Shown piece by piece: positions 1-50,961 of a DNA stretch of 50,961 nucleotides. Within the stretch, counting starts at the first letter, position 1. Every line of letters starts with the position of its first letter. The notes beneath the pieces are model-generated. The model worked only from the letters and a program-made list of their open reading frames with translations. It did not search any database and was not told the origin of the DNA. The position numbers and the translations under genes are program-made. The stretch spans positions 1 to 50,961 of the forward strand of contig SIBE01000002.1 in NCBI GenBank assembly GCA_009695265.1, given 5' to 3'. This stretch comes from Pedosphaera sp. GTDB taxonomy: Bacteria; Verrucomicrobiota; Verrucomicrobiia; Limisphaerales; SIBE01.

Positions 1-162
1 GGCGGCTGGGTTGTTTGACCGGTCGCTCTCTCTTTCCAAATGAATTGAGGCGCGAGAAAACCAACGCAGAAAACAAACAGAGCCGACCTCGAAAAAGACT
101 AGCTTAAAATTCGCGCCTCGTGGTCTTAACAATGGGGTCCACTTTTCACCCATCGTACGCAC

Positions 163-389
163 ATGACAATCAAGCAACTGAGTGAACACTTGATCATGCG
201 GCCGTTTCAGCCATTTGTAATCCGCACGGTGAGCGGTGCGCGTCATCCGGTGCAGCACCCTGATTATCTTTTGTTCCTCCTGTGGGAGATACTTTCCTCG
301 TCGTTCAGCCAGACGGGACAATGCATCACATTGGCATTTGCCACGTCGAAGCGGTGGAGACTCAGAGGAATGCAAACCGTTCGAAATAG
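163..389 (+). pseudogene. Frameshifted small hypothetical gene (~75 aa if repaired), PVC-type 'PFxPFxI...HPD' family
   Basis: Frame 1 gives MTIKQLSEHLIMRPFQPFVIRTVSGARHPVQHPDYLLF. The family-like continuation PPVGDTFLVVQPDGTMHHIGICHVEAVE...TAG (387-389) is in the -1 frame from about 276. One base appears to be missing near 268-276. Family recognised from memory. Confidence 0.55.
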
Positions 390-646
390 CTTCACATCCG
401 CCGCTGACCATCAGGCCTGCATCGTGATCTGCGAGACGCCAAAGGATCGCCGTAGATACACCAGTGTCTTGCCCGTCGAGTCTGAAATGTGAGTAGTCTG
501 TGCTATCCACAGAGTGACGCGCTCGATCCACCACCGGAACCATTCTCAATCTCTCCTGGTTCCCATCGCCCGGCTGAATCAACCCAGACGCGGTTGACAG
601 CTTGCTTGCGGTGGTGAGCGGCCTCTATCCTGCTGTGGATTTTGAA

Positions 647-3600
647 ATGAAAATTAGCACTCTTGGCTCCCTTTTCCTGCTCCTGGCCTTCCTCACTTCA
701 ACCGGATCTTTGAATGCGGACGTGGTGATCAGTGAATTCCTGGCGAGCAACACGAAGACCCTGGCAGACAGGGATGGGGACTATTCCGACTGGATCGAAC
801 TTCACAATACGGATGTCGCGCCGGTGAACGTGGGAGGCTGGTATTTGACGGACTCGGCGAATGACTTGCAGAAGTGGAGATTGCCTTCCGTGACGATTGG
901 ACCCAGTGGCTACGTGATCGTCTATGCGTCGGGCAAGGACAGGGCCGTTGCCGGTGGTGAGCTTCACACCAACTTCAGCCTGTCGAGCGGTGGAGAGTAT
1001 CTAGGTTTGATAAAGCCGGACGGGAAAACCGTCGTTTATGAATTCAACGCGGAGTATCCAGAGCAGCACAATGATGTCTCTTACGGAAGCGTGGGCAACA
1101 GCCAGCACTACTTTAGCAGCCCGACGCCAGGTTCCCCCAATGGTGTCGGCTTTATCGCTTATGCCGGGTCGCCGAAGTTCAGTCACGACCGTGGCTTCTA
1201 TGACGCGCCGTTCATCTTGAACATCACGAGTGAGACGCCAGGGGCGATGATTCGCTACAGCACCAATGGTATTGAACCCTCGGCAACGAACGGCGTGGTT
1301 TACACCGGACCAATCACGATTGACCGCACCACGGTGTTGCGCGCGTTGGTGTCGAAGGAGAACTATCAATCCTCCAAGGTCGCCACTCAGACTTACCTCT
1401 TTTTGGAGGACGTCATCCGCCAGTCGCCTGATGGCAAACCACAAGCGGGCTGGCCAACGAAATGGGGCAGTAACGTAGTCAATTACGGGATGGACCCTGA
1501 CGTGGTGGAAAACCCGCTTTATCGCGACACAATCAAAAACGACTTGAAGACAATCCCATCGTTCTGCGTGGTGATGGACCTTACGGATCTGTTCAACTCT
1601 TCAACAGGCAACTACGCGAACCCTGGGCAGGACGGTGCCGCCTGGGAACGTCCCTGCTCGCTGGAGCTTGTTTATCCAGATGGTAGAAAAGGGTTTCAAA
1701 TCAACGCGGGCACTCGCATCCGGGGCGGATTCAGCCGCTCACGCGACAATCCGAAACACGCACTGCGCTTCTTTTTCCGGGAGGAGTACGGCGACGCGAA
1801 ACTAAAGCATCCCTTGTTTGGAAAGAACGGCACAGACGCGTTTGATGCCATCGATCTGAGGACATTCCAGAATTACTCGTGGAGTTTCCAGGGCGATCCC
1901 CAGGGTGTTTTCATTCGCGATCAATTCTCTCGCGACACGCAATTAGCGATGGGCCAGCAGGGCGAGCGCGGCGATTATTATCACCTCTATATCAACGGAG
2001 TCTATTGGGGACTCTACAACACTTGTGAACGTCCGGAAGCATCCTACGGCGCGACTTACTTCGGAGGAAACAAGGAGGACTTCGACGTGATCAAGGTCGA
2101 AGCGGGTCCATACTCGATAAATGCAACCGACGGCAACATGTCCGCCTGGACGCAGCTTTACACTCTCAGCAAGCCAGGTTTGACCAACAACGATGCCTAC
2201 TTCCGAATACAGGGCAGAAATGCGGACGGCACGCTGAACCCAGCTTACACGAACCTCGTGGATGTGGTGAACCTGATCGATTACATGCTTGTGATCGTTT
2301 ATGGCGGAAATCTGGATGCTCCGATCTCGAACTTCCTCGGCAACTCAAGTCCCAACAACTGGTATGGGATGCGTAATCGCGTTGGCACGGATGGCTTTCG
2401 CTTCTTCGCCCACGACGCCGAACACACGCTCCTGGAGGTGAACCAAAACCGTATGGGCCCTTTTTCCTCCGGCGACAGTTCGGTGCTCAAGAGCAACCCT
2501 CAATGGATCTGGCAGAAAATGTGGGCAAATCAGGAGTTTCGCATTCTTGCCGCCGACCGCATCCATAAACACTTCTTCAACGCTGGCGCGCTCACTCCCC
2601 AGTCGGCGCGTGAACGGTTTTTGAAGCGGAAAAACGAGATCGATCGAGCGGTGGTGGGAGAATCCGCCCGCTGGGGGGATTCCAAACGTGCCACACCGTT
2701 GACTCGTGTTGACTGGTTGAAGTCGGTGAACAACATTCTCACCAATTATCTCCCAAAGCGAAGCGACATCGTCTTGAACCAACTCAAGTCAAAGGGCCTT
2801 TATCCCAGTGTCGTGGCACCGGCTTTTAATCAACACGGAGGAGGCATCGCCCCGGGCTTCAGTCTGACAATCTCCGCTCCGATCGGAGTCATTTATTTCA
2901 CCCGCGACGGCAGCGATCCGCGCCTGCTGGGTGGAGCGATAGCGCCGAGTGCGACGGTCTCTACGCAACCTCTCATCCTCAATGAAAGCACGTTTGTGAA
3001 GGCGCGCGTTCTGGCGGACAACGTCTGGAGCGCTTTGCTCGAAGGGGAATTCACGATCACCCGCAAGCTTCAAGATCTGTTACTCACGGAGATCATGTAC
3101 AATCCGCCCTTGGAAAACGGGCAAGATGGAGATCACTTCGAGTTCATTGAGTTGAAGAATGTGGGGAAATTGCCGCTGGATTTAAGCGGCGTGCATTTCA
3201 CGGAGGGAGTCGGTTTCACCTTTCCGCCCGGAACGCAGCTCGCGCCCGGAGAGTTCGCTGTGCTTGTGAGCAACCCGGCTGTGTTCGTCACCAAACATCC
3301 AGGAGTCCGGATCGCTGGCGCTTATCAAGGCCATCTCTCTAACGGCGGCGAAAAGTTGACGCTAGCCCAGACTTCCGGCGAAATCGTTTTTTCGGTGGAT
3401 TTCAAGGACAACGCGCCTTGGCCGGTGGCGGCTGACGGCACCGGGCTCTCGCTCGTCCCCGTGAACCCGAATGTGAGCCTCGACCCCAATGACGCTGCGA
3501 ACTGGCGCGCGAGTTCCAAGCCGGGAGGTTCCCCGGGCGCGGACGATGTGCCAGCATTGACAGGCCTTGCGGTCATTAACGAAATCTCGACCCACAGCGA

Positions 3601-6010
3601 CCCGATCGAGGTCGATCGGATCGAGTTGCATAATCCAACAGCGGCACCAGTGAACGTCGGCGGCTGGTTCCTGACGGATGATAGGAATCATCCAAAGAAA
3701 TTCCGCATTCCCGCAGGCACTGTTATTCCGCCCGATGGCTACAAGGTTTACTCGGAAGCGGATTTCAATCCTCAGCCTGGCATCGACTCCAGTTTCTCGC
3801 TCAGTTCATTCGGCGAAGAGGTGTATCTCTTTTCCGCAGATGCCACCGGTAACCTCACTGGGTTTAGCGATGGCTTCAACTTTGGAGGGTCGGAGAACGG
3901 GGTCAGTTTTGGGCGACACACCAACACAGTCGGTGAAATCCAGTATCCCGCGCAGATCATCAAGACTCTCGGAAGTGTCAACAGCGGTCCGCGTGTCGGA
4001 CCTGTGGTGATCAATGAGATCCAATACCATCCCTCGTCGAGTGGAGAAGAGTTCATCGAGTTAAAGAATATCTCCGGCGAAACGGTGAAATTCTACAACC
4101 CTCAACATCCCACCGACACCTGGCGACTCGATGGCGTGGGGTTCGAGTTCCCTCAAAACTTCGCGCTGACTCCAAATGGGTTTGTGCTGTTCGTCGCCAC
4201 CGATCCCCGGGCGTTCCGCAGTCATTACGGCGTCTCCAACACAGTGCCTATCTTTGGGCCTTACACGGGTTCATTGCAGGACAATGGGGAATGGCTTCGC
4301 CTTCTCCGGCCTGATAATCCAGATATTCTTTCGGATGGAACCGCGATGGTTCCGTTCATCACCGTCGATGAGGTTCGCTACAACAATGCTCTGCCATGGC
4401 CGCTGGATGCGGGGGGATTTGGAGCATCGATTGAGCGGATTAACTCGCAGGCTTACGGCAATGATCCCGCCAACTGGCGCGCGAGCTTTGGACCACCGTC
4501 ACCCGGACTCGAAAACATCGACAACCGCGCTCCTCGCGTGAATGCGGGCGCTGATCAAGCGTTGCAAGCCACCACATTTCCGACCACGGCAACGTTAAAT
4601 GCTACGGTCATCGATGACGGGCTTCCCAACCCGCCAGGAACGATTGCCTCCAAATGGACGCAAGTGAGTGGTCCCGGTCCGGTGCTGTTTGCCAATGCCG
4701 CTCAGACGGCGACGACAGCCAGTTTTCCGGGGGGCGGCGTTTACACCCTGCGCTTCGCTGCGGACGACGGGCAGTTCCAGGCTGGCGATGAGGTAACGGT
4801 GACCGTCGAACGGGCCTCATCCAAAGCAGCTTTCATCGCGACTGGATCCGTGTGGAAGTATTCGGACAAGGGCACTGATCTGAGTGACACGTGGCGCGAG
4901 TCGAAGTTCGATGATTCCGCGTGGGCTTCCGGCAAGGCGCAACTGGGATATGGTGACGGAGACGAGGCGACCACTGTCAGTTTCGGACCCAACGCGAACA
5001 ATAAATATACGACCACTTACTTCCGACGGGTGTTCTCCGTCGTGAATGCGACCAGTGTCGCCAGCATGAATTTGCGAATTCTGCGCGACGACGGTGCCGT
5101 GGTTTACCTGAATGGAAAGGAGATCTTTCGCAGCAACATGCCCGAAGGCGATATCGCCTTTGCCACGTTTGCCAGCGCTGTCGTCAGTAATGACGATGAA
5201 ACGGTCAATTTCTTCGAAAGTGGTGTTGATGTCGGCGCGTTGGTCAGCGGCGTCAATGTGCTGGCGGTTGAAGTTCACCAGGTGAACCTCACGAGCACCG
5301 ACATCAGCTTTGACCTTGATCTCACTGCGCTTCTCCAGCCCTCGAATCAGACACCTGTCGTAAGTGCGGGAACCGTTGGCGCTGGTTCCGCCAATTCACC
5401 CATCGCCCTCAATGGCAGCGCAACGGACGATGGGTTGCCCATTCCACCTGGTCAACTGACCACCACTTGGTCAAAAGTAGGCGGTCCCGGCACGGTTGTT
5501 TTCGTCAACGCGAACGCTGCAAAGACGACGGCGGTGTTTTCCGATGCGGGAACGTACGTGCTCCGGCTCACATCTGGCGACGGAATGCTTTCTGCCCGGC
5601 ATGAGGTGACAATCACGGTGACCAGCGACGCTTTCGCTGCGTGGAAGGCGCTCTACTTCACCGCTGCCGAACTGGCCGATCCAAATTTTAGTAGTTCCGA
5701 TGCTGACCCCGACCGAGATGGACACAGCAATGCGCAGGAATTCATCGCGGGAACGCATCCGCAAGAGTCGTCCAGCGTCCTCAGAGCGACTTCAGTCGAA
5801 AGAACGGTTGCTGGAGTAAAGATTCGCTTTGGCGCTGTGACAGGCAAGACTTACACCGTTCAGGCGTACGAAACAGTGGGCTCAGGTGCCTGGATCAAGG
5901 TGAGGGATTTAGCGGCGTCCAACATCACCGGGCCGGCTGAAGTCATCGACAGTTCCGATGCCGCCGGTGCGATCCGTTTCTATCGCATCGTAACGCCGCA
6001 ACAACCATAG
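647..6010 (+). CDS. Large secreted multidomain protein: lamin-tail domains, CotH-family kinase domain, FN3-like and PKD/Ig-like modules, verrucomicrobial-type C-terminus
   Basis: Signal peptide from ATG 647 (MKISTLGSLFLLLAFL...LNA). Repeated LTD starts (VVISEFLASN, LLLTEIMYNP, AVINEI, VVINEIQY). CotH-like motifs RIRGGFSR..PKH, LYINGVYWGLY..CER and FAHDAEH. Two 'DDGLP.PPG..W..V.GPG.V.F' Ig-like repeats. C-terminal DPDRDGHSNAQEFIAGTHP and RFYRIV. The ORF track starts at TTG 602. Confidence 0.85.
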   Translation: MKISTLGSLFLLLAFLTSTGSLNADVVISEFLASNTKTLADRDGDYSDWIELHNTDVAPVNVGGWYLTDSANDLQKWRLPSVTIGPSGYVIVYASGKDRAVAGGELHTNFSLSSGGEYLGLIKPDGKTVVYEFNAEYPEQHNDVSYGSVGNSQHYFSSPTPGSPNGVGFIAYAGSPKFSHDRGFYDAPFILNITSETPGAMIRYSTNGIEPSATNGVVYTGPITIDRTTVLRALVSKENYQSSKVATQTYLFLEDVIRQSPDGKPQAGWPTKWGSNVVNYGMDPDVVENPLYRDTIKNDLKTIPSFCVVMDLTDLFNSSTGNYANPGQDGAAWERPCSLELVYPDGRKGFQINAGTRIRGGFSRSRDNPKHALRFFFREEYGDAKLKHPLFGKNGTDAFDAIDLRTFQNYSWSFQGDPQGVFIRDQFSRDTQLAMGQQGERGDYYHLYINGVYWGLYNTCERPEASYGATYFGGNKEDFDVIKVEAGPYSINATDGNMSAWTQLYTLSKPGLTNNDAYFRIQGRNADGTLNPAYTNLVDVVNLIDYMLVIVYGGNLDAPISNFLGNSSPNNWYGMRNRVGTDGFRFFAHDAEHTLLEVNQNRMGPFSSGDSSVLKSNPQWIWQKMWANQEFRILAADRIHKHFFNAGALTPQSARERFLKRKNEIDRAVVGESARWGDSKRATPLTRVDWLKSVNNILTNYLPKRSDIVLNQLKSKGLYPSVVAPAFNQHGGGIAPGFSLTISAPIGVIYFTRDGSDPRLLGGAIAPSATVSTQPLILNESTFVKARVLADNVWSALLEGEFTITRKLQDLLLTEIMYNPPLENGQDGDHFEFIELKNVGKLPLDLSGVHFTEGVGFTFPPGTQLAPGEFAVLVSNPAVFVTKHPGVRIAGAYQGHLSNGGEKLTLAQTSGEIVFSVDFKDNAPWPVAADGTGLSLVPVNPNVSLDPNDAANWRASSKPGGSPGADDVPALTGLAVINEISTHSDPIEVDRIELHNPTAAPVNVGGWFLTDDRNHPKKFRIPAGTVIPPDGYKVYSEADFNPQPGIDSSFSLSSFGEEVYLFSADATGNLTGFSDGFNFGGSENGVSFGRHTNTVGEIQYPAQIIKTLGSVNSGPRVGPVVINEIQYHPSSSGEEFIELKNISGETVKFYNPQHPTDTWRLDGVGFEFPQNFALTPNGFVLFVATDPRAFRSHYGVSNTVPIFGPYTGSLQDNGEWLRLLRPDNPDILSDGTAMVPFITVDEVRYNNALPWPLDAGGFGASIERINSQAYGNDPANWRASFGPPSPGLENIDNRAPRVNAGADQALQATTFPTTATLNATVIDDGLPNPPGTIASKWTQVSGPGPVLFANAAQTATTASFPGGGVYTLRFAADDGQFQAGDEVTVTVERASSKAAFIATGSVWKYSDKGTDLSDTWRESKFDDSAWASGKAQLGYGDGDEATTVSFGPNANNKYTTTYFRRVFSVVNATSVASMNLRILRDDGAVVYLNGKEIFRSNMPEGDIAFATFASAVVSNDDETVNFFESGVDVGALVSGVNVLAVEVHQVNLTSTDISFDLDLTALLQPSNQTPVVSAGTVGAGSANSPIALNGSATDDGLPIPPGQLTTTWSKVGGPGTVVFVNANAAKTTAVFSDAGTYVLRLTSGDGMLSARHEVTITVTSDAFAAWKALYFTAAELADPNFSSSDADPDRDGHSNAQEFIAGTHPQESSSVLRATSVERTVAGVKIRFGAVTGKTYTVQAYETVGSGAWIKVRDLAASNITGPAEVIDSSDAAGAIRFYRIVTPQQP

Positions 6011-6243
6011 GTGGGCGCGACATCATTTGCGAAAGCGTGGCTAATATGATGAAAACATCAGGCATCTCTTGACTATGATGAGATACTCACATGAAGACGC
6101 TGTAGCTGGAGTTCCATGTGCAGATCTTTGAATTCGATTCATCACTCCAATGTACGAATTGTCCAGAACTTCGACGAAAACGGGTGCTGAAGAAATTTGC
6201 TGAATTTTCGCCCACCCTTCGCTAACGTCTGAACCCAAGCCCC

Positions 6244-8055
6244 ATGAACACCAAACTACTTGCCATCTCCATTGCCACCGTCTTGTTTGGCGGCGTGCTC
6301 TGCGAAGCTCAAGACCGCTCCCAGGCCCGTTCGATGACCGTCACGCGCTACGGCATCGTCGCGACCGAACAACCTCTCGCCTCGCAAGCTGGCGCTCAGA
6401 TTCTCGCTCAAGGCGGAAATGCGATCGATGCGGCCGTGGCAGCGAACGCCGTATTGGGACTCACCGCGCCAATGATGTGCGGCATTGGCGGCGATCTCTT
6501 TGCCATAGTTTATGACGCAAAGAGCCAACATCTGTTCGGCCTCAACGCCAGCGGATGGGCACCAGCCGGTCTCACGCCCGAGTTTCTCAAAGCTCAAGGC
6601 TTCACCACCATGCCTCAAAAAGGCATTCACGCAGTAACCGTTTCGGGCTGCGTCGAGGGCTGGCAGAAATTATTGGATCGCTTCGGGCGGAAGAAATTCT
6701 CCGAAGTGCTCGCGCCGGCCATCCGGATTGCTGATGAAGGCTTTCCCGTCACGGAGATGATCTCAGAGTTCTGGTCGGGCGCGAAAACGGCGTTTCGAGA
6801 TGATCCATCAGGAACGCGAACCTATGTGCCGGACGGACGGACTCCGAAGCTCGGCGAAATTTTCCGCAACCCCGACCTCGCCTGGTCGTACCGCCAGATT
6901 GCGATGCGCGGTCGTAAAGCATTTTACGAAGGAACCATCGCAAAACGGATTCTCGAATGTTCGGCAACACACAGCGGAACGTTTCACCCAGATGATCTTC
7001 GCCAATTTACCGCTGAATGGGTCATCCCAATTTCCACGACTTATCATGGATGGACGGTTTACGAAATTCCCCCGAACGGCCAAGGCATCGCAGCGTTGAT
7101 GATGTTGAACTTGATGGAGAACTATCCGATGGGCGAGTACGGAGCAGCCTCCACCACCGCTCTCCATGTCGAAATCGAAGCGAAGAAGCTCGCTTATGCC
7201 GACATGCTTCGTTACGTCGCCGACCAGCGATTCGCGAAGACGCCGGTCGCCGGCATGCTATCGAAAAGCTACGCCAGAGAGCGCTCGAAATTGATCGATC
7301 CTGATCGAGCTAATTGCCATGTGGAAGCGGGCAAACCCTTTGAAACGGGCACGGACACGACTTATCTCTGTGCCGTGGACAAAGAAGGCAACATGATTTC
7401 AATCATTCAGAGCAACTATACTGAGCGCGGTCACAAACTGCGCTTTTGGCACCGTGACACTTGAGTTGTCAAGTAGCTCACAATCAATGGGAAGCGACCA
7501 TTTTCGCTCGATTTCAAAAAGCGCAATCTATGGCCGCGCAGAGTATACAACGGGTTTGGTGCCGGGCTGGTGCCGGAAGGCACCGGGTTTTCGCTTCAAA
7601 ACCGTGGAGGGCTCTTCTCCCTGAATCCTACTCATCCGAACATCCTCATCGCACGCAAGCGCCCATTGCACACGATTATTCCTGGATTTATGACGAAGGG
7701 TGATGTGAAGATTGCGTTCGGAATCATGGGCGGCTTCAACCAAGCCCTCGCCCACGCACAATTTGCGTCGAACATTGCCGACCATCGGATGAACATCCAG
7801 GCAGCGCTCGAAGCCCCCAGGTTTACTAAAACAACATTCGACGGCTGTGACGTGTTGATTGAATCCCGTGTGTCGGACGCAACTCGGGCCGCGCTCACCA
7901 CCAAAGGCCATCAACTGTCCGTCAAGGGTCCGTTCTCGCCGACGATGGGGAGTGGGCAGGCGGTTCTCAGAGATTTTTCCTCGGGCGTAAACTTCGGCGC
8001 AACCGATCCTAGGAATGATGGGCTCGCGATTCCGGAACCTACTCGCCTCAAGTGA
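6244..8055 (+). pseudogene. ggt: Gamma-glutamyltransferase family gene interrupted by an insertion
   Basis: Signal peptide, GGNAIDAAVA, GIGGDLF, PPNGQG and the autocatalytic D-TTYL motif lie in ORF 6244-7464. QNRG, KRPLHTIIPG, GIMGG and DPR lie in ORF 7570-8055, same frame. Removing 129 bp (7419-7547) restores IQSNYNGFGAG. Confidence 0.9.
7419..7545. mobile_element. 127-bp MITE-like non-autonomous element (IS630/Tc1-mariner-type TA duplication)
   Basis: Imperfect ~31-bp terminal inverted repeats: left TACTGAGCGCGGTCACAAACTGCGCTTTTGG, right (reverse complement) TACTCTGCGCGGCCATAGATTGCGCTTTTTG. Flanked by TA at 7417-7418 and 7546-7547. No transposase. Precise removal restores the ggt sequence. 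Confidence 0.85.
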
Positions 8056-8064
8056 GAAAAAGCC

Positions 8065-8577
8065 TCAGAAACCAAGTTTCTGTAACTCGTTCTGAAGTTC
8101 GACTTGAAAGTCCTCAACATCCGCAGGCAGCGGGCGGTAGCCCGTCTGTTTTGGCGAAAGCCCCAACCGTCCCATTTGATCGAGATACCAGGCCGCTATC
8201 TGGCCGTCGCTGAAAGTGACGCTGCCGCTGACTAGCGTGCCGGGAGCTGTCACAGCATCGACCTTCAAACTGACCTTGCTCCCTATCGGAAGCGTTTCCT
8301 CTCCCGGCGCAGGAGGTGACTCAGACAGTGGCTGCGGTGGTGATTTCGACTCCGCACCCGATGCGGATGAACTCGTCGTACTAACGATCTGTTTGTCCGC
8401 TTGTGGTGCGGGCTGGTCCTTGGGCACGAGTTGGAGATCATCCAACAAAAATCGGACCTCCATGTAGGTCATCCGGACGCCAAGTTCCGAGTCCAGGCGT
8501 TTCTGGATGTCTGAAAGTTTCAATCCTTCCGCAATCCACTCCTCTACCTTCTTTTTCTGTGCTTCATTCAAATTCAT
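8065..8577 (-). CDS. Hypothetical protein (small N-terminal helical domain, P/S-rich linker, C-terminal beta domain)
   Basis: 170-aa ORF with ATG start and natural composition. It converges on the ggt 3' end. Confidence 0.75.
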   Translation of the reverse strand: MNLNEAQKKKVEEWIAEGLKLSDIQKRLDSELGVRMTYMEVRFLLDDLQLVPKDQPAPQADKQIVSTTSSSASGAESKSPPQPLSESPPAPGEETLPIGSKVSLKVDAVTAPGTLVSGSVTFSDGQIAAWYLDQMGRLGLSPKQTGYRPLPADVEDFQVELQNELQKLGF

Positions 8578-8731
8578 AATTCAGTGCTCAAGTATTCGGC
8601 TCCATCGCGGGGTCGGGTTCAACAGAAATCTTTCCTGAATCAGATTATGCCATGCGCCATCAACATGGGCAGGCTCTCCTCCGATTGTGAAATTCAATCT
8701 TGGACAGCAATATGCATCCTGCGCAGGTAAC

Positions 8732-8757
8732 AAAAAAGCGCCGCTCAAGGCGGCGCT
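8732..8757 (-). terminator. Rho-independent terminator after rplW
   Basis: Minus strand AGCGCCGC-CTTGA-GCGGCGCT followed by a T run, about 25 nt after the rplW stop. Confidence 0.75.
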
Positions 8758-8765
8758 CAAGGCGG
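8742..8765. repeat. 12-bp perfect tandem duplication (CGCTCAAGGCGG)x2
   Basis: Read directly at 8742-8753 and 8754-8765. Confidence 0.85.
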
Positions 8766-8781
8766 TTAAGAATCTTGTCAA

Positions 8782-9063
8782 TCAAGCCATCTGTATCTTG
8801 TCGCCCTGCTTGAGAGTAACAATGGCTTTCTTCCAATTCGGATCAGCACCAGCCTGGGCTGTTCGTTGGCGGCGGTCTTTGCCTCGCACGTTGAGCGTGT
8901 TGATGCTGATAACTTTGACTTTGAAAAGCTCCTGCACGGCTTGGCGAATTTGGATTTTGTTGGCGCGCGGATCAGCCACAACCGTGTATTGGTTGAATTT
9001 TTCAGATTGCCTTGCGCCCTTCTCGGTCACACGCACCGTTTTGATCACTTCAAATGAGTTCAT
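8782..9063 (-). CDS. rplW: 50S ribosomal protein L23
   Basis: TEK, ANKIQIRQAVQELFKVKV, WKKAIVTL; follows rplD. Confidence 0.97.
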   Translation of the reverse strand: MNSFEVIKTVRVTEKGARQSEKFNQYTVVADPRANKIQIRQAVQELFKVKVISINTLNVRGKDRRQRTAQAGADPNWKKAIVTLKQGDKIQMA

Positions 9064-9066
9064 CGC

Positions 9067-9693
9067 TTAGTCCTGCTTCAAACGTTCCTCTACTTTTTCA
9101 AAGGCACTGCGTGTAAATATTAGCTTGTTGACACGGAGCACCTGGTAAGTGTTCAAAGTGTCGCTCGTGGTCAGTTCTACATCTGTCAGATTCCGCGTAG
9201 CCAGAAGAAGATTCTGGTCAACGGCTGGAACCACGATAATCGAAGTGCCCTCAACCTGAAGCGCAGCGAGCACGCCTACTACCTCCTTGGTCTTCGGAGC
9301 TGTCAGTTTCAAATCGTCCACTATCATAAGGTCGCCGGCCTTGATGCGTTCGGAGAGAGCTTTCCTCAAAGCCAATTGCTTCGTGCTCCTGCTCACCTTC
9401 TTACGGAAGTCACGTGGTTTTGGACCGAAAACCACACCGCCACCAACCCAGATTGGACTCGCGAATGAACCTGCGCGCGCGCGACCAGTGCCCTTTTGCT
9501 TCCATGGCTTCTTGCCGGAACCGGCAACTTCTCCCATGGTCTTGGTGCAGGCAGTTCCGCTACGTTGTGCCGCACGATGCGCCGTCACAACGTCGTGTAC
9601 GGCTTGAGTACCGCGGCCGTCTTCGATTGTGGCGAACGTCACGTCCAACTCACCCTGATCATTTCCCTTGCTGTCTTTGATTGTAAGCTTCAT
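9067..9693 (-). CDS. rplD: 50S ribosomal protein L4
   Basis: KKPWKQKGTGRARAGS..SPIWVGGGVVFGPKPR. Confidence 0.98.
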   Translation of the reverse strand: MKLTIKDSKGNDQGELDVTFATIEDGRGTQAVHDVVTAHRAAQRSGTACTKTMGEVAGSGKKPWKQKGTGRARAGSFASPIWVGGGVVFGPKPRDFRKKVSRSTKQLALRKALSERIKAGDLMIVDDLKLTAPKTKEVVGVLAALQVEGTSIIVVPAVDQNLLLATRNLTDVELTTSDTLNTYQVLRVNKLIFTRSAFEKVEERLKQD

Positions 9694-9705
9694 GTGCCTC
9701 CAGGA

Positions 9706-10359
9706 TTACTTCTTAGCTGCAGCCGCTTTCTTTGGGTTCTTCTTCGACTCGCGAATCACCACGTAGTCGCCCTTCGAGCCCGGAATCGCCCCTTTGATCA
9801 GCAAGACATTCTCCGTCTCGCGCACCTGGATCACTTCCAAATTCTGGGTTGTTCGCCGCACCTGACCCATGTGACCTGGCATGCGCATTCCGCGCATAAC
9901 GGTGCCGGGAAACAAGCGCTGACCAATGGCACCACCTCGGCGATGCCAGCCCTTCGCACCGTGCGTGAGGTCACCGCCGCGAAAACCATGCCTCTTCACG
10001 ACGCCCTCAAAACCGCGTCCCTTGGTGATGCCAATCGCATCGACAAAATCGCCCTGCGCAAAAATGTTCGCACCAACCAGATCGCCCGCCTTCACCTCGA
10101 TGGAGAAGTCGCGAAACTCGCGGATGCGCTTTACAGGTTGCGCGCCGGCTTTGCGAATGTGCCCGCTCAAGGCTTTCGTCAGCCGAGATTCCTTCTGGTC
10201 GTCAAAGCCAAGTTGAACAGCGTTGTAACCGTCGGTTTCCACAGTCTTGCGTTGAATGACGCGGTTGGGGCCCACATGCACCACCGTAACGGAGGTGGCA
10301 TTACCTTTCGCATCGTAAACGCAAGTCTGTCCAAGTTTTTTTCCAAGCAAGCCAATCAT
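9706..10359 (-). CDS. rplC: 50S ribosomal protein L3
   Basis: GLLGKKLG, DGYNAVQLG, KGRGFEGVVKRHGF, MPGHMG. Confidence 0.98.
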   Translation of the reverse strand: MIGLLGKKLGQTCVYDAKGNATSVTVVHVGPNRVIQRKTVETDGYNAVQLGFDDQKESRLTKALSGHIRKAGAQPVKRIREFRDFSIEVKAGDLVGANIFAQGDFVDAIGITKGRGFEGVVKRHGFRGGDLTHGAKGWHRRGGAIGQRLFPGTVMRGMRMPGHMGQVRRTTQNLEVIQVRETENVLLIKGAIPGSKGDYVVIRESKKNPKKAAAAKK

Positions 10360-10364
10360 ACGCG

Positions 10365-10673
10365 TTAAATCTTGATGGTAATATCAACTCCAGCCGGCAG
10401 GTTCAGTTTTTTGAGTTCATCGACTGTCTTGGCGGTAGGATCGATGATATCCAAGAGGCGCTTGTGTGTGCGCTGTTCGAATGTTTCCTGCGATTTTTTG
10501 TCGGCGTGCGGTGATCGCTGCACGGTAAAACGCTCGATGCGGGTTGGAAGTGGAATTGGTCCGGCCACACGGGCACCGGTGCGTTTGACGGTTTCGACTA
10601 TGTCGTGCGCTGATTGGTCTATTACCCGATGGTCGTAGGCCTTCAGGCGGATGCGGATGCGTTGTCCAGCCAT
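10365..10673 (-). CDS. rpsJ: 30S ribosomal protein S10
   Basis: [15 protein letters not shown]...GPIPLPT...RTHKRL. True start is ATG 10673; the ORF track extends to 10853. Confidence 0.98.
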
Positions 10674-10698
10674 AAAAAGAACAAGGTTATAAGTTTGG

Positions 10699-12900
10699 TT
10701 AAGTGCGTGCCGCAGGCTTCTTGGAGGCGGCGTCCAAAATTGTGTTGGCGACTTGCTGCGGAACCTGCTCGAAGCTAAAAGGTTCCATCGAATACGAAGC
10801 TCGGCCTTTTGACAACGAGCGGATCGCAGTTGCGTAACCGAACATTTCGGCAAGTGGAACTTTTGCGTTCAAAATCGTCTGCCCTGCTTTTGCATCGATC
10901 CCGTTGATCACACCACGACGACGGTTGACATCGCCGAGGAGATCGCCTTGATATTCGTCAGGGGTGGTTACTTCAACCTTCATGATAGGTTCGAGAATGA
11001 TCGGGCCGGCTTTCTTGAACGCATCCTTAAGCGCGAAGATCCCAGCCATCTTGAAAGCGAGTTCATTCGAGTCAACTTCATGAAACGAACCGTCCGTCAC
11101 CTGCACCTTGATGTCAATCACCTGGAAGCCGGCGTAAACACCGCCACGGATTGCCTCCTCGATGCCGTCAATGACTGCCGGGATGTATTCCTTTGGAATT
11201 GCGCCGCCAACAATCTTGTTCTCGATCTCTATGCCCTTGCCTTTTTCATTGGGTTGAACCTCCACGCACGCGTGCCCGTATTGCCCGCGACCACCGGACT
11301 GCCGGATGAACTTGCCCTCGCCGTCAGCGGCTTTGGTGATGGTTTCGCGATAGGCAATTTGGGGCGCACCAGAGTTGGACTCGACCTTGAACTCGCGCTT
11401 CAGGCGGTCGCAAATGATTTCCAAATGCAATTCGCCCATGCCCGCGATGATGAGCTGCCCGGTTTCCTCATTGGTAAAACAGCGGAAGGTAGGATCCTCC
11501 TCAGCGAGTCTTTGCAAACCTTCGGACATCTTGTCGCGATCCTGCTTGGTCTTCGGTTCGACGGCCATGCTGATGACCGGTTCGGGGAACGTCGGCGGTT
11601 CGAGCATGATGTCGAAATCTTCATCGCAGAGAGTGTCACCAGTGGTGATGTTCCGCAGGCCGACGAGAGCTGCGATGTCGCCAGAGTAGGCCGTGTCCAC
11701 ATCCTTGCGTTCGCTGCCCTGAATGATCATCAGACGGCTGACACGCTCGCGCCGACGCGTGCGCGGATTGTAAATGGTATCACCCTTCTTGAGCTGGCCA
11801 GAATAGACCCGGAAGAACACCAATTTGCCAGCGAAGGTATCAGTCCACAGCTTGAATGCCAATGAGCAAAACTTCCCGCTGTCGTTCGATGCCACCGTGA
11901 TCTTGTTTTCCGTGCCGGGTTCAAGACCTTCGGCCTGAGGAATGTCAATTGGACTGGGAAGGTAATCAATGACCGAGTCCACCAAGACTTGGACAGCCTT
12001 CTTCTTGAACGCGGATCCGCAGAGGACCGGCACCAGCTCAATCCTGCAAGTGAGGCGGCGAATCGCAGCCTTCAAAGTAGGCGCGTCAATCTGCTTCTCA
12101 TCAAGGACCATTTCGGCGATCAGGTCGTCTTTGTTGGAAACGGCGTCAATCAACTCGGCAAGAGCGGTTTTCGCTTTATCTTTGTGAGTGTTGCGAATTT
12201 CCCGCACTTCGTAGTTCAAGCCTTCATTCACCACATCACCCGGACCCCAAACGATTTCCTTCTGATTAACGACGTCCACGACGCCCTCAAATTGGTCCTC
12301 CGCACCGATTGGAAGAAAAATCGGGAATGCGTAGGCCCTGAGTTTGTTTCTCAAATCCGCCAGCGCGTTATCGAAGTTTGCTCCGATACGATCCATCTTG
12401 TTGACGAAGGCGATGCGGGGGACTTTGTATTTGGTAGCTTGGCGCCATACCGTCTCTGACTGCGGTTGAACACCCGCGACGCCGCAGAATACGGCGACCG
12501 CGCCGTCGAGCACCCGCATGGATCGCTCAACCTCGGCGGTAAAATCAACGTGACCAGGTGTATCAATAATGTTGATTCGGTGAGGGATATTTAGAAACGC
12601 CTTGTGCAAGTCGGATTCGCCGTCTTTGACTGATTTTTGTGTCCAGTAACATGTGACAGCGGCGCTGGTAATGGTAATGCCACGTTCGCGCTCCTGATCC
12701 ATCCAGTCTGTCACGGTGTTGCCATCATCGACGTCGCCAATCTTGTGAATCAGGCCGGTGTAAAAAAGAATGCGCTCCGTCGTGGTCGTCTTCCCCGCGT
12801 CAATATGGGCAGCAATTCCTATGTTACGCGTACGTTCCATCGGATACTGCCTGTTCGGCGAGTTCAACGTTTTATTCTTGTCTTCCATTACAACAGCCAT
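10699..12900 (-). CDS. fusA: Elongation factor G
   Basis: [45 protein letters not shown]; lies downstream of rpsG. Confidence 0.98.
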
Positions 12901-12910
12901 CGATTTAGAG

Positions 12911-12949
12911 AATGAAAATGCCCCGAATTGCTATCATCTCTCGGGGCAT
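12911..12949 (-). terminator. Possible weak terminator or processing hairpin between rpsG and fusA
   Basis: 9-bp stem ATGCCCCGA/TCGGGGCAT with a 14-nt loop and a TTTCATT tail on the minus strand. Confidence 0.35.
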
Positions 12950-12962
12950 CGGAGATTTAATA

Positions 12963-13436
12963 TTACCAGCGGAAATGGGCGAATGCCTTGTTCGCTTGAG
13001 CCATCTTATGCACTTCGTCCCGTTTGCGGATCGCATTACCCTGACCTTGGTAGGCATCCATGATTTCCGCGGCAAGGGCCTCTTTCATAGGTACGCCTTT
13101 GCGTGAATCAGCAAAATCAACCACCCATCGAAGGGCAAGCGAAAGTCCACGGTCAGTGGAAGCTTCTACAGGAACTTGATAGGTTGCTCCTCCCACTCGA
13201 CGCGGTTTTACTTCAAGTCGAGGTTTCGCGTTATCCATAGCGCGCTGGAGAATTTCGATGGGATTTGAAGCAGGATTTTTCTCAGCGATGGTGTCAAAAG
13301 TTCCATAGACTATTCGCTGGGCAACACCACGTTGTCCTGACTTCATTACCGTGTTTACCAAGCGTGTAACCAGAACACTGTGAAACTTTGCATCTGCGAT
13401 GCTTTGTCTTTTACCGGCTTGACGACGTCTCGACAT
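12963..13436 (-). CDS. rpsG: 30S ribosomal protein S7
   Basis: RRVGGATYQVP, HKMAQANKAFAHFRW. Confidence 0.98.
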   Translation of the reverse strand: MSRRRQAGKRQSIADAKFHSVLVTRLVNTVMKSGQRGVAQRIVYGTFDTIAEKNPASNPIEILQRAMDNAKPRLEVKPRRVGGATYQVPVEASTDRGLSLALRWVVDFADSRKGVPMKEALAAEIMDAYQGQGNAIRKRDEVHKMAQANKAFAHFRW

Positions 13437-13452
13437 AGGAATAATTCAAAGC

Positions 13453-13848
13453 TTACTTCGCCGCAGCAGGCTTCGCAGCCTTGGGCCTCTTTACACCATA
13501 CTTGGACCGGCTTACCCGTCGCTTTTCGACGCCAGCGGCATCCAGAGTTCCGCGAACAATATGATAGCGGACACCTGGCAAATCCTTAACACGACCACCC
13601 CGGACAAGCACAATTGAATGTTCCTGCAAATTATGGCCCTCATCAGGAATGTACGCGATTATTTCATACCCATTAGTTAGCCGCACTTTTGCGACTTTTC
13701 GCATGGCCGAATTGGGTTTCTTCGGAGTTCGAGTCATGACCTGAAGACATACGCCACGTCGAAATGGTGCGTTCTCCAAGGCTGGGGACTTGGACTTGGA
13801 CTTGAGTTTGTTTCGTCCCTTACGGACTAGTTGATTAATTGTCGGCAT
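13453..13848 (-). CDS. rpsL: 30S ribosomal protein S12
   Basis: [33 protein letters not shown]. Start is ATG 13848. Confidence 0.98.
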
Positions 13849-13911
13849 CGTAGCGTGTCCAAATTGCCCCTGTTCTGGCTCCAAATTCCTACTCCGGAAA
13901 ATTGGAGCGCG

Positions 13912-13940
13912 AGTATTAACAAAGGGTCTATGTGTTGCAA
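13912..13940 (-). promoter_or_regulatory. Putative sigma70 promoter for rpsL
   Basis: TTGCAA-17 nt-AATACT with an A/T-rich upstream tract. A leader hairpin GCTCCAA/TTGGAGC follows at 13878-13908. Confidence 0.4.
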
Positions 13941-13978
13941 CTGGTTTTTCTAATTTTATTGATACTGATTGTTTCAGG

Positions 13979-16900
13979 CTAACCGGCGATAGGTTCCGTA
14001 GCAAACGGTCCTGATTCATCAACCGGAAGTTCCTCCACCAGTGGTTTCAAATGTACTTTCCGATGGCGATCGTAGCCCGTTCCCGCAGGAATGATGTGAC
14101 CCATGATAACGTTCTCCTTGAAGCCCCGGAGCGTATCGGTCTTCCCCATCGTTGCGGCTTCGGTCAGAACTCGAGTCGTGTCCTGGAAGGAAGCGGCGCT
14201 CAGAAAACTTTCCGTTTCGATGGAAGCCTTGGTTATGCCAAGCAGCACGGGTTGCCCTTCCGCCGGCTTGCCACCCATTTTGACAACACGTTCATTTTCA
14301 TTCTCGAAAATAATTTTATCGATCTGTTCGGCCCACAGGAATGTGGTGTCGCCAGGCTCTGTGATCCGCACCTTGCGAAGCATCTGCCTTACAATGATCT
14401 CGATGTGCTTGTCATTGATCGTGACGCCCTGCAGGCGATAAACTTCCTGGACTTCATTGACGAGGTGCTCTTGCAACTCTTGAGGCCCGCAAACATCCAG
14501 AATTTCGTGAGGAACAACAGGCCCTTCGGTCAACTGCTGTCCCTTTTTGACGAAATCGCCCTTGAAGACAATGACATGCCTCCCGATCGGAATCAGATGC
14601 TCCTCCTCCAACTGTGTGTTGGAGTCCTTGATCAGAATCGTGCGCTTGCCACGGACGCTGGGACCGAAGTCCACGATGCCATCGATCCTTGAAATCGCAG
14701 CCGCATCTTTTGGCCGGCGAGCTTCAAAGAGCTCGGCCACTCGAGGAAGACCACCGGTGATGTCCTTGGTCTTTGATGTCTTGCGCGGGGTCTTCGCCAT
14801 CAGGGTGCCAGCAACAATCTTGTCGCCTTCATTGACGACGATATGTGCGCCTGATGGAATAGGGTAATTTGCGGCCGGGTCACCCTTGTCATCGAGGATG
14901 ATGATTTGAGGGTGCAAGTCTTCCTTATGCTCGATGATCACCATTGCTTCCTGCCCTGTCGTCTCATCAACCTCCTGTTTCATCGTCACGCCCTCGATGA
15001 TGTCATGGAAGCGAATCTTGCCGGCTTTCTCGGAGAGAATCGGAACGTTGTACGGATCCCACTGAACGTAGGTCTCACCCTTCTTCACATGGCCGCCGTT
15101 AGCGATCGAAATGACGGAGCCGATGACGATATTATGGTTTTCCAATTCACGACCGTCGTCTGAAGCCAGAATCGAGATCGTGCCATTCTTGTTCAGCACA
15201 ATGTTGCTGCCATCCTCGAGAGGCACTAGACGGAGATCATTATATTGAAGCACGCCATCAAACTTTGATTTGATTTGTGGCTGTTTGAAAACCTGCGATG
15301 CTGTACCACCGATGTGAAACGTCCGCATTGTGAGCTGGGTACCGGGTTCACCGATGGATTGTGCGGCAATAATGCCAACCGCCTCTCCCAGTTTGACCAA
15401 GGCACCCGTGGCAAGGTTACGTCCGTAGCACCTAACGCAAATGCCGTGCTTGCTTTCGCACGTCAGCACCGAACGAATTTTAACCTTCTCGATTCCCGCC
15501 GAGTCGATTGATTTGGCTTTGATCTCGTCGATTTCTTCGTTGGCTTTGACAAATTTCTTCTTTGGATCCGCAGGATCGGCAACATCATCACAACTAACTC
15601 GACCCACAAGGCGCTCGCTCAATTTGACGACTTCATCTTCGCCTTCAGAGATTGCTTCGACCCAAATTCCGTTGCTCGTGCCGCAATCGTCCATCCGAGT
15701 GATCACGTCCTGGGCAACGTCCACCAGTTTTCGCGTCATGTAGCCGGAATCAGCTGTCTTGAGGGCTGTGTCGGCGAGACCTTTGCGAGCACCGTGTGTT
15801 GAAATGAAGTATTCCAACACTGTCAATCCTTCACGGAAGTTGGACAAGATGGGTTTCTCGATAATGTCCCCGCTGGGTTTTGCCATCAAGCCACGCACGC
15901 CTGCCAATTGCCGCACCTGCTGGCGATTTCCACGAGCTCCGGAATCAACCATCAGCCACACTGGGTTATACTCTCGCTTTCCTTGATTGTGATCGAGAGT
16001 TCGGAGCATGACGTTTGCGATCTGGTCCGTACAGTGCGTCCAAATGTCCACGATCTTGTTGTAGCGTTCGCCTGGAGTAATGACGCCTTTGCGGTACTGC
16101 TTCTCCACATCCGAAATCTGCTTCTGGGCATTTTCGATTTCCTGCGTCTTCTCCTTCGGAATGATCATGTCATCAATGCCGATGGAAACTCCTGCTCGAG
16201 TCGCCTCCCGGAAGCCCAGTTCCTTCAACTTATCGAGCATCTGGACGGTCTTATCGTGCCCGCAGTGTTTGTAGCAATTCCAGATCAGGTCTCCAATCTG
16301 GCCTTTTCGAATCACTTTATTTGGAAAACCTAATTCTAGCGGCCAGATCTCGCTGAAAATCACCCGACCGACAGTGGTTTCGATCGTTTTCTTGGTGCTA
16401 TCCCCATAGACGGTTTTAACGCCGAAGTCAGGATTGGCAATAACCACTCGGTCGTGAATTTTTATTGCGCCATCATCGAGAGCAAAGATGACTTCACTTT
16501 TCGATCCGAATAGCATCGCTCTCGCTTGTTTGACGTCTTTGACAACGCGCGGATCCGCAGTCAGGTAATAGCACCCAAGAGTGATATCCTGCGTCGGCGT
16601 CATGATCGGTTTGCCGCTCGATGGCGAGAAAATGTTATTTGGCGCCATCATCAACAGTCGCGTTTCCATCTGTGCTTCGACCGAGAGCGGGACATGCACA
16701 GCCATTTGGTCGCCGTCGAAATCCGCGTTGTAAGCCGTACAAACCAGCGGATGAATGCGGATTGCTTCACCTTCAATTAGCACCGGCTCGAAGGCTTGGA
16801 TCGAGAGACGATGAAGTGTTGGCGCACGGTTCAGCATAACCGGATGGCCTTTGGTTACTTCTTCGAGAATATCCCATACTTCGGGCGACTGGCGTTCGAT

Positions 16901-18112
16901 CATCTTCTTGGCACTGCGCACAGTGTGAACATAGCCAAGCTCCTTCAATCGACGAATGATGAAGGGCTCAAAGAGAACCAATGCCATCTTTTTGGGCAGC
17001 CCGCATTGGTGCAGCTTCAACTCGGGGCCGATGACAATCACTGAGCGGCCGGAATAATCCACACGCTTGCCCAACAGATTCTGTCGGAATCGTCCGCTCT
17101 TGCCTTTCAGCATGTCTGAAAGTGATTTCAGAGGGCGATTTCCAGCACCAGTGACAGCGCGACCATGTCGTCCATTGTCAAACAGCGCATCAACGGCTTC
17201 CTGAAGCATCCGTTTCTCGTTGCGGATGATGACCTCAGGCGTCTTGAGTTGAAGCAAGTTTTTAAGCCGGTTATTCCGGTTGATTACACGCCTATAAAGG
17301 TCATTGAGATCAGAGGTGGCGAAGCGCCCGCCTTCGAGCGGCACTAACGGACGAAGATCAGGAGGAATTACCGGCAGCACTGTGAGAATCATCCATTCAG
17401 GACGGCTTTTGGATGACATGAAACCTTGAAACAGTTTGATTCGCTTTGCGATTTTTTTGCGAATTTGTTTGCTCTTGGTTTCAAGCATTGCCTGTTGCAA
17501 GGCTTCTACTTCTTTCGGAAGCTCAGTTCGCGAGAGGGCTTCGCGAACACCTTCAGCTCCCATTTTGGCAACGAACGCTTCCGCTCCGTAAGTTTCACGT
17601 GCCTCACGATACTCCACTTCGCTCAAGAGTTGGTGAGAAAGAAGAGGTGTGGACCCGGGGTCGATGACGATATAATCCTCGTAATAGATTACGCGCTCGA
17701 GGTTTCGTGCGGTCATGTCGAGCATGAGGCCGACACGTGATGGCATGCATTTGAAAAACCAGATGTGCGACACTGGCACCGCCAGTTCAATGTGTCCCAT
17801 GCGCTCGCGACGAACGCGAGAGAGAGTCACTTCGACACCGCATCGATCGCAGACAACGCCGCGATGCTTGATGCGCTTGTATTTTCCACATGAGCACTCC
17901 CAATCTTTGACAGGACCGAAAATGCGCTCACAGAACAAGCCCCCCTTCTCGGGCTTGAACGTGCGGTAATTGATGGTCTCAGGGTTCTTGACCTCGCCCT
18001 TTGACCACGATCGGATCGACTCCGGAGAGGCGACCGAGATCGCGACGTAATCCACCAGATTGACCTTGTCGAGGCCGAGCAACTCACGGGCGGCTTCTTT
18101 TGTATTCAACAT
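13979..18112 (-). CDS. rpoC: RNA polymerase beta' subunit
   Basis: [12 protein letters not shown] active site, Zn-finger cysteines, [26 protein letters not shown]. Likely start ATG 18112. Confidence 0.99.
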
Positions 18113-18151
18113 ATTCAGACTCTTTCTTTGAACAAAGGACACCGTTCCCAA

Positions 18152-21100
18152 TTAAGAACCAAGAGCCGACAGAGCGGCCTGCTGGGCAGCCGGTTGGTCG
18201 ATCGGGTTTGAGTAGCCAACCTTCACGTCCAGACCCAGGGATTGCATTTCCTTCACCAGCACGTTGAATGATTCGGGCACTCCGGCTTCAAGAGCATTGT
18301 CGCCCTTTACAATACTTTCATATATTCGTGTACGCCCTTGCACATCGTCCGATTTGACCGTCAGCAACTCTTGTAAAGTGTAGGCGGCTCCGTAGGCTTC
18401 CATTGCCCATACTTCCATTTCGCCGAAACGCTGACCGCCGTACTGCGCCTTGCCGCCTAGCGGCTGCTGAGTGACGAGTGAGTAAGGGCCCACCGCGCGG
18501 GCGTGGATCTTGTCCGCAACCAAGTGACCCAGCTTCATCATGTAGATGTAGCCCACCACGATTTCCTGATCGAACGCCTCGCCTGAGCGCCCATCATAAA
18601 GATGCACTTTCGCGTGTTCTGGAAGTTTGGCTTCCTTGAGATAACCACGGATCTCCTTTTCCTTAATGCCGTCGAACACTGGCGTGGCAAACCGAAGCCC
18701 GAGGAATTTCGCCGCCCATCCAAGGTGTGTCTCCAGCACTTGGCCGACATTCATGCGCGAGGGCACGCCTAGCGGATTCAATACGATGTCAACAGGGGTG
18801 CCATCCGCGAGGAATGGCATGTCCTCCTCTGGAACAATCTTCGCCACCACACCCTTGTTTCCGTGGCGACCGGCCATTTTGTCACCAACAGAAAGTTTCC
18901 GCTTCGATGCGATATAAACCTTTACCGATTTGATGATTCCTGGATCAACATCATCACCCGCTTCGACGCGCTCCATTTCTTCATCATGCTGCATCTGCAG
19001 TTCATCGAACCGTTTTTTGAAACTGCCGATGATTTCATTGATCTTGTTGCGAATCGGTGAAGGATCAATTTCGATGCGGTCGTAAACTTGCGCCAATTTG
19101 CGTAGAAGCGTCTTGGTGATCTTGCGATTTGCCGGGATGATGATCTCCCCAGTCTCGCTGTTCACGACATCCAGCGGAATCTTTTCTCCAAGCAGGATGT
19201 TCGAGAGTGCTTCAGTCAGTTGTTCGCGAAGCTCTTCGAACTTTGTTTTGTACTCCTCTTCCACCTGCTTGGCGTGCTTCTTCGCTTCGCCCGCGCTCAC
19301 TCGAGCAACACGGTCCGCTTCTTTCTTGGAGGACACTTTAACATCCATCACGATGCCGTACGTCCCAGACGGAACTTTCAGCGAGGTGTCCTTAACATCA
19401 GCGGCTTTCTCACCAAAGATCGCTCGGAGCAACCGTTCTTCTGGAGCAAGTTCCGTCTCTGACTTCGGCGTGATTTTCCCTACAAGGATGTCCCCGGGCT
19501 TCACTTCGGCACCGATTCGAATGACTCCGTCGGAACCAAGGTTTTTCAGCGCTTCCTCACCCAAGTTTGGAATGTCGCGAGTGATTTCCTCAGGCCCGAG
19601 CTTGGTGTCACGAGCACCAACCTCAAATTCATCGATATGAATCGAAGTGAAAACATCGTCCTTGACGATGCGTTCTGAAATCAGGATCGCGTCCTCAAAG
19701 TTATATCCGTTCCACGGCATGAACGCACAAAGGACATTGCGGCCCAGTGCAAGTTCGCCACCTTGAGTGCAGGGTCCGTCAGCGATGATCTGACCCTTCT
19801 TAACATGGTCACCTTTTTCAACCAGGATTTTCTGGTTGATGCACGTAGCCGCGTTCGAACGCATGAATTTACGAACTTGATAGACGTAAGTTCCCTCGGA
19901 TGGATCATGCTTGATCCTCTTTTTACCTTCGGGGAGTTTGCCATCCGAAGTCACGATGATCTGATTGCCGACCACGGAGGCGACCTTGCCGCTATCCTCC
20001 GAAACAATCACCGCCCGTGAATCTCGTGCGACACGTTCTTCCAATCCCGTGGCGACGAGAGGGGCTTCGGTGACGAGCAACGGCACTGCCTGGCGTTGCA
20101 TGTTTGATCCCATCAACGCGCGGTTGGCATCGTCGTGCTCAAGGAACGGAATCAACCCTGCAGCGACAGAAACCAACTGCTTGGGCGACACATCCATGTA
20201 ATCAACTCGCGCAGGCTCCACATCGATGAAGTCCCCTTTGCAACGGCATAGAACACGATCAGTCACGAAGTGCCCCTTGTCATCGATGGCTGCGTTCGCC
20301 TGCGCTACGATGAAAGTCTCTTCGCGATCCGCAGTCAGGTAATCCAGATGATTGGTCACCCGGCCTTTTTCGACCTTGCGATAGGGAGTTTCGATAAACC
20401 CGAAGTCATTCACGCGAGCAAATGTTGCTAACGACGCTATGAGTCCAATGTTTGGGCCTTCAGGAGTTTCAATCGGGCAGATACGGCCATAGTGAGACGG
20501 ATGGACGTCGCGAACTTCAAATCCAGCACGATCACGTGACAAGCCTCCAGGCCCGAGTGCCGAAAGCCGGCGCTTGTGAGTTAGTTCAGCCAGCGGATTG
20601 ATTTGATCCATAAACTGACTCAACTGCGATCGTCCGAAGAAATCTCTCACGACTGCCGACAGCGCCTTGGGATTGATGAGTTTTTGCGGCGTCATCGTAT
20701 CCACGCCCTGATCAAAAAGAGTCATGCGCTCTTTAACCAGTCGTTCGGTGCGCGCCAGACCCACACGGCACTGATTGGCCAAAAGTTCGCCCACCGTACG
20801 GATGCGGCGGCTACCCAAATGATCAATATCGTCCAACGTTCCCTCGCCCTTCTTAAGTCGGAGTAAATATTTTGTCGCCGCCACCAAGTCTTCTTTGGTC
20901 AGGATTCGAGTATCTTCATTCCCTTTAAGACCAAGCTTCTGCATGATCTTGTAACGACCTACGCGACCAAGATCATATCGTTTTGGATCGAAGAATAACC
21001 GCTTGATCAACGCACGGGCATTGGCTGCAGTCGGTGGATCTCCGGGACGCAACCGGCGATAAATGTCCTTGAGGGCTTCCTCCTCATTTTTGGTTGGATC

Positions 21101-21976
21101 CTTCTTTATACACTTGATGATGATCCCATCATCGACCGTCGTATCAACTACTCGGATCTTTGCCATCCCCAATTCAGAAATCTGCTTGATCACAGCTTTG
21201 GATAACGGCTCAAATGCGCGAGCCACTACCAAGTTCTTGTCGGGATCAACGACATCTTCGATGAGAACCTTGTTCTGGATGTCTTCAATGGCTTCCGCCG
21301 CCTTGATCGTCAGTTCCTCGACTTCGTAAAAAAGCTTCAATACATCGGCATCAGAACCATACCCAAGCGCCCTCAAAAATGTAGTTGTTAGGAATTTCCG
21401 ACGGCGCTTCTTCCGATCGAGATAAACGTACAGGAGATCGCTGGTGTCAAATTGGGCTTCGTACCACGATCCGCGATCGGGAATGATGCGGAAGGAGTGA
21501 AGGGTCTTTCCATTCGGATGTTGGGTGGCCTCGAACGCCAGTCCTGGCGAACGGTGAAGCTGGCTGACGATGACACGTTCAGCTCCATTGATAACGAAGG
21601 TCCCTTGAGGTGTCATGAGGGGGAGTTCGCCCATGAACACTTTTTCTTCCTTGGTCCCTTTTTCCTCTTTCAATAAAAAAGTCACATGCAGCGGAGCGCC
21701 GAAAGTGATTCCTTCTCGGAGACATTCAAGCCAATCGAGTTTTGGATCGCCAATTTCATAGCTGTGGTAATCCAGCACACACTTCCCATCGTAGCTCTCG
21801 ATCGGGAAAACTTCAGTGAAGACTGCCTGCAAGCCCTTGTTCTTGCGCTTGGTTGACGCCACCTCTGCCTGGAGAAACTCGTGATACGAGTCCACCTGAA
21901 TTTCAATCAGGTTCGGAGGAGCGATGACTTCCTTGATCTTTCCAAAGTTAATTCGTTCGGGCGCTCGCGTTGGCAT
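18152..21976 (-). CDS. rpoB: RNA polymerase beta subunit
   Basis: [53 protein letters not shown]. Confidence 0.99.
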
Positions 21977-22129
21977 TTTTACCTCTGCTGAATGTTTCTG
22001 ACTTCGAAGTCAGTCTGTTCTTTACCATAATGACACGACACCGGTCTCTCTGCCTTCCGCAGAGACTTACCGGTAAATTTTGATTTTCAAACGAAAACAG
22101 CCCACGCGTGTCTATATCCAGGCGTTTCC

Positions 22130-22162
22130 AAAAATTGGGTGGCGGACTTCGTCCGCCACCCA
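22130..22162 (-). terminator. Terminator or attenuator between rplL and rpoB
   Basis: 12-bp perfect stem TGGGTGGCGGAC-GAA-GTCCGCCACCCA followed by ATTTTT. Confidence 0.7.
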
Positions 22163-22175
22163 CGATATTCCATGC

Positions 22176-22565
22176 TTACTTGACTTCAACCTTTGCACCG
22201 GCCTCTTCGAGCTTCTTCTTGGCGGCATCTGTGTCCGCTTTGTTTGCTCCCTCAAGGACAGTCTTTGGAGCGCCTTCCACCAGCGCCTTGGCTTCAGCGA
22301 GGCCCAATCCGGCCTTGACTTCACGGACGGCTTTGATCACCGAGATCTTCTTGTCCGCCGGAGCGGAAACGAGGATCAAGTCAAACGTGGTCTTAGCCTC
22401 AGCCGCCGGAGCTGCCGCACCACCTGCTGCACCGCCAGAAGCGGCCATTGCGACTGGAGCCGCTGCAGTCACACCCCAAGCTGTTTCAAGCTGTTTCACG
22501 AGGTCAGCCGTTTCCAGAACGGTCAACTTACCCAATTGTTCAACCAATGCTGCTAAGTCTGCCAT
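22176..22565 (-). CDS. rplL: 50S ribosomal protein L7/L12
   Basis: [14 protein letters not shown], Ala/Gly hinge, [34 protein letters not shown]. Start is ATG 22565 with GAAAGG upstream. Confidence 0.97.
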
Positions 22566-22739
22566 GTTACCTTTCAGTCTCGTCGTCATTCGCGACCGCG
22601 AATGGATTAAGCCCTCTGCCTGGGAACCGACGATTTACTTTGTTGTTGTCTGTTGTCCGCCCACGCAAACTGCCGTGGACGAAAAGTTAATATCACCGGT
22701 CTGCTTGGCACGATCTGGCGTGCCGCAGCCGGCGGAAGT
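22566..22739 (-). promoter_or_regulatory. Structured RNA in the rplJ-rplL spacer (candidate cis-regulatory leader)
   Basis: Three helical domains, including a junction closed by UCGUCG/CGACGA that contains CUUAAUCC and ends 14 nt before the rplL start. Confidence 0.5.
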
Positions 22740-23252
22740 TTACTGAGCTTTCTCCACACGCGCCTGAAGCACTCTAGCAAGTTGAGATGCCGGAGTATTC
22801 AGGAGGCGGACTAACTGGGATGAGGGAGCCTGCAATACACCGAGCAACTTGCCTCGAAGCACCTCGATGGAGGGAAGATCCGCGAGCGTCTGGAGGTCGG
22901 CCGTTTCGAGCCTTTGATTATTCAAATAACCAAACTTGAGCTTTGGTCTTTCAAATTCCGACTGGAAAGTTTTGAGGATCTTGGCAGCGGCTGACACGTC
23001 GCGCTGACCAGTGACGACTGCCATCTGTCCTGTCAAAGATCCGGTCAAATCGGTCGTTCTGCTTTCCTTCACCGCTATACGGAAGATGGAGTTCTTTACC
23101 ACGTGGATCTCCGCTCCGTTTTTGCCGAGGCGTTTGCGAAGTTCACTGAAGTGGCCAACAGTCAACCCTCGGTAATCAACAACAATAAAGAAAGGAGAAC
23201 TGTTCAATCGCTGAATGTATTCAGCACTAATAAGTTTTTTCTCAACACGCAT
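22740..23252 (-). CDS. rplJ: 50S ribosomal protein L10
   Basis: VDYRGLTV..SELRK, VVKNSIFRIA, LADLPS; lies between rplA and rplL. Confidence 0.96.
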   Translation of the reverse strand: MRVEKKLISAEYIQRLNSSPFFIVVDYRGLTVGHFSELRKRLGKNGAEIHVVKNSIFRIAVKESRTTDLTGSLTGQMAVVTGQRDVSAAAKILKTFQSEFERPKLKFGYLNNQRLETADLQTLADLPSIEVLRGKLLGVLQAPSSQLVRLLNTPASQLARVLQARVEKAQ

Positions 23253-23270
23253 GGTAAGTGATAGTTAGAG

Positions 23271-23966
23271 TTAGGCCGCCAGGAATTCGCGCACATCCAG
23301 CCGGACAGGCGGACTCATAGTGGACGACAACGTGCAACTAATGATGAACGTACCCTTGACGGTTGACGGACGGGCTTTCGCAACCGCCTCGATCACCGAA
23401 CGCACATTCTCCACAATCTGTGGAGGTGTAAAATTTACCTTCCCAACGGGCACATGAATATTTCCTGCCTTGTCTATCTTGAACTCAACACGTCCTGCTT
23501 TCACTTCTCTCACTGCTTTCGCGGTGTCTTCCGTAACGGTTCCAGTTTTGGGGTTTGGCATCAGCCCTCGCGGGCCGAGAACTTTGCCAAGCTTGCGAAC
23601 TTCGATCATTGCTTCCGGAGTGGATATCGCCACATCAAAGTCGGACCAACCCTCGTTGCATTTTTTGATGAGTTCATCATAACCGACATGTTCCGCGCCT
23701 GCCGCCTTTGCGGCGTCTGCGGCATTGCCGGGCTTAGCGAAGACAAGGACGCGGACGGTCTTGCCACTTCCATGGGGAAGCGGGACGGTTCCGCGCACCA
23801 TCTGGTCTGATTGCTTTGGATCCACTCCGAGGCGGAAAGCAAGTTCGACCGTTTCATTGAACTTGGCTTTCGGAAACTTTCCTACAATATCGACGGCTAA
23901 CTTGAGTGGGTAGGACTTGGAACTGTCCACCAGTTCAAGGGCTTTTTTGTAACGTTTGCTTGGCAT
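23271..23966 (-). CDS. rplA: 50S ribosomal protein L1
   Basis: KFNETVE, DQMVRGTVPLPHG, LGPRGLMPNPKTGTVT. Confidence 0.98.
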   Translation of the reverse strand: MPSKRYKKALELVDSSKSYPLKLAVDIVGKFPKAKFNETVELAFRLGVDPKQSDQMVRGTVPLPHGSGKTVRVLVFAKPGNAADAAKAAGAEHVGYDELIKKCNEGWSDFDVAISTPEAMIEVRKLGKVLGPRGLMPNPKTGTVTEDTAKAVREVKAGRVEFKIDKAGNIHVPVGKVNFTPPQIVENVRSVIEAVAKARPSTVKGTFIISCTLSSTMSPPVRLDVREFLAA

Positions 23967-23974
23967 TTTTAATT

Positions 23975-24004
23975 GCGGTGCAATCGAGCGTGTGGCTCTC
24001 CCGC
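23975..24004 (-). promoter_or_regulatory. Putative L1-binding autoregulatory site between rplK and rplA
   Basis: GCGG-GAG-[AGC CACAC GCU]-CGAUUGCA-CCGC. Two helices flank an asymmetric GAG internal loop just before the rplA start, matching the known layout of L1 mRNA targets. Confidence 0.65.
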
Positions 24005-24013
24005 GTTTAATGG

Positions 24014-24439
24014 TTAACCCTGAATTTCGATTCCCATGCTCCGAGCCGTCCCTGCTATGACTCGGAAACCCGCTTCTTCATTCGTCGCATTGAGGTCTTT
24101 CATCTTCAATTTGACAATTTCCATCACTTGTTTGCGCGTGACTTTCCCTACTTTTTCCTTGTTTGGCGTCTTCGACCCAGCAGCGATGCCCGCAGCCTTC
24201 TTAAGCAGTATTGACGCTGGCGGGGTCTTGGTGATGAACGTGAATGATTTGTCTTGATATACCGTTATGATCACCGGAATCACCATGCCCGGCTGATCCT
24301 TGGTGGCGGCGTTAAATTCCTTGCAAAAGGCCATGATGTTCACGCCTTGCTGCCCAAGGGCTGGACCAACGGGTGGTGCCGGGTTGGCCTGCCCTGCAGG
24401 AATCTGCAATTTTACCTGTCCTACAACTTTTTTCGCCAT
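24014..24439 (-). CDS. rplK: 50S ribosomal protein L11
   Basis: [29 protein letters not shown]. Confidence 0.98.
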
Positions 24440-24485
24440 AAATTTCTCAGTCTTCTTGAGCCCTCTTCAATTGTTCATAAGCCTC

Positions 24486-25034
24486 TCAGGCCTTTTCAAC
24501 TTGCCAGTACTCTAGTTCGACAGGTGTATTTCGTCCGAAAATATTCACTGTGATCTTCAGCTTTCCACGCTCTGGCTCGATTTCTTCGATAACACCACTG
24601 AAATTCAAGAATGGACCATCGTTGATCTTGATGGTCTCTCCCATTTCAAAATTCACTTTCGGCTTTTCCCGATCCTCAGAATCTGAGATTTGTTCCTTGA
24701 TGACAGCGATCTCCTCCGGAGTCACCGGAATGGGCCTCTCACCACCTACAAATCCAATGATTCCGGGTGTGTCTCGGACGAAATACCAAGGTTTCTCCAA
24801 AATGCGGCGATTGTCATCCAGCAACATTACATTGATATAAACGTATCCAGGGTGCAATTTCCTAGTGCTTACGGTCTTCTTTCCACTGCGCACTTCGGCG
24901 ACCTTTTCCATTGGAACCAGAACCTCCTGAATGTATTCCCCCATTTCCTCAGTTTTCAGCCGCTTTTCGATGCTATCTTTCACCTTTTGCTCCTGCCCAG
25001 ACAAAGTATGAATGACGAACCATTGGGTTGGCAT
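24486..25034 (-). CDS. nusG: Transcription termination/antitermination factor NusG
   Basis: WFVIHTLSGQE, PGYVY, KOW motif GETIKINDGPF, IFGRNTPVEL. Likely start ATG 25034. Confidence 0.97.
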   Translation of the reverse strand: MPTQWFVIHTLSGQEQKVKDSIEKRLKTEEMGEYIQEVLVPMEKVAEVRSGKKTVSTRKLHPGYVYINVMLLDDNRRILEKPWYFVRDTPGIIGFVGGERPIPVTPEEIAVIKEQISDSEDREKPKVNFEMGETIKINDGPFLNFSGVIEEIEPERGKLKITVNIFGRNTPVELEYWQVEKA

Positions 25035-25048
25035 AAGCAAATTGATAT

Positions 25049-25306
25049 CTAAATGAGGAAGTTCAACGCTCTTGATACTAGGAAATCCACCGTAACCGTG
25101 AATAGTCCAAGCAATGCAATTGTTATTATAACTACCACCGTGGATTCCCTTAATTCTTCAAAGCTCGGCCAGGTACATTTCCTGAGTTCTTCGCGAGTTT
25201 CTGATACATATCCTGAAAAACGCAACAGATAACCCTTGCGCCACAGAAAGGCGAAAGCCACTCCGGTCACCACGGCCCAAATAATTAATTGTGTGTAATT
25301 TTTCAC
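25049..25306 (-). CDS. secE: Preprotein translocase subunit SecE
   Basis: ELRKCTWPS motif followed by a TM helix, plus an extra N-terminal TM. GTG start; lies upstream of nusG. Confidence 0.93.
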   Translation of the reverse strand: MKNYTQLIIWAVVTGVAFAFLWRKGYLLRFSGYVSETREELRKCTWPSFEELRESTVVVIITIALLGLFTVTVDFLVSRALNFLI

Positions 25307-25319
25307 AGTAATCTCGCTT

Positions 25320-25409
25320 TGGCGGAGGGGGAGGGATTCGAACCCCCGTTGGCGGTTAAGCCAAAGCGGTTTTCAAGACCGCCGCGATAGACCACTCTGC
25401 CACCCCTCC
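25320..25409 (-). tRNA. tRNA-Ser (anticodon TGA)
   Basis: GGAGGGG acceptor stem, anticodon arm GCGGT-CTTGAAA-ACCGC, long variable arm TTGGC/GCCAA, GTTCGAATC, G discriminator and encoded CCA. Confidence 0.96.
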
Positions 25410-25421
25410 GGCATGCGTTAT

Positions 25422-25497
25422 TGGCAGGGCGTGAGGGACTTGAACCCCCAACCAACGGTTTTGGAGACCGCTACTCTACCAATTGAGCTAACGCCCT
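25422..25497 (-). tRNA. tRNA-Trp (anticodon CCA)
   Basis: AGGGCGT acceptor stem, GCGGT-CTCCAAA-ACCGT anticodon arm, GTTCAAGTC, encoded CCA. Confidence 0.96.
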
Positions 25498-25566
25498 GTT
25501 CGAAGCCATTTTCTGCTAAACGGCAGCCCTAGGATCAGAGATCTGTTTCGCACTCAGTTCCTCGAA

Positions 25567-26760
25567 TTATGATGCCACTACTTCACTGACACGACCGGCG
25601 CCAATTGTGCGACCGCCCTCACGAATGGCAAATCGCTGGCCTTTCTCCATTGCCACCGGGGCGATCAGCGTAATTTCCACCGAAACATTATCTCCAGGCA
25701 TAACCATTTCAACTCCTTGAGGAAGCGCAACAGTGCCGGTCACATCAGACGTGCGGAAATAGAATTGTGGTCTGTAATTCGTAAAGAATGGAGTATGTCT
25801 GCCACCTTCTTCCTTGGACAACACGTAAACTTCGGCTTTGAAGCTGATGTGAGGCTTGATTGATCCTGGTTTTGCCAGCACCATACCACGTTCGACTTCC
25901 TCTTTCTTCGTGCCGCGCAGAAGAACACCAACGTTGTCACCAGCATTAGCTGAATCCAACAGCTTTCGGAACATTTCAATGTCTGTCGCTACCGTCTTTC
26001 GCGTATCTTTGAGACCAACGATTTCAACTTCCTCCATCTTCTTGAGCACACCGCGTTCAACGCGCCCTGTCACAACCGTCCCACGGCCTTCGATGTTAAA
26101 TACGTCCTCAACACACATCAGAAATGGCTTGTCCACTTCTCGTGTCGGAAGGGGAATGTTTTTATCGACTGCATCCAAGAGAGCTTGAATAGCCTTTTCA
26201 CCTTCAGGCTCAGCCGCCAGGGCTTTTGTCGCACTACCTCGGACGACTGGCGCAGTATCGCCTGGAAATTGATATTTGTTAAGAAGATCACGAATCTCCA
26301 TTTCCACCAAATCCAACAACTCAGGATCATCGACCAAATCTACCTTGTTCAAAAATACAACAATCGCGGGAACTCCAACCTGACGGGCAAGAAGGATATG
26401 TTCGCGTGTCTGTGGCATCGGACCATCCGCCGCACTGACCACGAGGATCGCGCCATCCATCTGAGCTGCGCCCGTGATCATGTTCTTCACATAGTCTGCG
26501 TGACCCGGGCAATCAATATGCGCGTAGTGCCGGGTATCGCTCTGATACTCCACGTGGGACACAGCGATGGTGACAGTTTTTGTCGCGTCACGAACAGTGC
26601 CTCCCTTGGTGATGTCCGCGTAAGAGATCCGATTTGCAAGCCCCTTCCGTGCTTGAACCTCGACGATTGCGGCAGTGAGAGTGGATTTCCCGTGATCAAC
26701 GTGACCAATTGTCCCGACGTTGACGTGCGGCTTTGTTCTTTGAAAGGCTTCTTTTGCCAT
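25567..26760 (-). CDS. tuf: Elongation factor Tu
   Basis: [51 protein letters not shown]. Confidence 0.99.
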
Positions 26761-26810
26761 TGCGATTTCCTGTTTTAGTTTGGTTCTGTGTTGTATCTGC
26801 TAAATACTAA

Positions 26811-26886
26811 TGGAGCCCATGATCGGGATCGAACCGATGACCTCGTCCTTACCAAGGACGTGCTCTGCCAACTGAGCTACATGGGC
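26811..26886 (-). tRNA. tRNA-Thr (anticodon GGT)
   Basis: GCCCATG acceptor stem, CGTCC-TTGGTAA-GGACG anticodon arm, GTTCGATCC, encoded CCA. Confidence 0.96.
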
Positions 26887-26920
26887 TGCGCCCACGAAAA
26901 TCTCCGAGCCTGAAGACGAC

Positions 26921-26978
26921 AAAAAAGCCCACTAATCCAAGCTCCCCGCCTCTCACCGTCTTGGGATTAATGGCTTTT
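26921..26978 (-). terminator. Terminator-like hairpin in the leader upstream of tRNA-Thr
   Basis: AAAAGCC-ATTAATC-CCAAG ... CTTGG-ATTAGT-GGGCTTTTTT forms a bulged long stem ending in a U run. Confidence 0.45.
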
Positions 26979-27009
26979 CACACCTTCTAAACCCGCCAAT
27001 GTGGGCGTG

Positions 27010-27037
27010 AATATATGTTTCCAGTAAAAAGTGTCAA
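27010..27037 (-). promoter_or_regulatory. Sigma70 promoter for tRNA-Thr/tuf
   Basis: TTGACA-16 nt-TATATT, with a GC-rich discriminator (CACGCCCAC) and upstream A-tracts. This layout is typical of stable-RNA promoters. Confidence 0.7.
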
Positions 27038-27063
27038 TGGGTTTTTCAGTTTTTGCTGAAAAA

Positions 27064-27723
27064 TTACTCATCTGCCGGAAATTGTAACAAATCTTCGGCC
27101 GTCCACTGGGGATGTCCAGCCATTTTCTCTTTGACGGCTTTAATCTGTTGAGGGCTTACGAGTGATGCTTTGTTACCCCATGCCTGACGGATGTAGGAAA
27201 TAGCCGCAGCAAGATCAGCATCAGAAAGGCTTTCACCGACCCCTCCGGGCATTGCAGCGTTGTACATTTCGCCCTTGACGGAGATCTCTCCTTGCAGTCC
27301 ATACAACGCTATTCTGATCATTCGACCGGGCCCCGGCGTGTTCACCCATTCGGACCCCGCCAGGGGTGGTGCCAACGGAGATTGTGAGCCTAGCCCCGTC
27401 GGTTGATGACAAACACCACAGGCTTGCTCATACACAACTTTCCCGCGCGCCAACAACGCTTCGGTGTCGCTCTTGGGTTGAAGGGAATCTACCTGAGCGA
27501 ACGAGTCAAATGAACCATAGACCCGTGCCTGGAACCCCGCCGCATTATGATCGAGATGCAACTGAGCCCAGTAAAACAACACCCCAAGCAGAACAACGAG
27601 CCACAGCGGAACGGCCTTGAGCTCAACTACTGGCTCATTCACGTCGCCGCCACGTACGACACCATCGCTGCGGTTGGATGCGCCTTGGCGATCTCTACGT
27701 GATGGTTTCGGATTGTGACTCAT
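27064..27723 (-). CDS. Membrane-anchored monoheme cytochrome c
   Basis: N-terminal TM (VPLWLVVLLGVLFYWA), CGVCH, APPLAGSEWV, axial Met in AAMPG, YIRQAWGN. Confidence 0.9.
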   Translation of the reverse strand: MSHNPKPSRRDRQGASNRSDGVVRGGDVNEPVVELKAVPLWLVVLLGVLFYWAQLHLDHNAAGFQARVYGSFDSFAQVDSLQPKSDTEALLARGKVVYEQACGVCHQPTGLGSQSPLAPPLAGSEWVNTPGPGRMIRIALYGLQGEISVKGEMYNAAMPGGVGESLSDADLAAAISYIRQAWGNKASLVSPQQIKAVKEKMAGHPQWTAEDLLQFPADE

Positions 27724-27726
27724 GAA

Positions 27727-28443
27727 CTAATTGACACCGGACGGACTCGCTGCCACAGGAACCGAGTTAGTGTCACTTGCCACTGGCTTTGGTTTTTCTG
27801 GCGCAGGTGCCTCGAAAATCGGTTCCTCAGCTCTGAGGCTTAAAAGGTACGCCACCAAAGCGGTTGCTTCTGGCTTGGGAACGATTTCGTAGCCACTTTC
27901 GGCACCAGATTCAGCACTCAATGGAAGTGCATCCATCACACGTTCTCTGATGATTTTTCGTTTCTCAAAGAGGAATCGATACGAAGGCATCGACGATCCC
28001 GGAGACACCAACTTCGGGTTGAAAAGGTGAGTTAGGTGCCAGATCTCGTTCGTCTGGCGCACTCCCACATTCGCAAGATCCTGTCCGACTCTCATGGAAC
28101 CCACCATCACCGGTCGATCATGGATATAATCCGCAGCTACGCTTGGCCGGATACCCCATCCCCGTGCCACATCTCCACCCCGGTATTTCACCAGCTTGCC
28201 CTTGTTGATTTCCGCCTCTGCCCTGATTTGTTGAGTGTGGCAGTACGCGCAGCCATTGGCTCGATAGATGTCGCGCCCCTGTGCTGCGGCTCCAGGACGT
28301 GCGGCAGGATAGAAGGATCCGGTCGCTGGCACCGTGGCTGGTTGGAGATTTCCCAACTGTAGAACAGACCCAAAGATCACACCATACCATGACAAAGCGA
28401 AGCTCAACAGGACTCCAAGAAAGATCAACGGCCCGTAATTCAT
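27727..28443 (-). CDS. cbb3-type oxidase subunit II-like monoheme cytochrome (CcoO/FixO family)
   Basis: GRDIYRANGCAYCHTQQIR, GSMRVGQDLANVG, HLFNP..VSPGSSMPSY. ATG 28443 overlaps the upstream stop (ATGA). Confidence 0.88.
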   Translation of the reverse strand: MNYGPLIFLGVLLSFALSWYGVIFGSVLQLGNLQPATVPATGSFYPAARPGAAAQGRDIYRANGCAYCHTQQIRAEAEINKGKLVKYRGGDVARGWGIRPSVAADYIHDRPVMVGSMRVGQDLANVGVRQTNEIWHLTHLFNPKLVSPGSSMPSYRFLFEKRKIIRERVMDALPLSAESGAESGYEIVPKPEATALVAYLLSLRAEEPIFEAPAPEKPKPVASDTNSVPVAASPSGVN

Positions 28444-29918
28444 GCTCCCCTCCCCGAAATCTTGACGAAACGCGTCGAAGGTTTCTCTGAAATGCAACAC
28501 GAGCACCAAGACAAGTAGGAGAAACGGCACACATTGACCAACAATACCGTCGCACCAACCAGCACAAGCAAGGAACCGAGCGTCGCGATGCCCATAAATG
28601 GAACTGTCTTCCTCACGACATCTATGAAGTTGAGCGCTGGATTATCGAGAGCTTGACCTTGGACGAAACCTCCGATGATCAATGGCATCGAAACCAAAAT
28701 CGCTCCTAGACCCGCCAACCAGAAATTAAGCCCCACAAACGATGGGCGTTCACTCCGCCTGTCGGAGAGTTGAGGAGAAATCGAATAAATAGCACCAACC
28801 AGAACGAGGCTGACAAAACCCAAAAGAAACAGTTGCGATGTCCCCATCGACGTTATCGTCAGCGCACCGGGGTGACCGATCGATGCAATCACACTGATCG
28901 CCCTGATCAACCCGACGACGAGATACGCTCCGCATCCGGCAATGAAAAATTTCGCACCAGAGTCGCTCCATACGCGCGCGTACACACCTTGCAATGTTAA
29001 ATGCACGTTTGTCGCGAACGCCAGGACGGCAGTGACTCCCAGAACCAGACCAGCGTCGCTCACTGCTGCCACCCATCTCGGAACCGGTGTGCCTGCGGGA
29101 ATGCCTCCATACGCGCCAAAGATTGCAAGCAGCCAGAACCCAAAAACCGCCAGCGCCCTGCTGTGTAAAGGCTTGTTTGCCGCCTTCGGCATGAAATAAT
29201 AAGCGGCGGCAAGAACGAGTGGAGCCAGCCACAATGACATCAAATTGTGCCCCGCCCATCCAGCGACGATGATTTGCAACACACCACGCACGGAGGAAAA
29301 AATCAGCAACAGTTGCACTGTGGCGTAAACCCACGGAAACCAGCAAAGCGCGGCCATCACATACCACATTGATGGATAGAGCCTACGCTCAGTGCGACCG
29401 TGAAACGTGATCAACGTGAACGCACCGATTATCAAGTAGCCAACAAGAAGAACTGCCGATGAGTAACCAGGAAACTCGAAACACTCGTAACCGGTACCAT
29501 CCCCCATCAGAACTCCTCCGACTCCCAGCGCGACTCCGACATTCCACGCGAGGACTGCAACGACGATGAACAAAGCACCCTGAACCAGGTTACGCCCCAA
29601 GCGAGCCACCAACCAAAGGGCGACGGCCATTCCGGCCTGGGACGCAAATCCAAAAACCACCGCGTTCGTCGCAGCCGGTCTCACTCGCCCGTAAGTTAAC
29701 CACGAAACATCACTCAGGAAATCTGGTGCGTGCATCTTGATCGATGCCACCATTCCAAGCAGGGATCCAACCCAGAACCACACCGCTGCAAGAACGAACA
29801 TCAGGAGAACAGGTGCGCGGCTTGAACGGTCAACTTCCGCTGTGGTAACGATGGTTTCACGCGTTTCCACGGCTGCTGGCGCTGGCGATAAAGTGTCTGT
29901 TGTAACGGTTGAATTCAT
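28440..29918 (-). CDS. cbb3-type oxidase subunit I-like (CcoN-fold) membrane protein lacking most heme/Cu ligands
   Basis: About 12 hydrophobic helices. CcoN-like WLTYGRVRP..TNAVVFGF, E..E loop, GHN and YYFMPKAANKPL.S are present. The RPLH, GPHH and GHVH histidines are absent. Confidence 0.85.
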   Translation of the reverse strand: MNSTVTTDTLSPAPAAVETRETIVTTAEVDRSSRAPVLLMFVLAAVWFWVGSLLGMVASIKMHAPDFLSDVSWLTYGRVRPAATNAVVFGFASQAGMAVALWLVARLGRNLVQGALFIVVAVLAWNVGVALGVGGVLMGDGTGYECFEFPGYSSAVLLVGYLIIGAFTLITFHGRTERRLYPSMWYVMAALCWFPWVYATVQLLLIFSSVRGVLQIIVAGWAGHNLMSLWLAPLVLAAAYYFMPKAANKPLHSRALAVFGFWLLAIFGAYGGIPAGTPVPRWVAAVSDAGLVLGVTAVLAFATNVHLTLQGVYARVWSDSGAKFFIAGCGAYLVVGLIRAISVIASIGHPGALTITSMGTSQLFLLGFVSLVLVGAIYSISPQLSDRRSERPSFVGLNFWLAGLGAILVSMPLIIGGFVQGQALDNPALNFIDVVRKTVPFMGIATLGSLLVLVGATVLLVNVCRFSYLSWCSCCISEKPSTRFVKISGRGA

Positions 29919-29936
29919 TCAACGACGGTCAACCAA

Positions 29937-30305
29937 TTACTCAAACTGGCTCGGCTTTTCCGGCGCTTTTGGAGGCGGCGCAAATGCCTTCTCAACGCGT
30001 GCCACCATGTTAGACCGTGAAGCGGCTGGGTTCTTCGATTCCCGGACGATGGTTTCCATCGCCTGATCGATGCGCAGTTGATACAAGCCCTTGTTGGGAT
30101 CGATGACCGAATAGCCGTTCAATTGCTGACTCGCGGTAGCTGTCTCAGCCAGAGCCTTCCGGCGCTCTGCAATGCGTACCGTGTTTAGGCCGGTCGGTGC
30201 CGTGTAATGCTTCATAAGCTGCACAAGCCCGGCGACGATCAGGAACGCGCCGAGCATGGCAATGAAGTAAACGAAGGATGATGTGCGTGATGAAGAATTG
30301 CTCAT
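29937..30305 (-). CDS. Single-TM protein, ActG-like accessory subunit
   Basis: One TM helix, then LNGYSVIDPNKGLYQLRIDQAM, which resembles the LxxYGWVD..GxxRIPIxxAM pattern of proteins following actF. Likely start ATG 30305. Confidence 0.6.
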   Translation of the reverse strand: MSNSSSRTSSFVYFIAMLGAFLIVAGLVQLMKHYTAPTGLNTVRIAERRKALAETATASQQLNGYSVIDPNKGLYQLRIDQAMETIVRESKNPAASRSNMVARVEKAFAPPPKAPEKPSQFE

Positions 30306-30313
30306 TCGACACC

Positions 30314-31624
30314 TCAATGGGTTTCAATTCCGGAAGGCGCAGATTTCACTTCGTGGTGCGTGATCGCCTCTTTCAGTCGCGGATCCCGCAGCGGATAAGG
30401 AGGATGAGCCGCAAACCATCGCCTGAAGACCGTGATGAGAACGAAGCCAATCCCCACGAAGCAGAGCACATCAAAAATATGCAATGACATCCCGGTCGGA
30501 TGTAGCACGGGCATGATGTTGAATTGCATATCCATGTAATGCATCAACCAAATCCATGCCGCCATTGGGAGCATGACCGTCATGGAAAGTTTGGCGTCGA
30601 TGCGTAGGAGGCACAGGAATGGAACGAAGAAATGTCCGAAGACGATGAGCATTCCCACATCCCACCAGCTCCCGGTTTCGCGAAGCACATACCAGAAAGT
30701 TTCCTCCGGAATACCGGCGTTCCAGATCAGGAAGTACTGGGAGAAGTGGATGTAGGCGTAGAAAACCGTGAATGCAAAAAGCAAAACGCCAAAGTCATGA
30801 AGCTGCCTCTTGTGGACAACATCCTTAAGTGGACCGGATTTCTTGTAATACAGGGCCAGGACGTAAGCGGTGGCCAATGTGACCCAGGTGCTCCCGGCAA
30901 AGTAGTAGACGCCGTACATCGTGGAAAACCAGGCGTGTTGGAGGGATTTCATCCAATAAATCGCCGCCAGCGTCAGCGTGAAAGCGAAAACGAAAATACC
31001 GCCGGCAGCCCACTTGCGCATGGCCACGGTATGTGAAGCCGCTCCGTCCTTGTCCTGATCCAGAGAATGCGATCGCAGGCGCCAGGAAAAAAGCCACCAG
31101 AGACAGAACAACATTACCGAGACCACCGTCCATGCCGGGCGATTAAAGAGCACTGACTTTGCCTGCAATGCGTGATCCCCAAGTGGATCGATATTCATCC
31201 AACCATAAATCTGCGGCGCAAAAATCAGAATCGGAAGGAATAACCCCAGCATCACCGGCGCAAGAGAGGCGATGTGCTCCAGCATCCGTCGAGTTGGGAC
31301 AGACCAAGCCGCATCAAACAAGTGGTGCAAGATCACGAGGAACAAGCTTCCCAAGCAAAGGCTCAGGAAAAACATGAAGGCAACCAGATAGGAATAGAGG
31401 AATTGCTTACCAAGGGTGTACTCGTGCTGTATTTGCGTGGATACGCCCGCGAGTTTTGAATCGAGAGCTGTCGTCGCAGTCGCGGTGGCGTGCTCCGCCC
31501 CTTCAACGGTGACGAAACCGAATATCACAGCGAGCGCCGAGATCAACAGACACCAGCAAAACCAGCGAGCAGATCGTCCATGACCCACAGCAGTGTCGAT
31601 ATTTGAAAGAGTTCGAGAATTCAT
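30314..31624 (-). CDS. actF: Alternative complex III membrane subunit ActF
   Basis: Polytopic. HHL...WS...RR, WMKSL...WFSTMYGVY, HDFG.LLFAF, Y..FSQYFLIW...IPEET.WY; operon position fits. Confidence 0.9.
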   Translation of the reverse strand: MNSRTLSNIDTAVGHGRSARWFCWCLLISALAVIFGFVTVEGAEHATATATTALDSKLAGVSTQIQHEYTLGKQFLYSYLVAFMFFLSLCLGSLFLVILHHLFDAAWSVPTRRMLEHIASLAPVMLGLFLPILIFAPQIYGWMNIDPLGDHALQAKSVLFNRPAWTVVSVMLFCLWWLFSWRLRSHSLDQDKDGAASHTVAMRKWAAGGIFVFAFTLTLAAIYWMKSLQHAWFSTMYGVYYFAGSTWVTLATAYVLALYYKKSGPLKDVVHKRQLHDFGVLLFAFTVFYAYIHFSQYFLIWNAGIPEETFWYVLRETGSWWDVGMLIVFGHFFVPFLCLLRIDAKLSMTVMLPMAAWIWLMHYMDMQFNIMPVLHPTGMSLHIFDVLCFVGIGFVLITVFRRWFAAHPPYPLRDPRLKEAITHHEVKSAPSGIETH

Positions 31625-31628
31625 AGAC

Positions 31629-32279
31629 CTATTTGTTCAATGAAGCCCTGAATTGTGCGGGCACATCCTCCAACGAACCAAGCCGGCTGAACTGGAGGGC
31701 ACGTAGATAGCTTATCACCGCCCAACGATCCTCAACGGCAAGCTGCGACGCATAAGGCCCCATCAAATTACGGCCGTTGGAAATCACGTGAAACAACTCA
31801 CCATCCGACATCTTTACAATACGCGGATCATGCAGAGTGGCGACGACTGCCATGCCGAGTTTCTTGGTCACACCGTTTCCATCACCCAATGGACCATGAC
31901 ACGGAAGACAGTTGATCTCGAAGCGTTGACGCCCGCGAGCCATCGACTGGGCGTCTATCACTGTTGGATTTAATTCCACCCAATTCGTCGTTCCGGTCAT
32001 CTTTCCCGAGTTGACCGGATGGTCTTCGTATGAATAAACGACGGCACCACCGGCGACATTGCGGCGAGGCTCCGATCGGGCGACGGTCCCGGAAGCTGGC
32101 AACCGGGACGCTCGGTTATCGCGGAAGAACTCATTTGGTACTTGCGGCCGAAACTTCATCTGCCGATCCATGTCAGGGAAAACTTCGATCGGCGGTTTGC
32201 GCAATACGCTTTCGCGGAAGCCGAGAACTCCGATGGAGACCGCGACTATCAAGATCCAGATGGGGAGGAAGTATCGCAT
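31629..32279 (-). CDS. actE: Alternative complex III monoheme cytochrome ActE
   Basis: FPDMDRQ.KFRPQ, GTVAR, RGRQRFEINCLPCHG..GDG, G.NLMGPY, DRWAVISY.RALQ. Start is ATG 32279. Confidence 0.9.
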   Translation of the reverse strand: MRYFLPIWILIVAVSIGVLGFRESVLRKPPIEVFPDMDRQMKFRPQVPNEFFRDNRASRLPASGTVARSEPRRNVAGGAVVYSYEDHPVNSGKMTGTTNWVELNPTVIDAQSMARGRQRFEINCLPCHGPLGDGNGVTKKLGMAVVATLHDPRIVKMSDGELFHVISNGRNLMGPYASQLAVEDRWAVISYLRALQFSRLGSLEDVPAQFRASLNK

Positions 32280-32280
32280 G

Positions 32281-32820
32281 TTAGTCCTCGACGAAATGGA
32301 TTTGCCTGCCTCCCGAATCCTCCAGGAGCTTGCGGGTTTCCGTGCTGGAATACTTCGGATCGTCGCATTGGATTGTAATGAAGAACCGGTCGTTGGAGAA
32401 TCGAGCAAACGTCCGGCTCTTGAGCAGCGGATTGTACAACTTTGGCAACCGGTTCAGGAAGAGCATCCCAAAAAGCGTACCGAATGAAGCCAGCAGAATC
32501 GTCAGCTCGTATGAAACCGGGAATGCAAACATCGGGCTGAACAGCGGTTTACCGCCGACCACCACCGGATAATCCCATTTGTTCATCCACCAGATCATCG
32601 ACATACCGGTGGTGAAACCAGTCATGCCGCCGAAAAAGGTGAACCAGCCAACTTTCGAGTTTTGAAGTCCCATCGCATCGTCCATTCCGTGAACGGGGTA
32701 TGGCGTGTGAACATCCCACCGACGGAAGCCGGCGTCGCGAACGCGCACAGCCGCATTCATGATGTCTGCCGCTGTTTCAAACTCGGCGATCAGCGCGTAA
32801 GGTGTGTTCGTCTCAGGCAT
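32281..32820 (-). CDS. actD: Alternative complex III subunit ActD (DUF3341 type)
   Basis: HTPYPVHGMDDAMG, two TMs, VGGKP.FS, FPVSYELTIL. Start is ATG 32820. Confidence 0.9.
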   Translation of the reverse strand: MPETNTPYALIAEFETAADIMNAAVRVRDAGFRRWDVHTPYPVHGMDDAMGLQNSKVGWFTFFGGMTGFTTGMSMIWWMNKWDYPVVVGGKPLFSPMFAFPVSYELTILLASFGTLFGMLFLNRLPKLYNPLLKSRTFARFSNDRFFITIQCDDPKYSSTETRKLLEDSGGRQIHFVED

Positions 32821-32841
32821 TTTCCAGGTCCTCAAATAGGT

Positions 32842-34275
32842 TTAGTGATGCCCTTTCGCACCGCCCAATGCATGGTGCGGATCCGCCTGCGGGGTCACGC
32901 CCTTCACTTCCGCGATCGCAATCACCGGAAGGAAACGCATGAACAGCAGGAACAAAGTCATGAACAAACCGAAGCTTCCCACGAACGTCAGGACGTCCAC
33001 GTAAGTCGGATAGAACATGCCCCAGCTCGATGGCAGATAATCGCGATGGAGCGAGGTCACAATGATGACGAACCGTTCGAACCACATGCCGATGTTTACG
33101 AAGATCGAAACGATGAAGACAAAAACCACGTGTGTCCGGCACCATTTGAACCAGAAGAGTTGAGGCGAAATGACGTTGCACGAAATCATCGTCCAGTAAG
33201 CCCACCAATAGGGACCGAACGCACGGTTCTTGAAGGCATAAAGCTCGTAAGGATTGCCGCCATACCAGGCGATGAAGAATTCCATGCCGTAGGCGTAACC
33301 CACGATGGAACCGGTCGCGAGGATGACCTTGCACATCAACTCGACGTGCCGGATCGTGATAACGTCGTGGAGACCGCAGACCGATCGCAACGGAATCAAA
33401 AGCGTCAGGACCATGCCGAAGCCAGAGAAGATCGCGCCAGCGACGAAGTAAGGAGGGAAGATCGTCGTGTGCCAGCCGGGCACTTGTGAAACGGCGAAGT
33501 CGAATGAAACCACCGAGTGCACCGACAAAACGAGCGGCGTGCTCAAGCCTGCGAGAAGCAAGTAGGCCTTCTCGTAATTACTCCAGTGGCGGTTTGATCC
33601 GGTCCACCCAAGAGCGAAAAGTCCGTAGAGAAATTTGCGCATCTTCGTCGTCGCACGATCACGCATCGTCGCCAGGTCAGGAACCAGGCCGACGTACCAG
33701 AATAGAAGGGAAACGGTTCCGTAAGTCGAAACCGCGAAAACGTCCCACAACAACGGCGAGCGAAACTGCGGCCAGATGCTGTTCGCATTCGGGAATGGAA
33801 TCAGGTAGCCTGGATATAGTGCAAACCACACACGACCCGTATGCACGACCGGAAAAATTCCTGCGCAAACCACTGCAAAGAGCGTCATTGCTTCAGCAGC
33901 GCGATTGATCGATGTCCGCCACTTCTGACGTAGCAAGAAAAGAATGGCCGAAATCAGTGTGCCCGCGTGGCCAATGCCGATCCAGAAGACGAAGTTCGTG
34001 ATGTCCCACGCCCACCCCACCGTGTTGTGCAATCCCCAGACACCCACGCCGGTCGAGATGAGATAGCCGATCATTCCCGCCATCATCGACATCACCGAAA
34101 AACTGATGGCGAAGGCAATCCACCACCATCGAGGCGTCTTCCCCTCTGCGATGCCGGCGATTTTGTCGCTGATCCACCCCATCGGGCGTTGGTTCAGCAC
34201 CAGCGGCACGCGCTCCAATTCGCGCGGCGGCCCGGCTAACTTCAGTGCGCCCTGACTTGATACTGCGTCAGCCAT
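32842..34275 (-). CDS. actC: Alternative complex III quinol-oxidising subunit ActC (NrfD/PsrC family)
   Basis: [74 protein letters not shown]. Confidence 0.95.
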
Positions 34276-37200
34276 TAGTGCGCTCCTTTCTTTTCAGCTC
34301 CCACCGGCTCACCGTGAGCCGCTCCCGCACCGTGACTGGCAAATGGATCGTCGTGCCGATGCTCTTCATACTCCTGCAAACTTGCTGGCATCTTGTAGTA
34401 GTCCGGCATTTCGGGATTTGGATTGCGAATGCGTGCCAAGTAAGTCACGCGTGGCTTGGTATCGAGGAATCCAAGAACCGCGTAATCACGGGCTTGTCCC
34501 TTGAGTTTTGAAACCCGGCTCTCAGGGTCAAGCAGATTGCCGAATGCGATCGCCTCCGCGGGACAAACCTGAGCGCACGCCGTGGTGAATGTTCCTTCCG
34601 GAACACGCACCTGATCAGTGGCTCCAGCCTTCACTTTCTGTGAGATTTTCGCCCCTTCGATGCGCTGAATGCAGAACGTGCATTTCTCCATCACGCCGCG
34701 CATGCGAATGCTCACGTCCGGATTTTTCGCCATCTTGACGATATCCACCTCGTCCTTCGGCCTCGTCGCAAGCGGGCCCTGGTAGAGAGCCGTGAGCGGA
34801 CGCTTGTTGAAATCGAAGAAATTAAAGCGGCGAACTTTCCAGGCGCAGTTGTTCGAGCAGTACCGGGTTCCAACGCAACGATTGTAGGCCATGACATTGA
34901 TCCCTTCCTCATCATGCACGGTGGCGTTGACCGGACATACCATCTCGCAAGGAGCACTCTCGCAATGCTGGCAAAGCATCGGCTGCATGTTCACCTGCGG
35001 ATCGTCGGCTGCCTCTTCCGGGTTCTCACGCGAGCTGCTGAAATAACGATCGATTCGCATCCAGTGCATCTCGCGATTCTTGAAGATCTGATCCTTCCCA
35101 ACAATCGGAATGTTGTTTTCGCTCTGGCAGGCGATGACACAGGCGCCGCAACCGACACAGGAGTTCAGATCGATCGACATTCCCCACTGATGCACTTCGC
35201 TCTGGAGAATTTGTCGGCGATCATCACGAAGATCGGTGCCGCCGTTCTTGCCGTTTGGATGCTTGTCGTAAGGATGCTTGTAAATCGGCCCCGCGTTCGG
35301 CGCGTGCGCCTCCAGATCCATGTTCTTCGCAAACGCCGGCTTCTGCTGAAACTGCTGCCAGTTTGCCTCACGAATGATTGGGCGACCCTCCATTACACCG
35401 TGGTCTTGAGTCGTCACGACTCGGTGCGATCTGTCCAGACGCGACGGGCGCTCGACGCCGGAAGCAACAAAAGGCGCTGCCGAACCGCGAACCTCGTAGG
35501 CGCTAAAGCCCACTTTCTGACCGCCAAAGCCACCGATGCGTCCGGCTCGTTCTCGTCCGTATCCAAGAGCCAAGCCTAAGGTGAAATCTGCCAAACCCGG
35601 CTGAACCGCCACCGGCCCCTGGACTTTGAGGTCGCCGACCTTGACCTCAATCACGTCACCGGTCTTGACTCCCAACTCAACTGCAGTCTTGCGGCTCAGC
35701 AAAATCGGATTGTCCCAAACGACTTTCGTGATCGGATCGGGAAGCTCCTGAAGCCATCCGTTGTTGTTGTAACGACCGTCATCCAGCTTGGAATCTCGAA
35801 AGAAAACGACTTCCAGTTTCTCAACGGAAGGAGCTGGCACCGATTGTTGACCGCCCAGAGCTTGAGCTGTAGCCGACGACCTTAACGCAACTAAAACTGG
35901 ACGGTGGGCACTCTCAGCCAGGAAACCATCGTGGAGGAACTTCTTCCACCGTGGCTCGTTTTCGCCGCCAGCGTTGTTGGCAAAGGTCTCGCGCACCAGT
36001 TCATACGGGCTTGTCTGCGCCAAACCCGCTGCCCGCGCCAGCACTTCAATTTCCGTCATACCGCCAAATAACGGTTCTATGAGAGGCTGGATGCCAACAA
36101 TAGTGCCATCCGGAGTCCGGGCATCTCCCCAGCTCTCGAGATAATGAGCCTGCGGGATTTGAAAGTCGCTCGCCGTGGAGGTTTCATCCTCGTAGTATCC
36201 AAGGCGGATTACCTTCTTCGCCTTGCGCTGCGTTTGCGCCCAAATCAAATCCACAGGGGCATTGTAGGCAGGATTACCGCCCGAAATCACCAGCGTGTTG
36301 ACCTGGCCCGAGTTCAAAGCCTGCGCGAGTTGGCCAATCGTCCCCTCGGCTCCAATCGAAGGGGCCGTGAGGTAACTGACCGGAGCCGCCCCTCCCTGAG
36401 TGCTGCCAAGCGCGACATTCATCACAGCGGCCACAAGGTGGGCAGCCACAGGCTGGCGGTAGCCCGCTACGACGAGGGCCTTGCCTCTCTGTGCCACCAA
36501 ATCTTTCGCGCATTCGACGGCCCATTTCTCAGCATCGGGAGCGCCGTTGGCGAGTTGTTGAAGAGCTGCGTTCAACTCGGGTGTCGCCGGGAAGTTTGTC
36601 TGTTTAAGAACCTCGATCGCAACACGAGCACCGATCTTGACAACCGAGCTCGTCGAAATGCGAAGCCGATGATCCGCGTTTGACCCGGTCACAGTCAGCA
36701 GACCCTCGACGACGTAGAGACGGCTCATCTTGTCGCCAGGTTTCTCAACCCGACGCCCGGCGGCGTAACCACGAATATGCTTCCATGCGTTGTCCTCCGC
36801 ACCCGCAAAATCACAGTCCAGAGACAAAATCGCCGAAGCTGTGCCGAAGCGGTAGGAAGCAATCACCGGCTGGCCAAAAGCGATGGTCAATGCTTGCGCC
36901 TCAAAACCCATATCCGCAGGCTCGTAAACATGCCACGTCGCTTGCGGATACTTCTGTGCGATCAGGGCCTGCAACCGTGCTCGCGTGGGCGAATTATTTC
37001 GTTCCACGAGGAAAGAAAGTCCGTCACCGCGATTTTGTCCAAAGCGGACCTCAATCTGGCGCAATTCGTCGATGGCAGCCTCGCGAGTTGCAGTCGAACC
37101 GGCGCTTGTAAATCGCGTCGCCCGATCCGGATCATAAAGATCCAGGATGGATGCTTGCGCAAAAACGTTTGTTCCGCCGCCGCTCTCAGGATGGCCAAGG

Positions 37201-37574
37201 TTGCCCTCGATCTTCGTGGGCCGTCCGTCACTCGACTTCACAAGCAGAGGAACTGCCCCACCCCTCCCAGGCATGGCCGTTGCGTAATACTGTGCGACGC
37301 CGTGGACATACCCTTCCGGCATTTTCGAGAATGGATGGATATACTCCTCCGGCTTGCGGCAGCCGGTGAGTCCGATGCCCGCGAGCGCAAAGGAAGCGGA
37401 CATCAACTGCATGAAAGAACGCCGTGTCACCGGGTCCGTCAATTCGCTCGCGCCGTCGGGAAACTCACGTGCCGCCCACTGCTTGAACTCCGGGGTTTCA
37501 GCCAGGTGATCGAGACTGCGCCAATACTTTGGACCCGTGTCCGGTTCCGGGCATGGAGGAGGAATGATTTTCAT
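34275..37574 (-). CDS. actB: Alternative complex III ActB (molybdopterin-oxidoreductase-like domain fused to a Fe-S domain)
   Basis: YWRSL, Tat motif TRRSFM with LTGC lipobox, [21 protein letters not shown]. Fe-S motifs [36 protein letters not shown] and MEKCTFC..CAQVCP. Confidence 0.95.
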
Positions 37575-38221
37575 CGATGACAGGCGGAGCAGTTTTGAGA
37601 GGAATTGACCTTCCAGTCATGCACGAACTTCTCACCGAGTTGAAGCTGGGCGGCTTCGTTCGTGTGCCAATTCAGGTTGAAGACCTGCTCCGGCGGACGG
37701 ATGTTCTTTTCGGGATTCCGGTGGCAATCAAGACAGAAACCCATGCTTAACGGCTGTGCATGGCGCACTTCGTCCATCTTGTTGATCTCACCGTGGCAAC
37801 TAAAGCAACTGACCCCACGGTTCACGTGAACGGAATGATTAAAATAGACGTAATCCGGGGTCTTGTGGATCTGAACCCACGGAATTGCCTTCCCGGTGTT
37901 GTAGCTTTCCCGGACAAGCGCCAGCTTCGGATCATTTGCCAGGATCTGGTTGTGGCAATTCATGCACGTTGAAGCCGCAGGAATATTTGAGTACCAGGAT
38001 TTCTCCACCCCATTGTGGCAATACCGGCAGTCCAAGCCAACCTGATCCACGTGAATCGCATGGGAAAACGCGACCGGCTGGACGGGCTGATAGCCCACCC
38101 GGGTGTACTTTGGTGTCGCGTAGTAAGTGATCCCCGCGAACACAGTGGTTCCTGCGATCAAGGCTCCAGCGATCACTCGCGTCGGAAGCTTGTTCGTCCA
38201 CTTTGGAAAAATGTCTGACAT
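37571..38221 (-). CDS. actA: Alternative complex III pentaheme cytochrome c ActA
   Basis: N-terminal TM, QPVAFSH..H, five CxxCH motifs (CRYCH, CMNCH, CFSCH, CLDCH, CSACH), PDYVYFNHS.H. Likely start ATG 38221. Confidence 0.95.
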   Translation of the reverse strand: MSDIFPKWTNKLPTRVIAGALIAGTTVFAGITYYATPKYTRVGYQPVQPVAFSHAIHVDQVGLDCRYCHNGVEKSWYSNIPAASTCMNCHNQILANDPKLALVRESYNTGKAIPWVQIHKTPDYVYFNHSVHVNRGVSCFSCHGEINKMDEVRHAQPLSMGFCLDCHRNPEKNIRPPEQVFNLNWHTNEAAQLQLGEKFVHDWKVNSSQNCSACHR

Positions 38222-38569
38222 CGGAAAGCTGTGTAAAATCTCCACCCAGAAGCCGCTTAACTACGAAACCCGTAAACAAGCATCACCCGCAGCGCGCCAG
38301 TCCCATTAAACTTCATCAATTGAGTCCTTCTTCCCCTCGATTCGCGCCGCTCAATAAGTAATGCTTTTCCAATGGGCAGTGATGTTTAACGGGAGGGAAA
38401 GTCAAAGCAAGCAACTTCACGCTTTGCATCGAACATTTCCGTTTGCTTAATAATGGCAATAAGCCACGCCTGCTGGCACCGGGTGCCTAGCCAAGCTCAG
38501 AAACACTATTTAAGCCCAAATTGGAGGGCCGGCTCACATCAATTTCGTTCACGAAAACAACGCTCTCAC

Positions 38570-39883
38570 TTACTCTCCTCTTCGATACGCCTCAGCCAGC
38601 AATGTGATCGGATGCACCAGCCGCACTTGCATCCCCTCACGCCGCGCGCCATTGACGAGCTGCAACAGGCACCCAGGATTCGCCGTCGCCACCACCATCG
38701 CTCCGGTTTTGCGGATGTGTCCAAGCTTCCGATTCAAAAGCTCCGTTGCCATCTCCGGCTGAATCAAATTGTAAATCCCAGCGCTGCCGCAGCACCAAGT
38801 GCTTTCGGCCAATTCCACTAATTTCAAGTTCGGGATCGCCCTCAACACCTGACGAGGCTGCAAGGTGATCTTCTGCCCATGGCACAAATGGCAAGCCTCA
38901 TGATAAGTGACCAGCATTTCATCGCAAATGTCCTTCGAGGTGCTTTGATTCACCCCCTTTGGAGATGTGATCCCGATCTCTACCAACCACTCGTGAACAT
39001 CCTTCACCTTCATGTCCCATAGCTGCGCTCGTTCCTCATAAGCCGCATCGCCAGCCAATAATTTCGCATAATGTTTCAAATGTGAACCGCAGCCAGCCGC
39101 GTTCGTGATGATCGCGTCGAACTTCTCCGGCGGAAACTGATCGATGTTCACGCGCGCCAGCCGTTGCGCCAGCTCCCACTCTCCGTTATGCGCGTGCAAC
39201 GAGCCGCAGCACGATTGCTCGGGAGGCGTCGCCACTTCGCACCCATTCCGGGCCAAAACTTCCACCGTGTCCCGATTCACATCACTGAAAATCAAGTCCT
39301 GCGCGCAACCTGTGAGCATCGCCACGCGGTAACGCTTTTCACCGACAGCCGGCGTGCCAGGCGCAATCAGCTCATCCGAGAATTTCCGTTGCATTGTGGG
39401 TGTCATCTCCTCCAGCTCGCGAAAACGCTTCGGCAAAAGTTTCAGAACGCCGGTGCGCCGAACGAATGTCTGCAAGCCAAGCCGCTGGTACAACCTCAGC
39501 ACGTGTCCGAGCAAATGCAGCCGCCGCAAATCCATGAACAACCACTGCAAGGTGAACCCACGCACCAGTCCCCTGCCCTGCGAATCCAGCGTGCCGCTTT
39601 GTTCCGCCTCCGCCCGCGCATGCTCGAACAGTTCCGCATAATTCACTCCCGCCGGGCACGCCGTCATGCACGCCAGACAACCCAGACAAAAATACATCTC
39701 ATCCGCGAAGGTCTTCGTCGCCTCCATCTTCCCATCAGCAATTGCGCGCATCAGAGCGATGCGACCGCGCGGGCTGTTGCGCTCCAGTTTTGTCGCGTCA
39801 TAAGTGGGGCACGTGGGCAGGCACAGCCCGCAATGCATGCATTGCTGTACCACCGAATAGTCCAGATTCTTCAGATGCGACAT
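38570..39883 (-). CDS. glcF: GlcF-like Fe-S oxidoreductase (two 4Fe-4S motifs plus two CCG domains)
   Basis: CMHCGLCLPTCPTY, SPRGRI, CLGCLACMTACP, CCGSLHAHNG, YHEACHLCHGQ, CCGSAGIYN, ANPGC. Likely start ATG 39883 after GAAGGAAG. Confidence 0.8.
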   Translation of the reverse strand: MSHLKNLDYSVVQQCMHCGLCLPTCPTYDATKLERNSPRGRIALMRAIADGKMEATKTFADEMYFCLGCLACMTACPAGVNYAELFEHARAEAEQSGTLDSQGRGLVRGFTLQWLFMDLRRLHLLGHVLRLYQRLGLQTFVRRTGVLKLLPKRFRELEEMTPTMQRKFSDELIAPGTPAVGEKRYRVAMLTGCAQDLIFSDVNRDTVEVLARNGCEVATPPEQSCCGSLHAHNGEWELAQRLARVNIDQFPPEKFDAIITNAAGCGSHLKHYAKLLAGDAAYEERAQLWDMKVKDVHEWLVEIGITSPKGVNQSTSKDICDEMLVTYHEACHLCHGQKITLQPRQVLRAIPNLKLVELAESTWCCGSAGIYNLIQPEMATELLNRKLGHIRKTGAMVVATANPGCLLQLVNGARREGMQVRLVHPITLLAEAYRRGE

Positions 39884-39999
39884 GACTTCCTTCATCTCTC
39901 GAAGAAATGGATGCACGTGCAGCCTGTGGATTCAATCTATTAAACAAGTTCTGCAAGCCGTCTTGCCAGTTTTGAAACATCAGGCCAGACTCTCGACTC

Positions 40000-42900
40000 A
40001 TGGAATCCCTGCAAATCTCCCGACATTGCCCACATTGTCTCTTACTTGCCCCATTGCTCGCGTTTCTGTCCCTGCTTGCCTTGCCTTACCAGTCTGCTGG
40101 AGCGCCCTCAAAGGAGCCTCACGTCGTCTTCGTCATCGGCGAAAACGAATACAACACTTGGGATACACTTCCTGAGTTTGCAGAAAAAGAACTCCGGCCT
40201 CAGGGTCTTCGTTTTACCTATGTCAACGCCTCGCCGCAGCAAGTCGCCAGCGAGTTCACCAACTTCGTGGCGATCAAGGAGGCGGATCTCCTGGTAATCA
40301 GCGTCCGCAGAAGAGCGCCACGCAAGGAGATGCTGGACTTGATCCGCGCTCATCTGGCCGCCGGCAAACCGCTCGTCGGGATTCGAACCGCAAGTCACGC
40401 GTGGGATGTGAAGCCTGCCGATGCTGAACATGACAACTGGCCCACCTTCGATGTCGATGTGCTGGGCGCGAAGTACGAGAACCATTATGGCCGCACCAAC
40501 ACCGGGCCTCAGGCCATCATCAAGGCTGTGCCGGAAGCGACGACACATCCGGCGCTGCGAGGCGTTCCGATCGAGTTCCCCAGCGATTCGCATCTTTACA
40601 AGTACACCAAGACTAGCGGCACTGTGACACCGCTCTTGATGGGGCATCTCGCGAGTCGGACCAACGTGGAGATGGCGGCTTGGACCTTTACCGGAAACAA
40701 CCGCCGCGTCTTCTACACCTCACTCGGCGGCACGGAGGATTTCAAACTGCAGGGTTTCAGAACGCTTCTACGCAATGCTGTGCTCTGGGCTTTGGATCGT
40801 CCGATTCCAATGGCTGCTCTCAGTGGCTCACCTTCAACCCTCGCCCATCATCTGCAGGAAGAGCCGTTGACTCCCAGCGAATCACTTCAGAAGTTTCATT
40901 TGCAGGACGACCTTGAGATCGAGCAAGTGCTCGCCGAGCCAGTCGTCGCACAGCCTGTCTTCCTGAACTTCGATGAGCGTGGCCGCATGTGGGTCGTCCA
41001 ATACCGCCAATATCCCTTTCCCGCCGGCCTCAAAATGATGAGCCGCGACAATGTCTGGCGCGCAGTGTACGACAAGATTCCGCAGGCCCCACCTCACCAC
41101 GTCCGAGGCGAGGACAAGATCACGATCCACGAAGACACCGATGGGGACGGAAAGTTCGACAAGCATACAACTTTCGTCGAAGGGCTGAATATTTGCACCT
41201 CTGTCGAACGCGGGCGCGGAGGAGTGTGGGTTCTAAATCCGCCGTATCTCCTGTTTTACCCCGACCGCAACAACGACGATGTGCCGGACGGTGATCCGGA
41301 AGTGCGTCTCGAAGGCTTCGGACTTGAGGATACTCATTCCGTGGCGAACAGCTTGCGCTGGGGACCAGACGGCTGGCTTTATGGCGCTCAAGGAAGCACA
41401 GTGACGGCGAAGATTACTGTTCGAGATTCCAAGGGGCGCGCGCTGAATGACAAGCCCATTTACTCCCAGGGCCAGAACATCTGGCGCTATCATCCCGAGA
41501 AGGGAATTTATGAAGTCTTCTCGGAAGGCGGCGGCAACGCGTTCGGGGTTGAGATCGATTCCAAGGGTCGCATCTTCTCCGGTCACAACGGAGGAAACAC
41601 GCGCGGCTTTCACTACATGCAAGGCGCGTATCTTCAGAAAGGATTCGAGAAGCACGGTCCGCTTTCGAACCCGCATGCGTTCGGATACTTCCCGCAGATG
41701 CCCCATGATGATGTCCAACGCTTCACACATAATTTCATCATCTACGACGCCGGCGCGCTGCCTGAACGCTACCAGGGCAAACTCTTCGGCGTCGAACCGC
41801 TACAGGGTCGCGTCGTCTTCAGCGACATCACGCCGGACAAATCATCCTTCCGCACGCATGACCTCGGCTACGCCGTCACTTCCGACGACCAATGGTTTCG
41901 CCCCGTCGATATCAAGGTTGGACCCGACGGCGCGATCTACGTATGCGATTGGTACGACCGCCAGGTAAATCATTTCCGAAACCATGAAGGCCAGATCGAC
42001 AAGAACAACGGACGAATCTACCGTATCCAACGAAAGAATCAGGCGCTGCATGGACCTTTCGACCTCGCGAAACTTTCGACCGGGCAGCTCGTCGAATTAC
42101 TCGAGCACAAGAATAAGTGGTACCGCCAGCAAGCGCTGCGACTTTTGGCGGATCGGCAGGACCGGTCAACTGATTACACTCGCAAACTCATCCCAGCTCC
42201 TGACAGCCTTACGAGTTCTTCAGCGCTCGAGTATCTCTGGCTGATCAATCTCACGGGTGGTTTCGATACCCGGCTTGCAGCCGCATCACTCCAAAGCGCC
42301 GATCCTCAAGTGCGCCTCTGGACCATCAGACTGCTCGGCGATGCAAAACAAATCCCACCTGAAGTCGTTCCAATGCTTGTTGAGCGCGCCGAACGGGATG
42401 CAAACCTCGAAGTTCGCGGCCAGCTCGCCAGCACCGCGAAACGTCTCCCGGCAGACTATGCCCTGTCCATTGTCCGCGCACTTCTTTCGCACGACGAGGA
42501 CACGACGGACAATCGCCTGCCGCTTCTGCTCTGGTGGGCCATCGAATCGAAAACGGAGTCGGATCGCGATGCGGTGATCGGCTTCTTCAGCGATGTGGCG
42601 CTCTGGAGTCATCCCATCGTAAAAGACCATTTGCTTGATCGCGTCATGCGCCGCTACGCCACAGCCGGCACCCGTCAGGATTTGCTCTCGTGCGCCAGGT
42701 TATTCGCCATTTCTCCAAAGGCCGAACTCACCGCCAAGCTCGTGAGCGGCTTCGAGGCCGCGTTCAAAGGCCGCTCGATGGCAAATCTTCCGGAAGAACT
42801 CGTGGGCGCAATGACCAAAGCGGGAGCACGCTCCATGGTGATTAGCTTGCGTCAGCGCCAACCGGAGGCGTTCGATGAAGCCTTGCGCGTCATCAACGAC

Positions 42901-43773
42901 GACGCAGCCGACAAAGAGCGACGGCTGCAGTTCGTGCAGATTCTCGGCGAAGTCAAGCAGCCGCGCGCTGTCGATGCCTTGCTGGGGCTCATTGGAAAAT
43001 CCAACGACCCCGCGCTCATCAAGGCGTCGTTAATTTCTCTTCAGAGCTACGATGAACCCCGAATAGGCGGGGCAGTGATCGACGCTTACAAGTCTTTCTC
43101 CGAAGACACCCGGACGAGCGCCCTGACGTTGCTGGCCAGCCGATCCGCTTGGGCGCTCCAGTTCCTGGAAGCGCTGGACGCCGGACGGGTCGTGCGACAG
43201 GCTGTGCCTCAGGATGTCGTCCGCAAAGTAAAGTTGTATGACACTCCTCGTCACCGCGAACTCTTGGCAAGAACGTGGCCTAACATTCAGACTCCCACGA
43301 CGGCGGAGATGGAGAAACAAATCAAACGCCTGGCCGGGGTTTTGAGCAAAGGAACGGGGAGCCCCTACGAAGGCCAGAAGCTCTACTCGGTTAGCTGTGG
43401 TGCCTGTCACAAGCTCTTCGGCAAAGGCGGCCAGATCGGACCCGACCTGACGACTTTCAAGCGTGATGACCTCGAGAACATGCTGCTCAACGTGGTCAAT
43501 CCGAATGCGGAAATCCGCGAGGGTTACGAAAACTTCCTCCTGACCACCAAGGACGGCCGGGCGCTTTCGGGGTTCATTGCCGACAAGGATGACCGCGTCA
43601 TTGTCCTCCGCGGGCTCGACGGCGAGAACTCAGTGTTGCCTCGCGACGAGATCAGCGAAATGAAGGCTGCAGGCGCCTCCCTGATGCCAGAGGGAATGCT
43701 TGAAGCATTGGAGGATCAGCAGGTCCGTGATTTGTTTGCTTACCTTCGCAGCACTCAGCCACTGGTGAAATAG
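40000..43773 (+). CDS. ThuA-like domain fused to a PVC-type membrane-bound-dehydrogenase / heme-binding CxxCH protein
   Basis: Signal peptide and ThuA-like GIRTASHA / RVFYTSLG. Propeller motifs FDERGRMWV, DTDGDGKFDK, WGPDGWLYG and FRPVDI.VGPDGAIYV.DWY. HEAT-like repeats, then CGACH, IGPDLT and SLMPEG. Confidence 0.9.
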   Translation: MESLQISRHCPHCLLLAPLLAFLSLLALPYQSAGAPSKEPHVVFVIGENEYNTWDTLPEFAEKELRPQGLRFTYVNASPQQVASEFTNFVAIKEADLLVISVRRRAPRKEMLDLIRAHLAAGKPLVGIRTASHAWDVKPADAEHDNWPTFDVDVLGAKYENHYGRTNTGPQAIIKAVPEATTHPALRGVPIEFPSDSHLYKYTKTSGTVTPLLMGHLASRTNVEMAAWTFTGNNRRVFYTSLGGTEDFKLQGFRTLLRNAVLWALDRPIPMAALSGSPSTLAHHLQEEPLTPSESLQKFHLQDDLEIEQVLAEPVVAQPVFLNFDERGRMWVVQYRQYPFPAGLKMMSRDNVWRAVYDKIPQAPPHHVRGEDKITIHEDTDGDGKFDKHTTFVEGLNICTSVERGRGGVWVLNPPYLLFYPDRNNDDVPDGDPEVRLEGFGLEDTHSVANSLRWGPDGWLYGAQGSTVTAKITVRDSKGRALNDKPIYSQGQNIWRYHPEKGIYEVFSEGGGNAFGVEIDSKGRIFSGHNGGNTRGFHYMQGAYLQKGFEKHGPLSNPHAFGYFPQMPHDDVQRFTHNFIIYDAGALPERYQGKLFGVEPLQGRVVFSDITPDKSSFRTHDLGYAVTSDDQWFRPVDIKVGPDGAIYVCDWYDRQVNHFRNHEGQIDKNNGRIYRIQRKNQALHGPFDLAKLSTGQLVELLEHKNKWYRQQALRLLADRQDRSTDYTRKLIPAPDSLTSSSALEYLWLINLTGGFDTRLAAASLQSADPQVRLWTIRLLGDAKQIPPEVVPMLVERAERDANLEVRGQLASTAKRLPADYALSIVRALLSHDEDTTDNRLPLLLWWAIESKTESDRDAVIGFFSDVALWSHPIVKDHLLDRVMRRYATAGTRQDLLSCARLFAISPKAELTAKLVSGFEAAFKGRSMANLPEELVGAMTKAGARSMVISLRQRQPEAFDEALRVINDDAADKERRLQFVQILGEVKQPRAVDALLGLIGKSNDPALIKASLISLQSYDEPRIGGAVIDAYKSFSEDTRTSALTLLASRSAWALQFLEALDAGRVVRQAVPQDVVRKVKLYDTPRHRELLARTWPNIQTPTTAEMEKQIKRLAGVLSKGTGSPYEGQKLYSVSCGACHKLFGKGGQIGPDLTTFKRDDLENMLLNVVNPNAEIREGYENFLLTTKDGRALSGFIADKDDRVIVLRGLDGENSVLPRDEISEMKAAGASLMPEGMLEALEDQQVRDLFAYLRSTQPLVK

Positions 43774-43778
43774 CCGGC

Positions 43779-44435
43779 TTACTTCACCGTCTGATCCTGT
43801 GGTCGCGCGGCACCGGGAGTCGCATTCAGATCCAGTTTGATCACCACATTGTCGCGGATGAGGTCGTTCGGTTTGCCTGGAAAATTGATATTAAAATCCT
43901 TCCGGTTGATCGCGAAATCGGCTTTGACCCCAACCGAGTTTGCACTCACCTGAACCTGTGCCGGAAACGAGACGCTCTTTGTCACTCCATGAAGATTGAA
44001 GTTGCCTGTGATCTTCGCCGGTTCAGCGGTCGCCTCGATGCTTGTGATCGTAAACGTCGAGACAGGAAATTTTTCCGCGTCGAAAAAGTCCGGGCTCTTC
44101 AAATGCCCGGTCAACCGGTCATTATCGGTCCAGGTCGATTGCATGGCGATCTTGATCTCAGGTGATCCCACGATCTTTCCGCCAGCCACCTGGATTGTTC
44201 CGGAGAAGTTGGTGAAACCACCGCTGTGGCTGCCAGTTACCTTGGACCCCACGAATCCAATCTTTGACTCGGCTCGGACAACGAAGTCTTTTCCGGCTCC
44301 CGCCGGAGCGGATCCCGCCGATTGTGGAGCGGAGCCAGAACTCTTATGCACAGTGTCCGAAGGATCGGAGCACCCGGCGAGAAAGGTTGCCACTGCGAAC
44401 GTGATTGATGATGTGATGATGCGGGTTGTTGTCAT
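43779..44435 (-). CDS. YceI-family lipoprotein
   Basis: LAGC lipobox, SKIGF, G.F..FSG, HLKSPDFFD..KFP, G.F.LHGVTK, INRKDF. Confidence 0.9.
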   Translation of the reverse strand: MTTTRIITSSITFAVATFLAGCSDPSDTVHKSSGSAPQSAGSAPAGAGKDFVVRAESKIGFVGSKVTGSHSGGFTNFSGTIQVAGGKIVGSPEIKIAMQSTWTDNDRLTGHLKSPDFFDAEKFPVSTFTITSIEATAEPAKITGNFNLHGVTKSVSFPAQVQVSANSVGVKADFAINRKDFNINFPGKPNDLIRDNVVIKLDLNATPGAARPQDQTVK

Positions 44436-44502
44436 GTTTGTAAGTTGGCTGAAGGATGTTGTTCAGGTCGGAACAGATTCAAATGAGTGGCGATAATGAC
44501 GG

Positions 44503-45309
44503 TCAAAATTTGGCGAGAAGCTCCTTCCATCGCTTCCACGCCTGTTCACGGGCCTTTTTGTTGGCGTCGTTTGCGTCAGGAGCCTCACCCGCACGCATGA
44601 AGCCATGTCCGGCACCGTCGTACGTCACCGGTTCATAGAGCTTGCCCGCTTTCTTCATTAGTTCGGTGGATTGGGGAATTGTGGCATTCACGCGGTTGTC
44701 GTTGCCGCCATAGAAGCCATAGACAGGACACTCGATTCGGGCGATGTCATCCGCCTTCTCCGGCCCGCTTCCGTAGAAAGCAAAGGCCGCTTTGATTTTC
44801 TTGCTGTTCGTTGCAAAGCGAAATGTTTGGGAGCCGCCCCAACAGAATCCGGCGACCGCGACCTTGCCATTGCAGGAGGGCAGCTTGGCGACGTAATCCG
44901 CCACTGCGCTCAAGTCCGCCGTAATTTGATCGAGCGGAAGCTTGCGGATTGCCTGGCCAACTTCGGCGCCGCTCTTGATCAATTCCGCCGTGCCGCCACC
45001 TCCCGGAGCGGTGCCCGAGAGCAGATCAGGCGCGATGGCGATGTAACCGGCTTCGGCCAGTTGATCGGTCACGCTCCGCGCCCAGTCGCTCAAGCCGAAG
45101 ATTTCGTGAATGACGATCACGGCGGTGGCCTTGTCCTTCACTTCCGGGTAAGTGATGAAGCAATTCACCTCGCGGTCGCCGTGTTTGACATTCACCCATT
45201 CTGGATGGCGCGGGGACTTTTCGAGCCGCGCCTTCGCCCAATCCTGAGCCGGCGCAGCAGCAAAGCCGAGTGCCAGAATGGCAACAAAGAGGAGAGTTGA
45301 GTATTTCAT
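44503..45309 (-). CDS. Dienelactone hydrolase family protein, secreted
   Basis: Signal peptide, IHEIFGL, GYIAIAPDL, GFCWGG nucleophile elbow, YDGAGHGF. Confidence 0.92.
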   Translation of the reverse strand: MKYSTLLFVAILALGFAAAPAQDWAKARLEKSPRHPEWVNVKHGDREVNCFITYPEVKDKATAVIVIHEIFGLSDWARSVTDQLAEAGYIAIAPDLLSGTAPGGGGTAELIKSGAEVGQAIRKLPLDQITADLSAVADYVAKLPSCNGKVAVAGFCWGGSQTFRFATNSKKIKAAFAFYGSGPEKADDIARIECPVYGFYGGNDNRVNATIPQSTELMKKAGKLYEPVTYDGAGHGFMRAGEAPDANDANKKAREQAWKRWKELLAKF

Positions 45310-45687
45310 AGGATGTCAGGGTTCATCCGGGGCCGTATCAAAAGCCGCTGGCTATTGGTACGCCGCGAGAACTTGGGGCTGATTCAGCAGAGCGGCGCGA
45401 CGTTGGTCAACGAAAGTTTTCGCTTCCATGATTGGGCTCTGACCTCGAAGGCCCGATTGAATCGTCTCTTCCCACAGACCTTTGCAAACACATTCGCACG
45501 AATGGTGAATGTATGTAGTGTTTGGCAAGTGGTCGTGATGAGTCCTTGCAAACGTTCCGCGAGCGGCTGGAGTTTCTCCCAATTCCGCCAATCCTCGGTG
45601 AGTTTAGGCGCGTGAGGTCGTTGCTTGCAGGTTACTTTTCAAACAAGGACGAAAGAAACTGCAGGAAAGAATTGATGCTGAAGATTT

Positions 45688-45709
45688 GGCGGCCCCCCGG
45701 GGGGCCGCC
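45688..45709. repeat. Perfect 22-bp GC-only palindrome GGCGGCCCCCCGGGGGGCCGCC
   Basis: Read directly from the sequence. Confidence 0.85.
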
Positions 45710-45882
45710 GTAACCGTTCCGACAATTTCAAGACCCCAGCAGCGATGCTGCCAATCGCATGGATGAGATTTTTTGTTGAAATTTAGGCAGCGGAACAACG
45801 AAAAAACCACCTCGTGATCGAGGTGGCGAAAGTCAAGCCACTGAGCAATGGCGCCGAATCTGATACCGACCGTGGGCGGGAA

Positions 45883-46059
45883 TCAAGCCGCGCGGTCGAG
45901 TGCGATCACGTTGGAATGTGAGTCATCCTTCACATTCAGGTGACCAGGCAATGCGCTCGTATTCTCCACCGCCGGCATCGAGTGCCGGGCCGCGCGAGCC
46001 AATCCAAGAACAAACATCAAGCTCACCACACCGTAAACAGTAAGAAGAATTGTCATCAT
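45883..46059 (-). CDS. Small 58-aa single-TM protein (below the ORF-track cutoff)
   Basis: Manual translation MMTILLTVYGVVSLMFVLGLARAARHSMPAVENTSALPGHLNVKDDSHSNVIALDRAA*. A hydrophobic N-terminus is followed by basic residues. Confidence 0.5.
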   Translation of the reverse strand: MMTILLTVYGVVSLMFVLGLARAARHSMPAVENTSALPGHLNVKDDSHSNVIALDRAA

Positions 46060-46584
46060 GGTGGAAGGTTCAGCAGGGCCAATGCCGGGAATTTCAACTC
46101 TGACTTGAGAGTTTGAACCAATGACCCAATCCCTTGATAATCAACATGCAAATATGAATGCGCGATATGAAACGCGAAGGGATGAACCATTGAGAACCTT
46201 GATTTCTGTCTTCTGACAGGACACTACTGTCCTATTTCTGGCCTCTGTCCATTCGGACGATCAAAACCGGAGGCGGACCGTGTTATCCACCCACACCAGT
46301 CCTATGAGCAATGCCAACCCGAGGATTACAAACAGAATCTCAACGGTCAGCACCACACTACTGCCCGAACCGCCAGATGATGATCTCTTTCTCCTGCGAC
46401 GCGACATTTTGGCTAGTCACTGGGTTGAATCATGGTTCGCTACTCTCTCCAAAGTCTGACGATTGGGAAAGTAATAAGAATCCCACCCTGCCAGGCTTCT
46501 GGGTGATTCCACGCACTTCAAGTTTCGTGAATTGGGAAGGTTTGACCATCGATTCACCTGAAATGCGACGATCCTTGGCAACGT

Positions 46585-46983
46585 TCAGCCAGCTTCACTT
46601 AGAAGTTTCTGCAGTTCTTGATAAAGTTCGACCAGGCGCGGGTAGGCCCAGATGCATGCCAGCACAATGAGTAAGGACACTCCAAAGATTCCTGCCGACC
46701 AGAAAACCTTCCATCGAGTAGGCATCGTTGGATGCCACCATACCAGTGGAAGCATGAGCGGCCCGATCCCCAGAAATGCGATGATCAAGCCACTTGGCCG
46801 GAATTTCCATGCAAGAGGGGTGTATTCGGAGCCAACGGAACGCGTCGCTATCGAAGCGGGAAGCGGCGGTGGGAGGTGAATGTTGAGCGCATTCGCTCCG
46901 GTCAACATGGAATTACAGAACCGGCATTTGATGGCGGCATCTTGAATCTCTTCCGCACAAAAAGGACATCGTTTCACGGACAA
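46585..46983 (-). CDS. Zinc-ribbon membrane protein
   Basis: CPFCAEEIQDAAIKCRFC, a Pro-rich linker and two hydrophobic segments. The start is uncertain (TTG 46983 or GTG 46977). Confidence 0.8.
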   Translation of the reverse strand: MSVKRCPFCAEEIQDAAIKCRFCNSMLTGANALNIHLPPPLPASIATRSVGSEYTPLAWKFRPSGLIIAFLGIGPLMLPLVWWHPTMPTRWKVFWSAGIFGVSLLIVLACIWAYPRLVELYQELQKLLSEAG

Positions 46984-47164
46984 TTAGAGAGACAATCTGC
47001 CCTGAAGACATGGGGTTTCAAATACATGGTGGAAAAATATGACGGTTCTCCAGCAGGTGCAACGTGGAAACTTCTTGAGACCTCCGGAAGAGCAAGAATT
47101 GCGGCGATGCCAATGGCTTAGCTAGAAATCTGAGAATGCCGTCCATCTCAACGCGACTATTTCT

Positions 47165-50100
47165 TCAAGGCAATCGGGTCAGATAGTGCTTCCGATAGCT
47201 TGCAAGATCCGCGTCACCCACTTCACCGTCACTGTTGAAGTCGAGTGAAGCGACAAAACCCAACTCCCCTGCCCGCTTCCGAATCGCCCGACTGAATGAG
47301 TAAAGGTCGAGTGCATCAACATCGCGATCGGCATCCAAATCTCCGTAGTAACGGAAGAACTCGAAGGAATTGCTTCGTTGTGGATCGGCAGCAAAGACCG
47401 CGACAGGATTGGATGCGGCATCGAAAATTCCGTCCGCGCGGAGGGTGGCTCGATAGTTTCCATCTGCCAGCGACCCACCTGTTAGCGCCGGGAAGGTCCA
47501 CGTGGCGCGATTGGCGGCTTTGTCGTAGTTCAAAACCATATCTGCCGCCGGAACATCGGCACCTGTCGTCAGATTCCTGATCACCAAGTCCTGCACTTTC
47601 AGAGAAGCGGAAACATCCTCGCTGAATACGATCTCCACCGACTTCACCATCGAGCGTTGAATCTCGCCACCGTTCAGAATCCAGCCGGTCACTTTCGGCG
47701 CCAGACGATCCAAGGAAACAGTCCGTTCAACGATGGTTACACCTTCCGGGCTCCAAACTTGAACGCGAAGAGTGTTCCCCCCCGCGTTCAATTTTACTTG
47801 TCCAAAGGTGAACGAGCCTTTGGTGTCGGAACTAACCGACCCGTCATCGAATCCGTCGCCATCGACATCCAAGAGAACGTCAACCCCGGGAACTGTGATG
47901 CCAGCGAGACCAACGACGGGAATGTTGGTAAGATCATCGCCCTTCACTCCGGAATCGGAAGCATCGTCCAGGGAGAATTGTGCCGGAGGACCAGTCACGA
48001 ATTGGACATCATCGATGACTACCACGCTGGTGGATGCGCTGAAACCGATCAGTTCGAAACTGATCTCCGCCAGAGCACCTGCCGTAACGCTTGCCAGACT
48101 CAACGTCACTGTCACCTGCCCGTCCAGAGAAAGCGTCCCTCCAGAAGACGCGAGGCCGGGAACTGTCGCCTCGCGAGCGAAAAAAACGGTCTTGTTTGAC
48201 TGCAGGCTGAAACTTGCATCGGTCTTCGCCAAGCCCACCGCCCGTCCAATCAGTCGTTCGCCGGAATTAGGATCGTAGAGGGCGACCTCGAATGCGTCCG
48301 GAGGATTCAAAACGTTGCCTTCAAACGTTGCCGAACGGATGGTGAATTTCAGGGATGAATTTCCGCGAGGAACGACAAACCGCTGTCTCAAATTCGCGAA
48401 TGTTTCCGAGCCTTCCGTGAGAACAGCAGCCCCATTTACAACCTTCACATCACCTCGAACCGTCCATCCAAAACCCGGCTGTTGAACGTCAGGATTGTTG
48501 AACGCCCCGTTCAGAATGGATGGCTGCGACGCGATACCCGCGAGCGCGACGGGGCGAGAGGCACTCACACTCGATTGTTGCACAGGGCTGGATTTCAACG
48601 GTGTCGCAGGAACCCGATCAGTCAGCGCAGGGTTTCGTTCGGACGGAATAAGTGTCGAAACCTGCAACAGAACTGTAGATCTCGACAGGGATGCGGGCAA
48701 TTCGGATCTCGGGGTTTGCTTGGCCTCGATGGTGTTCGTTGGAGGAGAGATCGTCTGCAATTGCGCGGTAACTGAAAGTTCGGGGATCAGGAACGTCGGC
48801 CAGAAACCGAGGGTCGAACTGAAAACGACGCGCTGATTTGTGGTAAACACGAGGCCACTGAGTTCGTTGTCCAATCCTAGTTCGGCGGTATCAAACGACC
48901 TCACGAGATTGCCGACCAAGTCCAGTTCATAGAGAAGCTTTGTTGTGTCGGCAGCCACCACCAGGTTGCCGCTTGTCGGATTGATCGCGATCCCGCCGGA
49001 GCTGAAGCGAAGTGGCAACGGAACATCAAAGCGGCGTAGTTCCGACCCAGTTTTCGGATCAATTTCGACGACATGCTTCGGCAACAAACGGGAGGTCAAC
49101 TGCTGGGTCACCGGGTCGATCACCTGAATGAACTCATCCGCGCTTGTGAGGAGGAACAGGTGGCTGCTCGGCTTGTGAAAGACGATTCCAACCGCCTCGT
49201 AATCCTGCGTGAGTTCCAGCGAGGCGAGAATGGTGCCGTCAGTTGCGCTGATGGCGAAAACTTTGTCCCGCGATTGATCGCCATTGATCACGAGCAGGCT
49301 GCCGGCAGGCACGGACTTACCTCCCAAGGTGATGGCATCCGTCAGAAAAAACAGGCCGGTGTGAGTGCTGGTGCTCACCTGCGGGGGCAGACGGAAACCG
49401 AACCTGGCCGGATCTGGATCCGGCTGCCGGGTGGCGTCCTTGATCCGGATGATCGACGTTTCCGTGGCGAAGAAGAGGACGCCGCTGGCCGCGTCGAAGG
49501 CCACGTCGTAGTAAGGGATGGACGGGGGAGGCACCGGTTCATCGGATTTCGTCACCCGCACGCTCACGCTGGAAGGCTTGGATCGACCGGTGTCGTCATC
49601 GACGGCAATCACCGAGGCGATGTAGGAGGGGCTCTCTGTTTCGTACGAGTGGGTCACCGTGGGATCATTCGTGCGCGAAGTTGTACCATCTCCAAATGCC
49701 CACTCGAAGTGATCCATCGTCTCGAGCGGGCTGGGATCTGTCCAGGTGGCTGTGAAGACCACGGGTTCCCTAATTTTCACCGGGTTTGACGAGGCGGTAA
49801 TGGCGACGGTGGGATCCAGGTTGGCAACGGTCAGCGACGTGGTGGAATTCCCGCTGCCGGCGTCGTCATCGGTGATCGTCACCGAGATGGGATAGACGTT
49901 GCGCGGAATACCATCACCCGGCGATGGACCATCGTCCGGGAACCTGCGCAGAGACGAGACGTAGCTCCTCTCGCCCACACCAAGGCTGATGACTTCCAAT
50001 CCATCCGGCCACTGAATGGTGACCTTGAACGTATCGAGCGCTCCGACATCCGTGAAAGAGCCGCGCAGCACGACGGATTCGTTCTCGTTGATCACGCCTG

Positions 50101-50824
50101 AGGGCAGGAACCCTGGCTGTCCGGCAACAGGCGCAACATTGCGAACGGTGACCGTCGCGGTTCCGGGAAGTCCAGGCAGGGTGTCATCATCCACGATCGT
50201 GGCAGTGATAGTGTATGTGTCCTGCGGGGTGCCGGTCGGATCATCGTCTCGATAAAGATGGACCGTGGAGAAACTGCCTCCTACGCCCGTGAAGGATTGT
50301 TTTCCTTCGGCACCACCCCAATCGATTTCGACATCGAAGGTATCCGGCTTACCCGGATCATCGATGTTCACGGTCAGACGTACTGTGCCTCCCTCATCGA
50401 TGACGGGATCGAGGGGAGTAAGCGTGATCGTGGGGGCGACGTCTTTGACCGTGAGGAGCATCGCCGCCTCCACGGAGTCACTGCCATCGTTGATCGTGAT
50501 GGTCACGTTTTTCTGATCTTCCGCAGTACCGGTGGGATCGTCGTCGGGATAGGGATGAGTTTCGTCGATGGTGCGTCCCCCCTTGGGCACGCTCACCGTC
50601 ATGGGAGGGCCATCACCCCAGTCGATGATCGCGGTGTGAAGATCATCGGCATCCAAATCTTCGAAGGTCACTTCAAGCCGCGCCTTCTGGCCTTCGTCGA
50701 TGACCGACGGCAGTTGCTTGGCGGTGATTTTCGGCGGCGAGTTGATGACAGGAATCACCAGGCTGAAGATGTTCGACTCTCCTGTGTCGTCATCTTTGAC
50801 CAAGATCTTCGCAGTATCAGAAAT
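47165..50824 (-). CDS. 5'-truncated large surface protein with PKD-like repeats, a propeller-like region, an Ig-like domain and a C-terminal dockerin-like Ca-binding pair
   Basis: Repeats IDWGDG...HxYxDDDPTGT...I.DDD, LDDASDSGVKGDDLTN, QRSMVKSVEIVFSEDV, and GDLDADRDVDALDL / DFNSDGEVGDADL. The ORF begins mid-repeat with no signal peptide and has an in-frame TGA at 50948-50950. Confidence 0.75.
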   Translation of the reverse strand: MSDTAKILVKDDDTGESNIFSLVIPVINSPPKITAKQLPSVIDEGQKARLEVTFEDLDADDLHTAIIDWGDGPPMTVSVPKGGRTIDETHPYPDDDPTGTAEDQKNVTITINDGSDSVEAAMLLTVKDVAPTITLTPLDPVIDEGGTVRLTVNIDDPGKPDTFDVEIDWGGAEGKQSFTGVGGSFSTVHLYRDDDPTGTPQDTYTITATIVDDDTLPGLPGTATVTVRNVAPVAGQPGFLPSGVINENESVVLRGSFTDVGALDTFKVTIQWPDGLEVISLGVGERSYVSSLRRFPDDGPSPGDGIPRNVYPISVTITDDDAGSGNSTTSLTVANLDPTVAITASSNPVKIREPVVFTATWTDPSPLETMDHFEWAFGDGTTSRTNDPTVTHSYETESPSYIASVIAVDDDTGRSKPSSVSVRVTKSDEPVPPPSIPYYDVAFDAASGVLFFATETSIIRIKDATRQPDPDPARFGFRLPPQVSTSTHTGLFFLTDAITLGGKSVPAGSLLVINGDQSRDKVFAISATDGTILASLELTQDYEAVGIVFHKPSSHLFLLTSADEFIQVIDPVTQQLTSRLLPKHVVEIDPKTGSELRRFDVPLPLRFSSGGIAINPTSGNLVVAADTTKLLYELDLVGNLVRSFDTAELGLDNELSGLVFTTNQRVVFSSTLGFWPTFLIPELSVTAQLQTISPPTNTIEAKQTPRSELPASLSRSTVLLQVSTLIPSERNPALTDRVPATPLKSSPVQQSSVSASRPVALAGIASQPSILNGAFNNPDVQQPGFGWTVRGDVKVVNGAAVLTEGSETFANLRQRFVVPRGNSSLKFTIRSATFEGNVLNPPDAFEVALYDPNSGERLIGRAVGLAKTDASFSLQSNKTVFFAREATVPGLASSGGTLSLDGQVTVTLSLASVTAGALAEISFELIGFSASTSVVVIDDVQFVTGPPAQFSLDDASDSGVKGDDLTNIPVVGLAGITVPGVDVLLDVDGDGFDDGSVSSDTKGSFTFGQVKLNAGGNTLRVQVWSPEGVTIVERTVSLDRLAPKVTGWILNGGEIQRSMVKSVEIVFSEDVSASLKVQDLVIRNLTTGADVPAADMVLNYDKAANRATWTFPALTGGSLADGNYRATLRADGIFDAASNPVAVFAADPQRSNSFEFFRYYGDLDADRDVDALDLYSFSRAIRKRAGELGFVASLDFNSDGEVGDADLASYRKHYLTRLP

Positions 50825-50961
50825 CCTGACTTGTAGGGAGAAAAGGAAAGGGGTTCGTGGAAGAAGGAAGAGCCTGAGGTGCGGGGGATGAGCTGGAAGC
50901 GGATGGCTTGCTTGAGATGAAATTGGGCACAAAGATCGGGCTATGCCTCAAGCGCAGTTGC

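Follow-up and report, generated by a model that had tools for sequence, protein, structure and literature searches.

A CcoN-like protein without metal ligands, probably a cofactor-less scaffold, in an alternative complex III operon of Verrucomicrobiota

Introduction

Across the heme-copper superfamily, the histidines of subunit I that bind the metals are regarded as invariant (Murali et al., 2024, PMC11214002). The substitution of Asp for one active-site His in gNOR has been termed the first such case (Murali et al., 2024, PMC11214002). In CcoN of the P. stutzeri cbb3 oxidase, the low-spin heme b is held by H60 and H347, the high-spin heme b3 by H345 and CuB by H207, H257 and H258, with Y251 as the cross-linked tyrosine; these numbers match the chain positions in our HMMER alignments. 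The adjacency of alternative complex III (ACIII) and cbb3 genes in Verrucomicrobiota was noted by Schmitz et al. (2021, PMC8498564), reviews mention a 'cbb3' next to ACIII in Methylacidiphilum, and the partner of ACIII in the 6btm supercomplex is reportedly an active aa3 oxidase.

The locus described here also places an oxidase-type module beside ACIII genes, and its CcoN-like subunit keeps one of the six ligand histidines. It lies in a window of 50,961 nucleotides, the whole stretch of DNA analysed (Pedosphaera sp., assembly GCA_009695265.1, contig SIBE01000002.1, positions 1 to 50,961). We consider it likely that this subunit is not an oxidase but serves an ACIII module as a scaffold that holds c-type cytochromes and no cofactor of its own, a reading that lacks biochemical and expression support.

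The operon and its genomic context

The genes of the locus are listed in Table 1. An ACIII cluster is recognized here by actA-F lying directly upstream of the oxidase-type module on the same strand, and the locus has this arrangement. Homologues of the ActB-sized subunit occur in related loci at 42-69% identity. The small single-TM protein matched no Pfam or NCBIfam family and had no PDB sequence hit at E<=10, and an Atlas search returned solely 'hypothetical' clusters of Verrucomicrobiota.

Table 1. Genes of the ACIII and oxidase-type module in the window.
Feature	Position	Strand	Description
Membrane-anchored monoheme cytochrome c	27064..27723	(-)	219 aa, CGVCH; start 4 nt past the CcoO-like stop
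CcoO-like monoheme cytochrome c	27727..28443	(-)	238 aa; CAYCH and axial Met; FixO PF02433
CcoN-like subunit	28440..29918	(-)	492 aa, 12 TM helices; Pfam/NCBIfam profiles, alignments, AF2, Foldseek
Small single-TM protein	29937..30317	(-)	~122-126 aa, between ActF and the CcoN-like gene; no known family
ActF, second NrfD-like membrane subunit of ACIII	30314..31624	(-)	6f0k_F match, E 3.9e-59
ActE-like monoheme cytochrome c	31629..32408	(-)	CLPCH; real start probably an internal Met near 32279
ActD	32281..32835	(-)	PF11821, E 1.2e-65
ActC, NrfD-like quinol-binding membrane subunit	32842..34275	(-)	NrfD profile match
ActB-sized subunit	34275..37574	(-)	1099 aa; C-terminal Cys-rich Fe-S-type motifs; assigned from sequence and synteny
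ActA, pentaheme cytochrome c	37571..38245	(-)	Five CxxCH

The synteny is fixed across the related loci: an ActF-like gene lies upstream in 72 of 80, seven of the other eight having less than 1 kb of upstream sequence, and a CcoO-like gene lies downstream in 78, the remaining two ending at the CcoN gene itself. Among the 79 classified loci, 34 are His-complete (L045, with an ORF below 430 aa, was excluded from this classification).

Genuine oxidases exist apart from this locus: the genome that holds the window carries a separate A-type COX1 match (432.7 bits). All fused CcoNO genes fetched from relatives (10/10) have the six His, the Tyr and CxxCH. With query P0068 at >=60% identity, a search recovered fused CcoNO from 6 of the 15 genomes that have a His-less locus, from 12 of 18 with a His-complete one and from 0 of 6 in the heme-b-only group, genome completeness not being given. 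Complementarity, whereby the ACIII-linked copy would degenerate only where a separate fused CcoNO exists, was considered and rejected, as no such pattern appeared. The window RpoB is 98% identical to that of G017:C187, and the same contig carries a CcoN-like orthologue at 74% identity; RpoB identity to the same-genus genomes G002 and G001 is 94% and 92%, and the best CcoN-like matches there reach just 43% and 45%. Chimerism of bins possibly applies, and the presence of two operons in one organism remains unsure.

A retained fold without metal sites

The CcoN-like ORF begins with ATG and contains no internal stops. The Pfam COX1 profile PF00115 matches its product at E 1.6e-32 (113.4 bits against a cut-off of 34.8), and the AF2 monomer (pLDDT 87.0, pTM 0.88) contains all 12 helices and has 3mk7_A as its top Foldseek match (E 3e-19, TM 0.84/0.89, rmsd 2.1 A); by profile score, helix number and structural match together, the protein belongs to the COX1 fold. 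With the NCBIfam ccoN equivalog TIGR00780 it scores 127.8 bits, below the cut-off of 583.15. The cytoplasmic tail is rich in Cys (C464...C472-S-C-C).

When the protein is aligned pairwise by HMMER with two CcoN chains of known structure, 9g6b_A (E 1.6e-24) and 3mk7_A (E 7e-24), RLRPLHTN of CcoN is RVRPAATN in the CcoN-like protein, WWYGHN is GWAGHN, WAGPHHLHY is YGGIP--AG and TIGHVH is SMGTSQ. Residues at the ligand sites, read from MAFFT alignments against His-complete relatives, are A83, H224, P274/gap, T360 and Q362, with one His of six kept. Both axial ligands of the low-spin heme b are therefore absent (A83, Q362), T360 stands in place of the heme b3 ligand, and of the three CuB ligands H224 alone remains, with P274 and a gap elsewhere. 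G268 occupies the place of the cross-link Tyr. The original prediction had stated that five of six ligand His were gone from an intact gene, had listed the four motif replacements, had placed the cross-link Tyr out of register, and had described the arginine and E-x-x-E motifs and ATGA coupling to the ccoO-like gene as retained; all of these claims held, the motifs being R78/R80 and E145-x-x-E148 and the coupling an overlap of the CcoN-like stop with the CcoO-like start at 28443-28440.

A large His-less family

Cluster representatives matching at E<=1e-30 numbered 312, and the His-less form accounts for 129 of the 135 near-full-length ones at the top. After removal of 15 of 290 sequences shorter than 430 aa, which defines the input for classification and tree, 217 of 275 near-full-length relatives are without the metal ligands. 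Ligand loss across a large family is thus shown, and the same losses recurring over hundreds of sequences cannot be put down to chance. In the FastTree phylogeny, 212 of the 217 form one clade (SH-like support 87, not starred), which adjoins the His-complete verrucomicrobial cbb3 as its sister clade. The tree was made by FastTree only, and starred branches force at least four label changes. A second lineage is partly degenerate and retains the heme b ligands alone. For the sampled relatives, then, His-less CcoN is a large and old family, nearly all of it in ACIII operons of Verrucomicrobiota.

Over the six sites, the 217 His-less relatives have no His in 128 cases, one in 77, two in 11 and three in a single case. 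The former ligand sites of the clade are filled by variable residues (A/S/F/Q, N/H/Q/G, P/Q/A, L/Q/V/R), and at none of the six does a replacement ligand (His, Met, Cys, Lys or Tyr) recur as a conserved residue among the 217. The cross-link Tyr is present in 100% of the His-complete group and in none of the 217. Equivalents of the heme-propionate arginines R79 and R446 are found in 100% of the His-complete group vs 31% and 10% of the His-less one. That no heme or copper is bound by the CcoN-like subunit is an inference from sequence alone.

It could be argued that the protein is still a redox enzyme, binding heme or metal through non-histidine ligands and reducing O2, NO or another acceptor. 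In its favour, H224, which corresponds to the CuB ligand His207, persists in the CcoN-like protein and in six of the 11 top matches from relatives, the fold and hence the cofactor space is retained, and the heme-c donor subunit is intact. Against it stand the absence of any conserved substitute ligand across the clade, the loss of the propionate-binding arginines and of the cross-link Tyr, and a His content of 1.57% vs 3.57% in His-complete relatives; furthermore, active-site His is completely conserved across the heme-copper oxidase (HCO) families except for the one gNOR substitution (Murali et al., 2024, PMC11214002). We regard this reading as very improbable.

Selection on the CcoN-like gene

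Purifying selection acts on the CcoN-like gene. Against the 74%-identical orthologue L085, dN/dS is 0.12 (NG86) or 0.16 (YN00), and the paralogue pair L002/L004 gives 0.13 or 0.19. The window gene has an open reading frame, and none of the 11 best matches from relatives has a broken one. The marks of a pseudogene, a broken frame and dN/dS near 1, are thus not met. For the same degree of ActC divergence, two His-less CcoN share 44-51% identity vs 56-76% for His-complete pairs, and constraint is therefore clearly relaxed.

This faster evolution is the point in favour of a gene heading for loss, a remnant without function whose frame has yet to break. Against such a remnant speak the low dN/dS in two independent pairs, the intact frames, the clade of 212 diverse His-less sequences, and the fixed synteny with translational coupling to the next gene, and the reading can be practically ruled out. 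The original prediction would also have failed had orthologues been His-complete and this copy decaying; the 212-member clade and dN/dS of 0.12-0.19 show otherwise.

The CcoO-like partner and the modelled complex

The adjacent partner meets what is expected of a monoheme CcoO: a FixO match (E 6.3e-24), CAYCH, an axial Met (M181 in P0002 numbering, M152 from the ATGA-overlap start), the overlapping start and a complex model. The retention of heme-c motifs in partners is shown for the family, with CxxCH in 30 of the 32 CcoO-like ORFs that belong to His-less loci, two split ORFs being the exceptions, and an axial Met that is 100% conserved.

That the CcoN-like and CcoO-like proteins still assemble is inferred, as predicted by a model of the complex with ipSAE 0.90 vs 0.00 for the best of three controls; the mark applied is one that 58 of 80 solved complexes attain, as do 2 of 110 mismatched pairs. 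At least 97% of contacts are common to the runs, with partner pLDDT of at least 81. A like complex has already been solved (3mk7), and the pass may reflect memory of solved cbb3 structures. Positions conserved at >=80% in the His-less clade are enriched at this interface: 21 of the 61 belong to the 73 residues that the model places there (odds ratio 3.4 over 451 core positions, p 1.2e-4 in a one-sided Fisher test). The suggestion of a cofactor-less scaffold or adaptor, made in the original prediction, is supported by ligands, selection, heme-c partner and modelled interface taken together.

Another possibility is a neofunctionalised membrane protein, whose 12-TM body, once the redox centre was lost, would have taken on a new activity: conducting ions or substrates, handling metal by way of the Cys tail, or docking or sensing by means of new domains in the module. 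A tail with >=3 Cys is found in 82 of 217 His-less sequences vs 1 of 44 His-complete and 0 of 14 heme-b-only ones; an insert matching the Pfam Ribosomal_L12 CTD occurs in 15 of 27 partner CcoO-like proteins and is absent beside His-complete CcoN; and the other 40 of the 61 conserved positions lie away from the modelled CcoO interface, unexplained. Against this, the window's own module is without the L7/L12-like insert, and the Cys tail is limited to ~38% of the family. In the His-less group, apolar residues have replaced most of the polar ones that line the C-family proton channel (K-channel): the S240 equivalent is A in 84%, those of Y223 and Y317 are F in 53% and 42%, and that of T334 is L/V/I in 74%. 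No conserved chain of charged or polar residues was seen inside the membrane in the His-less family. Neofunctionalisation appears unlikely, and the repurposed proton channel proposed in the original prediction is likewise disfavoured.

Proposed role in the ACIII module

In the preferred scaffold reading, the CcoN-like protein would descend from a catalytic cbb3 CcoN whose heme b, heme b3 and CuB were lost; along with these metal sites went the cross-linked Tyr, the arginines of the heme propionates and the residues of the proton channel. With cofactors, Tyr, arginines and channel residues all lost, reduction of O2 or NO would therefore not be possible, activity here being inferred. The 12-helix membrane platform, which selection would preserve, is predicted to carry the CcoO-like heme-c subunit, and the neighbouring anchored cytochrome c probably joins the same platform. 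The module would be co-transcribed with ACIII and may form a tethered relay or exit of c-type hemes passing ACIII electrons to separate terminal enzymes; this too is inferred, and the destination past the c hemes is unidentified.

As a separate observation, the Cys-rich tail and the L7/L12-CTD-like insert are derived features which speak against a merely passive scaffold and suggest a further role.

A bolder reading is that the CcoN/CcoO pair was rebuilt into a new exit or docking module of ACIII after the O2 centre was lost. A heme-c relay on an inert 12-helix platform would send quinol-derived electrons to other partners, or sense them, with a periplasmic L7/L12-CTD-like domain of CcoO in most lineages and a cytoplasmic Cys cluster of CcoN in many; the parallel heme-b-only lineage would represent an intermediate stage. 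We consider this reading less likely than not, without dismissing it.

Implications for annotation

A large, selected His-less family is a clear exception to the invariant-ligand view and a natural experiment on the fold without catalysis, and it points to a stable structural role of an oxidase-type module in ACIII assemblies. The names given to family members by JGI and NCBI are cytochrome c oxidase cbb3-type subunit I, which supports the earlier expectation that pipelines would mislabel such proteins as oxidases. With these labels on His-less proteins, genome-based claims of high-affinity microaerobic respiration for Verrucomicrobiota MAGs of soil, peat and freshwater origin may go too far. 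The query used detected no further cbb3-type (fused CcoNO) gene in 9 of the 15 genomes that carry a His-less locus, their completeness being unknown. A check of the six ligand sites would cure the mislabelling.

Comparison with known systems

No description of a His-less CcoN or of a structural-only HCO subunit I was found in the literature searched, and the supplementary datasets of Murali et al. (2024) might contain such sequences. With P. stutzeri CcoN (PDB 3mk7/5djq) the CcoN-like protein shares the 12-TM fold, ~22% identity and a translationally coupled partner of CcoO type; unlike it, it has neither heme b ligand, no heme b3 ligand and only one of three CuB ligands, and is also without the cross-link Tyr, the propionate arginines and the channel residues. 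The closest relatives with a complete set of ligands are the ACIII-linked cbb3 oxidases of Verrucomicrobiota (Opitutaceae and others), which have the same gene order of actA-F, small gene, ccoN, ccoO and cytochrome c, are 35-40% identical, and keep the six His and the Tyr, unlike the His-less clade. Altered active sites are likewise known from gNOR and newer HCO families, whereas the CcoN-like protein has lost five of six ligands with no conserved substitute. Among ACIII structures, the window ActF matches 6btm_F (E 2e-24) as well as 6f0k_F. As with the ACIII-oxidase supercomplex of Flavobacterium johnsoniae (6btm) and the ACIII structures 6f0k and 6lod, act genes in the window are directly followed by oxidase-type genes, but the oxidase-type subunit of the window is without metal sites. 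Cofactor-less homologues serve as structural subunits elsewhere in respiration, as in CydB compared with CydA, the molybdopterin-like domain of ActB and the core proteins of bc1. These belong to unrelated families, and the principle that they share with the CcoN-like protein is the keeping of a catalytic fold as a scaffold of a respiratory complex.

Fold and ligand sites of the CcoN-like protein

The original prediction that P0001, a relative of the cbb3 oxidase catalytic subunit CcoN, is encoded by an intact gene and has lost five of six metal-ligand histidines held in both parts. The product is full-length (492 aa; Pfam COX1, 113.4 bits), solved CcoN chains are its closest match by alignment (E about 1e-24), and the AF2 model built from a 34-row alignment (pLDDT 87.0, pTM 0.88) has 12 TM helices, with the P. 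stutzeri cbb3 structure as top Foldseek match (3mk7_A; TM 0.84/0.89, rmsd 2.1 A). Pairwise and multiple alignments concur on the sites: A83 and Q362 occupy those of the heme b ligands, T360 that of the heme b3 ligand, H224 (retained), P274 and a gap those of CuB, and G268 that of the cross-link Tyr. The metal ligands are gone. P0001 reaches 127.8 bits with the ccoN equivalog model, against a cut-off of 583.15, and on computational evidence only it is read as a pseudo-enzyme variant of HCO subunit I, outside the functional cbb3 oxidase family by its defining features.

Operon and gene neighbourhood

The CcoN-like gene is a member of a ten-gene operon shared with the genes of alternative complex III (ACIII; ActA-F). 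Its stop overlaps the CcoO-like start (ATGA), 4 nt separate the CcoO-like stop from the start of the anchored cytochrome c, and tuf, nusG, the L1 and L10 genes and rpoBC lie downstream of the operon.

Features of the window, in window coordinates
Feature	Position	Strand	Remark
ActA, pentaheme cytochrome	37571-38245	-	five CxxCH
ActB	34275-37574	-	ten-gene operon member
ActC, NrfD-like	32842-34275	-	
ActD	32281-32835	-	PF11821 match, E 1.2e-65
ActE-like monoheme cytochrome	31629-32408	-	
ActF	30314-31624	-	6f0k_F match, E 3.9e-59
Small single-TM protein	29937-30317	-	between ActF and CcoN-like genes
CcoN-like (P0001)	28440-29918	-	492 aa
Cys-rich tail of P0001	28497-28529	-	residues about 464-474
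CcoO-like monoheme cytochrome c	27727-28443	-	
Anchored monoheme cytochrome c	27064-27723	-	
CCG-domain protein	38570-39916	-	upstream of actA; CCG-domain repeats and 4Fe-4S dicluster domain
1257-aa protein	40000-43773	+	other strand; ThuA, DUF7133, HEAT and cytochrome c domains

Related loci were taken as the best 80 of the 554 encoding loci described below, nearly all from Verrucomicrobiota MAGs. Of the 80, 72 carry an ActF-like gene upstream, and seven of the eight others have <1 kb of upstream sequence; a single locus, L019, has 10 kb upstream but no act genes. The next gene downstream is CcoO-like in 78, the remaining two loci stopping at the CcoN gene. The operon arrangement is fixed.

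The small single-TM protein, for which no known family was identified, was found by blastp in many loci with and without the ligand histidines alike, and its C-terminal motif (...PPPKAPEKPSQFE) is common to the window copy and a paralogue in the same genome (L002). Beyond actA, the 1257-aa protein may serve as a periplasmic electron donor.

Family-wide loss of the ligands

A word-indexed search recovered 62 homologues of P0001, and an exhaustive representative search 1895 clusters at E<=1e-3 (312 at E<=1e-30). When species-representative genomes were scanned, 599 matches to the pattern were obtained, of which 554 are encoding loci. Of 290 pooled sequences, the 275 of >=430 aa were classified: 217 lack the ligand set (His-less), 44 have all six His (His-complete) and 14 keep only the two heme b ligands (heme-b-only, typically H-N-Q-R-Y-H). 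The His-less class comprises 129/135 top representatives, 53/58 word-search homologues and 33/79 loci. Histidines at the six sites number none in 128 of its members, one in 77, two in 11 and three in one; the residues there vary widely, with no conserved substitute ligand at these sites. The cross-link Tyr is kept in no His-less sequence, the R79 and R446 equivalents in 31% and 10%, and the channel equivalents S240, Y223, Y317 and T334 have mostly become A, F, F and L/V/I; all are invariant in the His-complete group. Ligand loss is a family-wide trait, not an accident.

The cytoplasmic tail after TM12 of P0001 is Cys-rich (C...C-S-C-C). Tails with >=3 Cys occur in 82/217 His-less, 1/44 His-complete and 0/14 heme-b-only sequences, and CC dipeptides in 72, 0 and 0, respectively. 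A fused CcoN-CcoO protein of 768 aa, P0069, retains CxxCH, but its residues at the six ligand sites and the cross-link Tyr position read F-H-F-S-Q-Q-D. As judged by alignment only, this loss may have arisen independently in the fused lineage.

Phylogeny and selection

In a FastTree phylogeny of the 275 sequences, rooted on the fused His-complete CcoNO P0068, 212 of the 217 His-less relatives cluster in a single clade (SH-like support 87), sister to a clade of 41 His-complete verrucomicrobial CcoN and the heme-b-only subclade. Ligand-class labels change 7 times on the tree, against a mean of 54.7 in shuffles. The tree is best read as one main ancient loss plus a few further ones; this reading is unproven, and its support is moderate and comes from FastTree alone.

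Comparison of the window gene with its 74%-identical orthologue L085, on a syntenic contig of genome G017, gave dN/dS in the purifying range (0.12 by NG86, 0.16 by YN00), and the paralogue pair L002/L004 (96% identical) gave 0.13 and 0.19. The CcoN-like gene is under selection. Constraint is relaxed relative to catalytic CcoN, since at equal ActC identity the His-less proteins are less alike: mean CcoN identity is 43.9% (49 pairs) against 65.7% in His-complete loci (38 pairs) at 70-75% ActC identity, and 51.1% (15 pairs) against 75.5% (44 pairs) at 80-90%.

A heme-b-only lineage

A second degenerate lineage, with the pattern H-N-Q/T-R-Y-H, is seen at loci L035, L049, L054, L064, L067, L068, L072, L073, L075, L076, L079 and L082. 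This lineage has kept the two heme b ligands together with the propionate arginines. None of the CuB ligands remains, nor does the cross-link Tyr, and a Tyr occupies the heme b3 ligand site. The R79, R446 and H457 equivalents are present at 100% in this group, which fits a true intermediate still binding heme b, as inferred from sequence. L056 and L077, of the same subclade, have lost one more His. Fused CcoNO was not found in the six genomes of the subclade that were checked (four with the pattern, plus those of L056 and L077).

Cytochrome partners and complex model

The c-heme partners are intact. One CxxCH is found in 30 of 32 CcoO-like ORFs of His-less loci, the two exceptions being split ORFs; the axial Met and GPDL motif are 100% conserved; and the third cytochrome and ActE carry one CxxCH each wherever detected.

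Modelling of the CcoN-like and CcoO-like pair, each given as an alignment, yielded a median ipSAE of 0.90 over three runs, whereas the best of three controls scored 0.00; the tool's calibration mark was reached by 58/80 solved complexes and 2/110 mismatched pairs. The runs concur in >=97% of contacts, with partner pLDDT >=81. Solved cbb3 structures exist, so this pass could stem from likeness and not from binding. Apart from the model score, the His-less clade has 61 positions (among 451 core positions) conserved at >=80%, and 21 of these belong to the modelled interface of 73 residues (odds ratio 3.4, p 1.2e-4). Among the 21 are G77/R78, which contact the CxxCH segment in the model, Q215, W221, W262, P278/P280, T354 and Q420.

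Directly after CxxCH, 21 of 27 aligned CcoO-like partners of His-less CcoN (alignment A2) have an insert of about 75 aa. The Pfam Ribosomal_L12 C-terminal domain is matched by 15/27 partners (best E 5.1e-8), among them the one at L002:2874-3803 on contig C137 of the window's own genome (29.0 bits, cut-off 25.9), and on this Pfam evidence the insert is a ribosomal-protein-like domain within a periplasmic cytochrome. It is not present in the window CcoO-like gene, and partners of His-complete CcoN show a gap at its position in the alignment.

Other oxidases and copies in the genomes

The window's genome, a MAG 61% complete, contains an A-type COX1 match (432.7 bits) and, on C137, another ACIII operon, which also includes a His-less CcoN-like gene (L002, L097); this gene shares 43% identity with the window's copy and 96% with L004. 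The window contig is closest to G017:C187 (RpoB 98%, CcoN-like 74%), not to same-genus genomes; the two operons may be paralogous or may come from a mixed bin, and a chimeric bin is possible.

Searches of 31 genomes, its own and those of 30 relatives, gave a P0001 match in 28. All 11 fetched best matches are His-less. In eighteen relatives there is a further match, about 24-28% identical, whose open frame spans 607-799 aa; all 10 of these that were fetched are fused CcoNO with six His, Tyr and CxxCH, so that a real cbb3 is often present elsewhere. Presence of fused CcoNO was considered as a correlate of the state of the ACIII-linked copy, and no tracking was observed. Three CcoN/CcoNO matches in other genomes (G059:C1:2426541-2428868, G060:C1:4304132-4305574 and G034:C20:10289-11659) have one in-frame TGA each, one of them in L057's genome, which is labelled complete.

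Proposed role

The CcoN-like subunit is inferred to bind neither heme nor copper; that it is a cofactor-less protein and not an oxidase is, on computational evidence only, very probable. It would instead form a membrane platform holding the CcoO-like cytochrome c next to ACIII, probably with the anchored cytochrome c on the same platform, and the role of scaffold for CcoO is the likely one, again from computation alone. Electrons from menaquinol may then leave ACIII through the c-heme chain to separate terminal enzymes; this is the weakest step, and on equally computational grounds we lean slightly against such a relay.

Comparison with known systems

A ligand-free CcoN was not described in the full-text literature searched, subscription papers and supplements being outside its scope, and P0001 is therefore classed as a new, pseudo-enzyme form of HCO subunit I. 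According to Murali et al. (2024, PMC11214002), every HCO family retains its active-site histidines in full, apart from a single substitution in gNOR. That ACIII genes adjoin cbb3-type genes has been recorded before, both in Opitutaceae and in methanotrophs of the Verrucomicrobiota (Kruse et al., 2019, PMC6688271; Schmitz et al., 2021, PMC8498564). Unlike the CcoN-like gene of the window, however, the Opitutaceae loci in the present set are His-complete.
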